Source of the DNA: Verrucomicrobiia bacterium
GTDB taxonomy: Bacteria > Verrucomicrobiota > Verrucomicrobiia > Limisphaerales > JAKPVM01
DNA length: 64,000 bases
Direction: 5' to 3'
Assembly: GCA_049968335.1 (NCBI GenBank)
Contig: JBMFQZ010000006.1
Location: 78,961 to 142,960 of the forward strand
Positions 1-64,000 of the stretch are shown here, piece by piece (positions within the stretch are counted from its first letter, which is position 1; every line of letters starts with the position of its first letter). The notes beneath the pieces were generated by a model that worked only from the letters and a program-made list of their open reading frames with translations, searched no databases and was not told where the DNA came from. The translations under genes and the position numbers were made by a program.

Positions 1-1
1 C

Positions 2-172
2 AAAGCCTGCGGCAAACCAAATTATCAAGAGGAATTGCAGAAAGAACTTGATGAAATTGGCAATTCAGAAATGTGGCAAGCCGGCAAGGCAGTCAGAGAA
101 TTAAGACCAAAAGAACCGGCAAAAGCAATCGCTAAAGGCGCAAAAGGCATCTCTGGCAGAGGTTCAAATTAA
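2..172 (+). CDS. 3' end of an unidentified gene (5' part lies outside the window)
   Basis: The frame is open from the window edge and reads ...KACGKPNYQEELQKELDEIGNSEMWQAGKAVRELRPKEPAKAIAKGAKGISGRGSN, with TAA at 170-172. A hairpin terminator follows. The product was not recognised. Confidence 0.5.
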   Translation, partial: KACGKPNYQEELQKELDEIGNSEMWQAGKAVRELRPKEPAKAIAKGAKGISGRGSN

Positions 173-191
173 TAAAAGATTAATGAATATC

Positions 192-226
192 AAGGGCGGC
201 TGTTTAAAGCCGCCCTTAATTTTTTG
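192..226 (+). terminator. Rho-independent terminator
   Basis: Stem AAGGGCGGC (192-200) pairs with GCCGCCCTT (209-217) and is followed by AATTTTTT. It sits between the converging upstream gene and lemA. Confidence 0.75.
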
Positions 227-249
227 ATGCTGGGTTTGGGGGTTAGTGA

Positions 250-804
250 TTAAAATTGAACCTTTGGCGGTTCTTTCTGGTCCTGCGGGATTTCAAAAAA
301 CGGTTCTTTCTCAAAGCCTAAAATTCCCGCAAAGATGACTGCTGGAAATGTTTGAACTGCGGTGTTGAATTCAAGCACAGAATCATTATAAGCCTGCCGC
401 GCAAACGCTACGCGATTTTCCGTGCTTGTTAATTCCTCCTGCAACATACGGAAATTTTGGTCTGCTTTTAAATTTGGATACGCCTCCACAACCGCGAGCA
501 ACCGCGCCAGCGCGCTGCTCAACTCTCCTTCGGCTTTTATGACTTCAGAAGGAATTGTCGCCCGTGTGGCTTTTGAACGCGCTTCAATAACAGATTCAAG
601 TACGCTTTTCTCGTGAGCGGCATAACCTTTGACCGTCTCAACAAGATTCGGTATCAAATCGTGTCTCCGTTTTAACTGAACATCGATTTGAGCCCACGCG
701 TTTTTGACAATCTGCCGCAGCCTGACCAATCGGTTATACAGCGAGACCAAATACAACAGAACAAATAAAAACGCCAGAAAGATTATAACCAAAAGGGTTT
801 TCAT
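250..804 (-). CDS. lemA: LemA family membrane protein
   Basis: It has an N-terminal TM helix followed by YNRLVRLRQIVKNAWAQIDVQLKRRHDLIPNLVETVKGYAAHEKSVLESV, typical of LemA. The start was moved to the MKTLL ATG at 804, inside the 250..846 ORF. Confidence 0.85.
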   Translation of the reverse strand: MKTLLVIIFLAFLFVLLYLVSLYNRLVRLRQIVKNAWAQIDVQLKRRHDLIPNLVETVKGYAAHEKSVLESVIEARSKATRATIPSEVIKAEGELSSALARLLAVVEAYPNLKADQNFRMLQEELTSTENRVAFARQAYNDSVLEFNTAVQTFPAVIFAGILGFEKEPFFEIPQDQKEPPKVQF

Positions 805-860
805 ATTTTTAGCGATTATAATGGATATAAAAATGATTGCAAACAATTAATTAATAAAAA

Positions 861-937
861 TGGGGTGGCAAACGGGACTCGAACCCGCAACAACCAGAGC
901 CACAGTCTGGGGCTCTACCAATTGAGCTATTGCCACC
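861..937 (-). tRNA. tRNA-His (anticodon GTG) with G-1 and encoded CCA
   Basis: The reverse complement folds as a cloverleaf. The acceptor stem is GTGGCAA/TTGCCAC, the anticodon arm is CCAGA-CTGTGGC-TCTGG (GTG), and the T arm is GCGGG-TTCGAGT-CCCGT. An extra 5' G pairs with C73 (a His identity element), and the 3' CCA is present. Confidence 0.9.
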
Positions 938-1107
938 ACTCAAAAAAACAGTAATACTTTTTAAAAAATCGTCAAGCCTTCATATAACAAAACGGTTCGC
1001 GCAATGCAGGGGAGATTGAAAAAAAGAATGTATTTATTAGCAAATTCGGATTGGGGAAATTTATTAGTGATTGGCTTAACAAGCCCTGAAGAAGCCAGAC
1101 ATTTTTA

Positions 1108-1474
1108 GACTGCGACGGCGTGATGTCCTGCATGCGGGAGCAGTCGCGACATCGATTTGTGAGGTAGGGCAACACGAATCAGTGGAATAATAGCAGAACA
1201 ATGGATTTGATTTAATCCCGAATTTGGTATTTTTACCCTAAACCAATTGGACTTGCAAAAATAACAAGTTAATCTTAGCTACCGGGAAAAAGCTATTTTT
1301 TTGTATTGCGGTATTGCTGCGCAGCAGGGCGGCGGCGTTGCCACTATCACTCCAGGTTTGCTTCGTTATTATAAACAATGGGTCATACTATATTGGTCAA
1401 AATAACCCCGAAGGTGGCAAACAATATTCTCTCCCCTGTGTCTCTCTATGTTCTCTGTAGTGAGAAAAATAAAC
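1108..1474 (+). repeat. Intergenic repeat family A, copy 1 (two conserved blocks around a variable core)
   Basis: The left block GACTGCGACGGC...GTCGCGACATCGATTTGTGA...GCAACAC and the right block CCCCGAAGGTGGCAAACAATATTCTCTC..TGTGTCTCT..TCTCTGTAGTGAGAAAAA match 5529-5748 in the same order and orientation. The 972..1175 ORF lies on it and is probably spurious. Confidence 0.7.
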
Positions 1475-1656
1475 CGCAGAAATGACGATATATATACAGA
1501 GGTAACATAATTTCGAAACATTATTATTCTACCAAAAAGAGCATTGTATTTTGATCGTTTTCAAAACCAAATACGGAGTTCAATGCAAATAATCTTGGCT
1601 TTACAAAACAGAATATATTTGATCTTAGAATTATCTTTAAAATGTTATGTAAAGTT

Positions 1657-1935
1657 TTATTTGCCATATTTTTTATAACTTATGTCATAAATTGTATTAT
1701 CATTACATACAGTTAATAAATTATTAAGTGCAATTTTAGTACCTTCTATAAGTATCTTTAAATATTTTTTACTTTCTAAAACATTATGTAAGATAAAATT
1801 GTATTCAACTGTTGTTTTTCGCGCTTCCTCGCTAATAAGTTCGACAAGGAAGTCTCTATCGTTACATGAAAGTCTTCGCTTTGATTTTATTGTTATTAAC
1901 CACATAGCAGTTTTTCTTAAACTGTTAATTTCCAC
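1657..1935 (-). CDS. Hypothetical protein (AT-rich, unrecognised)
   Basis: A 92-aa ORF in a very AT-rich patch with no recognisable motif. It lies directly downstream of a truncated methyltransferase start. Confidence 0.3.
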   Translation of the reverse strand: MEINSLRKTAMWLITIKSKRRLSCNDRDFLVELISEEARKTTVEYNFILHNVLESKKYLKILIEGTKIALNNLLTVCNDNTIYDISYKKYGK

Positions 1936-1993
1936 TTTCCTTCATCTAAGCATATTATTCCTTTTTTTCTTAAAGATTGCTGAGCATTGCGAA

Positions 1994-2119
1994 CTAAATG
2001 TTTCCGTTTTTTCCAAGATGCTGCCCGTTTATTGCTCTATCTATTGAGTCGTCGTCAATTCCTTTCATCCTCTCAATGCAATCAATATTGTAAATGTTAT
2101 TGAACTCTATTTTATTCAT
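1994..2119 (-). pseudogene. Truncated 5' end of a DNA methyltransferase gene (N6/N4 MTase-type N-terminus)
   Basis: A hand-translated 41-codon ORF reads MNKIEFNNIYNIDCIERMKGIDDDSIDRAINGQHLGKNGNI*. The IYN.DC...M..I.D.S(I/V)D string normally precedes the (D/S)PPY motif, but here the frame ends before it (ATG 2119, TAG 1994-1996). Confidence 0.45.
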
Positions 2120-2779
2120 TTTTTAAAAAGCCGTTACACATTCATAATGCATAATAGCACGAATTTAAAATTGTGTAGCTATTTGTTTTTGAATTTTTTG
2201 ATGAATATAAAATTTTCCGTTCTGCTCTGGTAAAAAGGCGGTTGCAAATAAAATTTTTAAAATAATAAGTTCAACCAAATCGTTAGGATTAATAGGCGGT
2301 GTCGCCCGAGCTGTTTATGGCAAAGCCAATAGTCTGTCATCATTGTCCCGCGCCAACGCGCCGCTCAAAAAAACCCGTTTTCATTCACTCGTTTTCAAAC
2401 TCAATTCCCGGCTTCAATAGTGATGATTCATATTCGCAGAAATAGCAAAAATTTGGCTTGCATAATCTCCTTAATGAAATGAAATTAAATTGCAATGTGA
2501 CCGAGGAGAAAATCTGGAAGATTTTAAATGTCGGTCTTAAACCGAACCAATCTGGAGTTTTACAGGTATGAGAATTGCGCATAATAATTTAAAACAGCAG
2601 TAGAAGTAATGATTTACAGGTTAAAGATTATTGGCTTGCGCTTAACGGCATCATCGGTCGGTGCTGTAAAACCGATTATGATCGCTGCTGGATTCAACAA
2701 ATCTGGTTCAGATAGTATGTAGACGAGGCAATGGTTTTTAAACAGTTGAGAATGACAGTTGTTGCTTGAGGAAATAAAG

Positions 2780-5413
2780 ATGTCAACTCAGAATGGAAAC
2801 AAACTAAATTCTCAAGCCATAGTATCTAAGAAGGGTCGCGATGTTAATATCAAACCCTCGCCGCAGATAGTGGAACTTGCCCGCGCGGAGACCAGTGAAG
2901 TCCTTAAAAGACTCCGTTCATCTACTGCGGGTCTCAAACAAGCCGAAATAGAAGAACGACAGGAAACCTATGGCTTAAATGAAATGCCGGGCGAAGTCAA
3001 ACACGGCTGGCTCTGGTTTTTATGGATTGCGCTGCGCAATCCCCTTGTGATTTTACTGAGCGCTCTGGCGACCGTTTCTTTTGTAATGGGTGATATTCGG
3101 GCAGGGACGGTGATGAGTATAATGGTGGCAATCGGTGTTTTGCTCAGGTTGATTCAGGAGGTTCGCGCCGATTCTGCCGCGGAGAAATTGAAAGCGATGA
3201 TAAAAGTTACCGCAACTGTCATCAGAGACGGTTCGGCGCAGGAAATTCCACTAAAAGAACTTGTTCCCGGCGATATTGTTAAACTTTCCGCAGGTGATAT
3301 GATCCCTGCCGACATTCGTATTATCTCTTCAAAAGACCTTTTTATAAACCAGGCAACGATGACCGGCGAATCTATTCCTGTGGAGAAATCGGATGCGCGG
3401 GAAACGCGGGACAACATATCGCCGTTTGAGTTTTGCAACATCTGTTTTCTTGGAACGAGCGTGGAGAGCGGCAGCGCAACGGGCGTAGTTGTGGCAACTG
3501 GGGCTCAAACCTATTTCGGGAAGATGGCGGCAACTCTGTCGGGTCAGCAAATTGAAACCAGTTTTGACAAAGGGGTTAAACGGTTCACCTGGATGATGAT
3601 AACATTTATGGCGGTAATGGTTCCGCTGGTATTTTTGATAAACGGACTTACCAAAGGCAACTGGGGCGATGCTTTCTTCTTTGCGCTTGCAGTCGCCGTG
3701 GGGTTGACACCGGAAATGCTGCCAATGATTGTCTCGGTCAGTCTCTCAAGCGGCGCAATTATGATGTCGCGCAAAAAAGTTATCGTAAAAAGGCTTAATT
3801 CTATACAGAACTTCGGCGCTATGGATATTCTTTGCACCGACAAGACAGGGACTCTCACCATTGACCACGTTATTCTGGAACAGCATTGCGATGTGGTTAG
3901 AAGAGAGGATGAGGAGGTCCTTCTTTATGCTTATCTTATCAGCCATTTTCAAACTGGACTCAAGAGCGTGCTTGACCGCGCAATTCTTGACCATCGAGAA
4001 GAAATTCATCAGCAGAAAGGCGTGGAGCGGTATCAAAAAGTTGACGAAATCCCCTTTGATTTTCTGCGGCGGATGATGTCTGTGGTGGTGCAAATGCCCG
4101 ATGGCAAGCATCGTTTGCTCACAAAAGGAGCGCCGGAAGAAATTTTCCGCCGCTGCGCTAAGTTTGAAATTGATGGCGAAATTCTTCCCATTGAACCGAT
4201 TCTGGTTGTTGATTTGCAAGAAGAATACCGAAGATTAAGCGCCGATGGTTTTCGCGTCCTTGCTCTGGCTTACAAAGATGTTGACCGCCGCTCCTCTTAT
4301 TCAAAAGACGATGAACAGGACCTTGTCCTTAAAGGATACGTTGCGTTTTTAGACCCGCCAAAAGGCAGCGCCAGACCTGCAATCGCCGCGCTGCAAACGC
4401 ACGGCGTAACAGTAAAAATCCTCACCGGCGACAATGACCTTGTCACCAAAAAAGTTTGCCACGACGTTGGGCTTTCAACCGACCGTATCCTGACAGGAAC
4501 AGAAGTCCAGAAAATGTCCGATGAACAACTCTGCTTTGAACTTGAAACAACGAATATATTCGCGCGTCTCACGCCATCGGACAAACAGCGAATTGTTCAA
4601 CTCTTGCGGGCGAAGGGGCACGTCGTCGGATTTTTAGGCGATGGAATTAATGACGCCCCTGCCCTGCGCGCTGCCGATGTCGGCATATCTGTGGATACCG
4701 CTGTTGACATCGCAAAAGAGTCCGCAGACATTATCTTGCTTGAAAAAAGCCTGATGGTTCTGGAAGAAGGCGTGCTGGAAGGCAGAAAAGTCTTTTCCAA
4801 CATCGTTAAATATATACGGATGGGCGCAAGCTCAAATTTCGGTAATATGTTCAGCGTTCTTGGCGCAAGCGCCTTTCTACCATTCCTGCCAATGACACCT
4901 ATCCAGATTCTTACAAACAATCTGCTATACGATTTTTCTCAAGTTCCTATCCCCACAGACAATGTTGACAGAGAGCAAATCTCAAAACCGCGTCCCTGGT
5001 CGATGAGTGAAATCGCAAAATTCATCCTTTTCATCGGTCCTATTAGTTCAATCTTTGACTACATCACCTATTTTGTAATGCTCTATGTTTTTAACTGCTG
5101 GGACCCATCACGGGCGTCTCTATTTCAAACAGGCTGGTTTGTAGAATCGCTTATGACGCAAACGCTCATCATCCACATAATCAGGACAAACAAAATACCG
5201 TTCATACAAAGTATGCCAAGCGTTCCGCTTGTTTTAACATCAATTATTATCATCGGCATCGGAAGCGTCTTGCCATATTCCGCTCTTGCATCATCATTAG
5301 GATTTACTCCGTTGCCGTTGCTTTACTGGCCTATCTTATTTTCAATAATCTTCTGCTACCTGTTGCTAACTCAATCCGTGAAGACCATTTTGTTGCGGAA
5401 AAACTGGATTTGA
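2780..5413 (+). CDS. mgtA: Magnesium-translocating P-type ATPase
   Basis: It carries DKTGTLT, TGDN and GDGINDAPAL plus the MgtA-type N-terminus (LNEMPGEVKHGWLWFLWIALRNPLVILL). The start was set to the ATG at 2780 (MSTQNG) inside the TTG-initiated ORF. Confidence 0.9.
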   Translation: MSTQNGNKLNSQAIVSKKGRDVNIKPSPQIVELARAETSEVLKRLRSSTAGLKQAEIEERQETYGLNEMPGEVKHGWLWFLWIALRNPLVILLSALATVSFVMGDIRAGTVMSIMVAIGVLLRLIQEVRADSAAEKLKAMIKVTATVIRDGSAQEIPLKELVPGDIVKLSAGDMIPADIRIISSKDLFINQATMTGESIPVEKSDARETRDNISPFEFCNICFLGTSVESGSATGVVVATGAQTYFGKMAATLSGQQIETSFDKGVKRFTWMMITFMAVMVPLVFLINGLTKGNWGDAFFFALAVAVGLTPEMLPMIVSVSLSSGAIMMSRKKVIVKRLNSIQNFGAMDILCTDKTGTLTIDHVILEQHCDVVRREDEEVLLYAYLISHFQTGLKSVLDRAILDHREEIHQQKGVERYQKVDEIPFDFLRRMMSVVVQMPDGKHRLLTKGAPEEIFRRCAKFEIDGEILPIEPILVVDLQEEYRRLSADGFRVLALAYKDVDRRSSYSKDDEQDLVLKGYVAFLDPPKGSARPAIAALQTHGVTVKILTGDNDLVTKKVCHDVGLSTDRILTGTEVQKMSDEQLCFELETTNIFARLTPSDKQRIVQLLRAKGHVVGFLGDGINDAPALRAADVGISVDTAVDIAKESADIILLEKSLMVLEEGVLEGRKVFSNIVKYIRMGASSNFGNMFSVLGASAFLPFLPMTPIQILTNNLLYDFSQVPIPTDNVDREQISKPRPWSMSEIAKFILFIGPISSIFDYITYFVMLYVFNCWDPSRASLFQTGWFVESLMTQTLIIHIIRTNKIPFIQSMPSVPLVLTSIIIIGIGSVLPYSALASSLGFTPLPLLYWPILFSIIFCYLLLTQSVKTILLRKNWI

Positions 5414-5528
5414 TTTATCAAATTAAATAAACCGACATTGAATAGTTATAGAAGAGTGAATGGATGCATATTCGGGTGAAGTTAAATTTTTGAAAGTATT
5501 TTTATAACCAGTAACAAATTAAATTTTG

Positions 5529-5748
5529 GACTGCGGTGGCAAGGCCGCAAGAGCGGTCGCGACACCGCTTTGTGAATTTTGACAACACAAAGGCAAAAGA
5601 GTAATGCCAGAATTAATAAATTAAATCTGCTCAATGTTTTATATTTTTATCACAATATGGTCTTGCTAAATTGATAAGAACGCCCCGAAGGGAGCAAACA
5701 ATATTCCACTTCTCTGCGCCGCTCTGTGTCCTCTGTGGTAAAAACCCC
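5529..5748 (+). repeat. Intergenic repeat family A, copy 2
   Basis: GACTGCGGTGGC...GGTCGCGACACCGCTTTGTGA...GACAACAC and CCCCGAAGGGAGCAAACAATATTCCAC..CTCTGTGTCCTCTGTGGTAAAAA are collinear with 1108-1474. Confidence 0.7.
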
Positions 5749-5859
5749 TTGTTCACTACTCCGGATTCAGGCTTAATTAATTAAATTGCAATTTTGGGCA
5801 AAAGCATTAATATTTCTCTATTGTGGCGTAATAGTCACTTTAAGAAATTTTTAAAGATA

Positions 5860-5888
5860 AAGCCTTGATACAGGACAAGGCTTTTTTA
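5860..5888 (+). terminator. Terminator-like hairpin about 60 nt upstream of thrS
   Basis: AAGCCTTG (5860-5867) pairs with CAAGGCTT (5876-5883) and runs into TTTTTT. No upstream gene is on this strand, so it may be a leader or attenuator, or the end of a repeat-borne transcript. Confidence 0.45.
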
Positions 5889-5949
5889 TTACTATGATTG
5901 AGTAAATTGATGTTACAACGACCGGCGTAACTAAAAGATTTTAAATTTT

Positions 5950-7797
5950 ATGGAAGCCGCAAAAAATGCAGTGGAACGAAAAAGTTTAGAACAGCGGGAG
6001 AAGATGAGCGAGATTGAACGGCTCCGCCATTCTGCCGCTCACATTATGGCAGCAGCAGTGTTAAGATTGTGGCCTAATGCCAAATTAGATATTGGTCCGG
6101 CAACAGAAGAGGGGTTTTATTATGATTTTGACCTGCCTGACCATCGGTTCACACCGGATGATTTTCCGAAGATTGAAGAGGAGATGCGCAAAATTGTTAA
6201 GGAGAATCACCGCTTTGAAAAATTTGTCAAGACCCGCGAGGAGGCAAAGGCGCTTCTGGAACAAAAGGGACAGACATATAAGATTGACAGGTTGAACGAT
6301 ATTCCAGAAGGCGAGCCAATCTCATTTTATCAGAGCGGCGAGTTTGTTGACCTTTGCGCCGGACCGCATGTGATGCGAACAGGAAACGTGAAGGCGTTTA
6401 AACTCCTGCGCGTTGCCGCCGCATACTATCGCGGGAACGAAAAAAATCCGCAACTTCAGCGAATTTACGGCACAGCTTTTCCGACAAAGGCTGAACTTGA
6501 AGAATGGCTTAAGGCTCAAGAGGAGGCTAAAAAACGGGACCACCGCAGGATCGGAAAGGAAATGCAGATATTTCTCTTTGACGATGATGTTGGACCTGGG
6601 CTTCCGTTGTGGATGCCTAATGGGGCGGTGATTGCTGAAGAACTCGAAAAACTGGCAAAAGAGACCGAGTTTCTCGCCGGCTATGTTCGCGTTCGCACGC
6701 CGCATCTGGCAAAAGAGTCAATGTATCTTACCAGCGGTCATTTGCCGTATTACGCCGAGAGTATGTTTCCGCCGATGGAGTTGAAGGAATACGATGAAAA
6801 CGGTCAGGTTAAATCGGTTGAAAAATATTATTTAAAAGCGATGAACTGCCCTCATCATCATAAAATATTCGCTGCTGTCCCGCGCAGTTATCGCGACTTG
6901 CCTTTGCGGCTGGCTGAATATGGCACCTGTTATAGATACGAAAAAAGCGGCGAATTAATGGGGCTAATGCGGGTAAGGTCTATGCAGATGAACGACGCCC
7001 ATATTTACTGCACACCGGAGCAATTTGCGGATGAATTCAAGGCGGTAAATGAGATGTATTTGAAATATTTCAAAATTTTCGGGTTTAAGAAATATCTGAT
7101 GCGCTTCAGCACGCACGATCCGTCGCGGTTGGGGCAAAAGTATGTGAATGAACCGGAGCTGTGGCTCAAAACTGAGGAAATGGTGCGAAAGGTTTTGAAC
7201 GATTCTGGCATTGAGTATGTTGAAGTTCCAAATGAAGCCGCGTTTTACGGTCCAAAAATTGATGTTCAAATCTGGAGCATTAGCGGCAGAGAGTTTACTA
7301 TTGCCACAAATCAGGTGGACTTTGCTGTTCCACGCCGATTCGGGCTTGTTTATCGGGACAAAGACAATACTGACAAGACTCCTATTGTAATTCACCGCGC
7401 GCCGCTGGGAACTCACGAACGGTTTATTGGATTTTTGATTGAGCATTACGCCGGCAATTTCCCTCTCTGGCTCGCGCCTGAACAGGTTCGCGTGCTTCCT
7501 GTTACCGAAAACCAGATACAGTATGCCGAAGAGATTGTTAAACAGTTGAGATCAAATCTTGTTCGGGCAACCATTGAATTTAGCAACGATAAGTTGCAGG
7601 GCAGAATATTGCGCGCCGAAGAAGCCCGCGCCGGCATAATGTTAATAGTCGGACAGCGGGAGCAACAGGCAGGCACAGTTGCTGTCAGAATTCATACTAA
7701 AGGCGATCAGGGGGCGCATCCGCTCCCGGTGGTGATTGACACGATTCTGAACGCCATCAAAGAAAGAACGCCGGAAGTGGTTTTGAAAAAGAGTTAA
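5950..7797 (+). CDS. thrS: Threonine--tRNA ligase lacking the N-terminal TGS domain
   Basis: The editing-domain motif RHSAAHIMAAAVLRLWP sits at residues 26-42, followed by DLCAGPHV and the class II core CYRYEKSGELMGLMRVRSMQMNDAHIYC. An in-frame TAA lies 18 nt upstream of the ATG. Confidence 0.9.
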   Translation: MEAAKNAVERKSLEQREKMSEIERLRHSAAHIMAAAVLRLWPNAKLDIGPATEEGFYYDFDLPDHRFTPDDFPKIEEEMRKIVKENHRFEKFVKTREEAKALLEQKGQTYKIDRLNDIPEGEPISFYQSGEFVDLCAGPHVMRTGNVKAFKLLRVAAAYYRGNEKNPQLQRIYGTAFPTKAELEEWLKAQEEAKKRDHRRIGKEMQIFLFDDDVGPGLPLWMPNGAVIAEELEKLAKETEFLAGYVRVRTPHLAKESMYLTSGHLPYYAESMFPPMELKEYDENGQVKSVEKYYLKAMNCPHHHKIFAAVPRSYRDLPLRLAEYGTCYRYEKSGELMGLMRVRSMQMNDAHIYCTPEQFADEFKAVNEMYLKYFKIFGFKKYLMRFSTHDPSRLGQKYVNEPELWLKTEEMVRKVLNDSGIEYVEVPNEAAFYGPKIDVQIWSISGREFTIATNQVDFAVPRRFGLVYRDKDNTDKTPIVIHRAPLGTHERFIGFLIEHYAGNFPLWLAPEQVRVLPVTENQIQYAEEIVKQLRSNLVRATIEFSNDKLQGRILRAEEARAGIMLIVGQREQQAGTVAVRIHTKGDQGAHPLPVVIDTILNAIKERTPEVVLKKS

Positions 7798-7894
7798 CCG
7801 CAAATTTCATTATCATTTTGCGCTGCCTTTGATGTTGCAATATAAATAATTGCATTTTAAACGGTTCGGACTTTAAATTTTTGACTAACAATTT

Positions 7895-10800
7895 ATGGCA
7901 AACCGAAAGTTATATCCTTTTGATGTAATTGAGAAAAAATGGCATAAAATCTGGGAAGAAGAACAGCCGTTTCGCGCGTGGAACCCGGGCGAGCGGATTC
8001 CCGAACAACATCCGTTCGGGAAAAGACACAATCTTGCGGGAAAGGTTGTAAGCCAGCAGGATTTGCCGCCAAAGTTTTATGTGCTTGATATGTTTCCCTA
8101 TCCAAGCGGCGCTGGTCTTCACGTTGGACATCCCGAGGGTTACACCGCAACGGATATAATCGCAAGATATAAACGCGCCCGCGGTTTTCACGTATTGCAT
8201 CCGATGGGGTGGGATGCCTTCGGTTTGCCCGCTGAACAATACGCTATCAAAACAGGACAGCATCCAAGGATAACAACCGAAAAAAATATCGCAAACTTCC
8301 GCAGACAGATAAAAGCGCTCGGTTTTAGTTACGACTGGTCTCGCGAGATTGATACCACCGACCCGAAATATTACAAATGGACTCAATGGATATTTTTGCA
8401 GTTGTATAACTCCTGGTTCAATCCTGAAACCAATAAAGCCGAACCGATATCAACCTTAAAATATCCGCCGGAATTAAAAACCGAAGAAGAACGGCGAGCC
8501 TACCGCGATAGCAAGCGGCTTGCGTATGTGGCGGAGATGCCCGTCTGGTGGTGCGAGGAATTGGGGACAGTGCTTGCAAACGAAGAGGTCATTGATGGCA
8601 AGAGCGAGGTTGGCGGTTTTCCAGTTGTTCGCAAGCCGATGAGACAATGGATGTTGCGAATAACCGCGTATGCCGAGAGATTATTGAAAGACCTTGATAC
8701 AATTGAATGGAGCGAATCGCTCAAAGAGATGCAGCGGAACTGGATCGGCAGGAGCGAAGGGGCAGAAGTTGTATTTGAAGTAGTTGATGACGGCGCGTTG
8801 AAACTTTCATCTGAAGAGCGAAAAATCACGGTATTTACAACCAGACCGGACACATTGTTTGGCGCGACCTATATGGTTCTGGCGCCTGAACATAAACTGG
8901 TTGATAAAATCATCCCTCCCCACTGGCCTGAAGGGACGCCAGAACTATGGAAAGGGGCTGACCCGGCATCAACATCAACCCCGGCGCAGGCTGTCAGGGC
9001 ATATAAGGCTTACGCGGCGTCAAAAAGCGACCTTGAAAGAACAGAACTTTCAAAAGAAAAAACAGGCGTCTTTACCGGTTCCTACGCGATAAATCCTGTC
9101 AATGGCGAAAAAATCCCCATCTGGATTGCCGATTATGTTCTTGCCACTTACGGGACAGGCGCAATTATGGCGGTACCAGCGCACGACACACGCGACCTTG
9201 AATTTGCAAAAAAATTCAACCTTCCTATTCGTGTGGTTGTGCAACCAGCGGATAGTAAAGTTGACCCGATAGGATTTGTTGACGACGGCATCAGCGTCAA
9301 TTCTGGCTTGATAAGCGGTCTGCCGACACCGCAGGCAAAACAAAAAATCATTCAATGGCTTGAACAACAGGGCAAAGGAAAGAAAACTATCAATTACAAA
9401 CTCCGCGACTGGCTATTTAGCAGACAACGTTACTGGGGCGAACCGTTCCCGATAATCTGGAAAGACGGCAAACACGAGCCGCTACCGGAGAGTGAATTGC
9501 CGCTTGTTCCGCCGCCGCTTGACGATTATAAACCGACGCCGAATGGAGACCCGCCGCTTGCGCGCGCAAAAGATTGGGTTAATCTGCCGGATGGTTCAAA
9601 ACGGGAGACAAATACTATGCCGCAATGGGCGGGAAGTTGCTGGTATTATTTGAGATATCTTGATGCCAGTAACGACAAACAATTTTGCAGCCCGCAATCC
9701 GAGCAATACTGGATGGACGGGGCAAATTGTCAGGGCAAGGGAAAGGTTTGTCCGGGCGTTGACCTGTATGTTGGCGGCACAGAACACGCAGTTCTGCACC
9801 TGCTTTACGCCCGATTCTGGCATAAAGTCCTTTATGACCTTGGCTTCGTCTCTACGCCGGAGCCGTTTTATAAACTTGTCAACCAGGGACTAATTCTTGG
9901 CGAAACCGAATACACGCTCTTCACCTATCCGGACGGCTCTTATTGCAGCGCGTCGGAATTGCGCGATATATCCGAAGAGGCTACCCCGCGCGGTCCGGTT
10001 ATGATCGGATATCATAAGGTTACCGGCGAGAAACTTTACGGTAAAAAAATCAGCGAAGACCATGTGGAAAAGTCCGCAGACGGTTTTGTTTTAAAAACAG
10101 ATAAATCGATAAAGGTTGACGCGCGCAGTTTTAAGATGAGCAAGAGCCGCGGCAACGTTATAAACCCCGACACTGTTCTTGCCGAGTATGGCGCCGACGC
10201 GTTCCGTTTATATGAAATGTTTATGGGACCGCTCGAAATGGTTAAACCGTGGAGCACCCGCGGCGTGGAAGGCGTTTATAGGTTCTTAGGTCGCGTCTGG
10301 AGATTGTTCATTGATGAAAAAAGTTATATTGAGTTTGAACAATCTCTAACAGCGAATCCGGATAAAGCCGAAGAGTTGCTAAAAAACTTGAAACTCTCTG
10401 ATTCTATTAAAAACATTGAACCTGACCAGCAACAACTGAAAGTCCTGCACACCTGCATTAAAAAGGTAACCGAAGATTTAGAAGGTATGCGGTTCAACAC
10501 AGCCATCTCGGCGCTGATGGTATTTATTAACGAGGCAAGCGCTTGGGAGGTTAAACCGGTCTCGGTGTTGCGCGATTTCTTAATCTTGCTCCAGCCGTTT
10601 GCCCCGCATATCGCGGAAGAATTGTGGGATAAATTGCTATCTCAAGCGGGAATGAAACCGGCTATTGAAGCCGTTGCCCTTTGTTATCAACCCTGGCTTG
10701 ATTACGACCCGCAGATGCTTGTGGAAAACACAATGGAAATCCCGGTTCAGGTCAACGGCAAACTGCGCGATGTAATCAAAATTGACGCAAACGCCTCACA

Positions 10801-10918
10801 AAAAGAAATTGAGCAAACAGCGCTTTCTTCGCAAAAAGTAAAACCATTTATTGAAGGAAAACAGATACGGAAAATCATTGTTGTTCCTAAAAAGATGATA
10901 AATATAGTGGTTAGTTAA
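7895..10918 (+). CDS. leuS: Leucine--tRNA ligase (long form, 1007 aa)
   Basis: It has the HIGH-type motif ([16 protein letters not shown]), KMSKSRGN, and a typical LeuRS N-terminus and C-terminal domain. Confidence 0.92.
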
Positions 10919-11091
10919 TCAGACAAACCAAACGTAAAACTGATTAATGAAGCTATTGACGCGACAACAAAGAAGAATAATTCTTTTAATAATATTTTTA
11001 CTGATAGTTGGGTGGGTTGTGAAGAATGTTGTATCAACAACAAGCGCTAAAACAGCGCCGATTTCACAATCGCCTCAATAAAGATTGGGTT

Positions 11092-11529
11092 ATGCAAAAG
11101 ACGACTTTTGAAGATGAGATTGAAAAAATAGTAGAAAAAGACAAACGATATAGTAAGGACGCTTATTACTTTGTCCGGGAAGCCCTTGAATTTACGCAAC
11201 AGAAACTTGGCAAAAAATCGGCTATTGGAGAAGAACGGCATATCACCGGGCAACAACTGCTTGAAGGCATCCGCGACTACGCCCTTTCTCAATTCGGTCC
11301 GATGACCTTGACCGTGTTTGAAGAATGGGGAATACATTCCTGCGAAGATTTTGGCGAGATAGTTTTTAATATGGTTGACGCGATGCTGCTTGCCAAGACC
11401 GAGAACGATACAAGAGAGGATTTTAAAAATGTTTACGACTTTTACGAAGTTTTCCAGAAACCATTTTTGCCACCTTCAAAAGCAATCAAACCAAAGCCTG
11501 GAAAAAGTCCGCGCGAAAAAACCCTCTGA
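11092..11529 (+). CDS. Conserved hypothetical protein, resembles the Minf_1886 family
   Basis: The strings YSKDAYYFVREALEFT....HITGQQLLEGIRDYALSQFGPMTLTVFEEWGI..CEDFGEIVFNMV match this family from memory only. The start was set to the ATG at 11092. Confidence 0.6.
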   Translation: MQKTTFEDEIEKIVEKDKRYSKDAYYFVREALEFTQQKLGKKSAIGEERHITGQQLLEGIRDYALSQFGPMTLTVFEEWGIHSCEDFGEIVFNMVDAMLLAKTENDTREDFKNVYDFYEVFQKPFLPPSKAIKPKPGKSPREKTL

Positions 11530-11619
11530 TTGATATAAACAATCCAGAGCGCTACAACTTGCCAGTTGAATTTTTAACTCCGGTTTTCGTCAAATTTAGA
11601 TAATAGAAAAACCCGGATT

Positions 11620-14313
11620 ATGAAAATTCGCTGTGTCTTGTTTAGCGGAGTATTTTTGTTCTGCGTATTTTGTTTAAACGCGGCGGAGAACCTTGTTTAC
11701 AACGGGAGTTTTGAAATCCCCGGCGAAGGAAATGTTCCCGATGGATGGAGCGCCGCCGGGAATGCGGCGGTGAAACAGAAATTGTCAATAGACACCGGAA
11801 GAGACGGAAAACGGTGCGCCAAACTTGAATGTTTTGAATTTAATGGAGACGGACCTGATTACCACGCGATGATATGTCAGGTTAATAAGATTTATTTAAA
11901 GCGAGGGAACTGGTACCGGATTTCCTTTTACGCGCGGGGTAGTGGCATTCGCGGCGACGCAGTAGATGTGGCGCTAAATAGAACCCGCCAGTGGGACAAT
12001 GTTGGGCTTTCAGAGGCGTTCATTGTCGGCAGCGACTGGCAACGTTATGAATTTGTTTTTCTTGCCCGTTCAGATTTGCCCTCAGATGCCAGCAGATTGC
12101 AATTCTGGTTCAAAAGCCCCGGCGCGCTCTGGCTGGACGATGTTGAACTTGTTCAAACAGAGGAAGGACGCCAATGGTTTCCGCAGATCAGCGCCGAGGG
12201 GGTTAAAAACCTTGTCCCGAACAGCAGTTTTGAATGCGACACCGCCGGCTGGGGAAGTTTCACCTACGGGTTGAGCGGCTGGGGGGGAAATTTATATAGA
12301 TTAGAAGGCGAAATAGACGACAGAGTTGCCTATCACGGAAAAAAGAGTTTAAAAATCGCGCTTAATCAGAATAACCTACCTGTATATTATTTTGACTATT
12401 TTATCCCGGTTGTCCAAAAGGTTAAACGGGTGTTTGCCGCCAATATGGGTTGGTTCAAAGTTAATCAAGGGGAGCAGTTAACGCTTTCGGCATATATACG
12501 CGCTGATTCGGAGGGAGTAAAAGGCGAGTTGATGGAATGTGAACCTGAAGGAAGACGTCAGGGGAAATCAATTACCATAAATAAAAACTGGCAGAGGTAT
12601 GAATTTTCGTTTAGACCAAACGGAAGCTATTTTTTTATCGCGCTCGGACTTGACCTTGAAGCGACCGTCAGCGGCACGGCGACAATCTGGATTGACGCAG
12701 TCCAGCTTGAACGCGGCAACATAGCAACCGCATACCAGCCACGCCAGCCAATAGAATCATTTGCAATTGCAGGTGAATATATTTGCAATAAAAAACAAGG
12801 AATTAACGCAAAAATCTTGGCTTATAACAACACAGCGTCAAAACAAAATGTGTCCGGAAAAATAGCTGTCACAGATTTTTTTGACGCGCAGCTATTTTCG
12901 CGCCCGATCAGTTTTGAACTTCAACCGCAGACTTCTGGCGAGATGTTGCTCAAAAATCTGAACAACGATAAGTCTGGATTTTTTAGAATAAATTATGTTT
13001 CGGAAAATTCATCTAATTCTATCCGTTGCGCGGTTATTGAGCCTGCGGAGACGTTAGAAGATTCTCCGCTTGGTTTTAACCACGCCTATCCGTGGGATTT
13101 TTTAATTGAACTGACGCATAAAGCGGGACTTGTCTGGTGGCGTGATTGGTCTGCAAAATGGGATACGATTGAACAGGAAAAAGGAAGAATAGATTTTTCT
13201 CTGCCCGATGCGCAGATAAAACGGGTATTGAATTTAAACGGACAGGTAGAGGCGCTGTTGCCGTTTCCATCCGCCCGTTGGTCATCAAGCGCAAAACCGC
13301 AAGAGATTGAAAAAGCCGCTGGCAACGACAGTTATTTAAAATCGCGAATGCCGCTCGCGTTTATGCCCCAAAACCTTGAAGATTTTGGAAAATACGCTTC
13401 ATCTGTTGTCTCGCATTACAGCGCCTTAAAACCAAAAGCCGTTACATATTATCAAATCCTGAATGAGCCGGTTTATACAAGTTATGCCTTGCCAAGACAG
13501 TTTGGTTATTCGCTTGATGATTACATAAAATTGCTTGCCGTTGCATATAAACAGATGAAAGAAACAAATCCGCAATGCAAGGTGGTTGGCGGGATAAGCG
13601 CAAATCTTGAAGCCGGTCTTACCCGCGATTTTGTTACGCGAGGCGGACTGAAATATCTGGATGTGTTTGATATTCACAATTACGACCCGCCGCGACCGGC
13701 TGAAAGTTTTGAAGACTCCTTTGCCGCGTTGTGGAATTTGATTGAAAAAAGCGGAACGCCGAAGCCAATCTGGATAACTGAATGGGGATGTTATGCGGAC
13801 GACGATCCACCTGTTTTGCCGTTTACCGCTGGGGATTCAGCAATGAACCGGAGCAGATGGCAATCGGAGCGCGCTGCGGCAGAGCACATTGTTAAATACA
13901 CCGCAATAGCGTTTGCGTATAATTTTAGAAAAATCTTCTTTCACGCCGGCACTTGCGGAACGATAAACAATCCCGACGCTGGCGGCGTTTTGTATGAATA
14001 TGGCGGGGCGCCAAGGAAAATGTATGTGAGTTCCGCGGTATTGTGCAGGTTGCTCGGCGTTCCAGACGAATGCGTCAAAAAAATCAGACGCAATAACAAC
14101 TACTGTTATATTTTCAAAACAAAAAACAGATACACCGCAATTTGCTGGTCAAACAGTAATGATGGAAAATTGATAAAATTGACGGACGCAGTTGATTGTT
14201 ATGATATTGTCGGAAATAAAATTGAAAAAGAAGTTAAATTAACTAAAACGCCATTCTATTTTACCAGCAAGAATGAAAAAGCGCTCATTGATACGCTGGA
14301 CAAAGGATTATGA
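11620..14313 (+). CDS. Secreted glycoside hydrolase (clan GH-A TIM barrel) with N-terminal carbohydrate-binding-like repeats
   Basis: It has a signal peptide and two NxVxNxSFE-type modules (NLVYNGSFEIPG, NLVPNSSFECDT). YQILNEPV supplies an acid/base NEP motif and IWITEWG a nucleophile TE motif. Confidence 0.7.
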   Translation: MKIRCVLFSGVFLFCVFCLNAAENLVYNGSFEIPGEGNVPDGWSAAGNAAVKQKLSIDTGRDGKRCAKLECFEFNGDGPDYHAMICQVNKIYLKRGNWYRISFYARGSGIRGDAVDVALNRTRQWDNVGLSEAFIVGSDWQRYEFVFLARSDLPSDASRLQFWFKSPGALWLDDVELVQTEEGRQWFPQISAEGVKNLVPNSSFECDTAGWGSFTYGLSGWGGNLYRLEGEIDDRVAYHGKKSLKIALNQNNLPVYYFDYFIPVVQKVKRVFAANMGWFKVNQGEQLTLSAYIRADSEGVKGELMECEPEGRRQGKSITINKNWQRYEFSFRPNGSYFFIALGLDLEATVSGTATIWIDAVQLERGNIATAYQPRQPIESFAIAGEYICNKKQGINAKILAYNNTASKQNVSGKIAVTDFFDAQLFSRPISFELQPQTSGEMLLKNLNNDKSGFFRINYVSENSSNSIRCAVIEPAETLEDSPLGFNHAYPWDFLIELTHKAGLVWWRDWSAKWDTIEQEKGRIDFSLPDAQIKRVLNLNGQVEALLPFPSARWSSSAKPQEIEKAAGNDSYLKSRMPLAFMPQNLEDFGKYASSVVSHYSALKPKAVTYYQILNEPVYTSYALPRQFGYSLDDYIKLLAVAYKQMKETNPQCKVVGGISANLEAGLTRDFVTRGGLKYLDVFDIHNYDPPRPAESFEDSFAALWNLIEKSGTPKPIWITEWGCYADDDPPVLPFTAGDSAMNRSRWQSERAAAEHIVKYTAIAFAYNFRKIFFHAGTCGTINNPDAGGVLYEYGGAPRKMYVSSAVLCRLLGVPDECVKKIRRNNNYCYIFKTKNRYTAICWSNSNDGKLIKLTDAVDCYDIVGNKIEKEVKLTKTPFYFTSKNEKALIDTLDKGL

Positions 14314-14459
14314 ATCGTCGGTGAAATAGGAAAAATTGCGTTCATAGAAGGAAATTATATTGCCAAAATATTTTTGGTGGGCTTTTCCAAAACACGGATT
14401 ATTGTTAATACTTTCAGAAATTTACCCGAAAATGTGATTTTGCCAGGTGTTCTTATGGT

Positions 14460-15695
14460 TCAGGGATTTTTCATCCAGATTGCTTTGATTGTTTCTTCTT
14501 GATTAAAACCATCTGGGCAAGCCGCGCTGCGGGTGTTTGCAAAGTACCAGTAGATTTTTCGTTTTCCATCCACTGTTGTAACTGGATCGTGGAGAACACG
14601 ACTACAGCAGAATTGGACAAAGCCGTTTGGATCGTTTTTTCTAACCCAGTCCCAGACATACCACAGCCACTCATTGCGATATGATTCAGGCTGGTGAGCA
14701 AACCAGGATATCTCATCGTAGCCCCAGACCCAGTAATTTGGTTTTGGCACTTGACTTGCCTTGCCGCCGAAACCGGAGGCTCCCCAATTGTCAAATTCTA
14801 CTATATAAGGCAGGTGTTCGCACTTCCATCCAGCAGGCGCAATGCCGCCTTTGCTTCTCCCGTAGATGCTATCAAAGAATCCCATTTCAAGGATTGCTTT
14901 TTGCGGTTCATTTTGCACTTCTTTAGGACGGAGCGGAAAAGAATGAAAATCCAGCAGCAATTTGCCATCAACCGCAACGCCGCCGCTCGGAACATGGGCG
15001 TCGCAAACAACCCAGTGGCGTCGGGCGCGTTTTGCGGCATAATTGCGGACTCGTTGAATAAGTTCCTGCCAATGTTTATAGCCTTTGTCTCTGCCGCCAA
15101 CAACTTCAATCTGTCCAAAATGGATCGCCTCAGCCCCCGCGTCTATGTAGGAGGCTGCAAGGAAGAAAAACCAGAGTTTGGTCTCAAGTTGAACGATATC
15201 CGGGGTTGAGCCGCGTCCGGGTTTCGGTCTTGCGTTTGGAAACAGCATATTTGTATAGATGAATGAACGGTTTTGAGGCGGGAGTGAAAATTCTTTAAAA
15301 ACCCAGTCTGGAACAGGGACGTTTGTGACCGCTTCGCTCACAAATTCAAACACAGCCCCTTGAATCATCATATCCGGGTCCGCTTTATGGCAACGTTCAA
15401 TGGTCTGCTTTGCTTTTTGTAAAAACTCTGGTTTTGCTATTCGTTGCTCGCCGCCCCACATATAGATTGCTCTGCCGATAAATTTTGCGCCGATATTTGT
15501 AAGCATACGGATGTTGTCGTCCGGATTGCCTGCGCCTGTGCACAGGTCTTGCATTGTCACTGCGCGCGCGAGATAATTCTCAAGAACATCGCGAGGAATT
15601 GGTCCGTCGAATTTGTAATTTTTCTCGCCGCTGTAACCTATCATCTGTGTTAAAATAAACAGAACAATGCAGATGCTAATTTTATTAATTCTCAT
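14460..15695 (-). CDS. Secreted hypothetical protein
   Basis: A long ORF with a signal peptide from MRINKISICIVLF (ATG 15695). No motif was recognised. Confidence 0.6.
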   Translation of the reverse strand: MRINKISICIVLFILTQMIGYSGEKNYKFDGPIPRDVLENYLARAVTMQDLCTGAGNPDDNIRMLTNIGAKFIGRAIYMWGGEQRIAKPEFLQKAKQTIERCHKADPDMMIQGAVFEFVSEAVTNVPVPDWVFKEFSLPPQNRSFIYTNMLFPNARPKPGRGSTPDIVQLETKLWFFFLAASYIDAGAEAIHFGQIEVVGGRDKGYKHWQELIQRVRNYAAKRARRHWVVCDAHVPSGGVAVDGKLLLDFHSFPLRPKEVQNEPQKAILEMGFFDSIYGRSKGGIAPAGWKCEHLPYIVEFDNWGASGFGGKASQVPKPNYWVWGYDEISWFAHQPESYRNEWLWYVWDWVRKNDPNGFVQFCCSRVLHDPVTTVDGKRKIYWYFANTRSAACPDGFNQEETIKAIWMKNP

Positions 15696-15740
15696 AAATA
15701 AACCCTTGCATTCAATTGACGTTGGAACAAGCAAATTGCA

Positions 15741-17123
15741 TCAATTTTTTATCTTTTGAGAAAGTGGAATGAGGAGTTCAAATCTTGTTCCGGTTGCGGA
15801 GGTGGATTTTAATTGAAGCGTGGCGCCTAAGTGGCTGGCAAGATGTTTTGATATTGCAAGTCCGATTCCGCTGCCGCCCGGTTTTGTTGAATGACAGGGG
15901 GAGAATAGATTTTTTAAAACTTTTTCGGGAATTCCGCAGCCTTCATCTATGACCTCGCAAACAAGCGAACCATTGTTTACAGAGATTGTCAGTTTTACAG
16001 ATTTCCCAGAGGGAGTTGCGTGGACGGCGTTTTCAATTAGATTAGTTAAGATCAAGCAGACAAGATTTGCGACACGATTGGAGAGGTCTGCGTTTCCATT
16101 AGATTCAATAATCAGGTTAATTCCCTTTTCTTTCGCTAACAGCGCGGTTTTGTTTTGAATCATCTCGCGCAATTCAGGAAGAGTGATTTCATATTCTATT
16201 GCGCCGCTCTCTTCTTTCAGCAGATTGACTACTTCGTTTATCATTGATTTGATGCGATTAATGGATTTGACGGCGCTTTGAAAGTCGGTTGTGTCGCCGT
16301 TTAATCCGGCTTTATCGGCGGCAAACAGTTCAAGTCCTGTTAGCGGGCTTTTTAGACCGTGAATAAGGTGCGCGGCAACAGCGCCTATGGCAGAAGCGCG
16401 GGCTGCCATTGCCAGTTCTTGGTTTGCGCGCCGCAGGTCTTCGGTTCTCTGTTCTAATTTGTAAAAGGCGTAACCGACTCCTAATATAATCAAAACCGAC
16501 CCTATTCCGAACGCAACAAGCGCTTGCAGATTTAAATTATTTTCTAAAATGGCGAATTGGCTTGCAATCCCCGACCCTTCAATAACAAACTGCGCCACCG
16601 CGGCAAGATTAGTATCGCTTCTGCCGTGCAATGGAATATTCACAACCAGCAGAGACTGCGCGTTAATCTTTCCTTTATAAGAATCTGGCAAATAATAAAA
16701 GAGTTCGTTCAATCCAATCTCTTTATAAAAACGGGCATTTGGTTTTAATGTTTTTAAAAGGTTCAACTCTTTTTCATCAAGTTTTCCCTCCTTAACATTT
16801 ACCGGCAGCGCTGTGATAAAACCGCCATCGGCGTCATAGAGCCGGACCGCGATAACGCCGCGGAGGTTTGAAGCCCGCAAAATCAAGGTCAGCTGTTCTG
16901 ATGGATCATTGATATCAACTTGCTGGTCGGTTGAACTGTCCCTCAATAAACAGATTGCGGAATATAGGATTTCCGCGTCCCGATTTATTATCTGTGCTCG
17001 AATTGCGTTGCCGAGTTTTAACCTTGCAAGAAATACCGTTGCGCCAAGCACCGCCACCGAGAGCAATATTGCCAGTAGCGGCGTTAATCGTTTGAAAGTC
17101 TCTTTTTTAAACAACGACTTCAT
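15741..17123 (-). CDS. Sensor histidine kinase (no cognate response regulator adjacent)
   Basis: It has two TM segments, an H box AAHLIHGLKSPLTGL, an N box LTNLIENAVHAT and G boxes DEGCGIP / GGSGIGLAISKHL. Confidence 0.85.
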   Translation of the reverse strand: MKSLFKKETFKRLTPLLAILLSVAVLGATVFLARLKLGNAIRAQIINRDAEILYSAICLLRDSSTDQQVDINDPSEQLTLILRASNLRGVIAVRLYDADGGFITALPVNVKEGKLDEKELNLLKTLKPNARFYKEIGLNELFYYLPDSYKGKINAQSLLVVNIPLHGRSDTNLAAVAQFVIEGSGIASQFAILENNLNLQALVAFGIGSVLIILGVGYAFYKLEQRTEDLRRANQELAMAARASAIGAVAAHLIHGLKSPLTGLELFAADKAGLNGDTTDFQSAVKSINRIKSMINEVVNLLKEESGAIEYEITLPELREMIQNKTALLAKEKGINLIIESNGNADLSNRVANLVCLILTNLIENAVHATPSGKSVKLTISVNNGSLVCEVIDEGCGIPEKVLKNLFSPCHSTKPGGSGIGLAISKHLASHLGATLQLKSTSATGTRFELLIPLSQKIKN

Positions 17124-17148
17124 CGGCTTATAGTTCTATTTAACCATA

Positions 17149-18378
17149 TTAAAACTCTATCATCAAACCGCCATTGATAGTGTTAACCTGATACGCCTCT
17201 GCTGTTAGAGTGGAGTTATTATTTTCGTGTTCAAACTCGCTAAACACCTTTACCTTTTTAATAATTTGCCGTTCAATATGCAGGTTCAATGTAGTGTTTG
17301 AAATCCGTCGCAGCGATCCGCTGGTGTAAGAAACAGGCTGTTTGTCATAATCATAAAGCGAGACCTTCAGTTCAATTCGCGCCTCCCAGTATTTGTCCCG
17401 ATATCGCAATTGTTCGCTTAAAGTATATCTATCATAATCATAATAGCCAACGCCGCTGTCCATATTTCTCAAATAACCAAACTTGCTATAAAGACGCCAG
17501 TAACATTTTTCATCCAAATAATGATGCCATGAGAGATAAAGTTTAAACTGGTTGTATTCAAGATGGGTGCCGGGCAGCCGCGCGCCTGAATAGTCGGTTT
17601 CCATCATATTATCATAAGCCCTTTTAGTATATTCAAGTGAGAGAGAAACATCGGAATAACTCTTTTGCTTCGGCTTTGGCTTGTAATTTAAACCAAAGGT
17701 CAATTTCGGTCCAAATTCCCAGTAATCGTCAAGTGGAGAGTCGTAGTCTTGACGGCTTATTGGGAACTCCATTTCTGCCCAGAGCCATCTTTTTTGGTTC
17801 CTGCCATCCGTGTAAGAAAAGTCGTAGCGAAGCGAAGGTTTTGTAATAAAAGTATGACCGACAACGTGAAGCGAACTTATCGTTAGCGGGTCTCCTGAAA
17901 GGTCAATGACTCTATCTTGATAAATGTATTGCGCGGTCAATCCCGGCTGCAAACCGGTGCTGTATTTCTGTTTTATTTGAGCCATACCGAAAAAGGTCTG
18001 CTCCTTGTCCACAGAGGTTTGTTTCAAATATCGCAGGTCGTCGCCCGTGGCATAAAAGACTAATTGCGGGCTATTTACCGCTACTCTGTAGAGGCTTAAC
18101 TCCAGTGAATTTTCTATAAAAGGGCTATTCTCAATTTGGTAATGACTTAAAGTAATATTATCTCTGTAACCGGCGGCGGAAGTTATTGTGGCGGAAGCCT
18201 GCCAGGGCGAGGGCTTAATCAATTTTTCAAGCTCGCGTTCAAGCAACTGATTCAGGTTTGTGTAAACATCAAGTGAATTTGCGCTGTTTTTATTGATCGG
18301 TTGCTGGGCAGACAGGTTAAATATAGCGCAAGCCGCAATGATAACGATTGCGCCCTTTGATATCAATTCTTTGCCCAT
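17149..18378 (-). CDS. Outer-membrane beta-barrel protein
   Basis: A signal peptide starts at MGKELISKGAIVIIAACAIF. The sequence has an alternating aromatic-rich pattern and a C-terminal ...GGLMIEF. The upstream part of the 17149..18405 ORF is occupied by a terminator hairpin. Confidence 0.65.
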   Translation of the reverse strand: MGKELISKGAIVIIAACAIFNLSAQQPINKNSANSLDVYTNLNQLLERELEKLIKPSPWQASATITSAAGYRDNITLSHYQIENSPFIENSLELSLYRVAVNSPQLVFYATGDDLRYLKQTSVDKEQTFFGMAQIKQKYSTGLQPGLTAQYIYQDRVIDLSGDPLTISSLHVVGHTFITKPSLRYDFSYTDGRNQKRWLWAEMEFPISRQDYDSPLDDYWEFGPKLTFGLNYKPKPKQKSYSDVSLSLEYTKRAYDNMMETDYSGARLPGTHLEYNQFKLYLSWHHYLDEKCYWRLYSKFGYLRNMDSGVGYYDYDRYTLSEQLRYRDKYWEARIELKVSLYDYDKQPVSYTSGSLRRISNTTLNLHIERQIIKKVKVFSEFEHENNNSTLTAEAYQVNTINGGLMIEF

Positions 18379-18382
18379 AGAT

Positions 18383-18420
18383 GAAAACAAAAGGTCAGGC
18401 GGCATATTTACCGCCTGACC
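18383..18420 (-). terminator. Rho-independent terminator (minus strand)
   Basis: On the minus strand GGTCAGGCGG-taaatatg-CCGCCTGACC is followed by TTTTGTTTTC, downstream of the LTXXQ-protein gene. Confidence 0.75.
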
Positions 18421-18506
18421 CGTAGTTTATGTTCTCTTCCCCGTTATGTCCACCCTAATTGGCGACCTGCTTGTCGTTTGGTTTTAATAATGAGTCGGAT
18501 GCTTCT

Positions 18507-19076
18507 TTATTGCTGGGTATCGTCGCCGCGACGTGGACGAGAATTTTGCTGTTCACGGACTCTATCAAGGACTTCCTGACGGGTTGGAATCTTGTCGCGC
18601 AATTCTTTCAGAGCCTCGCGAATCTGTTGACGCAACTCTTTTGTCTGTTCAAGCCATGCATCGCGTTGAGCCTTCAATTGTTCGCGAATCTGGGCGCGTT
18701 CCTCATCAGTTGTTGCGTTCTTCAATTGTTCCAACAGGTCCTTTTGCGCTGTAAGAAAGTCCTGCTTTGCCTGCTCAAATTGCGCTATCAGGTCTTTTAT
18801 CTCCTGAGGCAATTCCGGACGAACAGGAGGTTCAATCCCCGGTCTGCCGGGCGGTTCTGGTCTTGGTGGCAGAATTATTTTGCCAGGACGATGCCGCATG
18901 CCATCGGTCGGAGGAGCCGGTGGTTCCGCTGGCGGAGTTCCCATATGTGGTGGTTGAACCTCAGGAGGAGGTGTTGTTCCGCCATTGTCTCCACTGCCGC
19001 TGCCGCTATCCTGCGCAAATACCGCATAGCCTGCCAACGCAAGCCCCATCACTGCAAGTAATAATAGTTTTTTCAT
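18507..19076 (-). CDS. Secreted Pro-rich / coiled-coil protein with an LTXXQ-like motif (Spy/CpxP-like?)
   Basis: It has the signal peptide MKKLLLLAVMGLALAGYAVFA and a PPxP-rich linker. A helical region follows with FLTAQKDLLEQL and repeated Q/E/R heptads. Confidence 0.55.
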   Translation of the reverse strand: MKKLLLLAVMGLALAGYAVFAQDSGSGSGDNGGTTPPPEVQPPHMGTPPAEPPAPPTDGMRHRPGKIILPPRPEPPGRPGIEPPVRPELPQEIKDLIAQFEQAKQDFLTAQKDLLEQLKNATTDEERAQIREQLKAQRDAWLEQTKELRQQIREALKELRDKIPTRQEVLDRVREQQNSRPRRGDDTQQ

Positions 19077-19324
19077 ACGCCGCTTGTTGATACTTTGTTT
19101 TTTACTCTCTTTGTCAGAACCCATTTCTGACAATTCTCTGAATATCATATAGCAATAGGTATGCCAGTTTGATTTAAAATGCATAAGTTATTTAATATCA
19201 ATATATAACAAAATTAACAATGTCTTTCAATTGTATCATTCTGGGTGTATGTCCCCAAATGATTGGGGAAAATTGACAATTCTTATAGGGGTAAACTTAA
19301 CTGAATCTTGTTGATTAGACGAGG

Positions 19325-20590
19325 CTAACTTTTTTGAAGTATCACTATGAATTCAGAATCCATTGTAGTATCGGTAATTCCAGGGAGATTTGTGGGGCTG
19401 TTCTTTTTCGGCATTCGTTTGTTCGGAATCGTTCTCATTATGGTTTTTATGTGGTTGAATCCGCATCGTTCAAAGAATTCCCGCGTAATTTCATCGTTTA
19501 AAATTTGCACTCCTTTTACTTTTCTATTTCCGACGACATAAGACACTATACCATTTCTTTTTACGAGTTTTGAAACGTTTTTGATGGACTTTTCATAGTC
19601 TAAATAAAATGACAGGACATCAAACGCTCTTTTATTATCTTTTTGGGCTATGGCGTTTAGAGCGTTGTCAAGAGGTTCGCAGTTAAATATTTTAAATTCC
19701 TTTGACGGTTGCCCTCCCATAGCCCTTTTATCAACTTCATTCATTTGTTCAAATCCAAGCCACTGGTTTGCGAGCCGCGAAAATTGTCCATAAGCAACCG
19801 TTGTCCTTGAATCTCCGTAAGGCGGCGAGGTTACAACTATCTCCACACTTTCTGGCGGCAGAAGATTTTCTGGGATACCAAAAACGGTATTAAAATTGCA
19901 TATTATAGAGTAGGATTTATTTTTTTTAATTGAGATATATTCCGCCAATCCATTTCTATTTCGCAATAACTTTTGAAGGATAGTTCCGAAGACATCCGGT
20001 TTAAATTTTTCAATCTGCTTTTGGCTCATTCTATATAACTTAAATTCGCTATTTTTTGTAAGGGAGACATCCCGGACGGTTTCGCTAAAGGCGACTTTAA
20101 AGAAATCCTGAATATCTTGGTTTTCAATCGCATCAATATAACCCTTAATAATTGCCAAAAATATTTGAGTATCTTTTTTAAACCAATAATCAATGTTCTT
20201 AAAATTTGGGATATGCGGAATAGTTTTTAATGCACCGAGTTCAGCAGAAAAGACGAAGTTATTAAAATCCTTTAAATAATCATCAAGGAGATTTAAAGGA
20301 ATAATAGTTGTTTTAACTTTGGCGATTAATCTGGCTAATGGGTTTATGTCGGTGCCAATTGCGTTTATTCCGCGCAAATTTGCTTCTACTAACGAAGTGC
20401 CTGTTCCGCAATATGGGTCAAACAGCAACTTAGACCCAGAGCCATATTCATCTAATATTTTCCCGGCAACTTGGGGAATCATCATTGCGGGGTATTGATG
20501 GAAACAATGAACATACTGTTTCGTGTTCGCTGTGCGGAAATCCCACGATTCGTCACGGTATTTAACTGGTTTGGTTAAAGTTAAATCCAT
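19325..20590 (-). CDS. Type II DNA methyltransferase, probably N4-cytosine (SPPY)
   Basis: Motif I is LLFDPYCGTGTSLVEA and motif IV is VVTSPPYGD. The ATG at 20590 lies 1 nt after the stop of the upstream endonuclease gene. Confidence 0.85.
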   Translation of the reverse strand: MDLTLTKPVKYRDESWDFRTANTKQYVHCFHQYPAMMIPQVAGKILDEYGSGSKLLFDPYCGTGTSLVEANLRGINAIGTDINPLARLIAKVKTTIIPLNLLDDYLKDFNNFVFSAELGALKTIPHIPNFKNIDYWFKKDTQIFLAIIKGYIDAIENQDIQDFFKVAFSETVRDVSLTKNSEFKLYRMSQKQIEKFKPDVFGTILQKLLRNRNGLAEYISIKKNKSYSIICNFNTVFGIPENLLPPESVEIVVTSPPYGDSRTTVAYGQFSRLANQWLGFEQMNEVDKRAMGGQPSKEFKIFNCEPLDNALNAIAQKDNKRAFDVLSFYLDYEKSIKNVSKLVKRNGIVSYVVGNRKVKGVQILNDEITREFFERCGFNHIKTIMRTIPNKRMPKKNSPTNLPGITDTTMDSEFIVILQKS

Positions 20591-20591
20591 C

Positions 20592-21293
20592 TTAAACAAG
20601 TTTCTTGCGATTGTCGTAAAGGTCAATGAAATTTGATACCTTTATGCGAAAAGCCGTTCCTCTATTTCTTACGCTTTCATTTTCTTTTAAGTGCATTCTT
20701 AAATCAATCCCAATCATATTGTTTTTAAATGCCTTTAAAAAGTTTCTCGCATCGGGGTCTGTTAATAAAAATGCCTCGTTATAGTGAAAGTATTCAATTG
20801 ATTCGGAAATTTTTCTCTGGGCGAGGACTAATAATAGCCTGCTTAATTTAGACATAAATTTTCCTACTATTACATATACATCCCAAGTGGCTAAAATTGT
20901 GTTTTCCACAGAATCTACCAGACTTATGATATTTTTATTTTCGTCGGTTTTTAATATTAGTCCTTGTGGTGTCGGGTGACTATGAAAAACAGTGGCTTTA
21001 AGCGCGTATCTGTTTTTGTCATCTATATAACCGTATTTTAAAATCAATTCCTTTTGTTTAATCTGCCAGACGCCTTTATTAAATGTGAAAAGAGTAACGA
21101 GAGATTCTGCATCTTTTCTTACGGTTTTTATTTCTACTCTTCCGCCGATATCTGGCAACGGCAAATTGTTTTCCTCCACGCCCAGTAGTTGTTCAAATGT
21201 ATAACCAACACCAGTTGAACCTGTTCTCAATGAAGAGACGAATCCTTTATTCTTAATCTCTATCAACTTGTTCTGGAGTGTTTTAAAATCCAT
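20592..21293 (-). CDS. Type IIP restriction endonuclease of the BcnI/MvaI family
   Basis: At 233 aa, IEIKNKGFVSS..TGSTGVGYTFEQLLGVEENNLPLPDIGG.VEIKT and the C-terminal RNRGTAFRIKVSNFIDLY align by eye with the remembered BcnI sequence (IKNKGYLS...GQILERQFGVQENN...GEFELKG...DRGPHLRI). Confidence 0.75.
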   Translation of the reverse strand: MDFKTLQNKLIEIKNKGFVSSLRTGSTGVGYTFEQLLGVEENNLPLPDIGGRVEIKTVRKDAESLVTLFTFNKGVWQIKQKELILKYGYIDDKNRYALKATVFHSHPTPQGLILKTDENKNIISLVDSVENTILATWDVYVIVGKFMSKLSRLLLVLAQRKISESIEYFHYNEAFLLTDPDARNFLKAFKNNMIGIDLRMHLKENESVRNRGTAFRIKVSNFIDLYDNRKKLV

Positions 21294-21498
21294 TTTACGT
21301 GATTTTTATTATTCTAATTATAAAACCGTTTTCTCAATCTTTATCATTGGTTTTTAAAAGAGCAACAAAAATGCAAATTCCTCTAATTTTTAATTTTCAG
21401 CATTCTTTTTCATAATCCATTATTAAAGACCAAATGAAGCCAGAGCCATTAGGAAAATACGGTTTGAAAATCCTCTGTAACTCTGTAATCATATTTTT

Positions 21499-22950
21499 AT
21501 GAAAAGGTTTTTTTTGATTTTATTCTTTCTATTTAGCGGTTTTGCTTTTCAGTCTAATGCTTCAGACGCGTCTCGGAAACCGAATATTCTTTTTATTTTA
21601 ACCGATGATCTGGGCATAAACGACCTCGCCTGTTACGGTCGCAAAGAGCACAACACTCCCAATATTGATAAATTGGCAAAAGAAGGTCTGCTTTTTACAA
21701 CTTCGTATTGCGCGCTTCCAATCTGTTCGCCAAGCCGCGCGGCGATTCTCACCGGCAAAAATCCAGCAATGCTTCATCTTACAACCTATCTGCCAGGCCG
21801 CGCTGATTGTCCATCGCAGAAATTGCTACATCCAAAGATAAGGCAACAATTGCCGTTGGAGGAAAAGACAATTGCAGAATATCTAAAAGAGGCAGGTTAT
21901 GCAACCGCTTGCATAGGCAAATGGCATCTTGGGGGAAAGGGGTTTTCTCCGGTAGAACAGGGTTTTGATTTTTATCACCCCGGCTCAGCGGTTACTAAAC
22001 CTTCTTCAACAGAAGGGGGAAAAGGTGAATACGATCTGACAAAAGCCGCTATCAGGTTTATGGAAACAAATAAATCCAGACCGTTTTTTCTCTATCTTGC
22101 GCACAACACGCCACACATACCTTACTCGGCTAAACCTGAGCTTGTTGAAAAAAATAAAAATGCTTTTGAACCGGTTTATGCGGCGCTGATAGAAACGTTA
22201 GATGATACGGTAGGGATATTGATGAATAAACTTGACGAACTGGGCTTAACAGAGAATACAATCGTCATATTCACCTCCGATAACGGCGGCTTGCACGTTC
22301 CGGAATTAAATCATAAACGGATAACTCACAACACGCCTTATCGCGCCGGCAAAGGTTATCTTTATGAAGGGGGTCTGCGAGTTCCGCTAATAGTCAGATG
22401 GAAAGGTTTTATACCTGCGGGAAGAATTATAAAAACGCCGGTAATAAACATAGATTGGTTGCCGACGCTGCTTGACATTGCCGGGCTGCCTGTCCCTGTG
22501 AACATAGAGGGCAAAAGTATGAAAGAGATATTGTTTTCTGGAAAAGAGGCTCAAAGCAGCCGTCGTTTCTATTTCCATTTTCCTCACTACACAAATCAAG
22601 GCGGCAGACCAGGCGGCGCTATAATTGAAGGGAGATGGAAATTGATTGAAAATTACGAAGACGGTTCTATTGAACTGTATAATTTAGAAACCGACCCGGG
22701 CGAAACGAAAAACCTCGCCGCTATTGAGAAAAATACCGCAAGCCGTCTGGCAGACCTTCTTCATAAATGGCGGTCAGAATCAAACGTCCAGACAAATAGT
22801 CCGAACCCGTCATTTAATCCCGAACTGCATCGCAAACTTTATATTGACATAGAGACATCAAAGTTTAATCCATCAACCGCTACGTCGGCTGAGATGCAAA
22901 AGATTTTGGACTGGCGGAAATTGATGGACGAAGTAACAAAAATGAAATAG
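21499..22950 (+). CDS. Arylsulfatase (formylglycine-dependent)
   Basis: It has a signal peptide, NILFILTDDLG, and the CSPSRAAILTGK (C-x-P-x-R) maturation motif. Confidence 0.9.
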   Translation: MKRFFLILFFLFSGFAFQSNASDASRKPNILFILTDDLGINDLACYGRKEHNTPNIDKLAKEGLLFTTSYCALPICSPSRAAILTGKNPAMLHLTTYLPGRADCPSQKLLHPKIRQQLPLEEKTIAEYLKEAGYATACIGKWHLGGKGFSPVEQGFDFYHPGSAVTKPSSTEGGKGEYDLTKAAIRFMETNKSRPFFLYLAHNTPHIPYSAKPELVEKNKNAFEPVYAALIETLDDTVGILMNKLDELGLTENTIVIFTSDNGGLHVPELNHKRITHNTPYRAGKGYLYEGGLRVPLIVRWKGFIPAGRIIKTPVINIDWLPTLLDIAGLPVPVNIEGKSMKEILFSGKEAQSSRRFYFHFPHYTNQGGRPGGAIIEGRWKLIENYEDGSIELYNLETDPGETKNLAAIEKNTASRLADLLHKWRSESNVQTNSPNPSFNPELHRKLYIDIETSKFNPSTATSAEMQKILDWRKLMDEVTKMK

Positions 22951-22960
22951 ACAATTAGTT

Positions 22961-24952
22961 ATGAAGAAAATTCGCTGGTACTTGATGCCGCTCATTTGTC
23001 TGGTTGCAATTTACGGTTCGCTTTATTCCGCCGACCCGCCGAAAGATATTTATTTTACAATTCAAGTTGTGGATGACCAGACCGGACGTCCAGTGCCGCT
23101 CGTTGAATTAACCACGGTTAATAACCTCTCTTACTTCACGGATAATAACGGCATTGTGGCATTTTATGAACCGGGATTGATGAATCGCGAACTGTTCTTT
23201 TATGTCAAATCTCACGGATACGAGTTTCCCAAAGATGGCTTTGGTTATGCCGGGAAACGGCTTTATACCAGAGCGGGCAGCAAGGCTGTTTTGAAGATTA
23301 AAAGGATAATTATTGCTGAAAGACTCTACCGTATAACCGGTTATGGGACTTATCGCGACAGTGTTCTTGTAGGTGAAAAGATTCCAGTAAAAGAGCCGCT
23401 GCTCAATGGCAAAGTTTTCGGACAGGACACTGCAATTGCGGCGGTCTATAAAGGCAAAATATATTGGTTCTGGGGCGATACAATGTTTCCCAACTACCCG
23501 CTTGGCAATTTTGCCGTCTCTGGGGCAACTTCTGAATTGCCTGAAAATAGGGGGCTGCAACCCTCGGCTGGTATCAATTTGACTTATTTTGTGGATTCAA
23601 ACGGTTTTTCAAAACCGATGTGTCCTGTGAAGATTGATGGACCAAAATGGCTTGAAGGTCTGATGGTTTTGAAAAATCCAGATGGCGGGGAAACGCTCCT
23701 TGCCAGATACGCCGCGGTAAAAGACCTTGGACACATCAATGAATTCGGCCTTGCCGTTTTCAATGATAAACAGGAGGTTTTTGAAAAAATCCTTACCTTT
23801 CCGACAAAAGAAGGGTTTCACAAATCCGCGCATCCAGCCCTGATTAATTTTAAAGGCGAGAAATATTATTACATTTTTCCAACCCTCCGCGTTAAGGCGC
23901 GGATAGAATCAATTAAGGATTTAAATAAGTATGAAAACTTTACCTGTGTAAAAAATATAAAGCCCGATGGTAGCCGCGAGGTTGATCTTTCAATAGATGG
24001 AAAGCCAAGATTTTTATGGAGAAAGGGAATCGCCCCGTTCAACCCGTCAATAAATGAAGACCTTGTGAGAAAAAAACTCATTAAACCAGAGGAAAACTGG
24101 ATTTTTTTACACGATGTTCAGACTGGAAAACCGACTAAAACGCCCCATCTATTCAACGGGTCTATTTGCTGGAACAATCACCGCAAGAACTGGATAATGA
24201 TCACTCAGGGAGAGCCGGGCGAGGTCTGGTTTGCTGAATCAGATACACCTACCGGTCAATGGGTTTATGCCCGCAGAATTGTAAACCACGACAAATATAA
24301 TTTTTATAATCCTGTCCAGCACCGATTTTTTGATGAAAATGACGGCGCAACTATCTATTTTGAAGGCACTTACACAGCTACGTTTTCCGGAGCAAAGAAC
24401 CAGACGCCGATCTATGATTATAATCAGGTAATGTATAGACTTAACCTTTTAGATGAGCGGCTTATTCTGCCGATGCCAGTCTATGAGGTTTTGAGAAATG
24501 AGGGCAAAGAACCGGTATATATAATGGGAGATGGGCTAAATTCTGGCAGAGATAACGATAAAGTAGTTAAAATTCCCTTTTATGCCATACCGTTAAGGTC
24601 AAAACTCAACGGTTTAGAAGAATTTGGCTATCTCAAATCCAGTCCATCAAGAATTATAGCAAGGTCAAAGGTCTCCGATTTAAAGGAATTTGTTCCTGCT
24701 TTCAGCGCCCTGCCGTCCGCGGCAAAAACAGACGATAACAGAAACGGAGCAGGGGCGGTTGTCAATGAACTTAATTCTATAGCGATTCCTTTATATGAAT
24801 ATCTGGTTGAGGATGGCAACGGGGAGAGCCATTATATATATTCCACACAAGAGGGGATAAAAGGGAGGCGGTCTCCAGAACCGATCTGCAGGGTCTGGAA
24901 AAATCCGTTAACTTCTCTTGCAATAGACATTGACGCAAAAGCGGAGCGTTAA
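22961..24952 (+). CDS. Secreted hypothetical protein with an N-terminal carboxypeptidase-regulatory-like module
   Basis: It has a signal peptide and FTIQVVDDQTGRPVPLVELTT...TDNNGIVAF. The remainder was not recognised. Confidence 0.6.
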   Translation: MKKIRWYLMPLICLVAIYGSLYSADPPKDIYFTIQVVDDQTGRPVPLVELTTVNNLSYFTDNNGIVAFYEPGLMNRELFFYVKSHGYEFPKDGFGYAGKRLYTRAGSKAVLKIKRIIIAERLYRITGYGTYRDSVLVGEKIPVKEPLLNGKVFGQDTAIAAVYKGKIYWFWGDTMFPNYPLGNFAVSGATSELPENRGLQPSAGINLTYFVDSNGFSKPMCPVKIDGPKWLEGLMVLKNPDGGETLLARYAAVKDLGHINEFGLAVFNDKQEVFEKILTFPTKEGFHKSAHPALINFKGEKYYYIFPTLRVKARIESIKDLNKYENFTCVKNIKPDGSREVDLSIDGKPRFLWRKGIAPFNPSINEDLVRKKLIKPEENWIFLHDVQTGKPTKTPHLFNGSICWNNHRKNWIMITQGEPGEVWFAESDTPTGQWVYARRIVNHDKYNFYNPVQHRFFDENDGATIYFEGTYTATFSGAKNQTPIYDYNQVMYRLNLLDERLILPMPVYEVLRNEGKEPVYIMGDGLNSGRDNDKVVKIPFYAIPLRSKLNGLEEFGYLKSSPSRIIARSKVSDLKEFVPAFSALPSAAKTDDNRNGAGAVVNELNSIAIPLYEYLVEDGNGESHYIYSTQEGIKGRRSPEPICRVWKNPLTSLAIDIDAKAER

Positions 24953-25110
24953 TCCATCTTGTTTTTTTAGCGAATTAATTAAAACAATAAGGTTTAGTTT
25001 TGATCCTCTGTAACTTTTTTAATTAAAAAGTCGTCTGAATCTAATGGCAACTGGATGTGATGAGCGCCTTTAAAAAGCGATAAGTGCCAGAAAATTAAGA
25101 TTTCCTGATT

Positions 25111-26322
25111 ATGAATCAAAATAATGAAATAAAACAGGTAAAAATAAGCGCCAGACTGATAATCGGCATAGCGCTTATTGTCATTGTAGCTATAGCGACT
25201 GTCTTGTATTTTTCCGGACCGAAACCGGCATGGCTGGTAAAGATGGAGATTAAACAGTTTTTAAAGAAGAATAGCGGCAAAAGTAATTTTACCGTTAACG
25301 ATTTCAAGTTCCCGCCAAAATCGGAGATGGAAAAAGCGCCGGAGAAGAAGAAAACGCCGGATGAAAAGTCGTATAAAGGGAAGTTAACTAACAAAGATTT
25401 TCAGACGCTAAGAGATGAGTATATTGAGTTGAAATCTGCGGCGTTTAAGTTGGAGGAAGCTATAAACACGAATAAAATCTTAATTCAGATAGCTACTGCC
25501 CGGTTAGAAGGGAAGCCTGACGATACAAATCTCTTAAGGTCGCTTTCCGATGAGCCGATGCGATTAGTATTGCCTAATGAACCCGAGCAGATTAAAGAGA
25601 GGATAACCGCTATGCAGGCGGATATTGAAAAAAACGCCAAATTACTTGCTCAAAAAGAGGAACAGATAAAGCCGATATTGTCGGATTTAATAGATTTCCA
25701 GTTGATGTTCAAGGATTTGTATCAACCTGTTGATTACATTGGGAACAAGGAACTTGCGGATGCTCAGTCTGCGTTTATACAGAACCTGCGTCAAAAATTT
25801 GATGAATCTACCACTTATAACAAGATGTATGAATATATTGGGCAGGAATTATGGATTGCGGAGCGTTTATTTGAGAGCAAGAATCCGGATATTTTGCGGG
25901 CTGCGTTGAGGATGGCGCGGCAGGCAGCCAGAGATGCTATGGACTGGGCGGAGAACTACTGGTTGGCGGCGCGGATTTATGAGGGGTATGTGTTGCCGAA
26001 TATTGAACTTGCGGCATCGGCAGGGGGCGCTCGGGGGAGAAGGAACAATTTTACAATAGAAGGTTTGCTGAATGAGTCTGCAAATATATTTCAGATGAAC
26101 GAAGAGACGGAGAATGTTGCCAGGTGTTATGAGCGCCTGCTTGCAATTGCGCCCGATTCTCCGAGGGCTGACTTTACGCGGATACAATTGGCTTCAATAT
26201 ATGAACAGTCGGGACAGACTGGCAAGGCGGTTAAATATTTAAAACAGGTTCAATCTACAAATACATTGAATTTTGCGTTGCGCAGGTTCCCATCGTTGCA
26301 ACAGTATGTGCAGACGAGGTAA
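25111..26322 (+). CDS. Membrane-anchored hypothetical protein (coiled-coil/TPR-like)
   Basis: It has a single N-terminal TM helix and a helical, repeat-like C-terminus. No enzymatic motif was seen. Confidence 0.55.
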   Translation: MNQNNEIKQVKISARLIIGIALIVIVAIATVLYFSGPKPAWLVKMEIKQFLKKNSGKSNFTVNDFKFPPKSEMEKAPEKKKTPDEKSYKGKLTNKDFQTLRDEYIELKSAAFKLEEAINTNKILIQIATARLEGKPDDTNLLRSLSDEPMRLVLPNEPEQIKERITAMQADIEKNAKLLAQKEEQIKPILSDLIDFQLMFKDLYQPVDYIGNKELADAQSAFIQNLRQKFDESTTYNKMYEYIGQELWIAERLFESKNPDILRAALRMARQAARDAMDWAENYWLAARIYEGYVLPNIELAASAGGARGRRNNFTIEGLLNESANIFQMNEETENVARCYERLLAIAPDSPRADFTRIQLASIYEQSGQTGKAVKYLKQVQSTNTLNFALRRFPSLQQYVQTR

Positions 26323-26408
26323 GCCGTTTGTTTTAAGTAATTTGCCCGGTTCTGGGCGTATATAGGGTTAATTTGATTAACTTTAACGCTTTCGTTGTAA
26401 AAATAAAT

Positions 26409-26437
26409 TTGACGAGATTAAAATATTGGTATAAAAT
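26409..26437 (+). promoter_or_regulatory. Sigma-70-like promoter upstream of nusA
   Basis: TTGACG (26409-26414), a 17-nt spacer, then TAAAAT (26432-26437). Confidence 0.45.
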
Positions 26438-26484
26438 ACAAATAGAAAATTAGCCAGGCGCCAGTAAGGCGTTATGGGATGTTG

Positions 26485-26511
26485 AAGTCGGTAAAAATAC
26501 CGACTTTTTTG
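26485..26511 (+). terminator. Leader terminator/attenuator hairpin 30 nt upstream of nusA
   Basis: AAGTCGGTA (26485-26493) pairs with TACCGACTT (26498-26506) around an AAAA loop and runs into TTTTTT. Confidence 0.55.
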
Positions 26512-26541
26512 TTCTCAAACCAATAGAGTGGCTGTGCCGTT

Positions 26542-27840
26542 ATGAAAACAGAAATATTTGATATGCTGAGTATCTGGGAGAAGGAAAAGAAGATACAACG
26601 TCCTGCCCTGATAGAAGCGTTGCACAAGGCTTTTCTTGCCGCTGGCAGGAAGGCTGTCCAGCGCGGTCGCAAACTTGAAGTGATTATAAATGAACAGGAA
26701 AAAGAGATTAAGCTTTACGCAACGTTGGTTGTAGTCAATAAGGTTTTGAACGCGCACGATGAGATATCCCTTGAAGAGGCGCGCCGGTATAATAAAGATA
26801 TTCAGCTTGGGCAAGAAATCAGGGTAGAAGTTACCCCGAGCGATCTTGGCAGAATTGCGTCAACTATTGCTACTGAGGCATTTAAACGAGCTCTCAGGCA
26901 GGCTGAAAAGGAGAAAGTTATTGAACAATACCGACCGTTGATTGGCGACATAGTTAGCGGAAAGGTGGTTGGGTTTGAACAATCCGATATAATTATAGAC
27001 CTTGGCGATTGTGAAGGGGTTATGCCGCATTATGAGCGGATAAAGTTAGAGAAGTTTTCTGTAAACGACACTATTCGCGGGGTTTTGAAGAGTATTGAAA
27101 ACAGACAAAATACCCCCCGTCTGGTAATATCTCGTTCGGACCCTGAATTTGTAAAGGCGTTATTTAGGCTTGAGGTGTCGGAGATTAAAGAAGGGATTAT
27201 AGAGATAAAGGCGATAGCGCGCGACCCGGGCAGCCGCACTAAGGTGGCTGTTTATTCAAACAATCCAAAGGTTGACGCGCTTGGCGCCTGCGTTGGATTG
27301 CGCGGCGACAGGGTAAAAAATATTGTCAAAGAACTCGGAAACGAGAAGGTTGATGTTGTTCTCTGGGATAGCGATATTGGCAATTTTATTGTAAATGCAA
27401 TTGTCTCCAAGAGACCTAAATCAAACTCGTTGTTGTCCGAGAAGATTAAGTCTATTGACGTTGATAAAAAAGAGCGTCGGGCGCTGGTGGTTGTATCGCG
27501 CGATTTTTATCAGGCGGCTTATGGCAGGCATGGTCAGAACGCGAGGCTTATCTCGCGACTCTGCGGTTATGATGTAACAATAATCGCCGAGAGCGAGCCG
27601 CAAAAATCAGCCGACTTTGAAGAGAAAATGGAGAATGCAATAAAAGACCTTTCAAGCATTCCCGGAGTCAGTGTTGAGATGGCAAAGACGCTTGTTGAGA
27701 ATGGCGTTACAAATTTAGAAAGCCTCTTGGGTATGGATGTTGGTGATCTTGAGTCTATAGAAGGCATAGGGGAAAATGCCGCTCAAATACTCGCAGCCGC
27801 CCGTGAAGAGGCTGAAAAAAGAAGAATTACATTAACTTAA
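26542..27840 (+). CDS. nusA: Transcription termination/antitermination factor NusA
   Basis: The N-terminal domain, S1 (GDIVSGKVVGFEQSDIIIDLG), KH1/KH2 (GACVGLRGDRVKNIVKELG) and a C-terminal HhH repeat are present. It lies upstream of infB. Confidence 0.9.
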   Translation: MKTEIFDMLSIWEKEKKIQRPALIEALHKAFLAAGRKAVQRGRKLEVIINEQEKEIKLYATLVVVNKVLNAHDEISLEEARRYNKDIQLGQEIRVEVTPSDLGRIASTIATEAFKRALRQAEKEKVIEQYRPLIGDIVSGKVVGFEQSDIIIDLGDCEGVMPHYERIKLEKFSVNDTIRGVLKSIENRQNTPRLVISRSDPEFVKALFRLEVSEIKEGIIEIKAIARDPGSRTKVAVYSNNPKVDALGACVGLRGDRVKNIVKELGNEKVDVVLWDSDIGNFIVNAIVSKRPKSNSLLSEKIKSIDVDKKERRALVVVSRDFYQAAYGRHGQNARLISRLCGYDVTIIAESEPQKSADFEEKMENAIKDLSSIPGVSVEMAKTLVENGVTNLESLLGMDVGDLESIEGIGENAAQILAAAREEAEKRRITLT

Positions 27841-27926
27841 TTTGGTTTGTAATCAGAATATTTTTAGGTAAAATAAGATAATATCTGCAAAGCGGAAGAG
27901 TAGCGAAGGGAAAATGATAAAAAAGT

Positions 27927-30900
27927 ATGCCCGTTAGAATTTACGACATAGCGAAAAAATATAATTTAAAGCCGAAAGAGGTTATTGAGATAGCTAAGTC
28001 AATTGCGGAATTAAATTTAGCTAACAAGAACCTTACTGCCTCAAGCAGCCTTGATAAGGTTACCGCGGAGTATCTTGAAGAGCGGTTGCCACAGCCGGCG
28101 GGCGAGGTTGGGAAGTCTGAACAGGGGGGCGCAGTTGTTGTGGGTGAACAACCGCCTGCGGTAACGGGCGAAGATGTTAAAATAATTGAGGGAACATCAG
28201 GCGTCGCTGTTGTAGGATCAGGACAGACGCAAACAGAAGCGCCTGTTGCAACGACAGGGTCTGCTATTGATACAACAACTGGTATAGTGGCTGAGCCGGA
28301 GACAGCAGGAGCAGTAGAGACTTCCGAACAAGGCGCGGAAGTAGAGACTGCGGATGAAGAAGCTGAAACCGAGTTTGAAACGCCATCAATTAGCGTGGTT
28401 GAAGAACCGCAGACAGAAGATGAAGCCGCAACATCTCAACCGGAGACTTTTTTACAACCTAAGGCTGAAGTTAAACCGCAAGCGACAGATTCTAAAAGCG
28501 GGGCAGAAACTGCGGTTGTTGAAGCCGAAGATAAAAAACCGGTTGCGGCGTCTGATGTTGCGGCGTCAATAACAACGGTTGAGCAGGAATTGGAAAAGAG
28601 TGGCGCTGGAGTTGCTCCTGTCAATGCAACAAGCGCGGTGGAAGGGCAAGCCATTGCTATTGATGCAGGAGAAAAGCAAGCCGGTTCAGCAAATGAACAG
28701 GCGCAGGCGGTTGTTGAAGAAGTTAAAATAGAGACAAAGCAATCTGATATTGCCGCGCAAGGCGGGGTTGAGACAAAACCGCCAGAACCTGTAGAACCGC
28801 CGAAGCCGGGTGTTGGGGCTAAAATCGGTTCAATTGATATAAGCAAGTATTTAAAGACAAGAGGGGAAAAGCAAAAGCCTCAGAAACCGCAGCAACAGCA
28901 GCAGCCGAAGAAACCGCAGCCGCAGCAGGCTAAAGGGCAGCAGCAGCCTGTGAAGCCGCAACCCGGAAGACCGCAGCAGCGACCGGGACAACAGCCACAA
29001 GTGGCTGGAAAGCCGCAAGCAGGAGTCGCCCAGCCTGTTAAAAAAGACCAGCAAAAACCGGGACAAGCACAGCAAGGTGTTCAATTTCCAAAGCACAAAG
29101 AAAAGGGGAAACAGTCGCCGGTGGTTCCAAAGGCGCCTGTTTTGCCGCCGAATGCGCCGCAAGTAATGATTAAACCGCCGATACTTGTCAGAGACCTTGC
29201 TGCGGCGTTGAATAAAAAGCCGTATCAGGTGATTGCCGAGTTGCTCAAGCGGAGGGTGCTTGCCAAGGTAAATGACCTTGTTGATGAAAAGAATGCGGAA
29301 GAGGTTGCCGCAAATTTTGGTATAAAACTTGTTATAGAAAAACGGGGAACGAGGTCTCAACAGCCGCAAAAGGTTGAATCTAAGGAGAAAACAGTAGTTG
29401 AGGACGAGACAAAACTCAAGCCGCGTCCGCCTGTGGTAACGATAATGGGTCACGTTGACCATGGCAAGACGACGTTGCTTGATGCGATTAGAAAATCAAA
29501 TGTAGTGGCGACTGAGGCGGGCGGAATAACGCAGCATATCGGCGCCTATACAATTTCTTTCCCGCATCCGTATGATAAGAAGAAGTTGCAGGAGATAACA
29601 TTTATTGACACGCCGGGACACGCGGCGTTTAGCGCTATGCGCGCCCGCGGCGCGAACGTAACGGACATAGTTATTCTTGTGGTTGCGGCTGACGACGGTG
29701 TTATGCCGCAAACGATAGAGGCGCTCAACCATGCAAAGGCGGCAGAAGTGCCGATAATTGTTGCTATAAACAAGTGCGACCATCCAAATGCGAATCCGAT
29801 GAGGGTCAAAGACCAGTTGTCAAAACAAGGTTTGAATCCGGAAGAATGGGGCGGCGATACAGTTTTCGTGGAGGTATCGGCATTAAAGAAACAGGGCGTT
29901 GATCAGCTTCTGGAGTTTATTCTGTTGAAAGCCGATGAACTTAATTTAAAGGCGAATCCGGATTGCCCCGCGTGGGGAAATGTAATAGAGTCCGGGCTCG
30001 AACAGGGCGGTCCAACGGCAACACTGCTTGTGCGGCGCGGCACATTAAAGGTGGGGGATTTCTTGGTTTGCGGTCAATTTTACGGCAAGGTGCGCGCATT
30101 GATTAACGACAGAAACGAGCGATTAAAAGAGGCAAAGCCCTCTTATGCTGTTAAAGTGCTTGGTCTTAACGGTGTGCCAGAGCCGGGAAGCGAGTTTGAA
30201 GCGGTGAAAGATATTGACACCGCGCGCGAGATTGCCGAAAAACGGATGGAAGAACTCAAACAGCAGGGACAGATTGTTGCCGCAAAGAAGATAACGCTTG
30301 AATCGTTCCTTGAATCAATTGAAGCAAGCAAGAATAAAGTTTTGAAGGTTGTTTTAAAAGCCGATACACAGGGTTCGGTTGAGGCAATTTCTGCGGCGCT
30401 TAAGGATATTAAGTCAGAGAAAGTTTCGCTTGAAATCATCCATAGCGGCGTTGGCGCGATATCTGAGAGCGATGTTATGCTTGCCTCCGCGGCAAAGGGT
30501 GTGATTATCGGATTTCACACGCGGCTTGAACACGGCGTATCTGATATTGCTAAAAAAGAAGGCGTCCAGATTAAACTTTACGCGATTATCTATGAGTTGA
30601 TAGACGAGGTGAAGAAGGCGATGGCAGGCTTGCTTGAACCGATAATCAACGAGGTAATAATCGGCGAGGCGAGCGTTAAGAAAGTCTTTGAGTTATCAAA
30701 AGGCGGCAAGGTTGCCGGTTGTATGGTTACAGAGGGCAATATAAATCGCGGGGCAAAAGCAAAAGTCTATCGCGGCAAAGATTTGATCTACGACGGCATA
30801 ATTGCCTCAATACGGCATTTCCAGGATGAAGTGAATGAAGTTCGCGCAGGTATGGAATGCGGCATAAGAATAGACGGGTTTAATGACTTTAACGAAGGCG

Positions 30901-30947
30901 ATGTAATTCAGTGTTATAATTTGGAGAAGAAACTGCAGAGTCTGTAA
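27927..30947 (+). CDS. infB: Translation initiation factor IF-2 with a ~480-aa low-complexity N-terminal extension
   Basis: The G domain has IMGHVDHGKTTLLD, DTPGH and NKCD. The N-terminal half has acidic then Q/P/K-rich tracts. Confidence 0.92.
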   Translation: MPVRIYDIAKKYNLKPKEVIEIAKSIAELNLANKNLTASSSLDKVTAEYLEERLPQPAGEVGKSEQGGAVVVGEQPPAVTGEDVKIIEGTSGVAVVGSGQTQTEAPVATTGSAIDTTTGIVAEPETAGAVETSEQGAEVETADEEAETEFETPSISVVEEPQTEDEAATSQPETFLQPKAEVKPQATDSKSGAETAVVEAEDKKPVAASDVAASITTVEQELEKSGAGVAPVNATSAVEGQAIAIDAGEKQAGSANEQAQAVVEEVKIETKQSDIAAQGGVETKPPEPVEPPKPGVGAKIGSIDISKYLKTRGEKQKPQKPQQQQQPKKPQPQQAKGQQQPVKPQPGRPQQRPGQQPQVAGKPQAGVAQPVKKDQQKPGQAQQGVQFPKHKEKGKQSPVVPKAPVLPPNAPQVMIKPPILVRDLAAALNKKPYQVIAELLKRRVLAKVNDLVDEKNAEEVAANFGIKLVIEKRGTRSQQPQKVESKEKTVVEDETKLKPRPPVVTIMGHVDHGKTTLLDAIRKSNVVATEAGGITQHIGAYTISFPHPYDKKKLQEITFIDTPGHAAFSAMRARGANVTDIVILVVAADDGVMPQTIEALNHAKAAEVPIIVAINKCDHPNANPMRVKDQLSKQGLNPEEWGGDTVFVEVSALKKQGVDQLLEFILLKADELNLKANPDCPAWGNVIESGLEQGGPTATLLVRRGTLKVGDFLVCGQFYGKVRALINDRNERLKEAKPSYAVKVLGLNGVPEPGSEFEAVKDIDTAREIAEKRMEELKQQGQIVAAKKITLESFLESIEASKNKVLKVVLKADTQGSVEAISAALKDIKSEKVSLEIIHSGVGAISESDVMLASAAKGVIIGFHTRLEHGVSDIAKKEGVQIKLYAIIYELIDEVKKAMAGLLEPIINEVIIGEASVKKVFELSKGGKVAGCMVTEGNINRGAKAKVYRGKDLIYDGIIASIRHFQDEVNEVRAGMECGIRIDGFNDFNEGDVIQCYNLEKKLQSL

Positions 30948-30970
30948 AAATTGATAAACTGTAAGATTAT

Positions 30971-31345
30971 ATGGAGGCAGTTATGACATACCGACTTGAA
31001 CGAGTGCGCGAGCTGATAAAACGGGAGGTCGGAGAGGCAATTCAACGCTACTTTCCGATTGAACAGGCAGGAATGATTTCTGTTTACGATGTTGAAGTGT
31101 CGCGCGATTTTCAGCAGGCAAAGGTCTTCGTAAGCGTCCTTGGAAATGAAGAAAAGAAAAAGAAGAGTTTTGAATATCTGCAGCAGAATAAAAATTTAAT
31201 TCAGCAGCATATAGCGAAAACAGTGGTTATGAAGCACACGCCGAAATTGCAATTTTTATTGGATAATTCAATAGAACGCGGCAATAAAGTGCTTTCAATA
31301 ATTGAAGAATTAGAAAAAAATAATCCCCCTTCATCTGAACAATGA
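30971..31345 (+). CDS. rbfA: Ribosome-binding factor A
   Basis: The call rests on its size, its position after infB, and a RbfA-like sequence (RVRELIKREVGEAI ... VSRDFQQAKVFVS). An alternative ATG is at 30983. Confidence 0.8.
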   Translation: MEAVMTYRLERVRELIKREVGEAIQRYFPIEQAGMISVYDVEVSRDFQQAKVFVSVLGNEEKKKKSFEYLQQNKNLIQQHIAKTVVMKHTPKLQFLLDNSIERGNKVLSIIEELEKNNPPSSEQ

Positions 31346-32325
31346 AGTCTTATCCGAAGGTAGTTGAACGGATAGTTGAGGCTCTAAAATCCAATGAAAC
31401 ATTTTGTGTCATTGGACATATAAGACCCGATGGCGATTGCATAGGATGTCAACTTGCGGTTGCTCACGCGTTAATGGGAATTGATAAAAAGGTTGTCGTC
31501 TGGAACGACGATGAAGTCCCGTATAAATATAAATTTCTTGATGAAAAAGGGATTATAAGAAAGCCGCAGCCGGGGCAGGAATTTGATTGTGTGATTGCGG
31601 TTGACTCCGCAAACGCTGTCAGATTTGGCTCCGGACTTGATTGCATCGGGAATAGGAAACTTCTTATAAACATAGACCACCACGAGAGCAACGACCGTTT
31701 TGGCGATATTAACTGGGTTTCCGGACGCGCCTCATCGACCGGCGAGCTGATTTACAGAATTCTCAAAGCAGGACGGTTTCCGATTACTCCGCCGATTGCC
31801 GATTGTCTCTTTACTGCAATTTCCACAGACACCGGCTCTTTTCAATATCCGACCACAAAGCCGCTGACTTATCACATTGCCGCGGAACTTGTCAGCAAAG
31901 GGGCGAATTTAGCGAAGATTTGCGACAGGGTTTACTCTTCATTTCCGCTCTCGCGCGTCCGTTTGTTGCGGCACATTTATAACAGTTTTAAATTGACCTA
32001 CGACAATAAGATTGCCTATTTCTGGTTGAGAAAAGAGGACTTTGAACGCGCCGGGGCTAATTGCGATGATACGGAAGGTCTTATAGACCATATTCGTTCG
32101 ATTGAACCGGTGGTTGTTGCCTGTGTGTTTGAAGAAGAGGAGCCGGACTTAATCAGGATTAGCCTGAGGTCAAAAAGCAGTCTTGTAAATGTGAGCGAGA
32201 TTGCAAGCCAGTTTGGTGGCGGAGGACATGCGGCGGCTGCGGGGGCAAGGATACGCGGCACACCGGTTTCGGTGCAGCGGCGGGTCCTTGCGGCTATTAA
32301 ATCTGCTTTAAACTCTCACTTTTAA
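31342..32325 (+). CDS. nrnA: DHH/DHHA1 phosphoesterase (NrnA-like)
   Basis: It has GHIRPDGDCIGC, NIDHHESN and GGGHAAAAG. There is a 4-nt overlap with rbfA. Confidence 0.8.
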   Translation: MKSYPKVVERIVEALKSNETFCVIGHIRPDGDCIGCQLAVAHALMGIDKKVVVWNDDEVPYKYKFLDEKGIIRKPQPGQEFDCVIAVDSANAVRFGSGLDCIGNRKLLINIDHHESNDRFGDINWVSGRASSTGELIYRILKAGRFPITPPIADCLFTAISTDTGSFQYPTTKPLTYHIAAELVSKGANLAKICDRVYSSFPLSRVRLLRHIYNSFKLTYDNKIAYFWLRKEDFERAGANCDDTEGLIDHIRSIEPVVVACVFEEEEPDLIRISLRSKSSLVNVSEIASQFGGGGHAAAAGARIRGTPVSVQRRVLAAIKSALNSHF

Positions 32326-32353
32326 ACTCTCATTTAGGAACAATTCAGATAGA

Positions 32354-33088
32354 ATGGACGAACGTTTTGAAATATCGCCATACGACGGCGTATTGTTAGT
32401 GGACAAACCGGCGGGTCCAACATCGCACGATGTTGTGGATGCCGTCCGGGCAATTTTAGGGATAAAACGAATCGGGCATTGCGGCACGCTTGATCCCAAT
32501 GCCACCGGACTGCTTGTCATTGTTATCGGGAAAGCCACTAAACTTTCAGACCGATTCACTTCAACAGATAAAGTCTACGAAGGGGCGATGATATTTGGGG
32601 CAGAAACAGACTCTTACGACGCGGATGGCAAAATTGTGGCAACAAGGGAGGTGCCGCAATTAACTCTGGATAAACTAAATGAACTTGCAAAAAAGTTCAC
32701 GGGCGATATTTTGCAAAAACCGCCGATGGTCTCGGCTGTTAAGAAAGACGGCGTACCGCTTTATAAACTGGCGCGAAAAGGGGTTGATATAGAACGGGAG
32801 GCGCGACCGGTTCATATATACGATTTTTCATTTGAAGATTATATTGAACCGATGGCGTGGTTTTGCGTTGCTTGTTCAAAGGGAACTTACGTCAGGAGCC
32901 TTGTTCACGATTTTGGAAAAGAACTCGGGTGCGGGGCTTATTTAAAACATCTGCGGCGAACAGTCTCGGGCAAATTCAACGTTAAAGACGCGATTGAAAT
33001 GGAAGAGATGATCAGGATGGACGCTGAAATGTTGAAGTCAAAAATTATATCGCTTCACGAGATTGCAAAGATTTTATACGCAAAATAG
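32354..33088 (+). CDS. truB: tRNA pseudouridine(55) synthase
   Basis: GHCGTLDPNATGLLVIVIGKATK contains the catalytic Asp motif. Confidence 0.9.
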   Translation: MDERFEISPYDGVLLVDKPAGPTSHDVVDAVRAILGIKRIGHCGTLDPNATGLLVIVIGKATKLSDRFTSTDKVYEGAMIFGAETDSYDADGKIVATREVPQLTLDKLNELAKKFTGDILQKPPMVSAVKKDGVPLYKLARKGVDIEREARPVHIYDFSFEDYIEPMAWFCVACSKGTYVRSLVHDFGKELGCGAYLKHLRRTVSGKFNVKDAIEMEEMIRMDAEMLKSKIISLHEIAKILYAK

Positions 33089-33109
33089 CAGCGGCGCTGT
33101 TCCGTAAAA

Positions 33110-34174
33110 ATGAATGTGCTTGTTCCAGATGGCGGTTTTGCGGCGCATAAATCAATATGCGAAGCGGAGGCTGTCTCGCTAAATAACGCTACAACATCGT
33201 TGCACACCGTCAGCGTCTGCAACGAGGAATTGGCCGAGATTCAAAAGTATGAAGGCTGCATTCGCGACTATTTCAGCCGTCAAAATTTTAAGAGCGCCTG
33301 CGTTGCAATTGGAGTTTTTGACGGGGTTCATTTAGGACACCAGCAGGTTATAAAAAAGATGATATCCGAAGCAAAAGCGCATCGCGCCGCGCCTGTTGTT
33401 GTAACATTTGATCGTCATCCAAAAACAGTTATCCCGCATTCAAAACCGCCCTTGTTAATCTATTCATTAAAGCAGAAACTCAAAGCGCTTGCAGACTGCG
33501 GCGCCCAGTATGTCTTGCTTATTCCATTTGACATCAATTTTAGCAGGATTGAAGCCGCCTGTTTTGTGAAGATTTTAAACTACGAACTTGGCAACATTAA
33601 GAGCATTTCTGTTGGGAGAAATTTTCTCTTCGGACACAATCGCGGCGGCAACGTTGCCCTGCTTGAGGAGATTGGCAAAAAACTCGGTTTTACGGTTTTC
33701 GGTCTAAATCCTGTTTCGCTTGATGGCAAAACGATTAGCAGCACAAGGGTACGCGAGGCGATTTTAAAAGGAGAGATTTCGATTGTCTCTCAAATGCTCG
33801 GCAGAGATTACGGCGTTTCAGGAAAAGTTGTGCCGGGCGATGGGATAGGCAAAAGGCTCGGATTTCCAACAGCGAACATTGATGTAACAGGACTTGTATT
33901 GCCGCCCCGGGGAGTATATGCCACGCGCGTTGCGATTGATGAAAACCTTTACAACGCGGTGCTCAACATCGGTTTGCGTCCAACGCTCAGACAACCGAAC
34001 CCGCAGTTAAGATTTGAACTTCATATACTTGATTTTAACGACAATATCTACGGAAAAGAAATTGAAACCATATTTGTGAAAAAGTTAAGGGGCGAAATCC
34101 AATTTTCCTCAATAGAACAGTTAAAGTCTCAAATCAAAAAAGACATTGAACAGGCGCGCGAAGTTCTGGATTAA
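33110..34174 (+). CDS. ribF: Bifunctional riboflavin kinase / FMN adenylyltransferase
   Basis: It has GVFDGVHLGHQ, the kinase part GFPTANI and LHILDF. About 50 extra N-terminal residues suggest the true start may be downstream. Confidence 0.85.
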   Translation: MNVLVPDGGFAAHKSICEAEAVSLNNATTSLHTVSVCNEELAEIQKYEGCIRDYFSRQNFKSACVAIGVFDGVHLGHQQVIKKMISEAKAHRAAPVVVTFDRHPKTVIPHSKPPLLIYSLKQKLKALADCGAQYVLLIPFDINFSRIEAACFVKILNYELGNIKSISVGRNFLFGHNRGGNVALLEEIGKKLGFTVFGLNPVSLDGKTISSTRVREAILKGEISIVSQMLGRDYGVSGKVVPGDGIGKRLGFPTANIDVTGLVLPPRGVYATRVAIDENLYNAVLNIGLRPTLRQPNPQLRFELHILDFNDNIYGKEIETIFVKKLRGEIQFSSIEQLKSQIKKDIEQAREVLD

Positions 34175-34287
34175 CTGAGTTTCAATGACTTTATCAAAAT
34201 GGATTGGAAACAGATGGTTTTTGAATTATTGAATGAATAACAGCGCCGTACAGGTAGGGGCAAAGAGAATATTTTCAGTTGTTTTCC

Positions 34288-34511
34288 TGAATCATTAGCA
34301 TTGAACTTGGTATTTGATTTTAAAACCGATTAAAATTTAACGCTGTTTAACTGTATGAACTCAATAACCTAATACCAATCGGCTTGAACCCTGTTGGGGT
34401 TGAGTGATGGTTGTTTACTGTTTTTCAGTCCACCTATTTCATAGGTGGCTACTAATGTTAAACCCCTTCGTGGTCTATTTTAATCAATGAGTTGTTGGTT
34501 ATAAAATAATT
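34288..34511 (+). repeat. Intergenic repeat family B, copy 1 (~220 bp, hairpin-rich)
   Basis: TGAATCATTAGCATTGAACTTGGTATTTGATTTTAAAACCGATTAAAAT ... CCACCTATTTCATAGGTGGCTACTAAT ... GAGTTGTTGGTTATAAAATAAT is collinear with 54699-54916. Confidence 0.8.
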
Positions 34512-34677
34512 AGCCTTTAATGCTTTAAAATTAAGCAATAAATACGTACCTGCTGCAAATATGTATTATATATTTAATTTCATCAAAATTCATTCGTCTT
34601 TGTTGACCTGGATTCAGATAAGAAACGGGAATTTATGGATTGAATAAAACATCGCTCTTGTGCAATCTAACGATTGT

Positions 34678-37600
34678 ATGAACATATTCAAAATGAACGG
34701 CAAATTTGCGAAGGTTGTCAATATTGTTGTCTTAAATGCTTTTATTTTTTCTGCATTTTCTGCAATTTCGCAGGAGATAAATAACGGGCTGGTGACAGTC
34801 CGCGCTGTAAAGAAGGGGAATTCATTTTCTGGTTTTGATGTATTAAAAGGGAGCACGAATATAGCGATTATAAGGTTTAGTTCGGAGACGGTTGGTTTGA
34901 CTGTCACAAAATGCAGCACAGTACGGGGTGGAGATGCGATTGAATTTTCAGGCTTTCAGGCGCGCAGCGGAGCAGGTGTTGTATTTGGAAAAGAGGATTT
35001 TGTCCGCGTCAGGCTTATTCGCAACGATCCTTATCCGGAGATAGCGTTTGGCATAACTATAGCGGAGTTTGACAGCGCGAAGTGGCAAACGGTGGTGGGG
35101 AAAGAGCCGTTTCATTTTCTTGCGTTATATTTGAAGGATGCCGAAACGTGGCATCATCGCGGCTGGTTAAACGCAACGCCGCTTGTTGATCCATTTCCAT
35201 TATTGCTTGACCGTCATGCCGGCACGCCAGAAATCTCCGCCTATCATTATAACAGGAACTGGAGTTACACAGTGCCGCTTGGGGCTCATCCGATACCGGT
35301 AATTGGTCTGTGGTCTGCAAGCAAGGCGCATTACGTTGGATATGAATTTCAAACAACCCGTCTTGAAAATAATTCTGAGCGCGACATTGCGACCGGGTAT
35401 CGCTGGATTGGCGATGAGAGCGGAAGTCCTGATTCAAAACAGTTTGTTGCGCTTGTTTATCCCTATGGCGGACAGGGGTATCAACAACTTGTTCTTCCGG
35501 AAACTGGGTCGCGATTAAATTCAAAATGCCGCCTGTTATGGAGTTTAAACCTGCCATCAACTGATGATCCGAATCGTTTTACGTTATCGGTTATCTGGGG
35601 CAAAACGATGGATAAACTGCCGCGGGTTCCGGCGGTGGCGGATGTTGACTGGATACCGGGAGGGATTCGGTTAAAGGATTTTCAAGGTCCGCCGCGCGGC
35701 GGTTTAATTGCCGGTGTTGAGCCGCCGTTTCAGGTTCAGGGAACGAGGTTGATTTCAGGCTGGACCTGGCATAATGAAAGCCCGACTGCCGCCGCAGCAA
35801 AGCAAAAAGATTCACAGAGAATCGCGGCTCTTAAAAACATTGCGTCGGAATTGATGAAATACGCAAAGAGGTTTCAGATCAATGGAGAGGAGTGTCTGTT
35901 CTGGGAAAAACCGCTTGAAGGAGAGTGGACTGAACAATGGGGCGGAAAACCTGTAACGACATTGCACAACGCAAACGGTTTTGCCGCCGCAAGGGTTTTT
36001 CTTGGTTTATACCGGGACGCGGGGATGAAGGAGTATTTGCCTGTAGTTGATGGGGTGTTGAACTGGGCAAAATATATTGAATGGACGCGAAACGAGTTTG
36101 CCGATGTCCCTTCTTCGCCATTTGCGATTGGCGGCACGTTGAGCGCCTCGTTTTGTCTGGAATATTATAAAACATTTAAAGATAGTCCCGACGATGAGCA
36201 TCGCAAACGGGCAAGTCTGGCGCTGGAACTTGCGCGCGTCTTTACCTATAGATATCTGGCAATCTGGCTTTCGGACAACAACCGGTTTGACAATCTTGAT
36301 TCTTCGTTTTTATGGGAGCCGAACAGCGGTAGAGACTGGACTGGTGCTGCCTGCGCAAACGAGGTCTTCTGGAATCTGGACACGCTTGCCCAAACGGCTG
36401 TCCATACCGGCGACCCTATCTTGATGTGGGCGCTGCAGGGCTCGTTAGATAGATGGCATCAACTTTATCAGGATGTTGTTAAAAATAGTCTTTTAGAGTA
36501 TCAAGCGCGAGATATGACAGAGGGTTACGGACTTTATGCCGGGAATGTTTACGGGGTTGGAAAACGCGCGCCATACGGATTTGCTTCGCCGCTTGTGATG
36601 ACCGAGCCGGTTGGCGATTCTTTTATCCGTGTCCTTGCAGGTGAAAAAGCGGCGCTTGCGTTTAAAAAAGGAAAACAGCAGGTCAACATCTCGCAATACA
36701 AATATAAACAGGAGGGGAACTTTGCCTTTACGGTTCAATCTGAACGCGGGGTGTTTGACCTATCTTTGACATCGCCTTATTGCGATATTAGCGAAAAATC
36801 TGTCAGCATTGCGCGCGAGGGGAAAAAGATTGTTTTGCAGCCGGGCTCTGATTTTATAAGACCGCCGCAAGCGTTATGGTCTTTGTATTTAAAGAACGTA
36901 AGAAATGGCGACAGAATTATAGTTGGTGAACCGGATGAGACGGCGCCGTCATTGCCAACAGAACCGCCGCTTGCCTATTCAAGCGCTCAAAAACAACCGT
37001 TGTCTAATTATGAAACCGTAAATGGTTTTGGACTGGTTCAACTTCCTTATGACAGCGCTCCTGATTTTAGCTGGGAGAATCCGCAGGGCTGGGCTGGAAT
37101 GCCGCGCGGCAGAATCTGGGTCTTTGGAGTGCCATTTAATATTGAATATTCAAATGACCGTTGTGTGTTGAGCCGTCCCGCGAAGCTGTCGCGTCAGATT
37201 AAGAATGCCGATTTTGTTTATCTATTATACAGCGAGGGCGAAGGCGAGGTTCCGTCGTTGGTTTATTCTGATGGCGCAAAGGAACTGGTTGACACTTCAA
37301 GCGAGGCAATTGCATTCAAGGCTCACCCGCCGATTTTTAAAGGCAGACTGTTTATCGGGAAGGTCGCGGTTAAAAAAGGCAAGTCAATCCAGTCTATTGA
37401 TCCGGCTAAGCGAATGGTCTGGGCTATGACGGTTCAAACATTATCCGACATACCGGCGGAAGATGCGGCACGAGTTAACCTTGCTTTAACCAAAGCGGCT
37501 GAAGAATGGAAAATCCAGAGGGCGCAGGAGTTGATTATGAGCGAACTTTCTGAAAAGGTTAAAACCGTGTCAGAAGGTAAAATAGCGATTCTTCCGCCAA

Positions 37601-38256
37601 GTCCGGGCGGCGCCGCATTTACATTTTTGCAGAAGATTGGTCTGGTTGAGAAGTCTATGGTTCTGAACAACCAGAGGCTTATTGACGGTTCAGTTTTCAA
37701 TCCGCAAAAGGTTTCTGCGGCAGTCTATCTTGATGGCGAGGATTATGTTCATACGGTTAGAAATACCGCCGATGGGGCGAACGCCGTTGAACAATTTGTT
37801 AAAGGAGGCGGCACGCTTGTTCTGCTTGCCTCGCAGCCATGGCCGATGTTTTACGCCACAGGCGGCGGCGGCAGGCGGAGCGAGGCGCTCACCGGGAAAC
37901 TTGGACTGTCGTTGTCTATGGCAGTTGAAGGTTTGCCATCAGAAAAATTGACAATCAAGATTAATACCCAGCAAAATATTATCAGATGCAAAAACGCGCA
38001 ATTCGGGTATCCAGAGGGGGACGGGAGGTTGCGGGCGATTTTAAGAAACCGAATACCAAAGGAGGCAAAATATACTCCGATTGCAACGGTGGTTGGAGAG
38101 TCGGGCAAGGATTACGGCGATGCCGCAGGTTTAATTGAATTTCCTAACGGTGGCAGGGTTCTATATATTGCCAGCGTGTTGCAACTTGACCCGATTAACG
38201 GTTTTGAAATTCGCCGCAGCGTAGCGGAATATTTGATAAAACTGAGCGGTAAATAA
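34678..38256 (+). CDS. Large secreted hypothetical protein (~1190 aa)
   Basis: This is an uninterrupted ORF with a signal peptide (MNGKFAKVVNIVVLNAFIFSAFSAISQE). Its last 76 codons are duplicated at 45835-46064. Confidence 0.75.
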   Translation: MNIFKMNGKFAKVVNIVVLNAFIFSAFSAISQEINNGLVTVRAVKKGNSFSGFDVLKGSTNIAIIRFSSETVGLTVTKCSTVRGGDAIEFSGFQARSGAGVVFGKEDFVRVRLIRNDPYPEIAFGITIAEFDSAKWQTVVGKEPFHFLALYLKDAETWHHRGWLNATPLVDPFPLLLDRHAGTPEISAYHYNRNWSYTVPLGAHPIPVIGLWSASKAHYVGYEFQTTRLENNSERDIATGYRWIGDESGSPDSKQFVALVYPYGGQGYQQLVLPETGSRLNSKCRLLWSLNLPSTDDPNRFTLSVIWGKTMDKLPRVPAVADVDWIPGGIRLKDFQGPPRGGLIAGVEPPFQVQGTRLISGWTWHNESPTAAAAKQKDSQRIAALKNIASELMKYAKRFQINGEECLFWEKPLEGEWTEQWGGKPVTTLHNANGFAAARVFLGLYRDAGMKEYLPVVDGVLNWAKYIEWTRNEFADVPSSPFAIGGTLSASFCLEYYKTFKDSPDDEHRKRASLALELARVFTYRYLAIWLSDNNRFDNLDSSFLWEPNSGRDWTGAACANEVFWNLDTLAQTAVHTGDPILMWALQGSLDRWHQLYQDVVKNSLLEYQARDMTEGYGLYAGNVYGVGKRAPYGFASPLVMTEPVGDSFIRVLAGEKAALAFKKGKQQVNISQYKYKQEGNFAFTVQSERGVFDLSLTSPYCDISEKSVSIAREGKKIVLQPGSDFIRPPQALWSLYLKNVRNGDRIIVGEPDETAPSLPTEPPLAYSSAQKQPLSNYETVNGFGLVQLPYDSAPDFSWENPQGWAGMPRGRIWVFGVPFNIEYSNDRCVLSRPAKLSRQIKNADFVYLLYSEGEGEVPSLVYSDGAKELVDTSSEAIAFKAHPPIFKGRLFIGKVAVKKGKSIQSIDPAKRMVWAMTVQTLSDIPAEDAARVNLALTKAAEEWKIQRAQELIMSELSEKVKTVSEGKIAILPPSPGGAAFTFLQKIGLVEKSMVLNNQRLIDGSVFNPQKVSAAVYLDGEDYVHTVRNTADGANAVEQFVKGGGTLVLLASQPWPMFYATGGGGRRSEALTGKLGLSLSMAVEGLPSEKLTIKINTQQNIIRCKNAQFGYPEGDGRLRAILRNRIPKEAKYTPIATVVGESGKDYGDAAGLIEFPNGGRVLYIASVLQLDPINGFEIRRSVAEYLIKLSGK

Positions 38257-38322
38257 TTTATTGATTAATCCAGTGGCGTTCTTTTGTCGCGGTAAAAAGA
38301 CGCGCTGCCGTCGAGCATCACC
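38027..38322 (+). repeat. Left copy of the ~296-bp direct repeat bracketing the insertion
   Basis: Positions 38027-38219 are identical to 45835-46027. Similarity with scattered substitutions continues to ~38322/46130. Confidence 0.95.
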
Positions 38323-38363
38323 GCTACGGCTCGATGGAAAAGTTTTGGGAAACGAGCCTGCAT
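38265..38363 (-). pseudogene. Chimeric 32-codon ORF: junction ATG fused to a decayed copy of the prepilin-like gene tail
   Basis: The hand translation is [32 protein letters not shown]. The last 18 residues match the C-terminus of the 46073 gene ([17 protein letters not shown]). Confidence 0.6.
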
Positions 38364-38450
38364 TTTTCACACACTCCGCGCCTTTTCCAGCCGCGCCCGC
38401 ACCAGCCCTACCACCGCCTCATACACCGCCTCCCGCTCACCTGGCGTCAA
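38361..38450 (-). repeat. Copy 3 of the methyltransferase gene 3' end (mosaic fragment)
   Basis: It encodes LTPGEREAVYEAVVGLVRARLEKARSV*. Positions 38361-38406 are identical to 39082-39127, and 38410-38438 are identical to 40984-41012. Confidence 0.9.
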
Positions 38451-38485
38451 ATGTAAAGTTGAAACGGAGGGATACCTCGAGAATT

Positions 38486-39091
38486 TCATTTTCGGAAATA
38501 GGCATCAAGGGACTCACGCAGACTTCGCAGAGCATCGATGGCGTTGTCGTAGTGACTGAGCTTATATTTGCCATATTCCCATTCCTCGAGTAGAAACAGA
38601 TGTTCGCGATTGCGCCAGTCCCATAAATCGTCAAGGGCCTTTTTTAAATCATCGGAAATCATACCGTTTTTGACCATAGCGGCAGTTCGCTGTTTATAAC
38701 CCGTGTTCTTCCCGGAGATATTTCGTGCTACATCTTTGGTGATACTCTCACAGAGAGTACCGACAAGGCAAACACCCTCTTTGATAATCATTTCACGGGC
38801 AGTCCCCTTTAAGTCAATTCGATTCAACAACCATCGGTAAACATCACTAAGGATTAGTGCGTAGGAGATATTGCGTTGCAAGTTCTTGTCGTGGATAAAC
38901 CAATACTGATCCCGAAAGAACTTGGCCTTTCGCAAATATCCGCGAGGAAAACGGATTTTCAGAGGTCGATCACCCTCTCTTCCTAGAAGGTTTTCAATCT
39001 CTTGCAAATCGTTTCCGATCCGCTTAACCAGTGATTCGATTGACTTTTCCATGACGGTTTCGCACCACATCAGTTGTTCATCATTTTTCAC
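38486..39091 (-). CDS. Orphan helical protein, function unknown (possible HEPN-like effector)
   Basis: This 201-codon ORF ends the island operon. The GTG at 39091 overlaps the TGA of repeat copy 2, and alternative ATGs lie at 39070 and 39052. The WDWRNREHLF string is HEPN-like but is one residue short of Rx4-6H. Confidence 0.6.
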   Translation of the reverse strand: MKNDEQLMWCETVMEKSIESLVKRIGNDLQEIENLLGREGDRPLKIRFPRGYLRKAKFFRDQYWFIHDKNLQRNISYALILSDVYRWLLNRIDLKGTAREMIIKEGVCLVGTLCESITKDVARNISGKNTGYKQRTAAMVKNGMISDDLKKALDDLWDWRNREHLFLLEEWEYGKYKLSHYDNAIDALRSLRESLDAYFRK

Positions 39092-39205
39092 ACACTCCGC
39101 GCCTTTTCCAGCCGCGCCCGCACCAGCGTCACCACTGCCTCGTACAGTGCCTCACGTTGCCCTGGCCGCCGTTCGTACCACAGTGAAACACCAGACGTTC
39201 GAAGC
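39082..39205 (-). repeat. Copy 2 of the methyltransferase gene 3' end (diverged fragment)
   Basis: It encodes ...PGQREALYEAVVTLVRARLEKARSV* with no upstream ORF body. It lies between the OLD-type gene and the 201-aa ORF. Confidence 0.85.
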
Positions 39206-39262
39206 GAGGGTGCCCGGAAGCATTGCCACCTAGCAAGAGAGAGTGAAGTTAGGGATATCATT

Positions 39263-40930
39263 CTAACTTGCCAAGGCCTTCAGTAAGGCGGACACCTTGC
39301 TTTTGAAGTCCTTGATCTTTTCGTCTGCGACCTTACCCTGTTGTACGGCCAAGAGAACCTCGGCTGCTTTGCGCCATCGTTCCCCACTGGTTTGAATTCC
39401 GAGAAAATCCTCCAAGTTGTTTGGCAGCTTGTAGACATCCTTTGTGCAATCGTTCTTGGCCTTCTGAATGAGATTGTTAAGCTTGTCCTGCTTTTCTTTT
39501 TCGCTACCGGTCTTGTTCGCATCCTTGTCATGCAAGACAGCATGATCAATTCGGAACTCGCCCAAAAGGTTCATGAAGCGGTGGATGTTGTATTTTCCGA
39601 GTGTTTCTAAAACAAACACCCCATTGGCGTTAGAAGAAAGTTGCCCGGTCTTGAGCAGGTAGTTGATCAACACCTGTTCCGAAAGCCCTTCAACGATGAG
39701 AACGGCGTTTGCGAAGAAGAGGCTGCTTCGTTCGGGATTCAGCCACAGAAAATGGCGCACTGCTTCCAGTTCCGCCGAACCCGCCTGCACGCCGAGAATT
39801 TCCGCGATTTGCTGGTTGTCCTCAAAGATTTCCTTCAAACGGACCTTTTTGATTTGGGCAACTTCGGTCTTGCCGGCTACTCGCCGCACACGAACCAAAT
39901 CCGCGAGGTCATCGGTGTTGTAGCTGACGAACTGGGGCGAGTGCGAAGCGGCAATGACCTGACGGCCCGGTTTAGCTGCGAGTTGGCGCAAACTGGTGTC
40001 GAGCACGTCTTGTTGCGGCGGATGCAGGAACGCCTCGGGCTCTTCAAACAGTAAAAGCTCCATTTCCGGCGAGAACTCCTTTTTCTCCGACTTGGGCTTT
40101 GACGCGGTGTAGCCCGCGGCGATCCGAATCAGCGTGAAGATCAGATGCCGCTGCAAGCCATGACCAAAGGCGTCAGGGCTCATCTCGGTATTCAAGGCGC
40201 TGTCGGTCAGGGTGTAGCGAATCAGGTTCTTGATGATGTCATCAACTTGTGGCGGATTGATGCCTAGATTAAAGGAGACGCCCCACTCTTTGATTTGATC
40301 AGTGATTTTCGCCTCGAGGTCCGAAAGCGAGCGTTTGTCAGGCGTCTCCTCGTTTTTTATGTTCCAGCTAAACTTAGCGAAGTCTTCGGTCAGGGCGGTA
40401 AAGGCGTTACTCGAAGTGATGACAGGCTTTAGGATGTCGTTAATTAGATCGCGCAGCGCGCTCGGCCCTGTCAGTTTGGTGTGCTCTTCCAATCGGCTGA
40501 CAGCCGGGATGTAAATCACATTGCCAAGTTTGCCCTGAGCCACGTTTTTCCAGCCGTAGAACAAATTCTGCGACAAGCTGCCATTTTCATAACCGAAAAA
40601 ACCGGCCTTCGCTTTATCGGACGGCCACAGCCACTTGCGAACGCGGCAACGGTTTTGGCCGATCAGGTATTCTTTTTTTATGTCTGCCGCCTCTTCTTGA
40701 GACAATTCGTATTCGAGTTCCACCCAGCTTTCCTGGTCATTGGTTTGGAACTTCGGGAAATCCCGGTCTTGGTCGAACTTCAGATCTTTCTCGTAAACGG
40801 TTCGTAGAGCATCGAGGACGTTGCTCTTGCCGGAATTGTTCGGCCCGATAAGCAGCGAATAGTCGCCGAAGCGGATTGTCTGCTCAGCAATCGAACGATA
40901 GTTGTGGATTTTCAGCTCTCTGATTTTCAT
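39263..40930 (-). CDS. OLD-family ATP-dependent nuclease (ABC-type ATPase + Toprim)
   Basis: It has MKIRELKIHNYRSI, Walker A GPNNSGKSN, Walker B LLLFEEPEAFLHP and ASHSP. Toprim follows with AVLIVEGLSEQVLI and LHDKD. A GGAG lies upstream of the ATG at 40930, 10 nt after the methyltransferase stop. Confidence 0.85.
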   Translation of the reverse strand: MKIRELKIHNYRSIAEQTIRFGDYSLLIGPNNSGKSNVLDALRTVYEKDLKFDQDRDFPKFQTNDQESWVELEYELSQEEAADIKKEYLIGQNRCRVRKWLWPSDKAKAGFFGYENGSLSQNLFYGWKNVAQGKLGNVIYIPAVSRLEEHTKLTGPSALRDLINDILKPVITSSNAFTALTEDFAKFSWNIKNEETPDKRSLSDLEAKITDQIKEWGVSFNLGINPPQVDDIIKNLIRYTLTDSALNTEMSPDAFGHGLQRHLIFTLIRIAAGYTASKPKSEKKEFSPEMELLLFEEPEAFLHPPQQDVLDTSLRQLAAKPGRQVIAASHSPQFVSYNTDDLADLVRVRRVAGKTEVAQIKKVRLKEIFEDNQQIAEILGVQAGSAELEAVRHFLWLNPERSSLFFANAVLIVEGLSEQVLINYLLKTGQLSSNANGVFVLETLGKYNIHRFMNLLGEFRIDHAVLHDKDANKTGSEKEKQDKLNNLIQKAKNDCTKDVYKLPNNLEDFLGIQTSGERWRKAAEVLLAVQQGKVADEKIKDFKSKVSALLKALAS

Positions 40931-40940
40931 GTTTTGCTCC

Positions 40941-41075
40941 TCACACGCTTTGGGCTTTTTCGAGGCGGGCGCGGACCAGCCCGACCACCGCCTCATACAC
41001 CGCCTCCCGCTCCCCGGCCGTCAAGCCCAACACATCAAACACCACTTCGTCCAAGGCGAAGCGGTCAGGTGATGC
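40941..41075 (-). repeat. Copy 1 (functional) of the triplicated methyltransferase 3' end
   Basis: It encodes ...FDVLGLTAGEREAVYEAVVGLVRARLEKAQSV* and is the reference for the fragments at 39082-39205 and 38361-38450. Confidence 0.9.
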
Positions 41076-44000
41076 TTGTCGCACTCGGTCTAAAGAAGCG
41101 GCAGAAGGGATGATATGTTCGTAGGGGTGGTTCACATGCGAACAGTGCAGCTCTTTGCACAGCGGAAATCCCAGCTCTTCAAAAACTGTGCGAACAACGC
41201 GCTTGGATAAAGCTTCAAACGCATCAATTAGGCGACTTATTGTTTGCAGGGTGAGATCGGTTGGGTCAATAACCGGGAATAGACCCACATCCGGGCCATT
41301 CACTGAAACTGCGCCAAGCCCCCAAGGCACGTTCCCGATGAGCTCATTCAATCCCGCCGCCACCGTTGAGTTGCAGAAAGCACCGATCACGGCCTTGTGT
41401 TCTTTTGTGTGGAAAATGATTTTATAGAACTTTTGCCCATAAACCCTGCCCAACACGATAGGAACAAAAAAACGAGCGCCTACCATTCGTGGGTATAGCA
41501 AATCACCGAGTTGGCGTGAGTTGCCGGTTGACTTAACTCCGAAGAACACCACGCCAGGGCTATTCTCTGTAAGGCGCATGGTCGAAAGCGAATCAATGCT
41601 GTCAACGAAAGGCACGGAGGGGAATCTCGGCCCGATATTGTTGCCGTGGATGTACCCCTCGATTCTCGCAAATAATCGCAAGGGTTTTAATTTTGGCAAC
41701 ACGTGCGTCATCAGGATGTCCGGAGCGCGCAGGTATTTGCCGCCCCATTTGTTGGCTTCGTAACGAGCGGTTTTGATGAACGGGGTGCGCGGTTTCTTGC
41801 CGGCCGACGCGGGTTCGTCGTCGTCTTCCTCGCGGGCGAGGCCTTCCTCGAACAGGTCGCGTTGGGGTCGGACGCAGATTCGCCAGCGGTCGGTGCTCTG
41901 GCGTTCGGCGGCGGACTCCAGCCTCTTGAAGGTGGCGGCGTCGAGCACGTCCTCGAACGGGACTTTGAACATAACAAAGCGGGCGGTCTGGTCGAGGCCG
42001 CTCTCGCGGCGGTCGTCGGGCGGTGCAAGCAGGGCGATGATCGTGTTGACATCAGCCTGGGCAAAGGAGCGTTTCCGTTCGTTGTCGAGGATGAACTTGA
42101 CGTGGCTGTGTTTGAGGAGGAACTCCTGCAGGTCTGCGCCGTAGCCGACATCGAGCCAGGAGTTGGAGGTGATGAAGCAGAAGCTTCCGCGCTCAGTCAG
42201 CAACGCCAGCCCGTGCAGGTAGAAGTAGATGTAGAGGTCGCTCTGACCGTCCAGTTTTCGATAATTGGCAGAGCTCGGCTTATACCGGAAAAACTTGGGC
42301 CACGCAGCAGCAACGGACTGAGCAAGTTTTGCTTTATAATCCGCCTTTTGTTCCTTCCATCGCGGGGCGTCTTCGCCGCCGTAGTCCTCAGGATTTTTGT
42401 CCGGCGGGGCGATCTTCTCTTTTCGGACATAGGGCGGGTTGCCGATGACGATGTCGAAGCCGGCCTTGTCGCCCTCGAAGATTTCCACAAAGGCGATGTC
42501 CCAGACGAACGGGACTTGTTGGGTGGTGCGCAGCGCCTGCAGGGCTTGTTCGATGCGGTTGAGTTCGGCTTGGCGCTCGGCGCGTTCGGCGCGCCATCCT
42601 TCTTCGAGGCGGAGACGTTCCTGTTTGGCCTGGCCGGGGGCGATGCCGGCCAGTTCGCCCTGTTCCACGCGCGATTCGATTTGATGGGTGAGCGCGGCGA
42701 TGGATTTCTGGAGGGCGAGGCGTTTGTGCGTGAGGATGTCGTGGAAGATGTCGAGTTCTTCCTTTTTGAGGTCGGCTTCGCGGAGGCCGGATTCGCCTTG
42801 GTAGAAGCGGAGTTTTTTGCCTTTGAGCTGGGTGAGTCGGCCTTTGAGTGAGGCAGGAATGTCGAGGTGGTCGCGGTGGAGACCGAGGTTGATGCCGCCG
42901 ATTTCCTGCACGAGGCTGTCGCCGCAGCGGACTTTGAAGGAGAGATTGGGCAGGAGCGGGCGAAATTTTAGTTCCGCAGCTTGGAGCTCGGTTTCTACGA
43001 CCAGTTGCAGCCAGAGGCGCAGTTCGGTGACGTGGATTGCCCAGTCCATCACGTCCACGCCGTAGAGTTGTTCGCCGATAATGCGGCGGCGGCGTTCGTA
43101 GGGGGTTTCTTCGAGGCCGAGTTGGGCGTTGGCGCGGGCTTGGAGGTCGTCGAGCACCAGCAACATGCCGACGAGGAACGAGCCGGAGCCGCAAGCGGGG
43201 TCGCAGACGGTGGTTTCGCGCAGGAGACGGTTGAGGTCGGGCCAGAGGTTTTGGGCAGCGAGCGCGCGGTCGGCGGCTTCTTTGTTGGCGGGGTCGTAAG
43301 CGAAGACGGCGTCGTAGAGCAGCGGTTTTTTGTCCTGGCCAAGCCGGTTGGCGAGGGTGTCGGTAAGGCTGAGGCGGCACATCAGGTCAATTTCGACGCG
43401 CGGGGTGTAGAAGATGCCGGCCGAGCCGCGCAGGTCGTCTTCGGTGAGTCCCTCGAAGGTGATGTTGACGAGGGATTCATAGACTTTGCCGATCATTTCG
43501 GGGTCAACGGCGACCTCGATGTCCAGCGGGGTAGATTCGGCGATGGTGAAGTTGTAGCGTTCGAGGAAGCCGGGGCTGCTTCCGTCAAAGGAATCGAAGA
43601 GGGTGGTAAAAAACTCGTCCGGCAGTTTCGCGTCGTAGGCGTCGTCGAGTTTGTTTTGGGTGAACAAGCCGCCGTTGAGAAACGGGGCTTGAGCGAGGGC
43701 GTGGCGGATGGGGTCGGGGAAATGGCGGTGTCCGCCGTGGAACTTGTTGTTGAACGCCTCGAAGAACAGGACGGAGAGCCAGCGGTCGAAAAAGGTGTCC
43801 TTGGGCTGGTCTGAGTTTTTGTAGGCGCGCCAGAATTCGGCGATGAAGTTCGGATTGTTGACGAGCCAGCGCTTGCGCTGGATGAAGTAAAGGAACATCA
43901 GGCGGTTGAGCAGTTGCAGGGCGTAATCGTGCGCCCAGATTTTGTCGCGGGAGGCATTGGTCAGGTGGGCTTGTAGGTTGGCAAAGACCTTCTTGTAGTC

Positions 44001-44537
44001 GTCGAAGAACCGTTTGGTGACTGCTTCGACATCGAAGGCTCGGTTGAGTTTGTCGGTTAGGGTGGTGATGAGTGGTTCGCCTTGTTCAAGTTCATCGAGG
44101 CTGAAGGCGAGTTCGCCCAGTCGCTCGATAGTGGTGCGGGCGGGAGAGCCGACCTCGTAGGGGAGGGTGCGGAGTTCGATCTTTTCGTCGGGCCGCTGAC
44201 GCGCCCAGGTGAAGGCGGCTTGTCGCTGGTCGGAGGTCACATAGCAGAGGAGATGTTCGGCATGGAGGGGTTTGAGGGCACGCTGAACCACGCGGCGGGC
44301 TGTGACACCGGGAAATTTCTTCTCTGGCCAATCTATGCGATATACCGGAAGACCCGAAAGTTGTGCCACCGGATGGAGGGTGAGGAGCCCGCTTACCGGC
44401 GTTCCGACTTCGAGAGTTCGCGACGTCATACCCCGCGGCGCACCCCAGTTGAGGGTCTGGCAGAAAAGCTCCCCCAGGTTTTCCGCCAAATTGCCGCCGG
44501 TCAATTGGGCTTCGATTTGTTGAAGAATCGTGTTCAT
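40941..44537 (-). CDS. Eco57I/PglX-like gamma-class N6-adenine DNA methyltransferase with a C-terminal specificity region (1198 aa)
   Basis: Motifs are GIFYTPR, motif I VCDPACGSGSFLVGML, LYGVDVMDWAIHVTELRLWL, motif IV FDIVIGNPPYVRKE and KWGGKYLRAPDI. The N-terminal region has LLNRLMFLYFIQRKRWL...FLNGGLF. I saw no clear PD-(D/E)xK motif. Confidence 0.85.
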   Translation of the reverse strand: MNTILQQIEAQLTGGNLAENLGELFCQTLNWGAPRGMTSRTLEVGTPVSGLLTLHPVAQLSGLPVYRIDWPEKKFPGVTARRVVQRALKPLHAEHLLCYVTSDQRQAAFTWARQRPDEKIELRTLPYEVGSPARTTIERLGELAFSLDELEQGEPLITTLTDKLNRAFDVEAVTKRFFDDYKKVFANLQAHLTNASRDKIWAHDYALQLLNRLMFLYFIQRKRWLVNNPNFIAEFWRAYKNSDQPKDTFFDRWLSVLFFEAFNNKFHGGHRHFPDPIRHALAQAPFLNGGLFTQNKLDDAYDAKLPDEFFTTLFDSFDGSSPGFLERYNFTIAESTPLDIEVAVDPEMIGKVYESLVNITFEGLTEDDLRGSAGIFYTPRVEIDLMCRLSLTDTLANRLGQDKKPLLYDAVFAYDPANKEAADRALAAQNLWPDLNRLLRETTVCDPACGSGSFLVGMLLVLDDLQARANAQLGLEETPYERRRRIIGEQLYGVDVMDWAIHVTELRLWLQLVVETELQAAELKFRPLLPNLSFKVRCGDSLVQEIGGINLGLHRDHLDIPASLKGRLTQLKGKKLRFYQGESGLREADLKKEELDIFHDILTHKRLALQKSIAALTHQIESRVEQGELAGIAPGQAKQERLRLEEGWRAERAERQAELNRIEQALQALRTTQQVPFVWDIAFVEIFEGDKAGFDIVIGNPPYVRKEKIAPPDKNPEDYGGEDAPRWKEQKADYKAKLAQSVAAAWPKFFRYKPSSANYRKLDGQSDLYIYFYLHGLALLTERGSFCFITSNSWLDVGYGADLQEFLLKHSHVKFILDNERKRSFAQADVNTIIALLAPPDDRRESGLDQTARFVMFKVPFEDVLDAATFKRLESAAERQSTDRWRICVRPQRDLFEEGLAREEDDDEPASAGKKPRTPFIKTARYEANKWGGKYLRAPDILMTHVLPKLKPLRLFARIEGYIHGNNIGPRFPSVPFVDSIDSLSTMRLTENSPGVVFFGVKSTGNSRQLGDLLYPRMVGARFFVPIVLGRVYGQKFYKIIFHTKEHKAVIGAFCNSTVAAGLNELIGNVPWGLGAVSVNGPDVGLFPVIDPTDLTLQTISRLIDAFEALSKRVVRTVFEELGFPLCKELHCSHVNHPYEHIIPSAASLDRVRQASPDRFALDEVVFDVLGLTAGEREAVYEAVVGLVRARLEKAQSV

Positions 44538-45271
44538 GGCCGTTCCTCAGTCATTGCTGTGGACGAAAAACTCGAAGATGCCGCCACTAATCCCATTGAG
44601 CAAATGATACGGGGTTCGGAGCGACTGGTATCGTCTTCGTCTGTCACTTCACAGAGGTTTTCATCTATTGCCCGGCGCAATACAAGTTCAAGCAGCGCTT
44701 CGTCGGTGATGCCCAGGCGCATCTGCCTGTTGACGGCATCTTGCGCGGCGCGCTTGAGCGGGTATCGCCAGATCAGGTTGAGCACAGAGTCGATCTGTTT
44801 CAAGGTTTCTGGGGTGAAGAGCGTGGGGTTAACCTGAAACCGCTCGCGGTAGCGTTTGAGACGATCGTAGAGTTTCCGGCGCATGCTTCGGAGCGAGCCT
44901 AGCTGGCCGCCTAAGGCAGTCTGCTCCTCGGTGGCAATTTCTACGCAACGGGCGACAAGGTTGTGATGGTTCTCTGCCCGCGGCAGCGGCGGGGTGTTCG
45001 GGGCGCACGCGGCGGCGCGGAAGATGGCGGATATAAACTTGGAAACCAGGTTACCCCGCTCATCCACTCGCACAAGCGCAACGGCGCCGTCTGGGTAGCG
45101 CAAGTAAGTAAGCACCACGGGCGGGTTGTTGACGTGCTCCTTGTCCCGATGATCGTAGGATTCGGTCGGGCGCTTATTCTGATTGGTTTGCGTTTTTCTC
45201 TTGCGTGCAGTCAATTCACACCACCCGCTCCTTGTTGGCGTAAACAAGTTCGTATTCCTTCTTGGCGTCAA
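44534..45271 (-). CDS. Hypothetical protein translationally coupled to the methyltransferase (start uncertain)
   Basis: The G+C-rich ORF stops in an ATGA overlap with the methyltransferase start (44534-44537). Its first ~19 codons overlap a 48-codon ORF in another frame. A TTG at 45214 sits 1 nt after that ORF's TGA. Confidence 0.55.
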   Translation of the reverse strand: MTPRRNTNLFTPTRSGWCELTARKRKTQTNQNKRPTESYDHRDKEHVNNPPVVLTYLRYPDGAVALVRVDERGNLVSKFISAIFRAAACAPNTPPLPRAENHHNLVARCVEIATEEQTALGGQLGSLRSMRRKLYDRLKRYRERFQVNPTLFTPETLKQIDSVLNLIWRYPLKRAAQDAVNRQMRLGITDEALLELVLRRAIDENLCEVTDEDDTSRSEPRIICSMGLVAASSSFSSTAMTEERP

Positions 45272-45362
45272 AGAGGATCACCTTGGAGTCCTCCGGTAAG
45301 GGCTTGCCTTCCCTGAGGAGACTTACAATACGTTCAATTTCTTGCTCTGAAAGTTTACGCAT
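45216..45362 (-). CDS. 48-aa ORF resembling the extreme N-terminus of Mod-type adenine methyltransferases (possible gene remnant)
   Basis: The hand translation is MRKLSEQEIERIVSLLREGKPLPEDSKVILFDAKKEYELVYANKERVV*. The LL..GK.LP......LF...KEYELVYAGKE leader is remembered from type III-like Mod proteins. It is absent from the supplied track because it is under 60 aa. Confidence 0.4.
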   Translation of the reverse strand: MRKLSEQEIERIVSLLREGKPLPEDSKVILFDAKKEYELVYANKERVV

Positions 45363-45402
45363 TTCAATTACCTCGCTTTTCCTTTCTTGCCTGTGTTCAT
45401 TC

Positions 45403-45519
45403 CTAATCCTGGATGATGGACACGATAGAGGCGTTCTGGGTCTGCTTCTGAATTTCCAGGGCTGTCTCCTTCAGGAAGAAATGCTGCTCCTCGGTAATCT
45501 CAGTGGTTGTCTTTCTCAT
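45403..45519 (-). CDS. Small (38 aa) ribbon-helix-helix-like protein, putative operon regulator
   Basis: The sequence is MRKTTTEITEEQHFFLKETALEIQKQTQNASIVSIIQD. A GGGAG lies 9 nt upstream of the ATG at 45519. It is the first ORF of the island operon, and the fold assignment is tentative. Confidence 0.35.
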   Translation of the reverse strand: MRKTTTEITEEQHFFLKETALEIQKQTQNASIVSIIQD

Positions 45520-45834
45520 AATCGTTTTACTCCCGGTTTTTAAAGCACGGTTTCTCGGTCTAACTATATCGTTATAATTTTGAATATAGCCACATAAAGT
45601 CAAGGTGAATTTTGCCGCCTCTCTCACCTTTTGTCGATACCCTTAATCTCGCCTATTAGTAGCGGGGCAATGTCTCTGTCTCCGTTCCTGCCAAGCGAAT
45701 TCTCCGGGCTGGGCGGCTCGGATCAAAGCCCTTATATCTACTTTGGAGGCGCAAGGACTTTTTATTTCTACGAGGAGACATTCTCCGTTTGCTTTCCGAT
45801 TATCTTCCGTAGTGGAACCACTTGAGTGGCGCAC

Positions 45835-46064
45835 GGTTGCGGGCGATTTTAAGAAACCGAATACCAAAGGAGGCAAAATATACTCCGATTGCAACGGTGG
45901 TTGGAGAGTCGGGCAAGGATTACGGCGATGCCGCAGGTTTAATTGAATTTCCTAACGGTGGCAGGGTTCTATATATTGCCAGCGTGTTGCAACTTGACCC
46001 GATTAACGGTTTTGAAATTCGCCGCAGTATAGCGGAATATCTGATAAAACTGAGCGGTAAATAA
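45835..46064 (+). pseudogene. Headless duplicate of the last 76 codons of the 34678..38256 gene
   Basis: RLRAILRNRIPKEAKYTPIATVVGESGKDYGDAAGLIEFPNGGRVLYIASVLQLDPINGFEIRRSIAEYLIKLSGK* differs from the intact gene end by one residue (V to I). The ORF-track entry 45822..46064 only adds 4 unrelated codons. Confidence 0.9.
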
Positions 46065-46130
46065 TTTATTGATTAATCCATTGGCGTTCTTTTGTCGCGG
46101 TAGAAATTTGCGCTGCCGTCCAGCATCGTT
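45835..46130 (+). repeat. Right copy of the ~296-bp direct repeat bracketing the insertion
   Basis: See 38027-38322; the offset is 7808 bp. Confidence 0.95.
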
Positions 46131-46786
46131 CTATTTCTGCCGCCCGTATGCGGAGTTCTGCCGCGAATATTCTGCGGCAAAGTTGCGATTGTTGATGGAA
46201 AATAGACATCTACTGTAAGTTCAACTTCCGATGCAGAGGCTGGCGGCGGCGCGTTCGGGTTATTTGCCAGCCTGAGCGAGGCTACACAATCCTCTATTGT
46301 GCGTCCCCAGAAGTTGTCTGGTGGCACTGGGTCATCTTTCCTATCAAACCGCCACATCCAGTATCTTACCATGACGGATTTTGGACTATTGTCGCCAATG
46401 TCGGCTTCCTGAGAGGTTTGGATTATTGAAGATAGACCTTTTTTCTCAACTGCAGGACAGTTCCATATATTTGATTGATTGATGTAGTGTCGCAGAACTA
46501 CCGCAGCCCAGCCGGCGCGCGGATCGCTTTGGGGCCAGGTTGTCCATGGTTTATATCCGCCAGGAAGGCTCATTTTTAAATCGCGTCTATCAGGAAACCT
46601 GCCTTGATTCTCATCCAGATACATAAACAAAGCGCTTGACTGTTGTTTGAGATTTGAAAGACAGGAAATTCTATATGCCGCGTTTTTTGACCTTATTACC
46701 GCAGGCAACAAAATGGATGCAAGGATTCCAATTATCCCGATTACGACGAGCAATTCAATTAAGGTAAAACCGCTCCTTAATTGCAT
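46073..46786 (-). CDS. Prepilin-type N-terminal cleavage/methylation domain protein (DUF1559-like, H-X9-DG tail)
   Basis: It has [25 protein letters not shown] after the ATG at 46786, and a C-terminal [13 protein letters not shown] (H-X9-DG). Confidence 0.85.
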
Positions 46787-46920
46787 ATGAGAAAAAACAG
46801 AATAGAAGCAGTTGGGGCGCATCAATTTATTACGAGTATAACGCAATCCGGATGAACAGAGACTTGTGATATTCATCCGCTTGCTTGAAAAAGCAACTTC
46901 ATCTATAAATATTTTGATTT

Positions 46921-48342
46921 TCAATCTGCCACTTCTAATTTAATTATTCTGTCTGGATTATTCATAGCAAGATAGAGATTGCCGTCTGGAGCGGTCACTA
47001 CAGAGCGAATTCTGCCGATTCCTTTAAATAAGATTTCTGAATGCGCTACGCGATGTGCCTCAATTTCTAATCTCCATAATTCCTCTTTTGCCAGTGAGGC
47101 AACAAAGAGATTGTTTTTCCATTTTGGAAACCTGTAGCCTCTGTAAAAGCCGATGCCGCAAACCGCAATTGACGGCGTCCAGTAAAATACTGGTTGTTCA
47201 AGACCTTCTTTATGGGTTAAATGAGTGATTGGGGAACCGTCGTAATTCATTCCATAAGTAATAATAGGCCAGCCGTAATTTTTGCCTTTTTCAATTAAAT
47301 TAAGTTCATCGCCGCCGCGCGGCCCGTGTTCTGTCTCCCACAGTTCGCCGGTCAGCGGGTTAAAATCAAGACCTTGCGGATTTCTATGTCCGTAGCTCCA
47401 GATTGATGGTATTGCGTTAGGAACATTTACAAATGGATTGTCCGGGGGCACTCTGCCGTCATCAAACAGTCGATGCACTTTGCCGTTCGGTCTCGTTATG
47501 TCTTGCGCATGCTGCATAGTGCCGCGTTCGCCGATTGAAAAGAAAACGTGACCATTATTGTCAAACACGATCCGCGAACCAAAGTGAATTCCGCCGGGAC
47601 GGTAAAATTCTGGCGATGCTCTAAAAATTGTTTGTTCATCTGTCCATTTGCCATCTTTAATATGACCGCGAACAATTACAGTCAGTCCGACGTTGTTTCC
47701 AAGATTATTCGTCCCGCGTTCAGAATATGAGAGGTAGACCCAACGGTTTGTTCTATAACCTGGGTGAAGCGCAACATCCATTAGACCACCCTGCCCTTCG
47801 GCGCGAACTTTCGGGGTGTTTTCAACCGGCGCCGAGATATTACCGTTTTTGTCAACAATTCGCAGCCGTCCGGCAAGTTCAGTTACAAGCATTTTATTAT
47901 CTTCATCTGGAAGAAAGGCGATTGCCCACGGGGTGGCAATGCCCTCGCATACTGTCCTTATCCTAAAATTGTGTTTTTCACTCTTAACGACCTGCTCTGC
48001 GGCTGGTTTGGGCGGTGGAGATTTTTTTAAAGCGGCTTGTGTCTCTTTTTCCCTTATGTAGATAACCATAGCGCGTATTTCCGATTCGCTAAGGGCGTTT
48101 TTCATCGGCGGCATTCCCTCTTCTTCTTTCCCGTCGCGGATAATTTTTGCAATATCTTCATCGCTTGAGCCATATTTCCATTTTCCGTCTATCAGGCTTT
48201 CTCCGGCGCCTCCCTCAAGATTTGCTCCGTGACAGCTGGCGCAATTGTCGGCATAGACGCGGGCGATGTCGCGGGCGGAAGCGCTGGTTGCCAGCGCGGT
48301 TGCGCAAAGAACTATTGCTATGTTTGTTCTGTTGAGAATCAT
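46921..48342 (-). CDS. PQQ-dependent sugar dehydrogenase (beta-propeller) fused to an N-terminal cytochrome c domain
   Basis: It has a signal peptide, CASCHG plus a distal Met (GMPPM), and soluble glucose/sorbosone dehydrogenase-like strings ([32 protein letters not shown]). Confidence 0.8.
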
Positions 48343-48556
48343 AAATATATTTTATGTAGTATATTAGTAAATAAAATTGATAAAACATTACTTGTGGAGT
48401 TGAATTTGTCAAGTTGATGACTGCGGGATAAAGAGTTTAAGTTGAGTGTGCGCTTTTAAAGTGAAGTAAAGAAAACCTGAATGTTAGGTATTGAATTCAA
48501 GGATTGATTTTGTAATCCATAGATTTATAGTTATCAAAATAACCGATATTGATAAA

Positions 48557-49897
48557 ATGGGCTCAAATCAAATAATAATTAAATTGCTAGCCTTTGTTCT
48601 GTTCTTTTGTTTAACCCGATTTTATTCTGCGGCTGCAGACCTGCCTGAAATTGTTGAACGCGCAAAGCCTTCAATTGTGGTTGTTTATGCTTGCGCAAAG
48701 GATGGAAAAACCGTCGGTCAGGGGACTGGATTTTTCATAAATTACGATGGTGAAATAGTTACCTGCCGTCACGTGGTTGCAAACGCCGAGCGGGTTATGG
48801 TTAAGACATCAAGAGGCAGAATTTACGGCGCAACGCAAATTGTGGCGGAAGATGTTGCCGGGGATATTGCGCGGCTTACAGTCAGGATTCCTTCAAGCGA
48901 GGCAAAACCTCTGCCGTTGAGCAGTGTTCAACCAAGGGAGGGGGAGAGAATAATTGTGATTGGAAATCCGCTCGGGCTTGAATTAACAGTCTCTGACGGC
49001 ATAGTTTCAGCCATTCGGAACACGGACGCAGGGAAGACGATACAGTTAACCGCTCCAATATCTCCGGGTTCCAGCGGAAGCCCTGTTCTGAATATGAGAG
49101 GCGAGGTTGTTGCCATTGTTAACGGCGGAAAGGCAGAGGGACAAAATCTTAATTTCGCGATACCCGCAGAAAGAATTGCCAGACTTACAAGGATTAAAGG
49201 CAAAATATTTGATCAACAAGTAACCATTATGCCGTCCCCGCAGAAACCGCCGTCTGAAAACCCGTTAGCAAAAGGTCTTAACTATCTGGAGAAAGATGAT
49301 TACGGAACGGCGCTCCCGTTCTTTGAAGAAGCGGCAAGGCTAAATCCCAATAATGCAGCCGCCCACTTTTATATTGGAATATGCAAACTGGCGAGCGGCG
49401 AACCAGAAGAGGCGATTAAATCGTTTAATTCCACAATCCGTTTAAATCCTAATTACGTCGCGGCATATTACGGAATTGGAATAGCATACGACGGGTTAAA
49501 AAATTATTCCGATGCGGTTGAATATTATAAAAAGGCAATTCAACTAAACCCGAATTTTTCAGAGGCGTATAACAATATCGGGATCAGTTATTCGTATTTA
49601 GGAAAGTATTCTGACGCGGTTGAGTGTTTCAAAAAGGCTGTTAGTCTCTCGCCAGAAAGCGCGGAGCCGATTAACAACATCGGAGTTTTTCAAGCAAAAT
49701 CAAACCGGTATAAAGAGGCGATTGAATCTTTTAAACAGGCGGTGCAAATTGACCCCGATTTTGCAGACGCCCACTACAACCTCGGCTGCGCCTATCGTCT
49801 GAACGGCGACAAAACATCCGCGCTTGAAGAATATAAAATCTTAAAAGAATTAGACCGCCGCCTTGCTGAAAAATTATTTGAATTGGTTTATAAATAA
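48557..49897 (+). CDS. Trypsin-like serine protease (S1C-type) fused to TPR repeats
   Basis: VTCRHV supplies the His, GDIARL the Asp and TAPISPGSSGSPVLN the Ser. Five or more TPR units follow (AHFYIGICK, AYYGIGIAY, AYNNIGISY ...). Confidence 0.8.
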   Translation: MGSNQIIIKLLAFVLFFCLTRFYSAAADLPEIVERAKPSIVVVYACAKDGKTVGQGTGFFINYDGEIVTCRHVVANAERVMVKTSRGRIYGATQIVAEDVAGDIARLTVRIPSSEAKPLPLSSVQPREGERIIVIGNPLGLELTVSDGIVSAIRNTDAGKTIQLTAPISPGSSGSPVLNMRGEVVAIVNGGKAEGQNLNFAIPAERIARLTRIKGKIFDQQVTIMPSPQKPPSENPLAKGLNYLEKDDYGTALPFFEEAARLNPNNAAAHFYIGICKLASGEPEEAIKSFNSTIRLNPNYVAAYYGIGIAYDGLKNYSDAVEYYKKAIQLNPNFSEAYNNIGISYSYLGKYSDAVECFKKAVSLSPESAEPINNIGVFQAKSNRYKEAIESFKQAVQIDPDFADAHYNLGCAYRLNGDKTSALEEYKILKELDRRLAEKLFELVYK

Positions 49898-50464
49898 AGA
49901 CATTAGGAAGCGGAGATCGAGTCTGTTTTCAGACAAGATTAAATTTTACGGAATATTTTTTGATGGACGACATTATGGGAAAAATTTCGTGAACATTGTT
50001 TCTTTCTGGCGATTTAAAATAAACAATTTGAATATAATAGATGGGGTTATAAAAGCGCGCAGGACTCAGCCGCTATATTTGGAATGACTGAAAGGGAAAA
50101 ATATCCGGCATTTTATGATGAGGATAATATATAAAATACATAAGCATACCTTATTATTATAAAATGAATGACTTATAAGTAATATTTATAATATCAATTA
50201 GATATAGTCCTTTATGAATTGATACTTTATTTTTTAAAATTCTGGTTTTTTCAAAGCATTTTTGAACTCTGCAATATGATATACGGGGTGGGTTATAAGT
50301 TTTTTTGACAAAATTTGTAAAGAGAAAGGCAATATATGGTTATGATTATATAAATAAATGATTGACCATTATAATGGAAATAAAATAAGATTTACTTGTC
50401 TTAAATAACAGAAGCCGTTCCCGGTTGCGGCTTTTAACTGAAAATTAAACAAAAAAAATTAAAT

Positions 50465-52156
50465 ATGAAAGCGACCATAATTAACAGATTAGCCCGGCAA
50501 GGCGCAAGGTTATCAGTGGCAATTTGCGCGCTGACGACCGTAAGTTTGTTGCAGGCGGGTCCGATTGCTACGAATCCCCCTGGTTTTAAAATTATTAAAC
50601 CTCACACTGGCGGTTTGAGCCCGAAAGTTGATATTGGCTCGGTGACGCGTCAGGGGACGAATCTAATTCTTGAGATTGGCGGCTTGCGCGGACCATACGG
50701 TGTTGAGCGGCAGCCTGCTATAGGTCAACCCTGGGCAGATATGGGGCTTTCAATTGATGCGACGACACTGACCGTGCCAATGGTTGGAGATATGGGGTTG
50801 CTGCGGGTGCGCGGTCAATCTTATAATTATGTTGGCTCAACAGTATGTTCAATGTGCCACTCTTCTGTTCATCAACAATGGACAAATACGGCGCATGCCA
50901 AAGCATATCAAACCTTAAAAAATATCGGGATGAATAACAACGCTGCCTGTCTTCCCTGTCATACAGTCGGATTTGGTTCAGGCGGGTTTGTTAATGAGTC
51001 AACTACTCCTCAACTTGCAGGTGTGCAGTGCGAAAACTGTCACGGTCCGGGAGGACAACATTTAACAAATCCGTTTATGATTAAGCCAATCATTACTCAA
51101 TCCGGGATGATGTGCGGCGGCTGCCACACGGATGCTCATCACCCGACTTATGATGAATGGTCAGAATCTCTCCATTCAAGAGTGGATTCGCACGTTGCTG
51201 ATTATTTCAAATCATCAAGCGGGGAAGCCAGAATGTGGTCTTGCGGTATTTGCCATTCTGGCGCTGTCCGCGATGCCCTTATTAAACAGCTCAGCGTTAC
51301 AAACGGAACTGTTGTTTTGCCGAGCGGTGAAGATGCTGCGAATACCGGTGTTACCTGCGTAACCTGCCACGATTCGCACGAGGTTACAGCAAACGACCCG
51401 CAGCTCAGATACCCGCTCTATTCAACGAATTATTACAATTTTCTCGCTCCGACAAATATCACGACATTCGCCAGCCGATATGATCCGAATGTAAACCTCT
51501 GCGGACAATGCCACAACCTCCGCGGCGGGGCATGGACAGATACAAGCCGTCCACCGCATCATTCTCCGCAATATAATATGTTGACTGGCACTGGCGGCTA
51601 TCCAAACATTGCTGATAACTCGCAGACGATCGCAACGCACGGTCTTGCTATTGAAAAACAATGCGCGCACTGCCACGTCTATTCAGTTTCTGTGGGAAGC
51701 CCGACTGAGGCAAACCCGAACTACACCGGTCACAAATTTGAGGTGCGGTTTGAGGCTTGCGAGGAATGCCATGGCAGCGCTGAAGTTGGGGAACTCCTTG
51801 CAGAAGGGACACAGACTGTAATCTCTAACAAGATTCAGGAAGTTGTCGCGCTACTAAGAAACTGGGGTGTAAGCAATGCTCCGTCTGCTTTGAGAATTAA
51901 GAGCGGTCCGCTTGCGTGGGAATATTCAACAGTTGGACAACTCTCCACCGACCTTGCGGCAACGATTACAAACAAGCCGCCATCCTCTGCTGAACAGGCT
52001 CAGATTCCGGCGGCGATTAAGCAAGCCAGATACAACCTCTATATTGTTGAACACGATGGTTCAAAAGGCGTTCACAATGGGAAATACGCGCGCTATCTTT
52101 TGAATGTGGCTAAGACGAACGTGCTTGCTGAACTTGCAAAACCGCCCTTACCGTAA
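50465..52156 (+). CDS. Secreted multihaem cytochrome c (nine CXXCH motifs)
   Basis: The nine motifs are CSMCH, CLPCH, CENCH, CGGCH, CGICH, CVTCH, CGQCH, CAHCH and CEECH. A signal peptide is present. Confidence 0.85.
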   Translation: MKATIINRLARQGARLSVAICALTTVSLLQAGPIATNPPGFKIIKPHTGGLSPKVDIGSVTRQGTNLILEIGGLRGPYGVERQPAIGQPWADMGLSIDATTLTVPMVGDMGLLRVRGQSYNYVGSTVCSMCHSSVHQQWTNTAHAKAYQTLKNIGMNNNAACLPCHTVGFGSGGFVNESTTPQLAGVQCENCHGPGGQHLTNPFMIKPIITQSGMMCGGCHTDAHHPTYDEWSESLHSRVDSHVADYFKSSSGEARMWSCGICHSGAVRDALIKQLSVTNGTVVLPSGEDAANTGVTCVTCHDSHEVTANDPQLRYPLYSTNYYNFLAPTNITTFASRYDPNVNLCGQCHNLRGGAWTDTSRPPHHSPQYNMLTGTGGYPNIADNSQTIATHGLAIEKQCAHCHVYSVSVGSPTEANPNYTGHKFEVRFEACEECHGSAEVGELLAEGTQTVISNKIQEVVALLRNWGVSNAPSALRIKSGPLAWEYSTVGQLSTDLAATITNKPPSSAEQAQIPAAIKQARYNLYIVEHDGSKGVHNGKYARYLLNVAKTNVLAELAKPPLP

Positions 52157-52230
52157 CACAACACACGGCAATAATGCCGCGGGACCTGGGGGAAGAAAGT
52201 TAGGAAAGTATAGTTAAATCGGGTGTAGTT

Positions 52231-52268
52231 AAAAAAGGGCTGCGGGAAAACCGCAGCCCTTTTCATTT
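52231..52268. terminator. Bidirectional rho-independent terminator
   Basis: AAAAAA-GGGCTGCGG-gaaaa-CCGCAGCCC-TTTTCATTT lies between the converging cytochrome and helicase genes. Confidence 0.8.
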
Positions 52269-52442
52269 ATAGATGAATCGTCAGCATACAGGTTGCAGGG
52301 CAGATTGCGCTGTGATTGGAAAATGGGAATAGATTTCGTTAACTGCGCTAACGCCGCAAGGTGGTTTAACATAATGGACGGATGGGATATTTCTTCAAGT
52401 ATCTTATTGCGGCGCGAGGTTAATTATCAGAATCAATTGAAC

Positions 52443-54620
52443 TTAAATCGTAATTACCTGACATTTCGGGATTGAATTTAGAAAGTAACGCCCGTATTGC
52501 TTGTTCAGAATCCGATTATCCAGAATTACAACGATCCCTTTATCTGTCTTTGTCCGTATGAGTCTTCCGAAGCCCTGACGAAATTTTAGCACTGCTTCCG
52601 GCAACGAGTATTCAAGAAACGAGTTTCCGCCGCTTGCTTCAATGGCTTCGATCCGCGCCTCAATCAATGGGTGGTCGGGAACGGCGAATGGCAAACGGGT
52701 TATAATTACGTTTGAGAGCGATTCTCCCGGCACATCAACCCCTTGCCAGAAACTGTCTGTTCCGAATAGGACTGAATTGATATCCTTTTTGAATTTTTCA
52801 AGCATAGTTGAGCGCGGGGTGCCGGTGCCTTGAACGAAACATTCAATTCCGATTCTGTCAAAAAACGGCTCAAGCATTCCTGCTACTTCTTGCATCAGGC
52901 GAGTGTTGGTAAAGAGCACGAATGCCTTGCCGTGAGTCATTTCAATAAAATGCTCAATCCAGTGGGCAAGCGCATGGCGATACTGCTGGTCGCGCGGGTC
53001 TGGCATTTTGCTGACAATATAGACCTTTACCTGTTTTTCATAATTGAACGGAGAGCCGAGTTGTTTTAACAGCGCGTCTTCGCCTCCAACGCGCCGCGCA
53101 AAATAAGCCAGCGGATTTTCCCGGCTATAGATGCTCAACTCATCATCAAGAATTCTTCGGGTCCGCAGTTGTTTTTGTTCCTCTGCTGGTTCATCCCTCA
53201 ACGCCCTCATTGCAAGGGTTGCGCTTGTCATAATCACCGATGTGCCGGAATTAAAAAACCGTTGTCTTAAAAACTCCGATACATCGGCTGGCGCGGCATT
53301 TATGGCTAATATTTTTTGAGCCTTGCCGCTTCGTTCAACCCAATAAACGTGGTCTGGCAACTGCTGGTTTAAAAAAACCGCTATTCCTTCCCTTAACTCG
53401 GTGAGCCTGCGATTGCACTCGGTCAACTCCTCATTGATAATCGTGTCGTCGCATGATTTTATTAAATTTGTAATCTCCGAGCGCAGCCGTTGAATCTTTC
53501 CAGTAATTGTATCGGGGACGATATCCGCCTGTCTTATTCGCACCTCGCTCCAGTCCTGCGGTCTTGATGAATTTTCCGCTCCATTTGCGACAGAAGATTT
53601 TCCGGAAACAGACCGCGCCCGTTCTTTTGCGATTTGATCAGCCTTCTCTTCAATTGCCTCAAAAAACTCATCACCGGCTTTTAACAACTCTGCAACGAGC
53701 GGAACTGCACCTCCTTTTCGCAAGGTTGCAAGAAGCCCCTTTTCGGTTCGCGGATTCCATAACCTCTGCAGCACCCATTTTAACTGCGAGTTTGAAACGC
53801 TGACCCCGATATGTTTGGAAGCCACATTTTCAATCGTATGCGCCTCATCAACTATTAGAAAATCGTTCTTGAACAATATCCCCGCCTTCTCATCATTTTC
53901 ATCATCCTCGCCCATTAGCAGAAAAAGCAGGGTATGGTTCATAATCAAGACATCGGCAGAAAGAAATCGCTGACGCGCCTGCTGGAAGAAACAGACGCCA
54001 TATTTTTTCCCGAACTCGCTTTGCGGTCCGCAATATTTCGGCGAGCAGATTCCGCGTTCGGAGCAGACCTGAGCCCATACTTTTGGGTCGGGCTCAATAT
54101 CAAAATCGGATAAACTGCCGTCGGTTGTCTGTTTTGACCATTCGTAAATCCGTTCCAATTCCTGCAACTCCGGGGATGTAAATAGATTTTTTGCCTGTTC
54201 TAAGGCTTTGTGCAGCCTGTGCGTGCAGAGGTAATTTGCCCTTCCTTTTAAAATTGCGTATTTAAAATTCACGGGCAAAACCATCTCAAGCAACGGCAAA
54301 TCTTTTTCAAACAACTGTTCCTGAAGATTTATAGTGTGTGTGGAGATAACGGCTTTTTTGCCGTTTTTAACTGCGTATAAAATCGCCGGGACAAGATAAG
54401 CCAGACTTTTGCCCACGCCCGTGCCTGCTTCAACGATCAGGTGCTCTCTCCGTTCAAGGGCGCGCGCAACGGCAATTGCCATCTCCTGCTGTTGCGGGCG
54501 ATATTCAAAATTTTTCGCTTTAGAAAGCAAGCCGGTCTCGGAAAAAATTGACCTGACCTCTCCTACTAGGTCAAACGTCCCGTTTCCATTAGAAACCCTA
54601 TATTCAATCTCATCAATCAT
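52443..54620 (-). CDS. dinG: ATP-dependent DNA helicase, DinG/XPD family
   Basis: It has Walker A EAGTGVGKSLAYLVPA, DEAH (LIVDEAHTIE) and a Cys cluster (C..., CSERGICSPKYC, ...VCFF) for Fe-S. The C-terminal helicase motifs include ILDNRI. Confidence 0.85.
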   Translation of the reverse strand: MIDEIEYRVSNGNGTFDLVGEVRSIFSETGLLSKAKNFEYRPQQQEMAIAVARALERREHLIVEAGTGVGKSLAYLVPAILYAVKNGKKAVISTHTINLQEQLFEKDLPLLEMVLPVNFKYAILKGRANYLCTHRLHKALEQAKNLFTSPELQELERIYEWSKQTTDGSLSDFDIEPDPKVWAQVCSERGICSPKYCGPQSEFGKKYGVCFFQQARQRFLSADVLIMNHTLLFLLMGEDDENDEKAGILFKNDFLIVDEAHTIENVASKHIGVSVSNSQLKWVLQRLWNPRTEKGLLATLRKGGAVPLVAELLKAGDEFFEAIEEKADQIAKERARSVSGKSSVANGAENSSRPQDWSEVRIRQADIVPDTITGKIQRLRSEITNLIKSCDDTIINEELTECNRRLTELREGIAVFLNQQLPDHVYWVERSGKAQKILAINAAPADVSEFLRQRFFNSGTSVIMTSATLAMRALRDEPAEEQKQLRTRRILDDELSIYSRENPLAYFARRVGGEDALLKQLGSPFNYEKQVKVYIVSKMPDPRDQQYRHALAHWIEHFIEMTHGKAFVLFTNTRLMQEVAGMLEPFFDRIGIECFVQGTGTPRSTMLEKFKKDINSVLFGTDSFWQGVDVPGESLSNVIITRLPFAVPDHPLIEARIEAIEASGGNSFLEYSLPEAVLKFRQGFGRLIRTKTDKGIVVILDNRILNKQYGRYFLNSIPKCQVITI

Positions 54621-54698
54621 TCAAAAATCCAATTGAAAACTATTATACCACATAATAAAAAGATTAATAAAACCAGATTTTGAGGCTAAACATTTTTA

Positions 54699-54916
54699 TG
54701 AATCATTAGCATTGGACTTGGTATTTGATTTTAATACCGATTAAAATACAACGTTGTTTAACCGTACGAATCCAATGGTCTAAAATCAATCTTGCTCAAC
54801 CCCATTGGGGGTGAGTGATGGTTGGTCTTTCAAGTCCACCCACTTCGTAGGTGGCTACTAATATTAGGCCCCTTCGGGGTCTCTTCCAACCAGTGAGTTG
54901 TTGATTATAAAATAAT
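54699..54916 (+). repeat. Intergenic repeat family B, copy 2
   Basis: It is collinear with 34288-34511 and contains CCACCCACTTCGTAGGTGG and GGCCCCTTCGGGGTC hairpins. Confidence 0.8.
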
Positions 54917-55043
54917 CTCACTAATTTAATTTCATCCGAAAATTATAATTTCCTGAAGTGTTTATGATTTTCTAACTTATTCAGTGTTACCGATAAAATT
55001 TGAATAATATTCACCAGCCCTGCGTCAATTTAGTTTAACACCT

Positions 55044-56363
55044 ATGAAAAGAGATTATAAGATGATTAACCGGCGAAGTTTTGTTAAGGCAATTTCAACA
55101 GCCGCCGCGATACCGTTTGTTCTGCCGTCAAAAATCTGGGGCGCCAATGTTAAACCCAACGACAAAATAACAATGGGCTTTATCGGTGTTGGCACACAGG
55201 GGCGATATCTGCTGGGCGGATTTTTAAACGATAATGAAGTTCAGGTTGTCGCAGTATGCGATGTTGATACAACCCGCCGCGAGTTTAGCAAAAAAACAGT
55301 CGAAGAGTTTTATTCTAAAAAGAACGACCAGAATTATAAAGGTTGCGACGCCTACAACGATTTTCGGGAGTTGTTAAAACGAAAAGATATTGACGCGGTT
55401 TGCATAGCAACGCCCGACCACTGGCATGCAATTCCGGCGATTATGGCTTGCAAGGAAGGGAAAGATATATACTGTGAGAAACCGCTTTCGCTCACTATTG
55501 GCGAGGCGCGCGCGATGGCGAACGCCGTTAGAAAATATAACCGCGTTTTTCAAACCGGCAGTATGCAACGCTCGTCCAGAGAGTTTTTAAAAGCCTGCGA
55601 ACTGGTGCGCAACGGCAGAATCGGCGAGGTCAAAGAGGTCTATGTCTCGGTGGGCGGACCGAGCAAATGGTGCGATTTGCCGGAAGAGCCGATGGAGCCC
55701 GGGCTTGACTGGAATATGTGGCTTGGTGAGGCGCCGATGCGACCTTATAATTCGGTATTGAGCCCGCGCGGTGTTCATAAACATTTTCCAAACTGGCGAA
55801 GCTACCGCGAATATTCAGGCGGCGGAATGACAGATTGGGGCGCCCACCACTTTGACATAGCGCAATGGGGTTTAGGTATGGATGAAAGCGGTCCGACCGA
55901 AATTATCCCGCCCGATGGCAAAGAGATTAAGAGACTCACTTATAAATACGCAAACGGAGTGGTTATGTATCACGGCGGACTGCAGGGCTACAACTATGGA
56001 GTTGTCTTTGTTGGAACAAAAGGGAAAATCTGCGTTGACAGAGGCAGGTTTTTAGCCGAGCCGGAAGAAATTGCGGCAGATTACAAAGTCGGTTCTGATG
56101 CGATCAAACTCTACCAGAGCGGCAATCATCTTAAAGACTTTCTCAAATGTGTTCGGTCGCGGCAGCGCCCGATTTGCGATGTGGAAATCGGTTGCCGTTC
56201 GGTAACAGTATGTCATCTTGGCAATCTTGCCTACTGGTATAAACGACCGCTCAAATGGGACCCGTCAAAAGAACGATTTATTGGAGACAACGAGGCAAAC
56301 ACCTGGATTGACAGGGAAAAACGCGCCCCCTGGGATTCGGTTTATAAACAACTTTTGGGATAA
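55044..56363 (+). CDS. Gfo/Idh/MocA-family oxidoreductase with a Tat-type signal
   Basis: It has NRRSFVKAISTAAAIPF, a Rossmann motif GFIGVGTQGR and the family core EKPL. Confidence 0.85.
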   Translation: MKRDYKMINRRSFVKAISTAAAIPFVLPSKIWGANVKPNDKITMGFIGVGTQGRYLLGGFLNDNEVQVVAVCDVDTTRREFSKKTVEEFYSKKNDQNYKGCDAYNDFRELLKRKDIDAVCIATPDHWHAIPAIMACKEGKDIYCEKPLSLTIGEARAMANAVRKYNRVFQTGSMQRSSREFLKACELVRNGRIGEVKEVYVSVGGPSKWCDLPEEPMEPGLDWNMWLGEAPMRPYNSVLSPRGVHKHFPNWRSYREYSGGGMTDWGAHHFDIAQWGLGMDESGPTEIIPPDGKEIKRLTYKYANGVVMYHGGLQGYNYGVVFVGTKGKICVDRGRFLAEPEEIAADYKVGSDAIKLYQSGNHLKDFLKCVRSRQRPICDVEIGCRSVTVCHLGNLAYWYKRPLKWDPSKERFIGDNEANTWIDREKRAPWDSVYKQLLG

Positions 56364-56706
56364 ACTTCCGCCGAGCAATATACATTAATTGACATAATTC
56401 AACTTTTTTAAAACAGTCGTTATTTTGCGACTGACGCAATAAATTTCTATTTAAGAATGGCTTGTTTTTCTGTTGCTTAGTCTAAAAATCTTTATAGCAA
56501 AAGCCTGTTAAATTGAAAAAACAGACAGGTCTGCTGGGGTTTATTTATGCTTTCAAAAGTAGGCTTAATCGTATTGCCTTCGTATTTTTTCTGATTACGT
56601 GATTATCAATTAAGGAGCATAATCGATAATTTGTAATAAAATTTCCCGAGATTTTAACATTTCAGTCAAAATTTCGTAACAATTGAAAATTAAATTGTGA
56701 CCAGAT

Positions 56707-58065
56707 ATGAAAACTAAAATATATAAAAATCTGGTCGCAAAAATTGAAATGGTATTTGTTGCAACTGTATTTTCAGTTGCGATTAACCACAATATCAACG
56801 CCCAATCGGTAGACTCTCTTCTGGACAAACTGGTTCAAAAGGGGATATTGACCGTAAATGAGGCTAATGAACTAAAGGAGGAATCCGATAAGGATTTCAG
56901 GTCTGCTTACGCGGCAAAGACCGGTCTCTCCGAATGGGTCAATTCATTCAAAATAGGCGGTGATATAAGAGGACGATATGAAGGTTTTTACGGAGACAAT
57001 CCGGCTTTTGTCCAGCGAGACCGTTTTAGATATCGGGCGCGCATATTGTTTCAGGCTCAGATGTTGAATAATTTTGAAGCCGGCTTGAGGCTAACCAGCG
57101 GTGAACCTGTCGGCAGTTTTGGTGGAGACCCAATTTCTGGCAATACCACATTCAGAGACAACGCGGCTAAGAAGTTTCTATATGTTGACCTTGCCTATTT
57201 TAAGTGGAACGCAATTAATTCAGGCGACTGGCAGCTGGCAACCACAATCGGAAAAATGGAAAATCCGTTTGCATTTTCAGATATGGTATTTGACGGGGAC
57301 TGGACGCCGGAAGGTTTTGGTTTAAGTCTTCAATATAAGCCAATGGAGAAGCACGCATTAAAATTGAATGCCGGTGTGTTTGTCCTTGATGAACTTTCTG
57401 TGTCCACTCAAGACCCGATGATGAGCGGTGTTCAATTGCTATGGAGCGCAAAGTGGAATGAGAAAATAGATTCAACTCTTGGCATAGGATTTCTATCTAT
57501 AAATAATGATGACAAACTTAATGATAATACCGAAATACCAAATGTTAATCGGGGTAATTACAGGGCGGGTGGATTAACAAGATACGGGTTTAACCCGATA
57601 ATCGCTAACGGTTCGCTGTCATATAAACTTGACAAGTTTCCTTACTACAGCGGCGCTTTCCCAATAACCGTGTGGGGAGAATATGTAAATAACCCGGCAG
57701 CGCCTTCAAGCGCTGATAATTACGGATGGTCAGCCGGAGTAACCTTTGGCAAAGCTAGCAAACGAAACACGTATGAACTCAGTTATACCTACAAATGGCT
57801 CGGCGCGAATGCATGGTGGGAAGAGGTTGTTGATTCGGATTTTGGAGCCTATTACGCGGGAACTTCGTTATCTAATCCCTCTGGAACGGGTTACTACTCA
57901 GGCACTAATATAAAAGGTCATATAGTCAAATTCGGATATTCGCCTACGGATTTTCTCGCTCTTTCGGCAAAGGTCTTTTTCACCGATTTAATAGACCAGC
58001 CTGTAGTGGCAAATCCTAAGAGCGGGATGACGAGGTTACAAATTGATATGTCTTTGAAATTCTGA
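56707..58065 (+). CDS. Outer-membrane porin, probably phosphate-selective (leads the pst cluster)
   Basis: It has a signal peptide, an N-terminal helical plug (LLDKLVQKGILTVNEANELKEE), beta-strand periodicity and a terminal ...MSLKF. Confidence 0.65.
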   Translation: MKTKIYKNLVAKIEMVFVATVFSVAINHNINAQSVDSLLDKLVQKGILTVNEANELKEESDKDFRSAYAAKTGLSEWVNSFKIGGDIRGRYEGFYGDNPAFVQRDRFRYRARILFQAQMLNNFEAGLRLTSGEPVGSFGGDPISGNTTFRDNAAKKFLYVDLAYFKWNAINSGDWQLATTIGKMENPFAFSDMVFDGDWTPEGFGLSLQYKPMEKHALKLNAGVFVLDELSVSTQDPMMSGVQLLWSAKWNEKIDSTLGIGFLSINNDDKLNDNTEIPNVNRGNYRAGGLTRYGFNPIIANGSLSYKLDKFPYYSGAFPITVWGEYVNNPAAPSSADNYGWSAGVTFGKASKRNTYELSYTYKWLGANAWWEEVVDSDFGAYYAGTSLSNPSGTGYYSGTNIKGHIVKFGYSPTDFLALSAKVFFTDLIDQPVVANPKSGMTRLQIDMSLKF

Positions 58066-58109
58066 AGAACAGATAAACCGTAGTTAATCAAAAAACAAAG
58101 GAGAGAGAT

Positions 58110-58970
58110 ATGAAAATGAATAAAATAAAGACTATAGTGGGAGCGGTCCTCGGAGTTGCGGTTGTTGTTGCGAGCGCGCAAGCAGCGACCACAATCATTC
58201 AAAAAGGTTCAGACACGATGGTCATTCTTGCCCAGAAATGGGCGGAGGTCTATATGTCAAAGCACCCTGAAGTGAAGATACAGGTCACTGGGGGCGGCTC
58301 TGGCACCGGAATCGCGGCATTGCAAAATCAGACAACACACCTATGCGATGCGTCGCGCAAGATAAAAGCAAAAGAGATTGAGGCTTGCATAGCGGCGTTT
58401 GGAAAAAGACCAACAGAATATAAAGTCGCCATTGACGGGCTTTCTGTTTACGTTAACAGTGATAACCCAATAAAAGAACTTTCCACAGACCAACTGGAAC
58501 TGATCTTTACCGGAAAAATCAAAAACTGGAAAGAAGTTGGAGGGCCGGACGCGCCGATTGTTCTTTACAGCAGGGAGAACAGTTCAGGAACGTATGAGTT
58601 CTTTAAGGAACATATTTTAAAAGGGAAAGATTTTGCGGCTAACGCCCAGACGATGCCTGGAACGGCGGCGTTAATTCAGGCGATTTCAAAAGATAAAAAT
58701 GGCGTTGGTTACGGTGGCGCGGCATACGGCGAAGGCGTGAAAAGTTTGTTAATTAAAAAAGATGCCAATTCCCCGGGCATTGCGCCTACGGAGGAGAATG
58801 TCGTAAATGGCACCTACCCGATCTGGCGCTATCTGTACATTTACGTCAATCCGGCTCTGGATAAAGGAGAAATTGCGCAATATCTAAGATGGATACTTTC
58901 CGATGAAGGACAAGCCGTTGTAAAGGAAATCGGTTACTATCCATTACCCAAGAACCTTCGTAATAATTAA
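58110..58970 (+). CDS. pstS: Phosphate ABC transporter substrate-binding protein
   Basis: It has GSDTMVILAQKWAEVY and TGGGSGTGIAAL. AAAGGAGAG lies upstream. Confidence 0.9.
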   Translation: MKMNKIKTIVGAVLGVAVVVASAQAATTIIQKGSDTMVILAQKWAEVYMSKHPEVKIQVTGGGSGTGIAALQNQTTHLCDASRKIKAKEIEACIAAFGKRPTEYKVAIDGLSVYVNSDNPIKELSTDQLELIFTGKIKNWKEVGGPDAPIVLYSRENSSGTYEFFKEHILKGKDFAANAQTMPGTAALIQAISKDKNGVGYGGAAYGEGVKSLLIKKDANSPGIAPTEENVVNGTYPIWRYLYIYVNPALDKGEIAQYLRWILSDEGQAVVKEIGYYPLPKNLRNN

Positions 58971-59017
58971 CCTATGATGATGCCCCTGCGTCCTAAAATC
59001 AAAATAAAGGAGGTAAA

Positions 59018-60205
59018 ATGAAGACAGTGTTTAACCAAGAAAAAACTATCAACTCGGTTGCGGGACGCAGGGGCGTTTTATATAGAAAGATCAAAGAATT
59101 GGTAGTTGAAAAGATATTATTCCTGATTTCATTATCAGTTATAACTGCTATATTCTGCATATTCCTGTTTGTAGGAAAAGAGTCGTATCCGGTTATTGTT
59201 GGAAAGACAAACAGCGCCCTTGTTCAGGAATTAATAAAACCGGAAGATATAGATAAACATTCACTTGAGGAGATACGGGCTTATTTAGGACTGCCGAAAT
59301 CCAAGTTTAAAAAGATGGACAGGGAAACAATAATCTCGTTGATTGAGATAAAATATGAGGCATACAAAGAGATTCCCGAAAACTTTAAAAACGACAAGGA
59401 CGCAAAGATCAATACTACAGAATGGAGATATTTAATACTACCGCATCAATGGACTGGATATGACAAGCCAGTTTATATCTGGCAGCCTGTTAGCAACATT
59501 CAAAAATACAATATTATTCCACTTATTGTTGGGAGTCTTAAGACAACTTTTGTTAGTTTGATATTTGCAATTCCGATTTCAATAGCCGCGGCAATTTACG
59601 TGTCTCAACTTGCAAAACCGTCGTTAAGAGAGACTTTAAAGCCTGCAATTGAGCTATTGTCCGGGATACCATCTGTAGTTGTCGGTTTTTTTGCCCTGCT
59701 GGTAATGGCGTCGTTTTTTCAATCAATATTTAAATATGAAATCCGTTTAAACGCGTTTGTTGCCGGTGTTGCATTGAGTTTTGCTTTAATTCCAATAATT
59801 TTTTCCATTGCTGAAGACGCGCTCTACTCTGTGCCGCGTTCAATCATAGATGGGGCGTATGCGTTAGGGGCGTCAAAATGGCAGGCGGCATATCAGGTAT
59901 GCGTTCCTGCGGCGTTATCTGGAATATTTGCGGCAGTTTTACTTGGATTTGGCAGGGCGATCGGAGAAACAATGATTGTTTTGATGGTTACTTCTGCCAG
60001 CGAGATGACGTGGAATATATTTGAGGGAGCGCGGACTATAACCGCTACCATCGCTGCTGAAATGGCAGAAGTTGTCTTTCAGAGCCCGCACTACAGAATC
60101 CTGTTTCTGCTCGGCACTTTACTATTTGGATTTACCTTTATTTCAAACATAGTAGCGCAAACAGCAATCGCGAAATTTAAAAGTAAATACGAAGGGCTTA
60201 AGTGA
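59018..60205 (+). CDS. pstC: Phosphate ABC transporter permease PstC (with an extended periplasmic loop)
   Basis: The call rests on its position and the permease EAA-like region (EDALYSVPRSIIDGAYALGASKWQ). Confidence 0.85.
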   Translation: MKTVFNQEKTINSVAGRRGVLYRKIKELVVEKILFLISLSVITAIFCIFLFVGKESYPVIVGKTNSALVQELIKPEDIDKHSLEEIRAYLGLPKSKFKKMDRETIISLIEIKYEAYKEIPENFKNDKDAKINTTEWRYLILPHQWTGYDKPVYIWQPVSNIQKYNIIPLIVGSLKTTFVSLIFAIPISIAAAIYVSQLAKPSLRETLKPAIELLSGIPSVVVGFFALLVMASFFQSIFKYEIRLNAFVAGVALSFALIPIIFSIAEDALYSVPRSIIDGAYALGASKWQAAYQVCVPAALSGIFAAVLLGFGRAIGETMIVLMVTSASEMTWNIFEGARTITATIAAEMAEVVFQSPHYRILFLLGTLLFGFTFISNIVAQTAIAKFKSKYEGLK

Positions 60206-60207
60206 AA

Positions 60208-61164
60208 ATGGATATTAGAACAAACCCGGACATTGTCTGGAACTTAAAGGCAAAAAAACCAGACATAGGTTCAATATTTTTCACCGCTTTGAGCGGGTTT
60301 GCCGTCCTTGTAATTCTTGCTATTCTTCTCTTTATACTCGTTCATATTTTTTCGCGCGGTTTTAAATATATATCCTGGCATTTTTTAACAGCAATCCCAC
60401 GAAACAATTTTTTTGATCCCGAAACAGCCGGTATACTCCCTATGATAATCGGGACGACGTTAAAAGTTTTTATAATGACAATTTTTGGCGTACCCGTCGG
60501 GGTTATAACTGCGATTTATCTATCTGAATATTCTTCTAACAGTTCAAAAGCAACGCGCGTCATCCGCTCGGCTGTGAACAATCTTGCCGGCGTGCCGTCG
60601 ATTGTTTTCGGATTATTCGGGCTTGGATTTTTCATCAATTTTGTTGGCCAAAACCTTGATAATATGATGAATTATTCAGAACCTGTCTGGGGAAAACCGG
60701 GATTAATCTGGGCATCGTTGACATTAGCTGTGATGACATTGCCGGTCGTTATAGTTGCTACTGAAGAGGCCATTCGCGCAATACCGACCGGGGAACGAGA
60801 AGCCAGTTACGCGCTTGGCGCAACAAAACTCCAGACAATAGCCAATATCGTCCTGCCGAGGGCGTTGCCAGGAATTTTGACGGGAACGATCCTTGCTGTG
60901 AGCCGCGCCGCAGGCGAGGTAGCGCCGATATTATTCACCGGCGTTGCTTATTTTATGGTTGATCTACCACATAGGCTCACAGACCAGTTCTTAGACTTAG
61001 GCTTCCATATTTTTGTCTTATCCACTCAGTCTCCGAACATTGATAAAACCAAACCAATGCTTTATGGAACGGTCACTGTACTTGTTATCTTGACTTTTGT
61101 TCTCAACCTTATCGCAACGGTTATAAGAATGCGAATACGGAAAAAATACAGAACAAGCGCTTGA
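60208..61164 (+). CDS. pstA: Phosphate ABC transporter permease PstA
   Basis: It contains [29 protein letters not shown] at 60202 overlapping the pstC stop is an alternative start. Confidence 0.85.
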
Positions 61165-61171
61165 ACAATTT

Positions 61172-61996
61172 ATGAACGTAAAATTAAACGAAACCGAATT
61201 AGCACGCGTTAATAACCTGTTTCAACCTGCGGCAGGGACAACAGATACGATAGTTGAAATCAAGAATTTACGCGCCTTTTATGGCAGCAACGAGGTTTTA
61301 AAAAATATTTCATTCAATATTTACGAAAAGGTTGTAACGGCATTTATAGGACCGTCGGGTTGCGGAAAGACGACGTTGCTTAGATGCTTTAATAGAATGA
61401 ACGATTTTATTGAAAATTTTAGACTGACGGGCGTTATCCGGATTGGCGGGGTTGACATTAATGCAAAAGCCGTGGATGTAATTGAATTAAGAAAAAAGGT
61501 TGGTATGGTGTTTCAAAAATCAAATCCATTCCCGAAATCCATTTACGATAATGTTGCCTACGGGCTGAGACTGCTTGGGGTTCGTGACAAATCAGAATTA
61601 GACAATGTTGTTGAGTCTTCTCTTAAAGCGGCGGCGTTGTGGGACGAAGTTAAAGACCGGCTTAATTCAAGCGCGCTGGGGCTTTCGGGCGGTCAACAAC
61701 AAAGACTTTGCATTGCCAGAGCAATAGCGACTAAACCCGAGATCATCCTGATGGATGAACCGGCGTCGGCACTTGACCCGATCGCCACCGCCCAGATAGA
61801 AGAACTGATTCTTACATTAAAGAAAAATTACACCGTAATCATCGTTACACATAATATGCAACAGGCTACGCGCATATCAGACTACACAGCCTTTTTCTAT
61901 CTTGGCGAATTGATTGAATACGACAGAACAAAAAACATTTTCCTTAACCCGAAAACAAAACGAACTGAGGATTATGTCACAGGAAGATTCGGATAA
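61172..61996 (+). CDS. pstB: Phosphate ABC transporter ATP-binding protein
   Basis: It has [23 protein letters not shown] and [11 protein letters not shown]. Confidence 0.92.
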
Positions 61997-62000
61997 AAAT

Positions 62001-62678
62001 ATGAAACAACGTTGCGACAGAGAAATAAATGACCTTGTTCAAAGGCTTCTCTATATGGGAATGTATACTGAGCGCCTTTTAAAATATGCAACAGAGGCAT
62101 TGTTTGACAAGAATATTGAACTTGCCAGGAAAATAAAAGAGAACACTTTCATGCTCGGCAAAATGGCTATTGAGATCGAAGATTTCATTATCACACTGCT
62201 TGCCAGAGCCCCTCTTGCTTCAGACCTGAGGTTAATCGTTATGTCTACTAAAATATCGCAAAACCTTGAACGAATAGGCGAAGAGTCCTCTAAAATAGCC
62301 ACGCGCGCCATTGAAATAGCAGATAGACAGATACCTGCCGACCTGGATAAATTCAAACAACTATCTAATAAAGTGACCAATATGCTACACCTCTCTCTGG
62401 AAGCCTTTGAACACCGCAACACGGAGCTTGCAAAATCTATAGTTCAAAAAGACGACGAGGTTGATTCTTTATACAAAGAACTCAGAAACGATTTAGAACA
62501 TAATATGTTGAACAATCCGCAGGATATTTACGTAAATCTTAACCTTATAACCATTGCTAAAAGACTGGAGAGAATCGCAGACCATACAGCAAATATTGCC
62601 GAAGAAGTGATTTATATATCAGAAGCGCACCATTTCCAGGATAAAACAGAGAATCAAGAAAACGATGAACAACAATAA
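62001..62678 (+). CDS. phoU: Phosphate signalling complex protein PhoU
   Basis: It has the two-repeat PhoU architecture (E..D...D motifs) and RLERIADHTANIAEEV. The start was set to the ATG at 62001, just after the pstB stop. Confidence 0.85.
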   Translation: MKQRCDREINDLVQRLLYMGMYTERLLKYATEALFDKNIELARKIKENTFMLGKMAIEIEDFIITLLARAPLASDLRLIVMSTKISQNLERIGEESSKIATRAIEIADRQIPADLDKFKQLSNKVTNMLHLSLEAFEHRNTELAKSIVQKDDEVDSLYKELRNDLEHNMLNNPQDIYVNLNLITIAKRLERIADHTANIAEEVIYISEAHHFQDKTENQENDEQQ

Positions 62679-62692
62679 AATAAGCCGTTTTT

Positions 62693-63373
62693 ATGGCTAA
62701 AAAAGTATTAATAGTAGAAGATGAGTCCGATGTACTTGAACTACTTGTCTATAACATAAAGCAAGCAGGGTATAATGTAATCACAGCCGAAGACGGCAAG
62801 GAAGCCCTCTGGAAAGTGAAGACTTATATACCGGATATTATTATTCTTGACCTAATGCTGCCTGTAATGAATGGAATTGAGGTATGTAAAATACTTAAAA
62901 ACGACCCGCTATATTCAAAAACGCCAATCTTGATGCTTACCGCAAGGGCAAGCGAAAACGACAGAATTGAAGGCTTTGAAGCTGGCGCGGATGACTACAT
63001 TGTAAAGCCATTCAGTATGCGTGAACTGCTAATAAGAATCAAAAAATTACTGAATAGTTTTACGAATAAAGAAAGAAAGAAAGTTAGATTCGCATCCAAC
63101 GGATTAGTTGTTGACGTTGATTCATTCAAGGTAACCTACAAGAACAAACCTATTGAATTAACTTCTCTTGAGTTTAAATTGCTGCTAACATTAATGGAGA
63201 AAAAGGGCATTCTTTTAACGCGCGATCAACTATTATCTGAAGTTTGGAATTACGACGCAGTGATTGAAACCAGAACTGTTGATGCTCATATAAGTAGATT
63301 AAGAGAAAAACTCGGTCCAGCAGGCAAATTTATACAGACTATTCACCGCTTAGGTTATAGATTTAATGATTAA
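62693..63373 (+). CDS. phoB: OmpR/PhoB-family response regulator
   Basis: The receiver domain has DESD and IILDLMLP. The winged helix has LTSLEFKLLLTLM, VDAHISRLREKL and RLGYRF. Confidence 0.8.
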   Translation: MAKKVLIVEDESDVLELLVYNIKQAGYNVITAEDGKEALWKVKTYIPDIIILDLMLPVMNGIEVCKILKNDPLYSKTPILMLTARASENDRIEGFEAGADDYIVKPFSMRELLIRIKKLLNSFTNKERKKVRFASNGLVVDVDSFKVTYKNKPIELTSLEFKLLLTLMEKKGILLTRDQLLSEVWNYDAVIETRTVDAHISRLREKLGPAGKFIQTIHRLGYRFND

Positions 63374-63442
63374 AAATAGATTCTTCTAACATATTCCAAT
63401 CTCAACCTACGCAAGCAATATTAAATAACATTTACCTAACCA

Positions 63443-64000
63443 CTATTGCGCGATTTTTACCTTGTAATACACATTTCCAGAGGAGCCGGGGAGGAGTTCG
63501 CCGGTGAGTATCCATTTAATCTGTCCAACAGCGCCGGGGACAGGATGAGTTATCACGATGTTTGATATGTTTGGTGGGGGAACGCTGTTTGTCGCGCTTA
63601 CAAAAACAGTGTAGTTAGGTGTTGAGTCGTAAATGACAATATTAGTTATCGCCGCCTGACTGTTGTTGGAATATTTGATCGTATATGAAAGGAGATCGCC
63701 GGGCAGTGCGGTCGCTTTGTCAACCTCTTTTATTAACACGAGACCGGCGTTAGACGGGGTTCCAGCAACGGTTATGTCCGTCCTTGAATTTGTCGTTGTA
63801 ATTAGCGGCGATGTTCCTGCGTAAGTAAACAGTGCGGAAACGGTAATTCTATTATTAGCGTTTGGCGGCGCTGTGATAGGAACAAAGTCTCTAACAATAA
63901 TGCATATAGTCTGACCGGCTGCGAGATATATCGGACTTGTGATAACAGTTTCTGATGAATCAACAACGTTGTTGCAGTTGTCGTCTTTGAAAATGACCTG
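63443..64000 (-). CDS. DUF11-type repeat (conserved repeat domain) surface protein, 5' part outside the window
   Basis: It contains LIKEVDKATALPGDLLSYTIKYSNNSQAAITNIVIYDSTPNYTVF. I translated this frame by hand from the GTG at 63739 up to about 63841 and found no stop, so the gene probably continues to the window edge. Confidence 0.7.
   Translation of the reverse strand, partial: QVIFKDDNCNNVVDSSETVITSPIYLAAGQTICIIVRDFVPITAPPNANNRITVSALFTYAGTSPLITTTNSRTDITVAGTPSNAGLVLIKEVDKATALPGDLLSYTIKYSNNSQAAITNIVIYDSTPNYTVFVSATNSVPPPNISNIVITHPVPGAVGQIKWILTGELLPGSSGNVYYKVKIAQ

Follow-up and report, generated by a model that had tools for sequence, protein, structure and literature searches.

The region described here lies on the minus strand of a 64,000-nucleotide stretch from a Verrucomicrobiia bacterium, which is referred to as a whole as the window. 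Three small minus-strand ORFs, (a), (b), and (c), were all present where a sequence-only reading had placed them, between a promoter-like site and a long methyltransferase gene that is followed by a nuclease gene. The features are given below in the order in which they are read; comparison loci are cited by L numbers and individual proteins by P numbers.

45574..45603, minus strand: promoter-like site upstream of (a), TTGACT-18 nt-AATTAT, from a consensus scan; function putative
45530..45556, minus strand: leader element GAGAAACCGTGCTTTAAAAACCGGGAG, near-identical in L004 and L024 and recognizable in L015 and L029
45403..45519, minus strand: ORF (a), 38 aa, 3'-truncated copy of a 57- to 62-aa small gene located before Mod methyltransferase genes
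45216..45362, minus strand: ORF (b), 48 aa, first 46 to 48 codons of a Mod-type DNA methyltransferase gene (PF01555), closed by V-stop
45212..45218, minus strand: TGA-A-TTG joint, with the TGA of (b) at 45218-45216 and the TTG of (c) at 45214-45212
44534..45271, minus strand: ORF (c), 245 aa as a mechanical ORF
45116..45214, minus strand: codons 1 to 33 of (c), c'-type Mod leader (MTARKRK..KRPxESYxHRDKxxVNNPPV)
45107..45130, minus strand: recombination joint between c' leader and helicase remnant, NNPPVVLT codons, with AAYCCGCCNG in both parents
44534..45115, minus strand: body of (c), last ~185 to 195 codons of an HKD(PLD)-SNF2 helicase-nuclease gene
44534..44537, minus strand: ATGA, where the stop of (c) overlaps the start of the Eco57I-like methyltransferase, visible in the sequence
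40941..44537, minus strand: Eco57I/MmeI-like N6-adenine methyltransferase, 1198 aa (Pfam Eco57I, 1e-29; NPPY motif)
39263..40996, minus strand: OLD-family ATPase-TOPRIM nuclease, immediately downstream (PADLOC Old, 1.9e-61; Pfam AAA_15 and OLD-like_TOPRIM)

The G+C content was 0.43 to 0.47 over (a) and (b) and rose to 0.55 to 0.62 over (c). The block TTGAC(T/C)T...TATAT...AATTAT could be aligned among the window, L004, L015, L024, and L029, and the leader element contained a direct AAACCG repeat and ended in GGGAG, the ribosome-binding site of (a); this element might act as an operator. The GGGAG itself was as described earlier, but the spacer to the ATG was 10 nt rather than 9. Genes homologous to (a) lay immediately upstream of the intact b-type Mod of L015, the intact c'-type Mod of L032, and the stub patches of L004 and L024/25, and before both intact Mods the (a)-like gene was accompanied by the same promoter block. 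Compared with these homologues, the window copy carried an 18-nt deletion and the changes CAG>TAG and TGG>TGA, and the L029 copy was a pseudogene riddled with stops. L033 had a true RHH_1 gene at the position equivalent to (a). The suggestion that (a) encodes a ribbon-helix-helix (CopG/Arc/MetJ) regulator came from a residue pattern and was rejected as unproven, unsupported by every search: no RHH model in Pfam or NCBIfam matched the window copy or the 57- and 62-aa homologues, PHROGs was negative, a profile search against the PDB returned nothing relevant, and hhalign of (a) against the RHH_1-positive gene of L033 gave a probability of 0.1%.

Two methyltransferase starts and a helicase tail

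ORF (b), annotated in GenBank as P0054, was the 48-aa peptide exactly as quoted earlier. Its residues 1 to 46 were 72 to 89% identical to the N termini of L012 to L017, and open frames of 653 to 731 aa in L013, L015, L016, and L017 begin with (b)-like residues 1 to 46; these full-length relatives go on as "...EEDILADTMAVPLQ...DPPF". The L013 frame, read from its ATG, matched PF01555 with an E value of 1e-39. Searches of (b) against full-length Mod genes by tblastn gave E values of 2e-18 to 6e-23, and with full-length b-type Mods as queries the match in the window was confined to 45362-45225 (E 2e-18 for the L013 Mod). These values and identities bear out the view of (b) as a severed Mod start that ends where the full-length proteins continue. 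The catalytic DPPF/DPPY motif and the SAM-binding core were absent from (b), no Pfam model matched it, and no other Mod similarity was present in any frame of the window. Thus, since the ORF stops at codon 48 and has no catalytic motif, (b) is a fragment and not a methyltransferase. The AF2 model of the peptide was a two-helix hairpin with a pLDDT of 85.

The TGA-A-TTG arrangement, the overlap of (b) with the 245-aa mechanical ORF (56 nt, ~19 codons), and the chaining of the ORFs by stops and starts, all pointed out before, can be seen in the sequence. The same joint, GTGTGA followed by A TTG or C GTG, was found in L004-L009/L021-23, L024-26, and L027-29, and in these copies a GGAGGTG just upstream forms a Shine-Dalgarno sequence where the window reads GGTGGTG. 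At least six independent assemblies of one Syntrophales locus and three further lineages shared this stop/start joint; a metagenome scan for the exact joint returned the Syntrophales lineage only, and the more diverged joints came from protein look-ups. Because the joint recurs across lineages and across independent assemblies from several samples, the indel error suspected at 45200-45230 is very unlikely. Two other causes of the break were rejected. The end of a group II intron or of a mobile element at KEREV-stop, where GTGTGA resembles GUGYG, conflicts with the second Mod start codon and leader that follow the stop, and Rfam was empty; a phase-variable repeat or programmed frameshift would require a simple repeat or a Mod continuation in the downstream frames, and there was neither.

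GenBank starts (c) at the TTG, which gives a 226-aa protein (P0001) in a Verrucomicrobiia MAG. Its alignments show this protein to be a chimera, with codons 1 to 33 from a second Mod leader and codons ~34 to 226 from a helicase-nuclease C terminus. The c'-family N-terminal leader KRPxESYxHxxxxRxNNPPVGL was present at the start of (c), and the c' leader was 85% identical to the L004 stub and matched sequences named 'adenine-specific DNA-methyltransferase' by their sources. It also matched open frames of 844 to 901 aa in L032 and L034, which are full-length members of the second Mod family (E 2e-5 and 2e-4, respectively), and L032 read from its ATG had a PF01555 match. The segment KRPTESYDHRDKEHVNNPPV, which had been taken for a second methyltransferase N-terminal motif, is indeed such a leader, as its matches to the intact c'-type Mods of L032 and L034 show. 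The continuation of these Mods (...VTPETD...YxYDPHLDPQLVWAGK) and the PF01555 core were absent from the window, which turns to helicase sequence after NNPPV. Elsewhere, more of the c' leader was retained, with 54 codons in L004 and ~113 to 116 in L024 and L027. The AF2 model of the leader was disordered (pLDDT ~53). Overall, the 48-aa peptide and the (c) segment matched methyltransferase N termini far beyond chance, as did the body of (c) helicase C termini. The impression that (b) and the c' leader belong to families of mini-proteins was rejected as an artefact of a word-indexed protein search, which gave only short proteins for short queries; a genome scan recovered full-length Mods for both.

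At the fusion joint, the sequence is AACAACCCGCCGGTGGGT in the c' parent and CACAATCCGCCGGGCGTT or CTCAACCCGCCCGGCGTC in the helicase parent. An origin of the (c) N terminus from the helicase's own, by internal in-frame deletion, was rejected since the helicase begins MPTIYDNIESKLLEG... and the motif is missing there. The body of (c) was 71% identical to residues 217 to 398 of 407 in L039 (E 1e-94 pairwise and 1e-83 by tblastn) and corresponds to residues ~950 to 1135 of proteins of 1,100 to 1,170 aa. The 419 representative database matches placed the start of helicase homology at residue 47 to 50 of the 245-aa ORF; all began within residues ~45 to 53 and ran to the C terminus of these long proteins, and (c) ends in ...EPRIICSMGLV as the helicase family does, with the stop overlapping the methyltransferase start. 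Full-length homologues, which the sequence-only reading had considered for (c), do exist for its body, at 1,100 to 1,170 aa and in a named class, but their genes would have begun upstream of this region and not downstream of 45216. The nuclease and ATPase part of the helicase was missing from the window: (c) had no Pfam or PADLOC match to the PLD/HKD nuclease or the SNF2 lobes (Helicase_C), tblastn with the N-terminal 690 to 730 aa of L002/L039 and with the Helicase_C part found nothing in the window, and tblastn likewise detected no other helicase, Mod, Res, or HNH fragments there. AF2 modelled residues 33 to 210 of (c) with pLDDT values of 85 to 98, and a PDB fold search with the helicase C-terminal domain gave no match with an E value below 0.2. 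The same helicase has decayed elsewhere, with frameshifted copies in L001, L002, L038, and L039, an internal-deletion product in P0031, and a NotI/D12 cassette in L040-43 that replaces the middle of the gene and leaves a 174-aa 3' remnant.

The overlap of (c) with the 1198-aa methyltransferase, noted earlier as ATGA, was present at 44537-44534, and in L002/L003 and L039 the same 4 nt join the helicase gene to the methyltransferase gene. The normal order in relatives is helicase and then methyltransferase, with the HKD-SNF2 helicase directly upstream of the Eco57I-like gene in L001, L002/3, and L039. Over its whole length, the 1198-aa protein shared ~55% identity with the L002 methyltransferase, and up to residue ~950 the identity was much higher. 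The downstream OLD protein likely starts at the methionine of MKIRELK, at about 40930. No tRNA, integrase, or attachment site was found to mark a boundary of the island.

Relation to known defence systems

The locus opens with the 5' end of a type III-like mod-res operon (PF01555 Mod and ResIII helicase; as in L015/L016/L017), made up of the promoter block, (a), and the initial ~47 codons of (b). In L015, the order is an (a)-like gene, a 717-aa frame with the Mod start, an HNH protein, and a ResIII helicase. In contrast to these operons, the window lacks Mod after codon 47, the DPPF/DPPY region, and Res. In the intact relatives of (c), a PLD/NgoFVII-like nuclease at the N terminus is combined with an SNF2 core and further C-terminal domains, and the protein is paired with an N6-adenine methyltransferase. 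This is the architecture of the HKD(PLD)-Swi2/Snf2 effectors of methylation-based defence (PADLOC candidate 'HKD+Snf2' C3a139); the window differs in retaining only the last ~190 codons. Another HKD(PLD)-Swi2/Snf2 example is the helicase of Type-2 BREX-related systems (PMC12839542). However, the relatives found here form two-gene systems with an Eco57I/PglX-like methyltransferase, with no DUF499 ATPase or DUF3780 nearby. The locus resembles solitary methyltransferases in that the restriction component was apparently deleted while the methyltransferase and the upstream coupling region were kept, but here the loss goes together with two gains, a captured foreign promoter and leader and, downstream, an OLD-family nuclease. 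The placing of one conserved 5' patch before three different cargos recalls cassette exchange in defence islands. Unlike site-specific exchange, however, the window has no integrase, attachment site, or tRNA, and the joints resemble those of microhomology-mediated illegitimate recombination.

Origin of the locus and competing explanations

The three small ORFs are relics of four older genes, namely a regulator-like gene, two Mod starts, and a nuclease-helicase tail, and the mosaic character attributed to the region is confirmed, with pieces from distinct Mod, small-gene, and helicase sources. We consider it likely that recombination scars are stacked over 44534-45603 and that this segment now supplies an orphaned methyltransferase operon with its promoter and leader. 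The promoter and (a) would derive from a Mod-type (type III-like) methyltransferase operon, with a deletion and a nonsense change shortening (a) from ~57 codons to 38, and (b) would be the first ~47 codons of the Mod gene of that same operon, closed by V-stop. One base further on, the TTG start and its 33-codon leader would have come from a second Mod family. The 10 nt of microhomology, AAYCCGCCNG, would be the place where this c' leader was joined in frame to the HKD(PLD)-SNF2 helicase-nuclease gene, of which the last ~190 codons are left; the stop of the fusion overlaps the start of the Eco57I-like methyltransferase in ATGA. Since the helicase is reduced to its 3' end and fused to a Mod-derived leader, the restriction partner (the nuclease-helicase) was probably deleted, leaving the methyltransferase, with the OLD nuclease, behind a foreign promoter and leader; the retained 3' end would carry the translational coupling. 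In restriction-modification biology, loss of restriction before modification is the established route, and it is the sole order that is not lethal. With its cognate helicase-nuclease down to the last ~190 codons, the methyltransferase appears to be an orphan. The captured Mod-operon promoter may be the present transcription start, and ribosomes would be passed at each stop/start overlap from (a) to (b), (c), and the methyltransferase. The encoded peptides would be mostly by-products, with the possible exception of (b), which may be constrained at the amino acid level.

Several observations fit less well with a stack of scars. The promoter call is a consensus match, and the E47V change in (b) weakens the Shine-Dalgarno sequence before (c) in the window. 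The helicase remnant has 190 codons without a stop or frameshift and a confident AF2 fold, which could mean that a functional domain was retained or simply that the deletion is recent. Additionally, the (b) stubs with the common joint differ chiefly at synonymous sites, and (b) is intact in L029 beside the stop-riddled (a), both unlike a neutral scar.

The last two points bear on a rather unlikely alternative, close to the earlier reading of genuine small coupled genes, in which (b) is a genuine, selected mini-gene exapted from a Mod N terminus. Its product, a 48-aa peptide of two helices, would move together with the promoter/(a) module and would have a role as a protein, such as that of a regulator or of a decoy that binds a partner, beyond being a translated spacer. 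Over the 46 codons on which the comparison rests, the window, L004, and L029 stubs, with their identical joint, had dS values of 0.68 to 0.86, dN values of 0.07 to 0.11, and pairwise dN/dS of 0.08 to 0.16 (about 0.1), and the length of the ORF and the position of its stop were constant in at least four lineages; the confident helical hairpin would also suit a functional peptide. However, the stubs were 82 to 84% identical in nucleotides to each other and 86 to 88% to full-length Mods, and because they are no closer mutually, constraint could be mimicked if the stubs arose independently from full-length Mods or underwent gene conversion by them. The stub also breaks in the middle of the motif E-L-(V/I)-(Y/W)-x-G-K...PLQ, which is conserved in Mod N termini, other stubs (e.g., P0073-P0080) break at different positions, and the window copy is altered at the otherwise conserved sites Y26S, T33A, and E47V. 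In part, this alternative overlaps our best explanation.

We regard it as improbable that (c) is a functional accessory subunit whose helicase C-terminal domain still docks onto the methyltransferase, as it presumably does in the intact two-gene system, and is needed for its stability or activity, so that 3' remnants are kept repeatedly. The open and undamaged remnant, the conserved ATGA coupling, and the remnants just before methyltransferase genes in L040-43 and P0031 would agree with such a role, but the need for a translation-initiation region of the methyltransferase explains their retention equally well. Moreover, the chimeric N terminus occurred in one sequence (P0001) among 5.8 billion clusters, and our searches found no structural or functional precedent for the helicase C-terminal domain.

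A single methyltransferase gene split near 45200-45230 by a frameshift or assembly indel, as abutting ORFs with methyltransferase-like leaders in a single MAG assembly might suggest, can be dismissed as extremely improbable, because the leaders stem from different Mod subfamilies, the second being an N terminus with its own start codon, neither Mod is continued in any downstream frame, and the identical joint occurs in independent assemblies of several samples and lineages. Thus, of the earlier proposal that (b) and (c) are remnants of an older methyltransferase, the methyltransferase starts stand, while the single frameshifted gene gives way to two Mod subfamilies and a (c) that is ~85% helicase.

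Taken as a stack of scars, the locus is a base-by-base record of the rebuilding of a defence operon, in which restriction was lost, the methyltransferase was kept, a foreign promoter and leader were captured, and an OLD nuclease was added. The 226-aa and 48-aa 'hypothetical proteins' of GenBank are gene fragments, and annotators should avoid counting the locus as a complete restriction-modification or helicase-nuclease system.

Recurrence of the front-end patch

Scars of this type are ordinary for bacterial defence islands. What is unusual is that the same front-end patch was found again in other phyla, before different defence genes, and the recurring conserved stub is mildly interesting. A bolder and doubtful proposal sees in the promoter, (a), the 48-aa stub, and the c' leader a portable 5' expression platform that stays in place as the defence cargos behind it are swapped by microhomology-mediated recombination, with the stub being a selected, functional helical mini-protein from a methyltransferase N terminus and no decaying scar. 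If selection on the stub is real, a methyltransferase N terminus would have been exapted as a small protein, and a conserved front-end module would have been reused before different immune cargos. No annotated counterparts were found in plasmid and phage records. In other lineages, the (a)-(b)-leader patch, in which the (b) joint was identical, preceded type I HsdM or MmeI-like cargo: L004 and L024 carried type I HsdM/HsdS/GmrSD behind it and L027 carried MmeI-like methyltransferase genes, and in the window it is followed by the helicase remnant, the Eco57I-like methyltransferase, and OLD.

Layout of the three reading frames

Three minus-strand ORFs were present within 44534-45519, as the sequence-only reading had described, ahead of a 1198-aa Eco57I/MmeI-like N6-adenine methyltransferase gene.

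45403-45519, minus strand: ORF (a), 38 aa
45216-45362, minus strand: ORF (b), 48 aa
44534-45271, minus strand: ORF (c), 245 aa as a mechanical ORF

One base separates the TGA of (b) from a TTG at 45214-45212 (TGA-A-TTG). GenBank lists two hypothetical proteins here, P0001 (226 aa), which is (c) from this TTG, and P0054 (48 aa), which is (b), both on a 190,593-nt Verrucomicrobiia MAG contig. An ATGA at 44537-44534 combines the stop of (c) with the methyltransferase start codon, and tightly downstream of the methyltransferase gene lie a gene for an OLD-family ATPase-TOPRIM nuclease and then a 201-aa ORF without a family match. G+C was 0.43 to 0.47 across (a) and (b) and 0.55 to 0.65 across (c) and most of the methyltransferase. 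Up to about residue 950 the methyltransferase closely resembles its L002 homologue, past which the two sequences have essentially nothing in common, and G+C falls from ~0.6 to ~0.5 inside the gene at about 41500-41700; from sequence, the C-terminal end (~250 aa, 40941-41700) looks like a swapped module, perhaps for target recognition, and another recombination joint. Of the two 1198-aa ORFs in the window, 34660-38256 (plus strand, secreted-looking) and the methyltransferase (40941-44537, minus strand), the shared length is a coincidence, the sequences being unrelated. Weak tblastn similarity to the PF01555 methyltransferase catalytic region (E 0.002-0.01) at 20210-20494, minus strand, probably marks an unrelated further DNA methyltransferase gene.

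Origins of (b) and (c)

In a genome scan with one genome per species, nine loci encoded relatives of the (b) peptide. At four of them (L013, L015, L016, and L017), frames of 653-731 aa open with these first 46 residues (72-85% identity) and run on as "...KEREEDILADTMAVPLQPVKTF...GWTNMLIFGDNLQVLKTLL...DPPF", and the L013 frame, read from its ATG, matches PF01555 (E 1e-39), the type of DNA methyltransferase called Mod here. More distant Mods (L018 and L019) retain the pattern REGKPLPE...ELVW/Y-x-GK...PLQ/PFQ; thus, the (b) stub stops midway through a conserved N-terminal module. When full-length Mods were searched against the whole window with tblastn, only 45362-45225 matched (E 2e-18), and no Mod catalytic part was left. 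These alignments identify (b) as a severed Mod start, predicted by AF2 to form a two-helix hairpin (pLDDT 85). A word-indexed protein search with ~50-aa queries returned only proteins below ~95 aa despite the full-length relatives; short-only relatives of (b) are an effect of candidate choice for short queries, not biology, and length distributions from such searches should not be given a biological meaning. Variants of the family include a Chitinophagales b-type Mod with an in-frame TAA directly after KERE (L010 10160-10175, GAG CGT GAG TAA GAC ATC...), the same position as the stub break, with the remainder of the Mod in frame; P0057, in which an in-frame, microhomology-style deletion joins the N-terminal KERE to the C-terminal VKTLEDFKGR; and two in-frame insertions within (b) in L024/25.

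ORF (c) is, on sequence comparison, a chimera of two unrelated genes. A protein search returned 53 relatives, several with Helicase_C and one named an NgoFVII-family endonuclease fragment, and an exhaustive representative search with the 245-aa ORF gave 419 matches, each starting at ~residue 45-53 and reaching the C terminus of proteins of 1,100-1,170 aa when complete (e.g., P0201, 1140 aa, residues 952-1135). In L001, L002/L003, and L039 these proteins combine an SNF2 helicase with a PLD/NgoFVII-like nuclease at the N terminus, and the next gene downstream, joined by the same 4-nt overlap, encodes an Eco57I-like homologue of the window methyltransferase. Their best named PADLOC match is the candidate "HKD+Snf2." BREX-related systems pair HKD-Swi2/Snf2 effectors with N6-methyltransferases (PMC12839542). 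In those systems DUF499 and DUF3780 are partners, and both are missing from the helicase relatives described here. Codons 1-33 of (c), MTARKRKTQTNQNKRPTESYDHRDKEHVNNPPV, are the leader of a second Mod family, the c' type (...KRPIESYEHRDKQRVNNPPVGLVTPETDPDAG..YAYDPHLDPQLVWAGKAEHTSF; E 2e-4 and 2e-5). A helicase origin was ruled out for them, since the helicase N terminus is MPTIYDNIESK.... Several database sources name c'-type proteins adenine-specific or site-specific DNA methyltransferases; in L032-L034 and L036 the leader begins frames of 844-901 aa, of which that of L032, read from its ATG, matches PF01555. Both parents contain AAYCCGCCNG (NNPPVG in c', (H/N)NPPGV in the helicase), which places the joint within 45107-45130, and it looks like the product of microhomology-mediated illegitimate recombination, in frame by chance. 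In the AF2 model, residues 1-30 are predicted to be disordered (pLDDT about 53) and residues 33-210 to form a confident domain of beta-hairpins and a helical bundle, for which no PDB counterpart was found.

The earlier description of the region as a patchwork was right in spirit, and it had correctly recognized methyltransferase leaders in both (b) and (c). Its first reading, of (b)+(c) as a methyltransferase remnant, holds for those leaders and not for most of (c), which is a helicase tail; nor do both come from one gene, as the leaders derive from different Mods.

A recurrent patch and apparent constraint on its pieces

Homologues of (a) measure 57-62 aa; they immediately precede the intact Mods of L015 (b type) and L032 (c' type) as well as the stub patches of L004 and L024/25. 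The window copy has an 18-nt deletion, then CAG>TAG and TGG>TGA, and thus is without the last ~19-24 residues. Its proposed ribbon-helix-helix (RHH) character drew no support from RHH models, a PDB profile, or hhalign; a genuine RHH_1 gene occupies this position upstream of the c'-type Mod of L033. That (a) encodes a small DNA-binding regulator is reasonable but unproven. A putative -35 TTGACT with an A/T-rich -10 region and the element GAGAAACCGTGCT-N-GAAACCGGGAG, ending in the ribosome-binding site, are alignable in the window, L004, L015, L024, and L029.

The window shares the joint "...KERE-V-stop, one base, TTG or GTG, c' leader" with L024-26, L027-29, and a Syntrophales locus recovered from six or more assemblies (L004-L009 and L021-23). 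The sequence behind it varies by lineage, the c' leader being broken at a different codon each time.

c' leader codons kept behind the joint, and what follows
Window: 33; helicase remnant
L004: 54; HsdM fragment and type I system with GmrSD
L024/25: ~113, with internal deletions; HsdM
L027: ~116, with a frameshift; MmeI-like methyltransferase genes

Stub-attached c' leaders have in common non-ATG starts and a KTQT(N/E)(Q/L)NKRP insertion absent from ordinary c' Mods, which suggests that the (b)/c' joint formed once, long ago, and that the sequence behind it has since been replaced repeatedly. In the Syntrophales patch, genes for a HicB antitoxin and a HicA-like toxin, the latter frameshifted, intervene between (a) and (b) (L004 9527-9970). 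L026 460-693 joins LVWAGK directly to VQMIYIDPPYG by an in-frame, microhomology-style deletion, and the c' leader of L024/25 contains a palindromic insertion of 30 nt (CCCCGTGAGATACAAAATTATCTCACGGGG).

Nei-Gojobori comparisons
(b) stubs (window, L004, L029; 46 codons only): dS 0.68-0.86, dN 0.07-0.11, dN/dS 0.08-0.16
c' leaders: dN/dS 0.21-0.38
(a): dN/dS 0.03-0.23

Comparisons among full-length Mods give the same values as the stubs. In L029, (b) is intact beside an (a) with four stops and a frameshift, which favors constraint at the amino-acid level on the 48-aa ORF since it was severed. However, stub-to-stub nucleotide identity (82-84%) is not above stub-to-full-length-Mod identity (86-88%), so a signal like that of constraint could also arise if stubs originated recurrently from resident Mods or were gene-converted by them; other stubs (P0073-P0080) break at positions different from (b), a further caveat on constraint.

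Proposed loss of the helicase-nuclease

We propose that the helicase-nuclease was the restriction arm of a two-gene system and was deleted. Its last ~190 codons would have been retained because the coupled initiation site of the methyltransferase sits there and because the viable order is loss of restriction before modification. The methyltransferase and the OLD nuclease now downstream may be driven by the captured Mod-operon promoter through chained coupled ORFs. Restriction-gene loss, an orphaned methyltransferase, and a mosaic defense island are familiar; new here is a conserved front-end patch that recurs across phyla in front of differing cargos and, especially, an apparently constrained 48-aa stub within it.

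Helicase decay is frequent among relatives. Single-ORF helicases of 1,100-1,170 aa exist, and the closest intact-looking genes (L001 7788-11206, L002 1058-4611, L039 493-3932, and L038 7302-10717, the last in three pieces) are each broken by frameshifts in a shared acidic linker, at positions that vary from gene to gene, immediately ahead of the VLIFTQFADT second RecA lobe; the frameshifts of L001, L002, and L039 are independent. Either inactivation is recurrent or the linker is indel prone. P0031 is an internal-deletion product. In L040-43 (e.g., L040 2649-9803), a NotI-like endonuclease and D12-class methyltransferase cassette replaces the middle of a gene of this helicase family, which persists on either side as a 5' PLD remnant (245 aa) and a 3' remnant (174 aa), and fragmented Eco57I-like methyltransferase ORFs come next.
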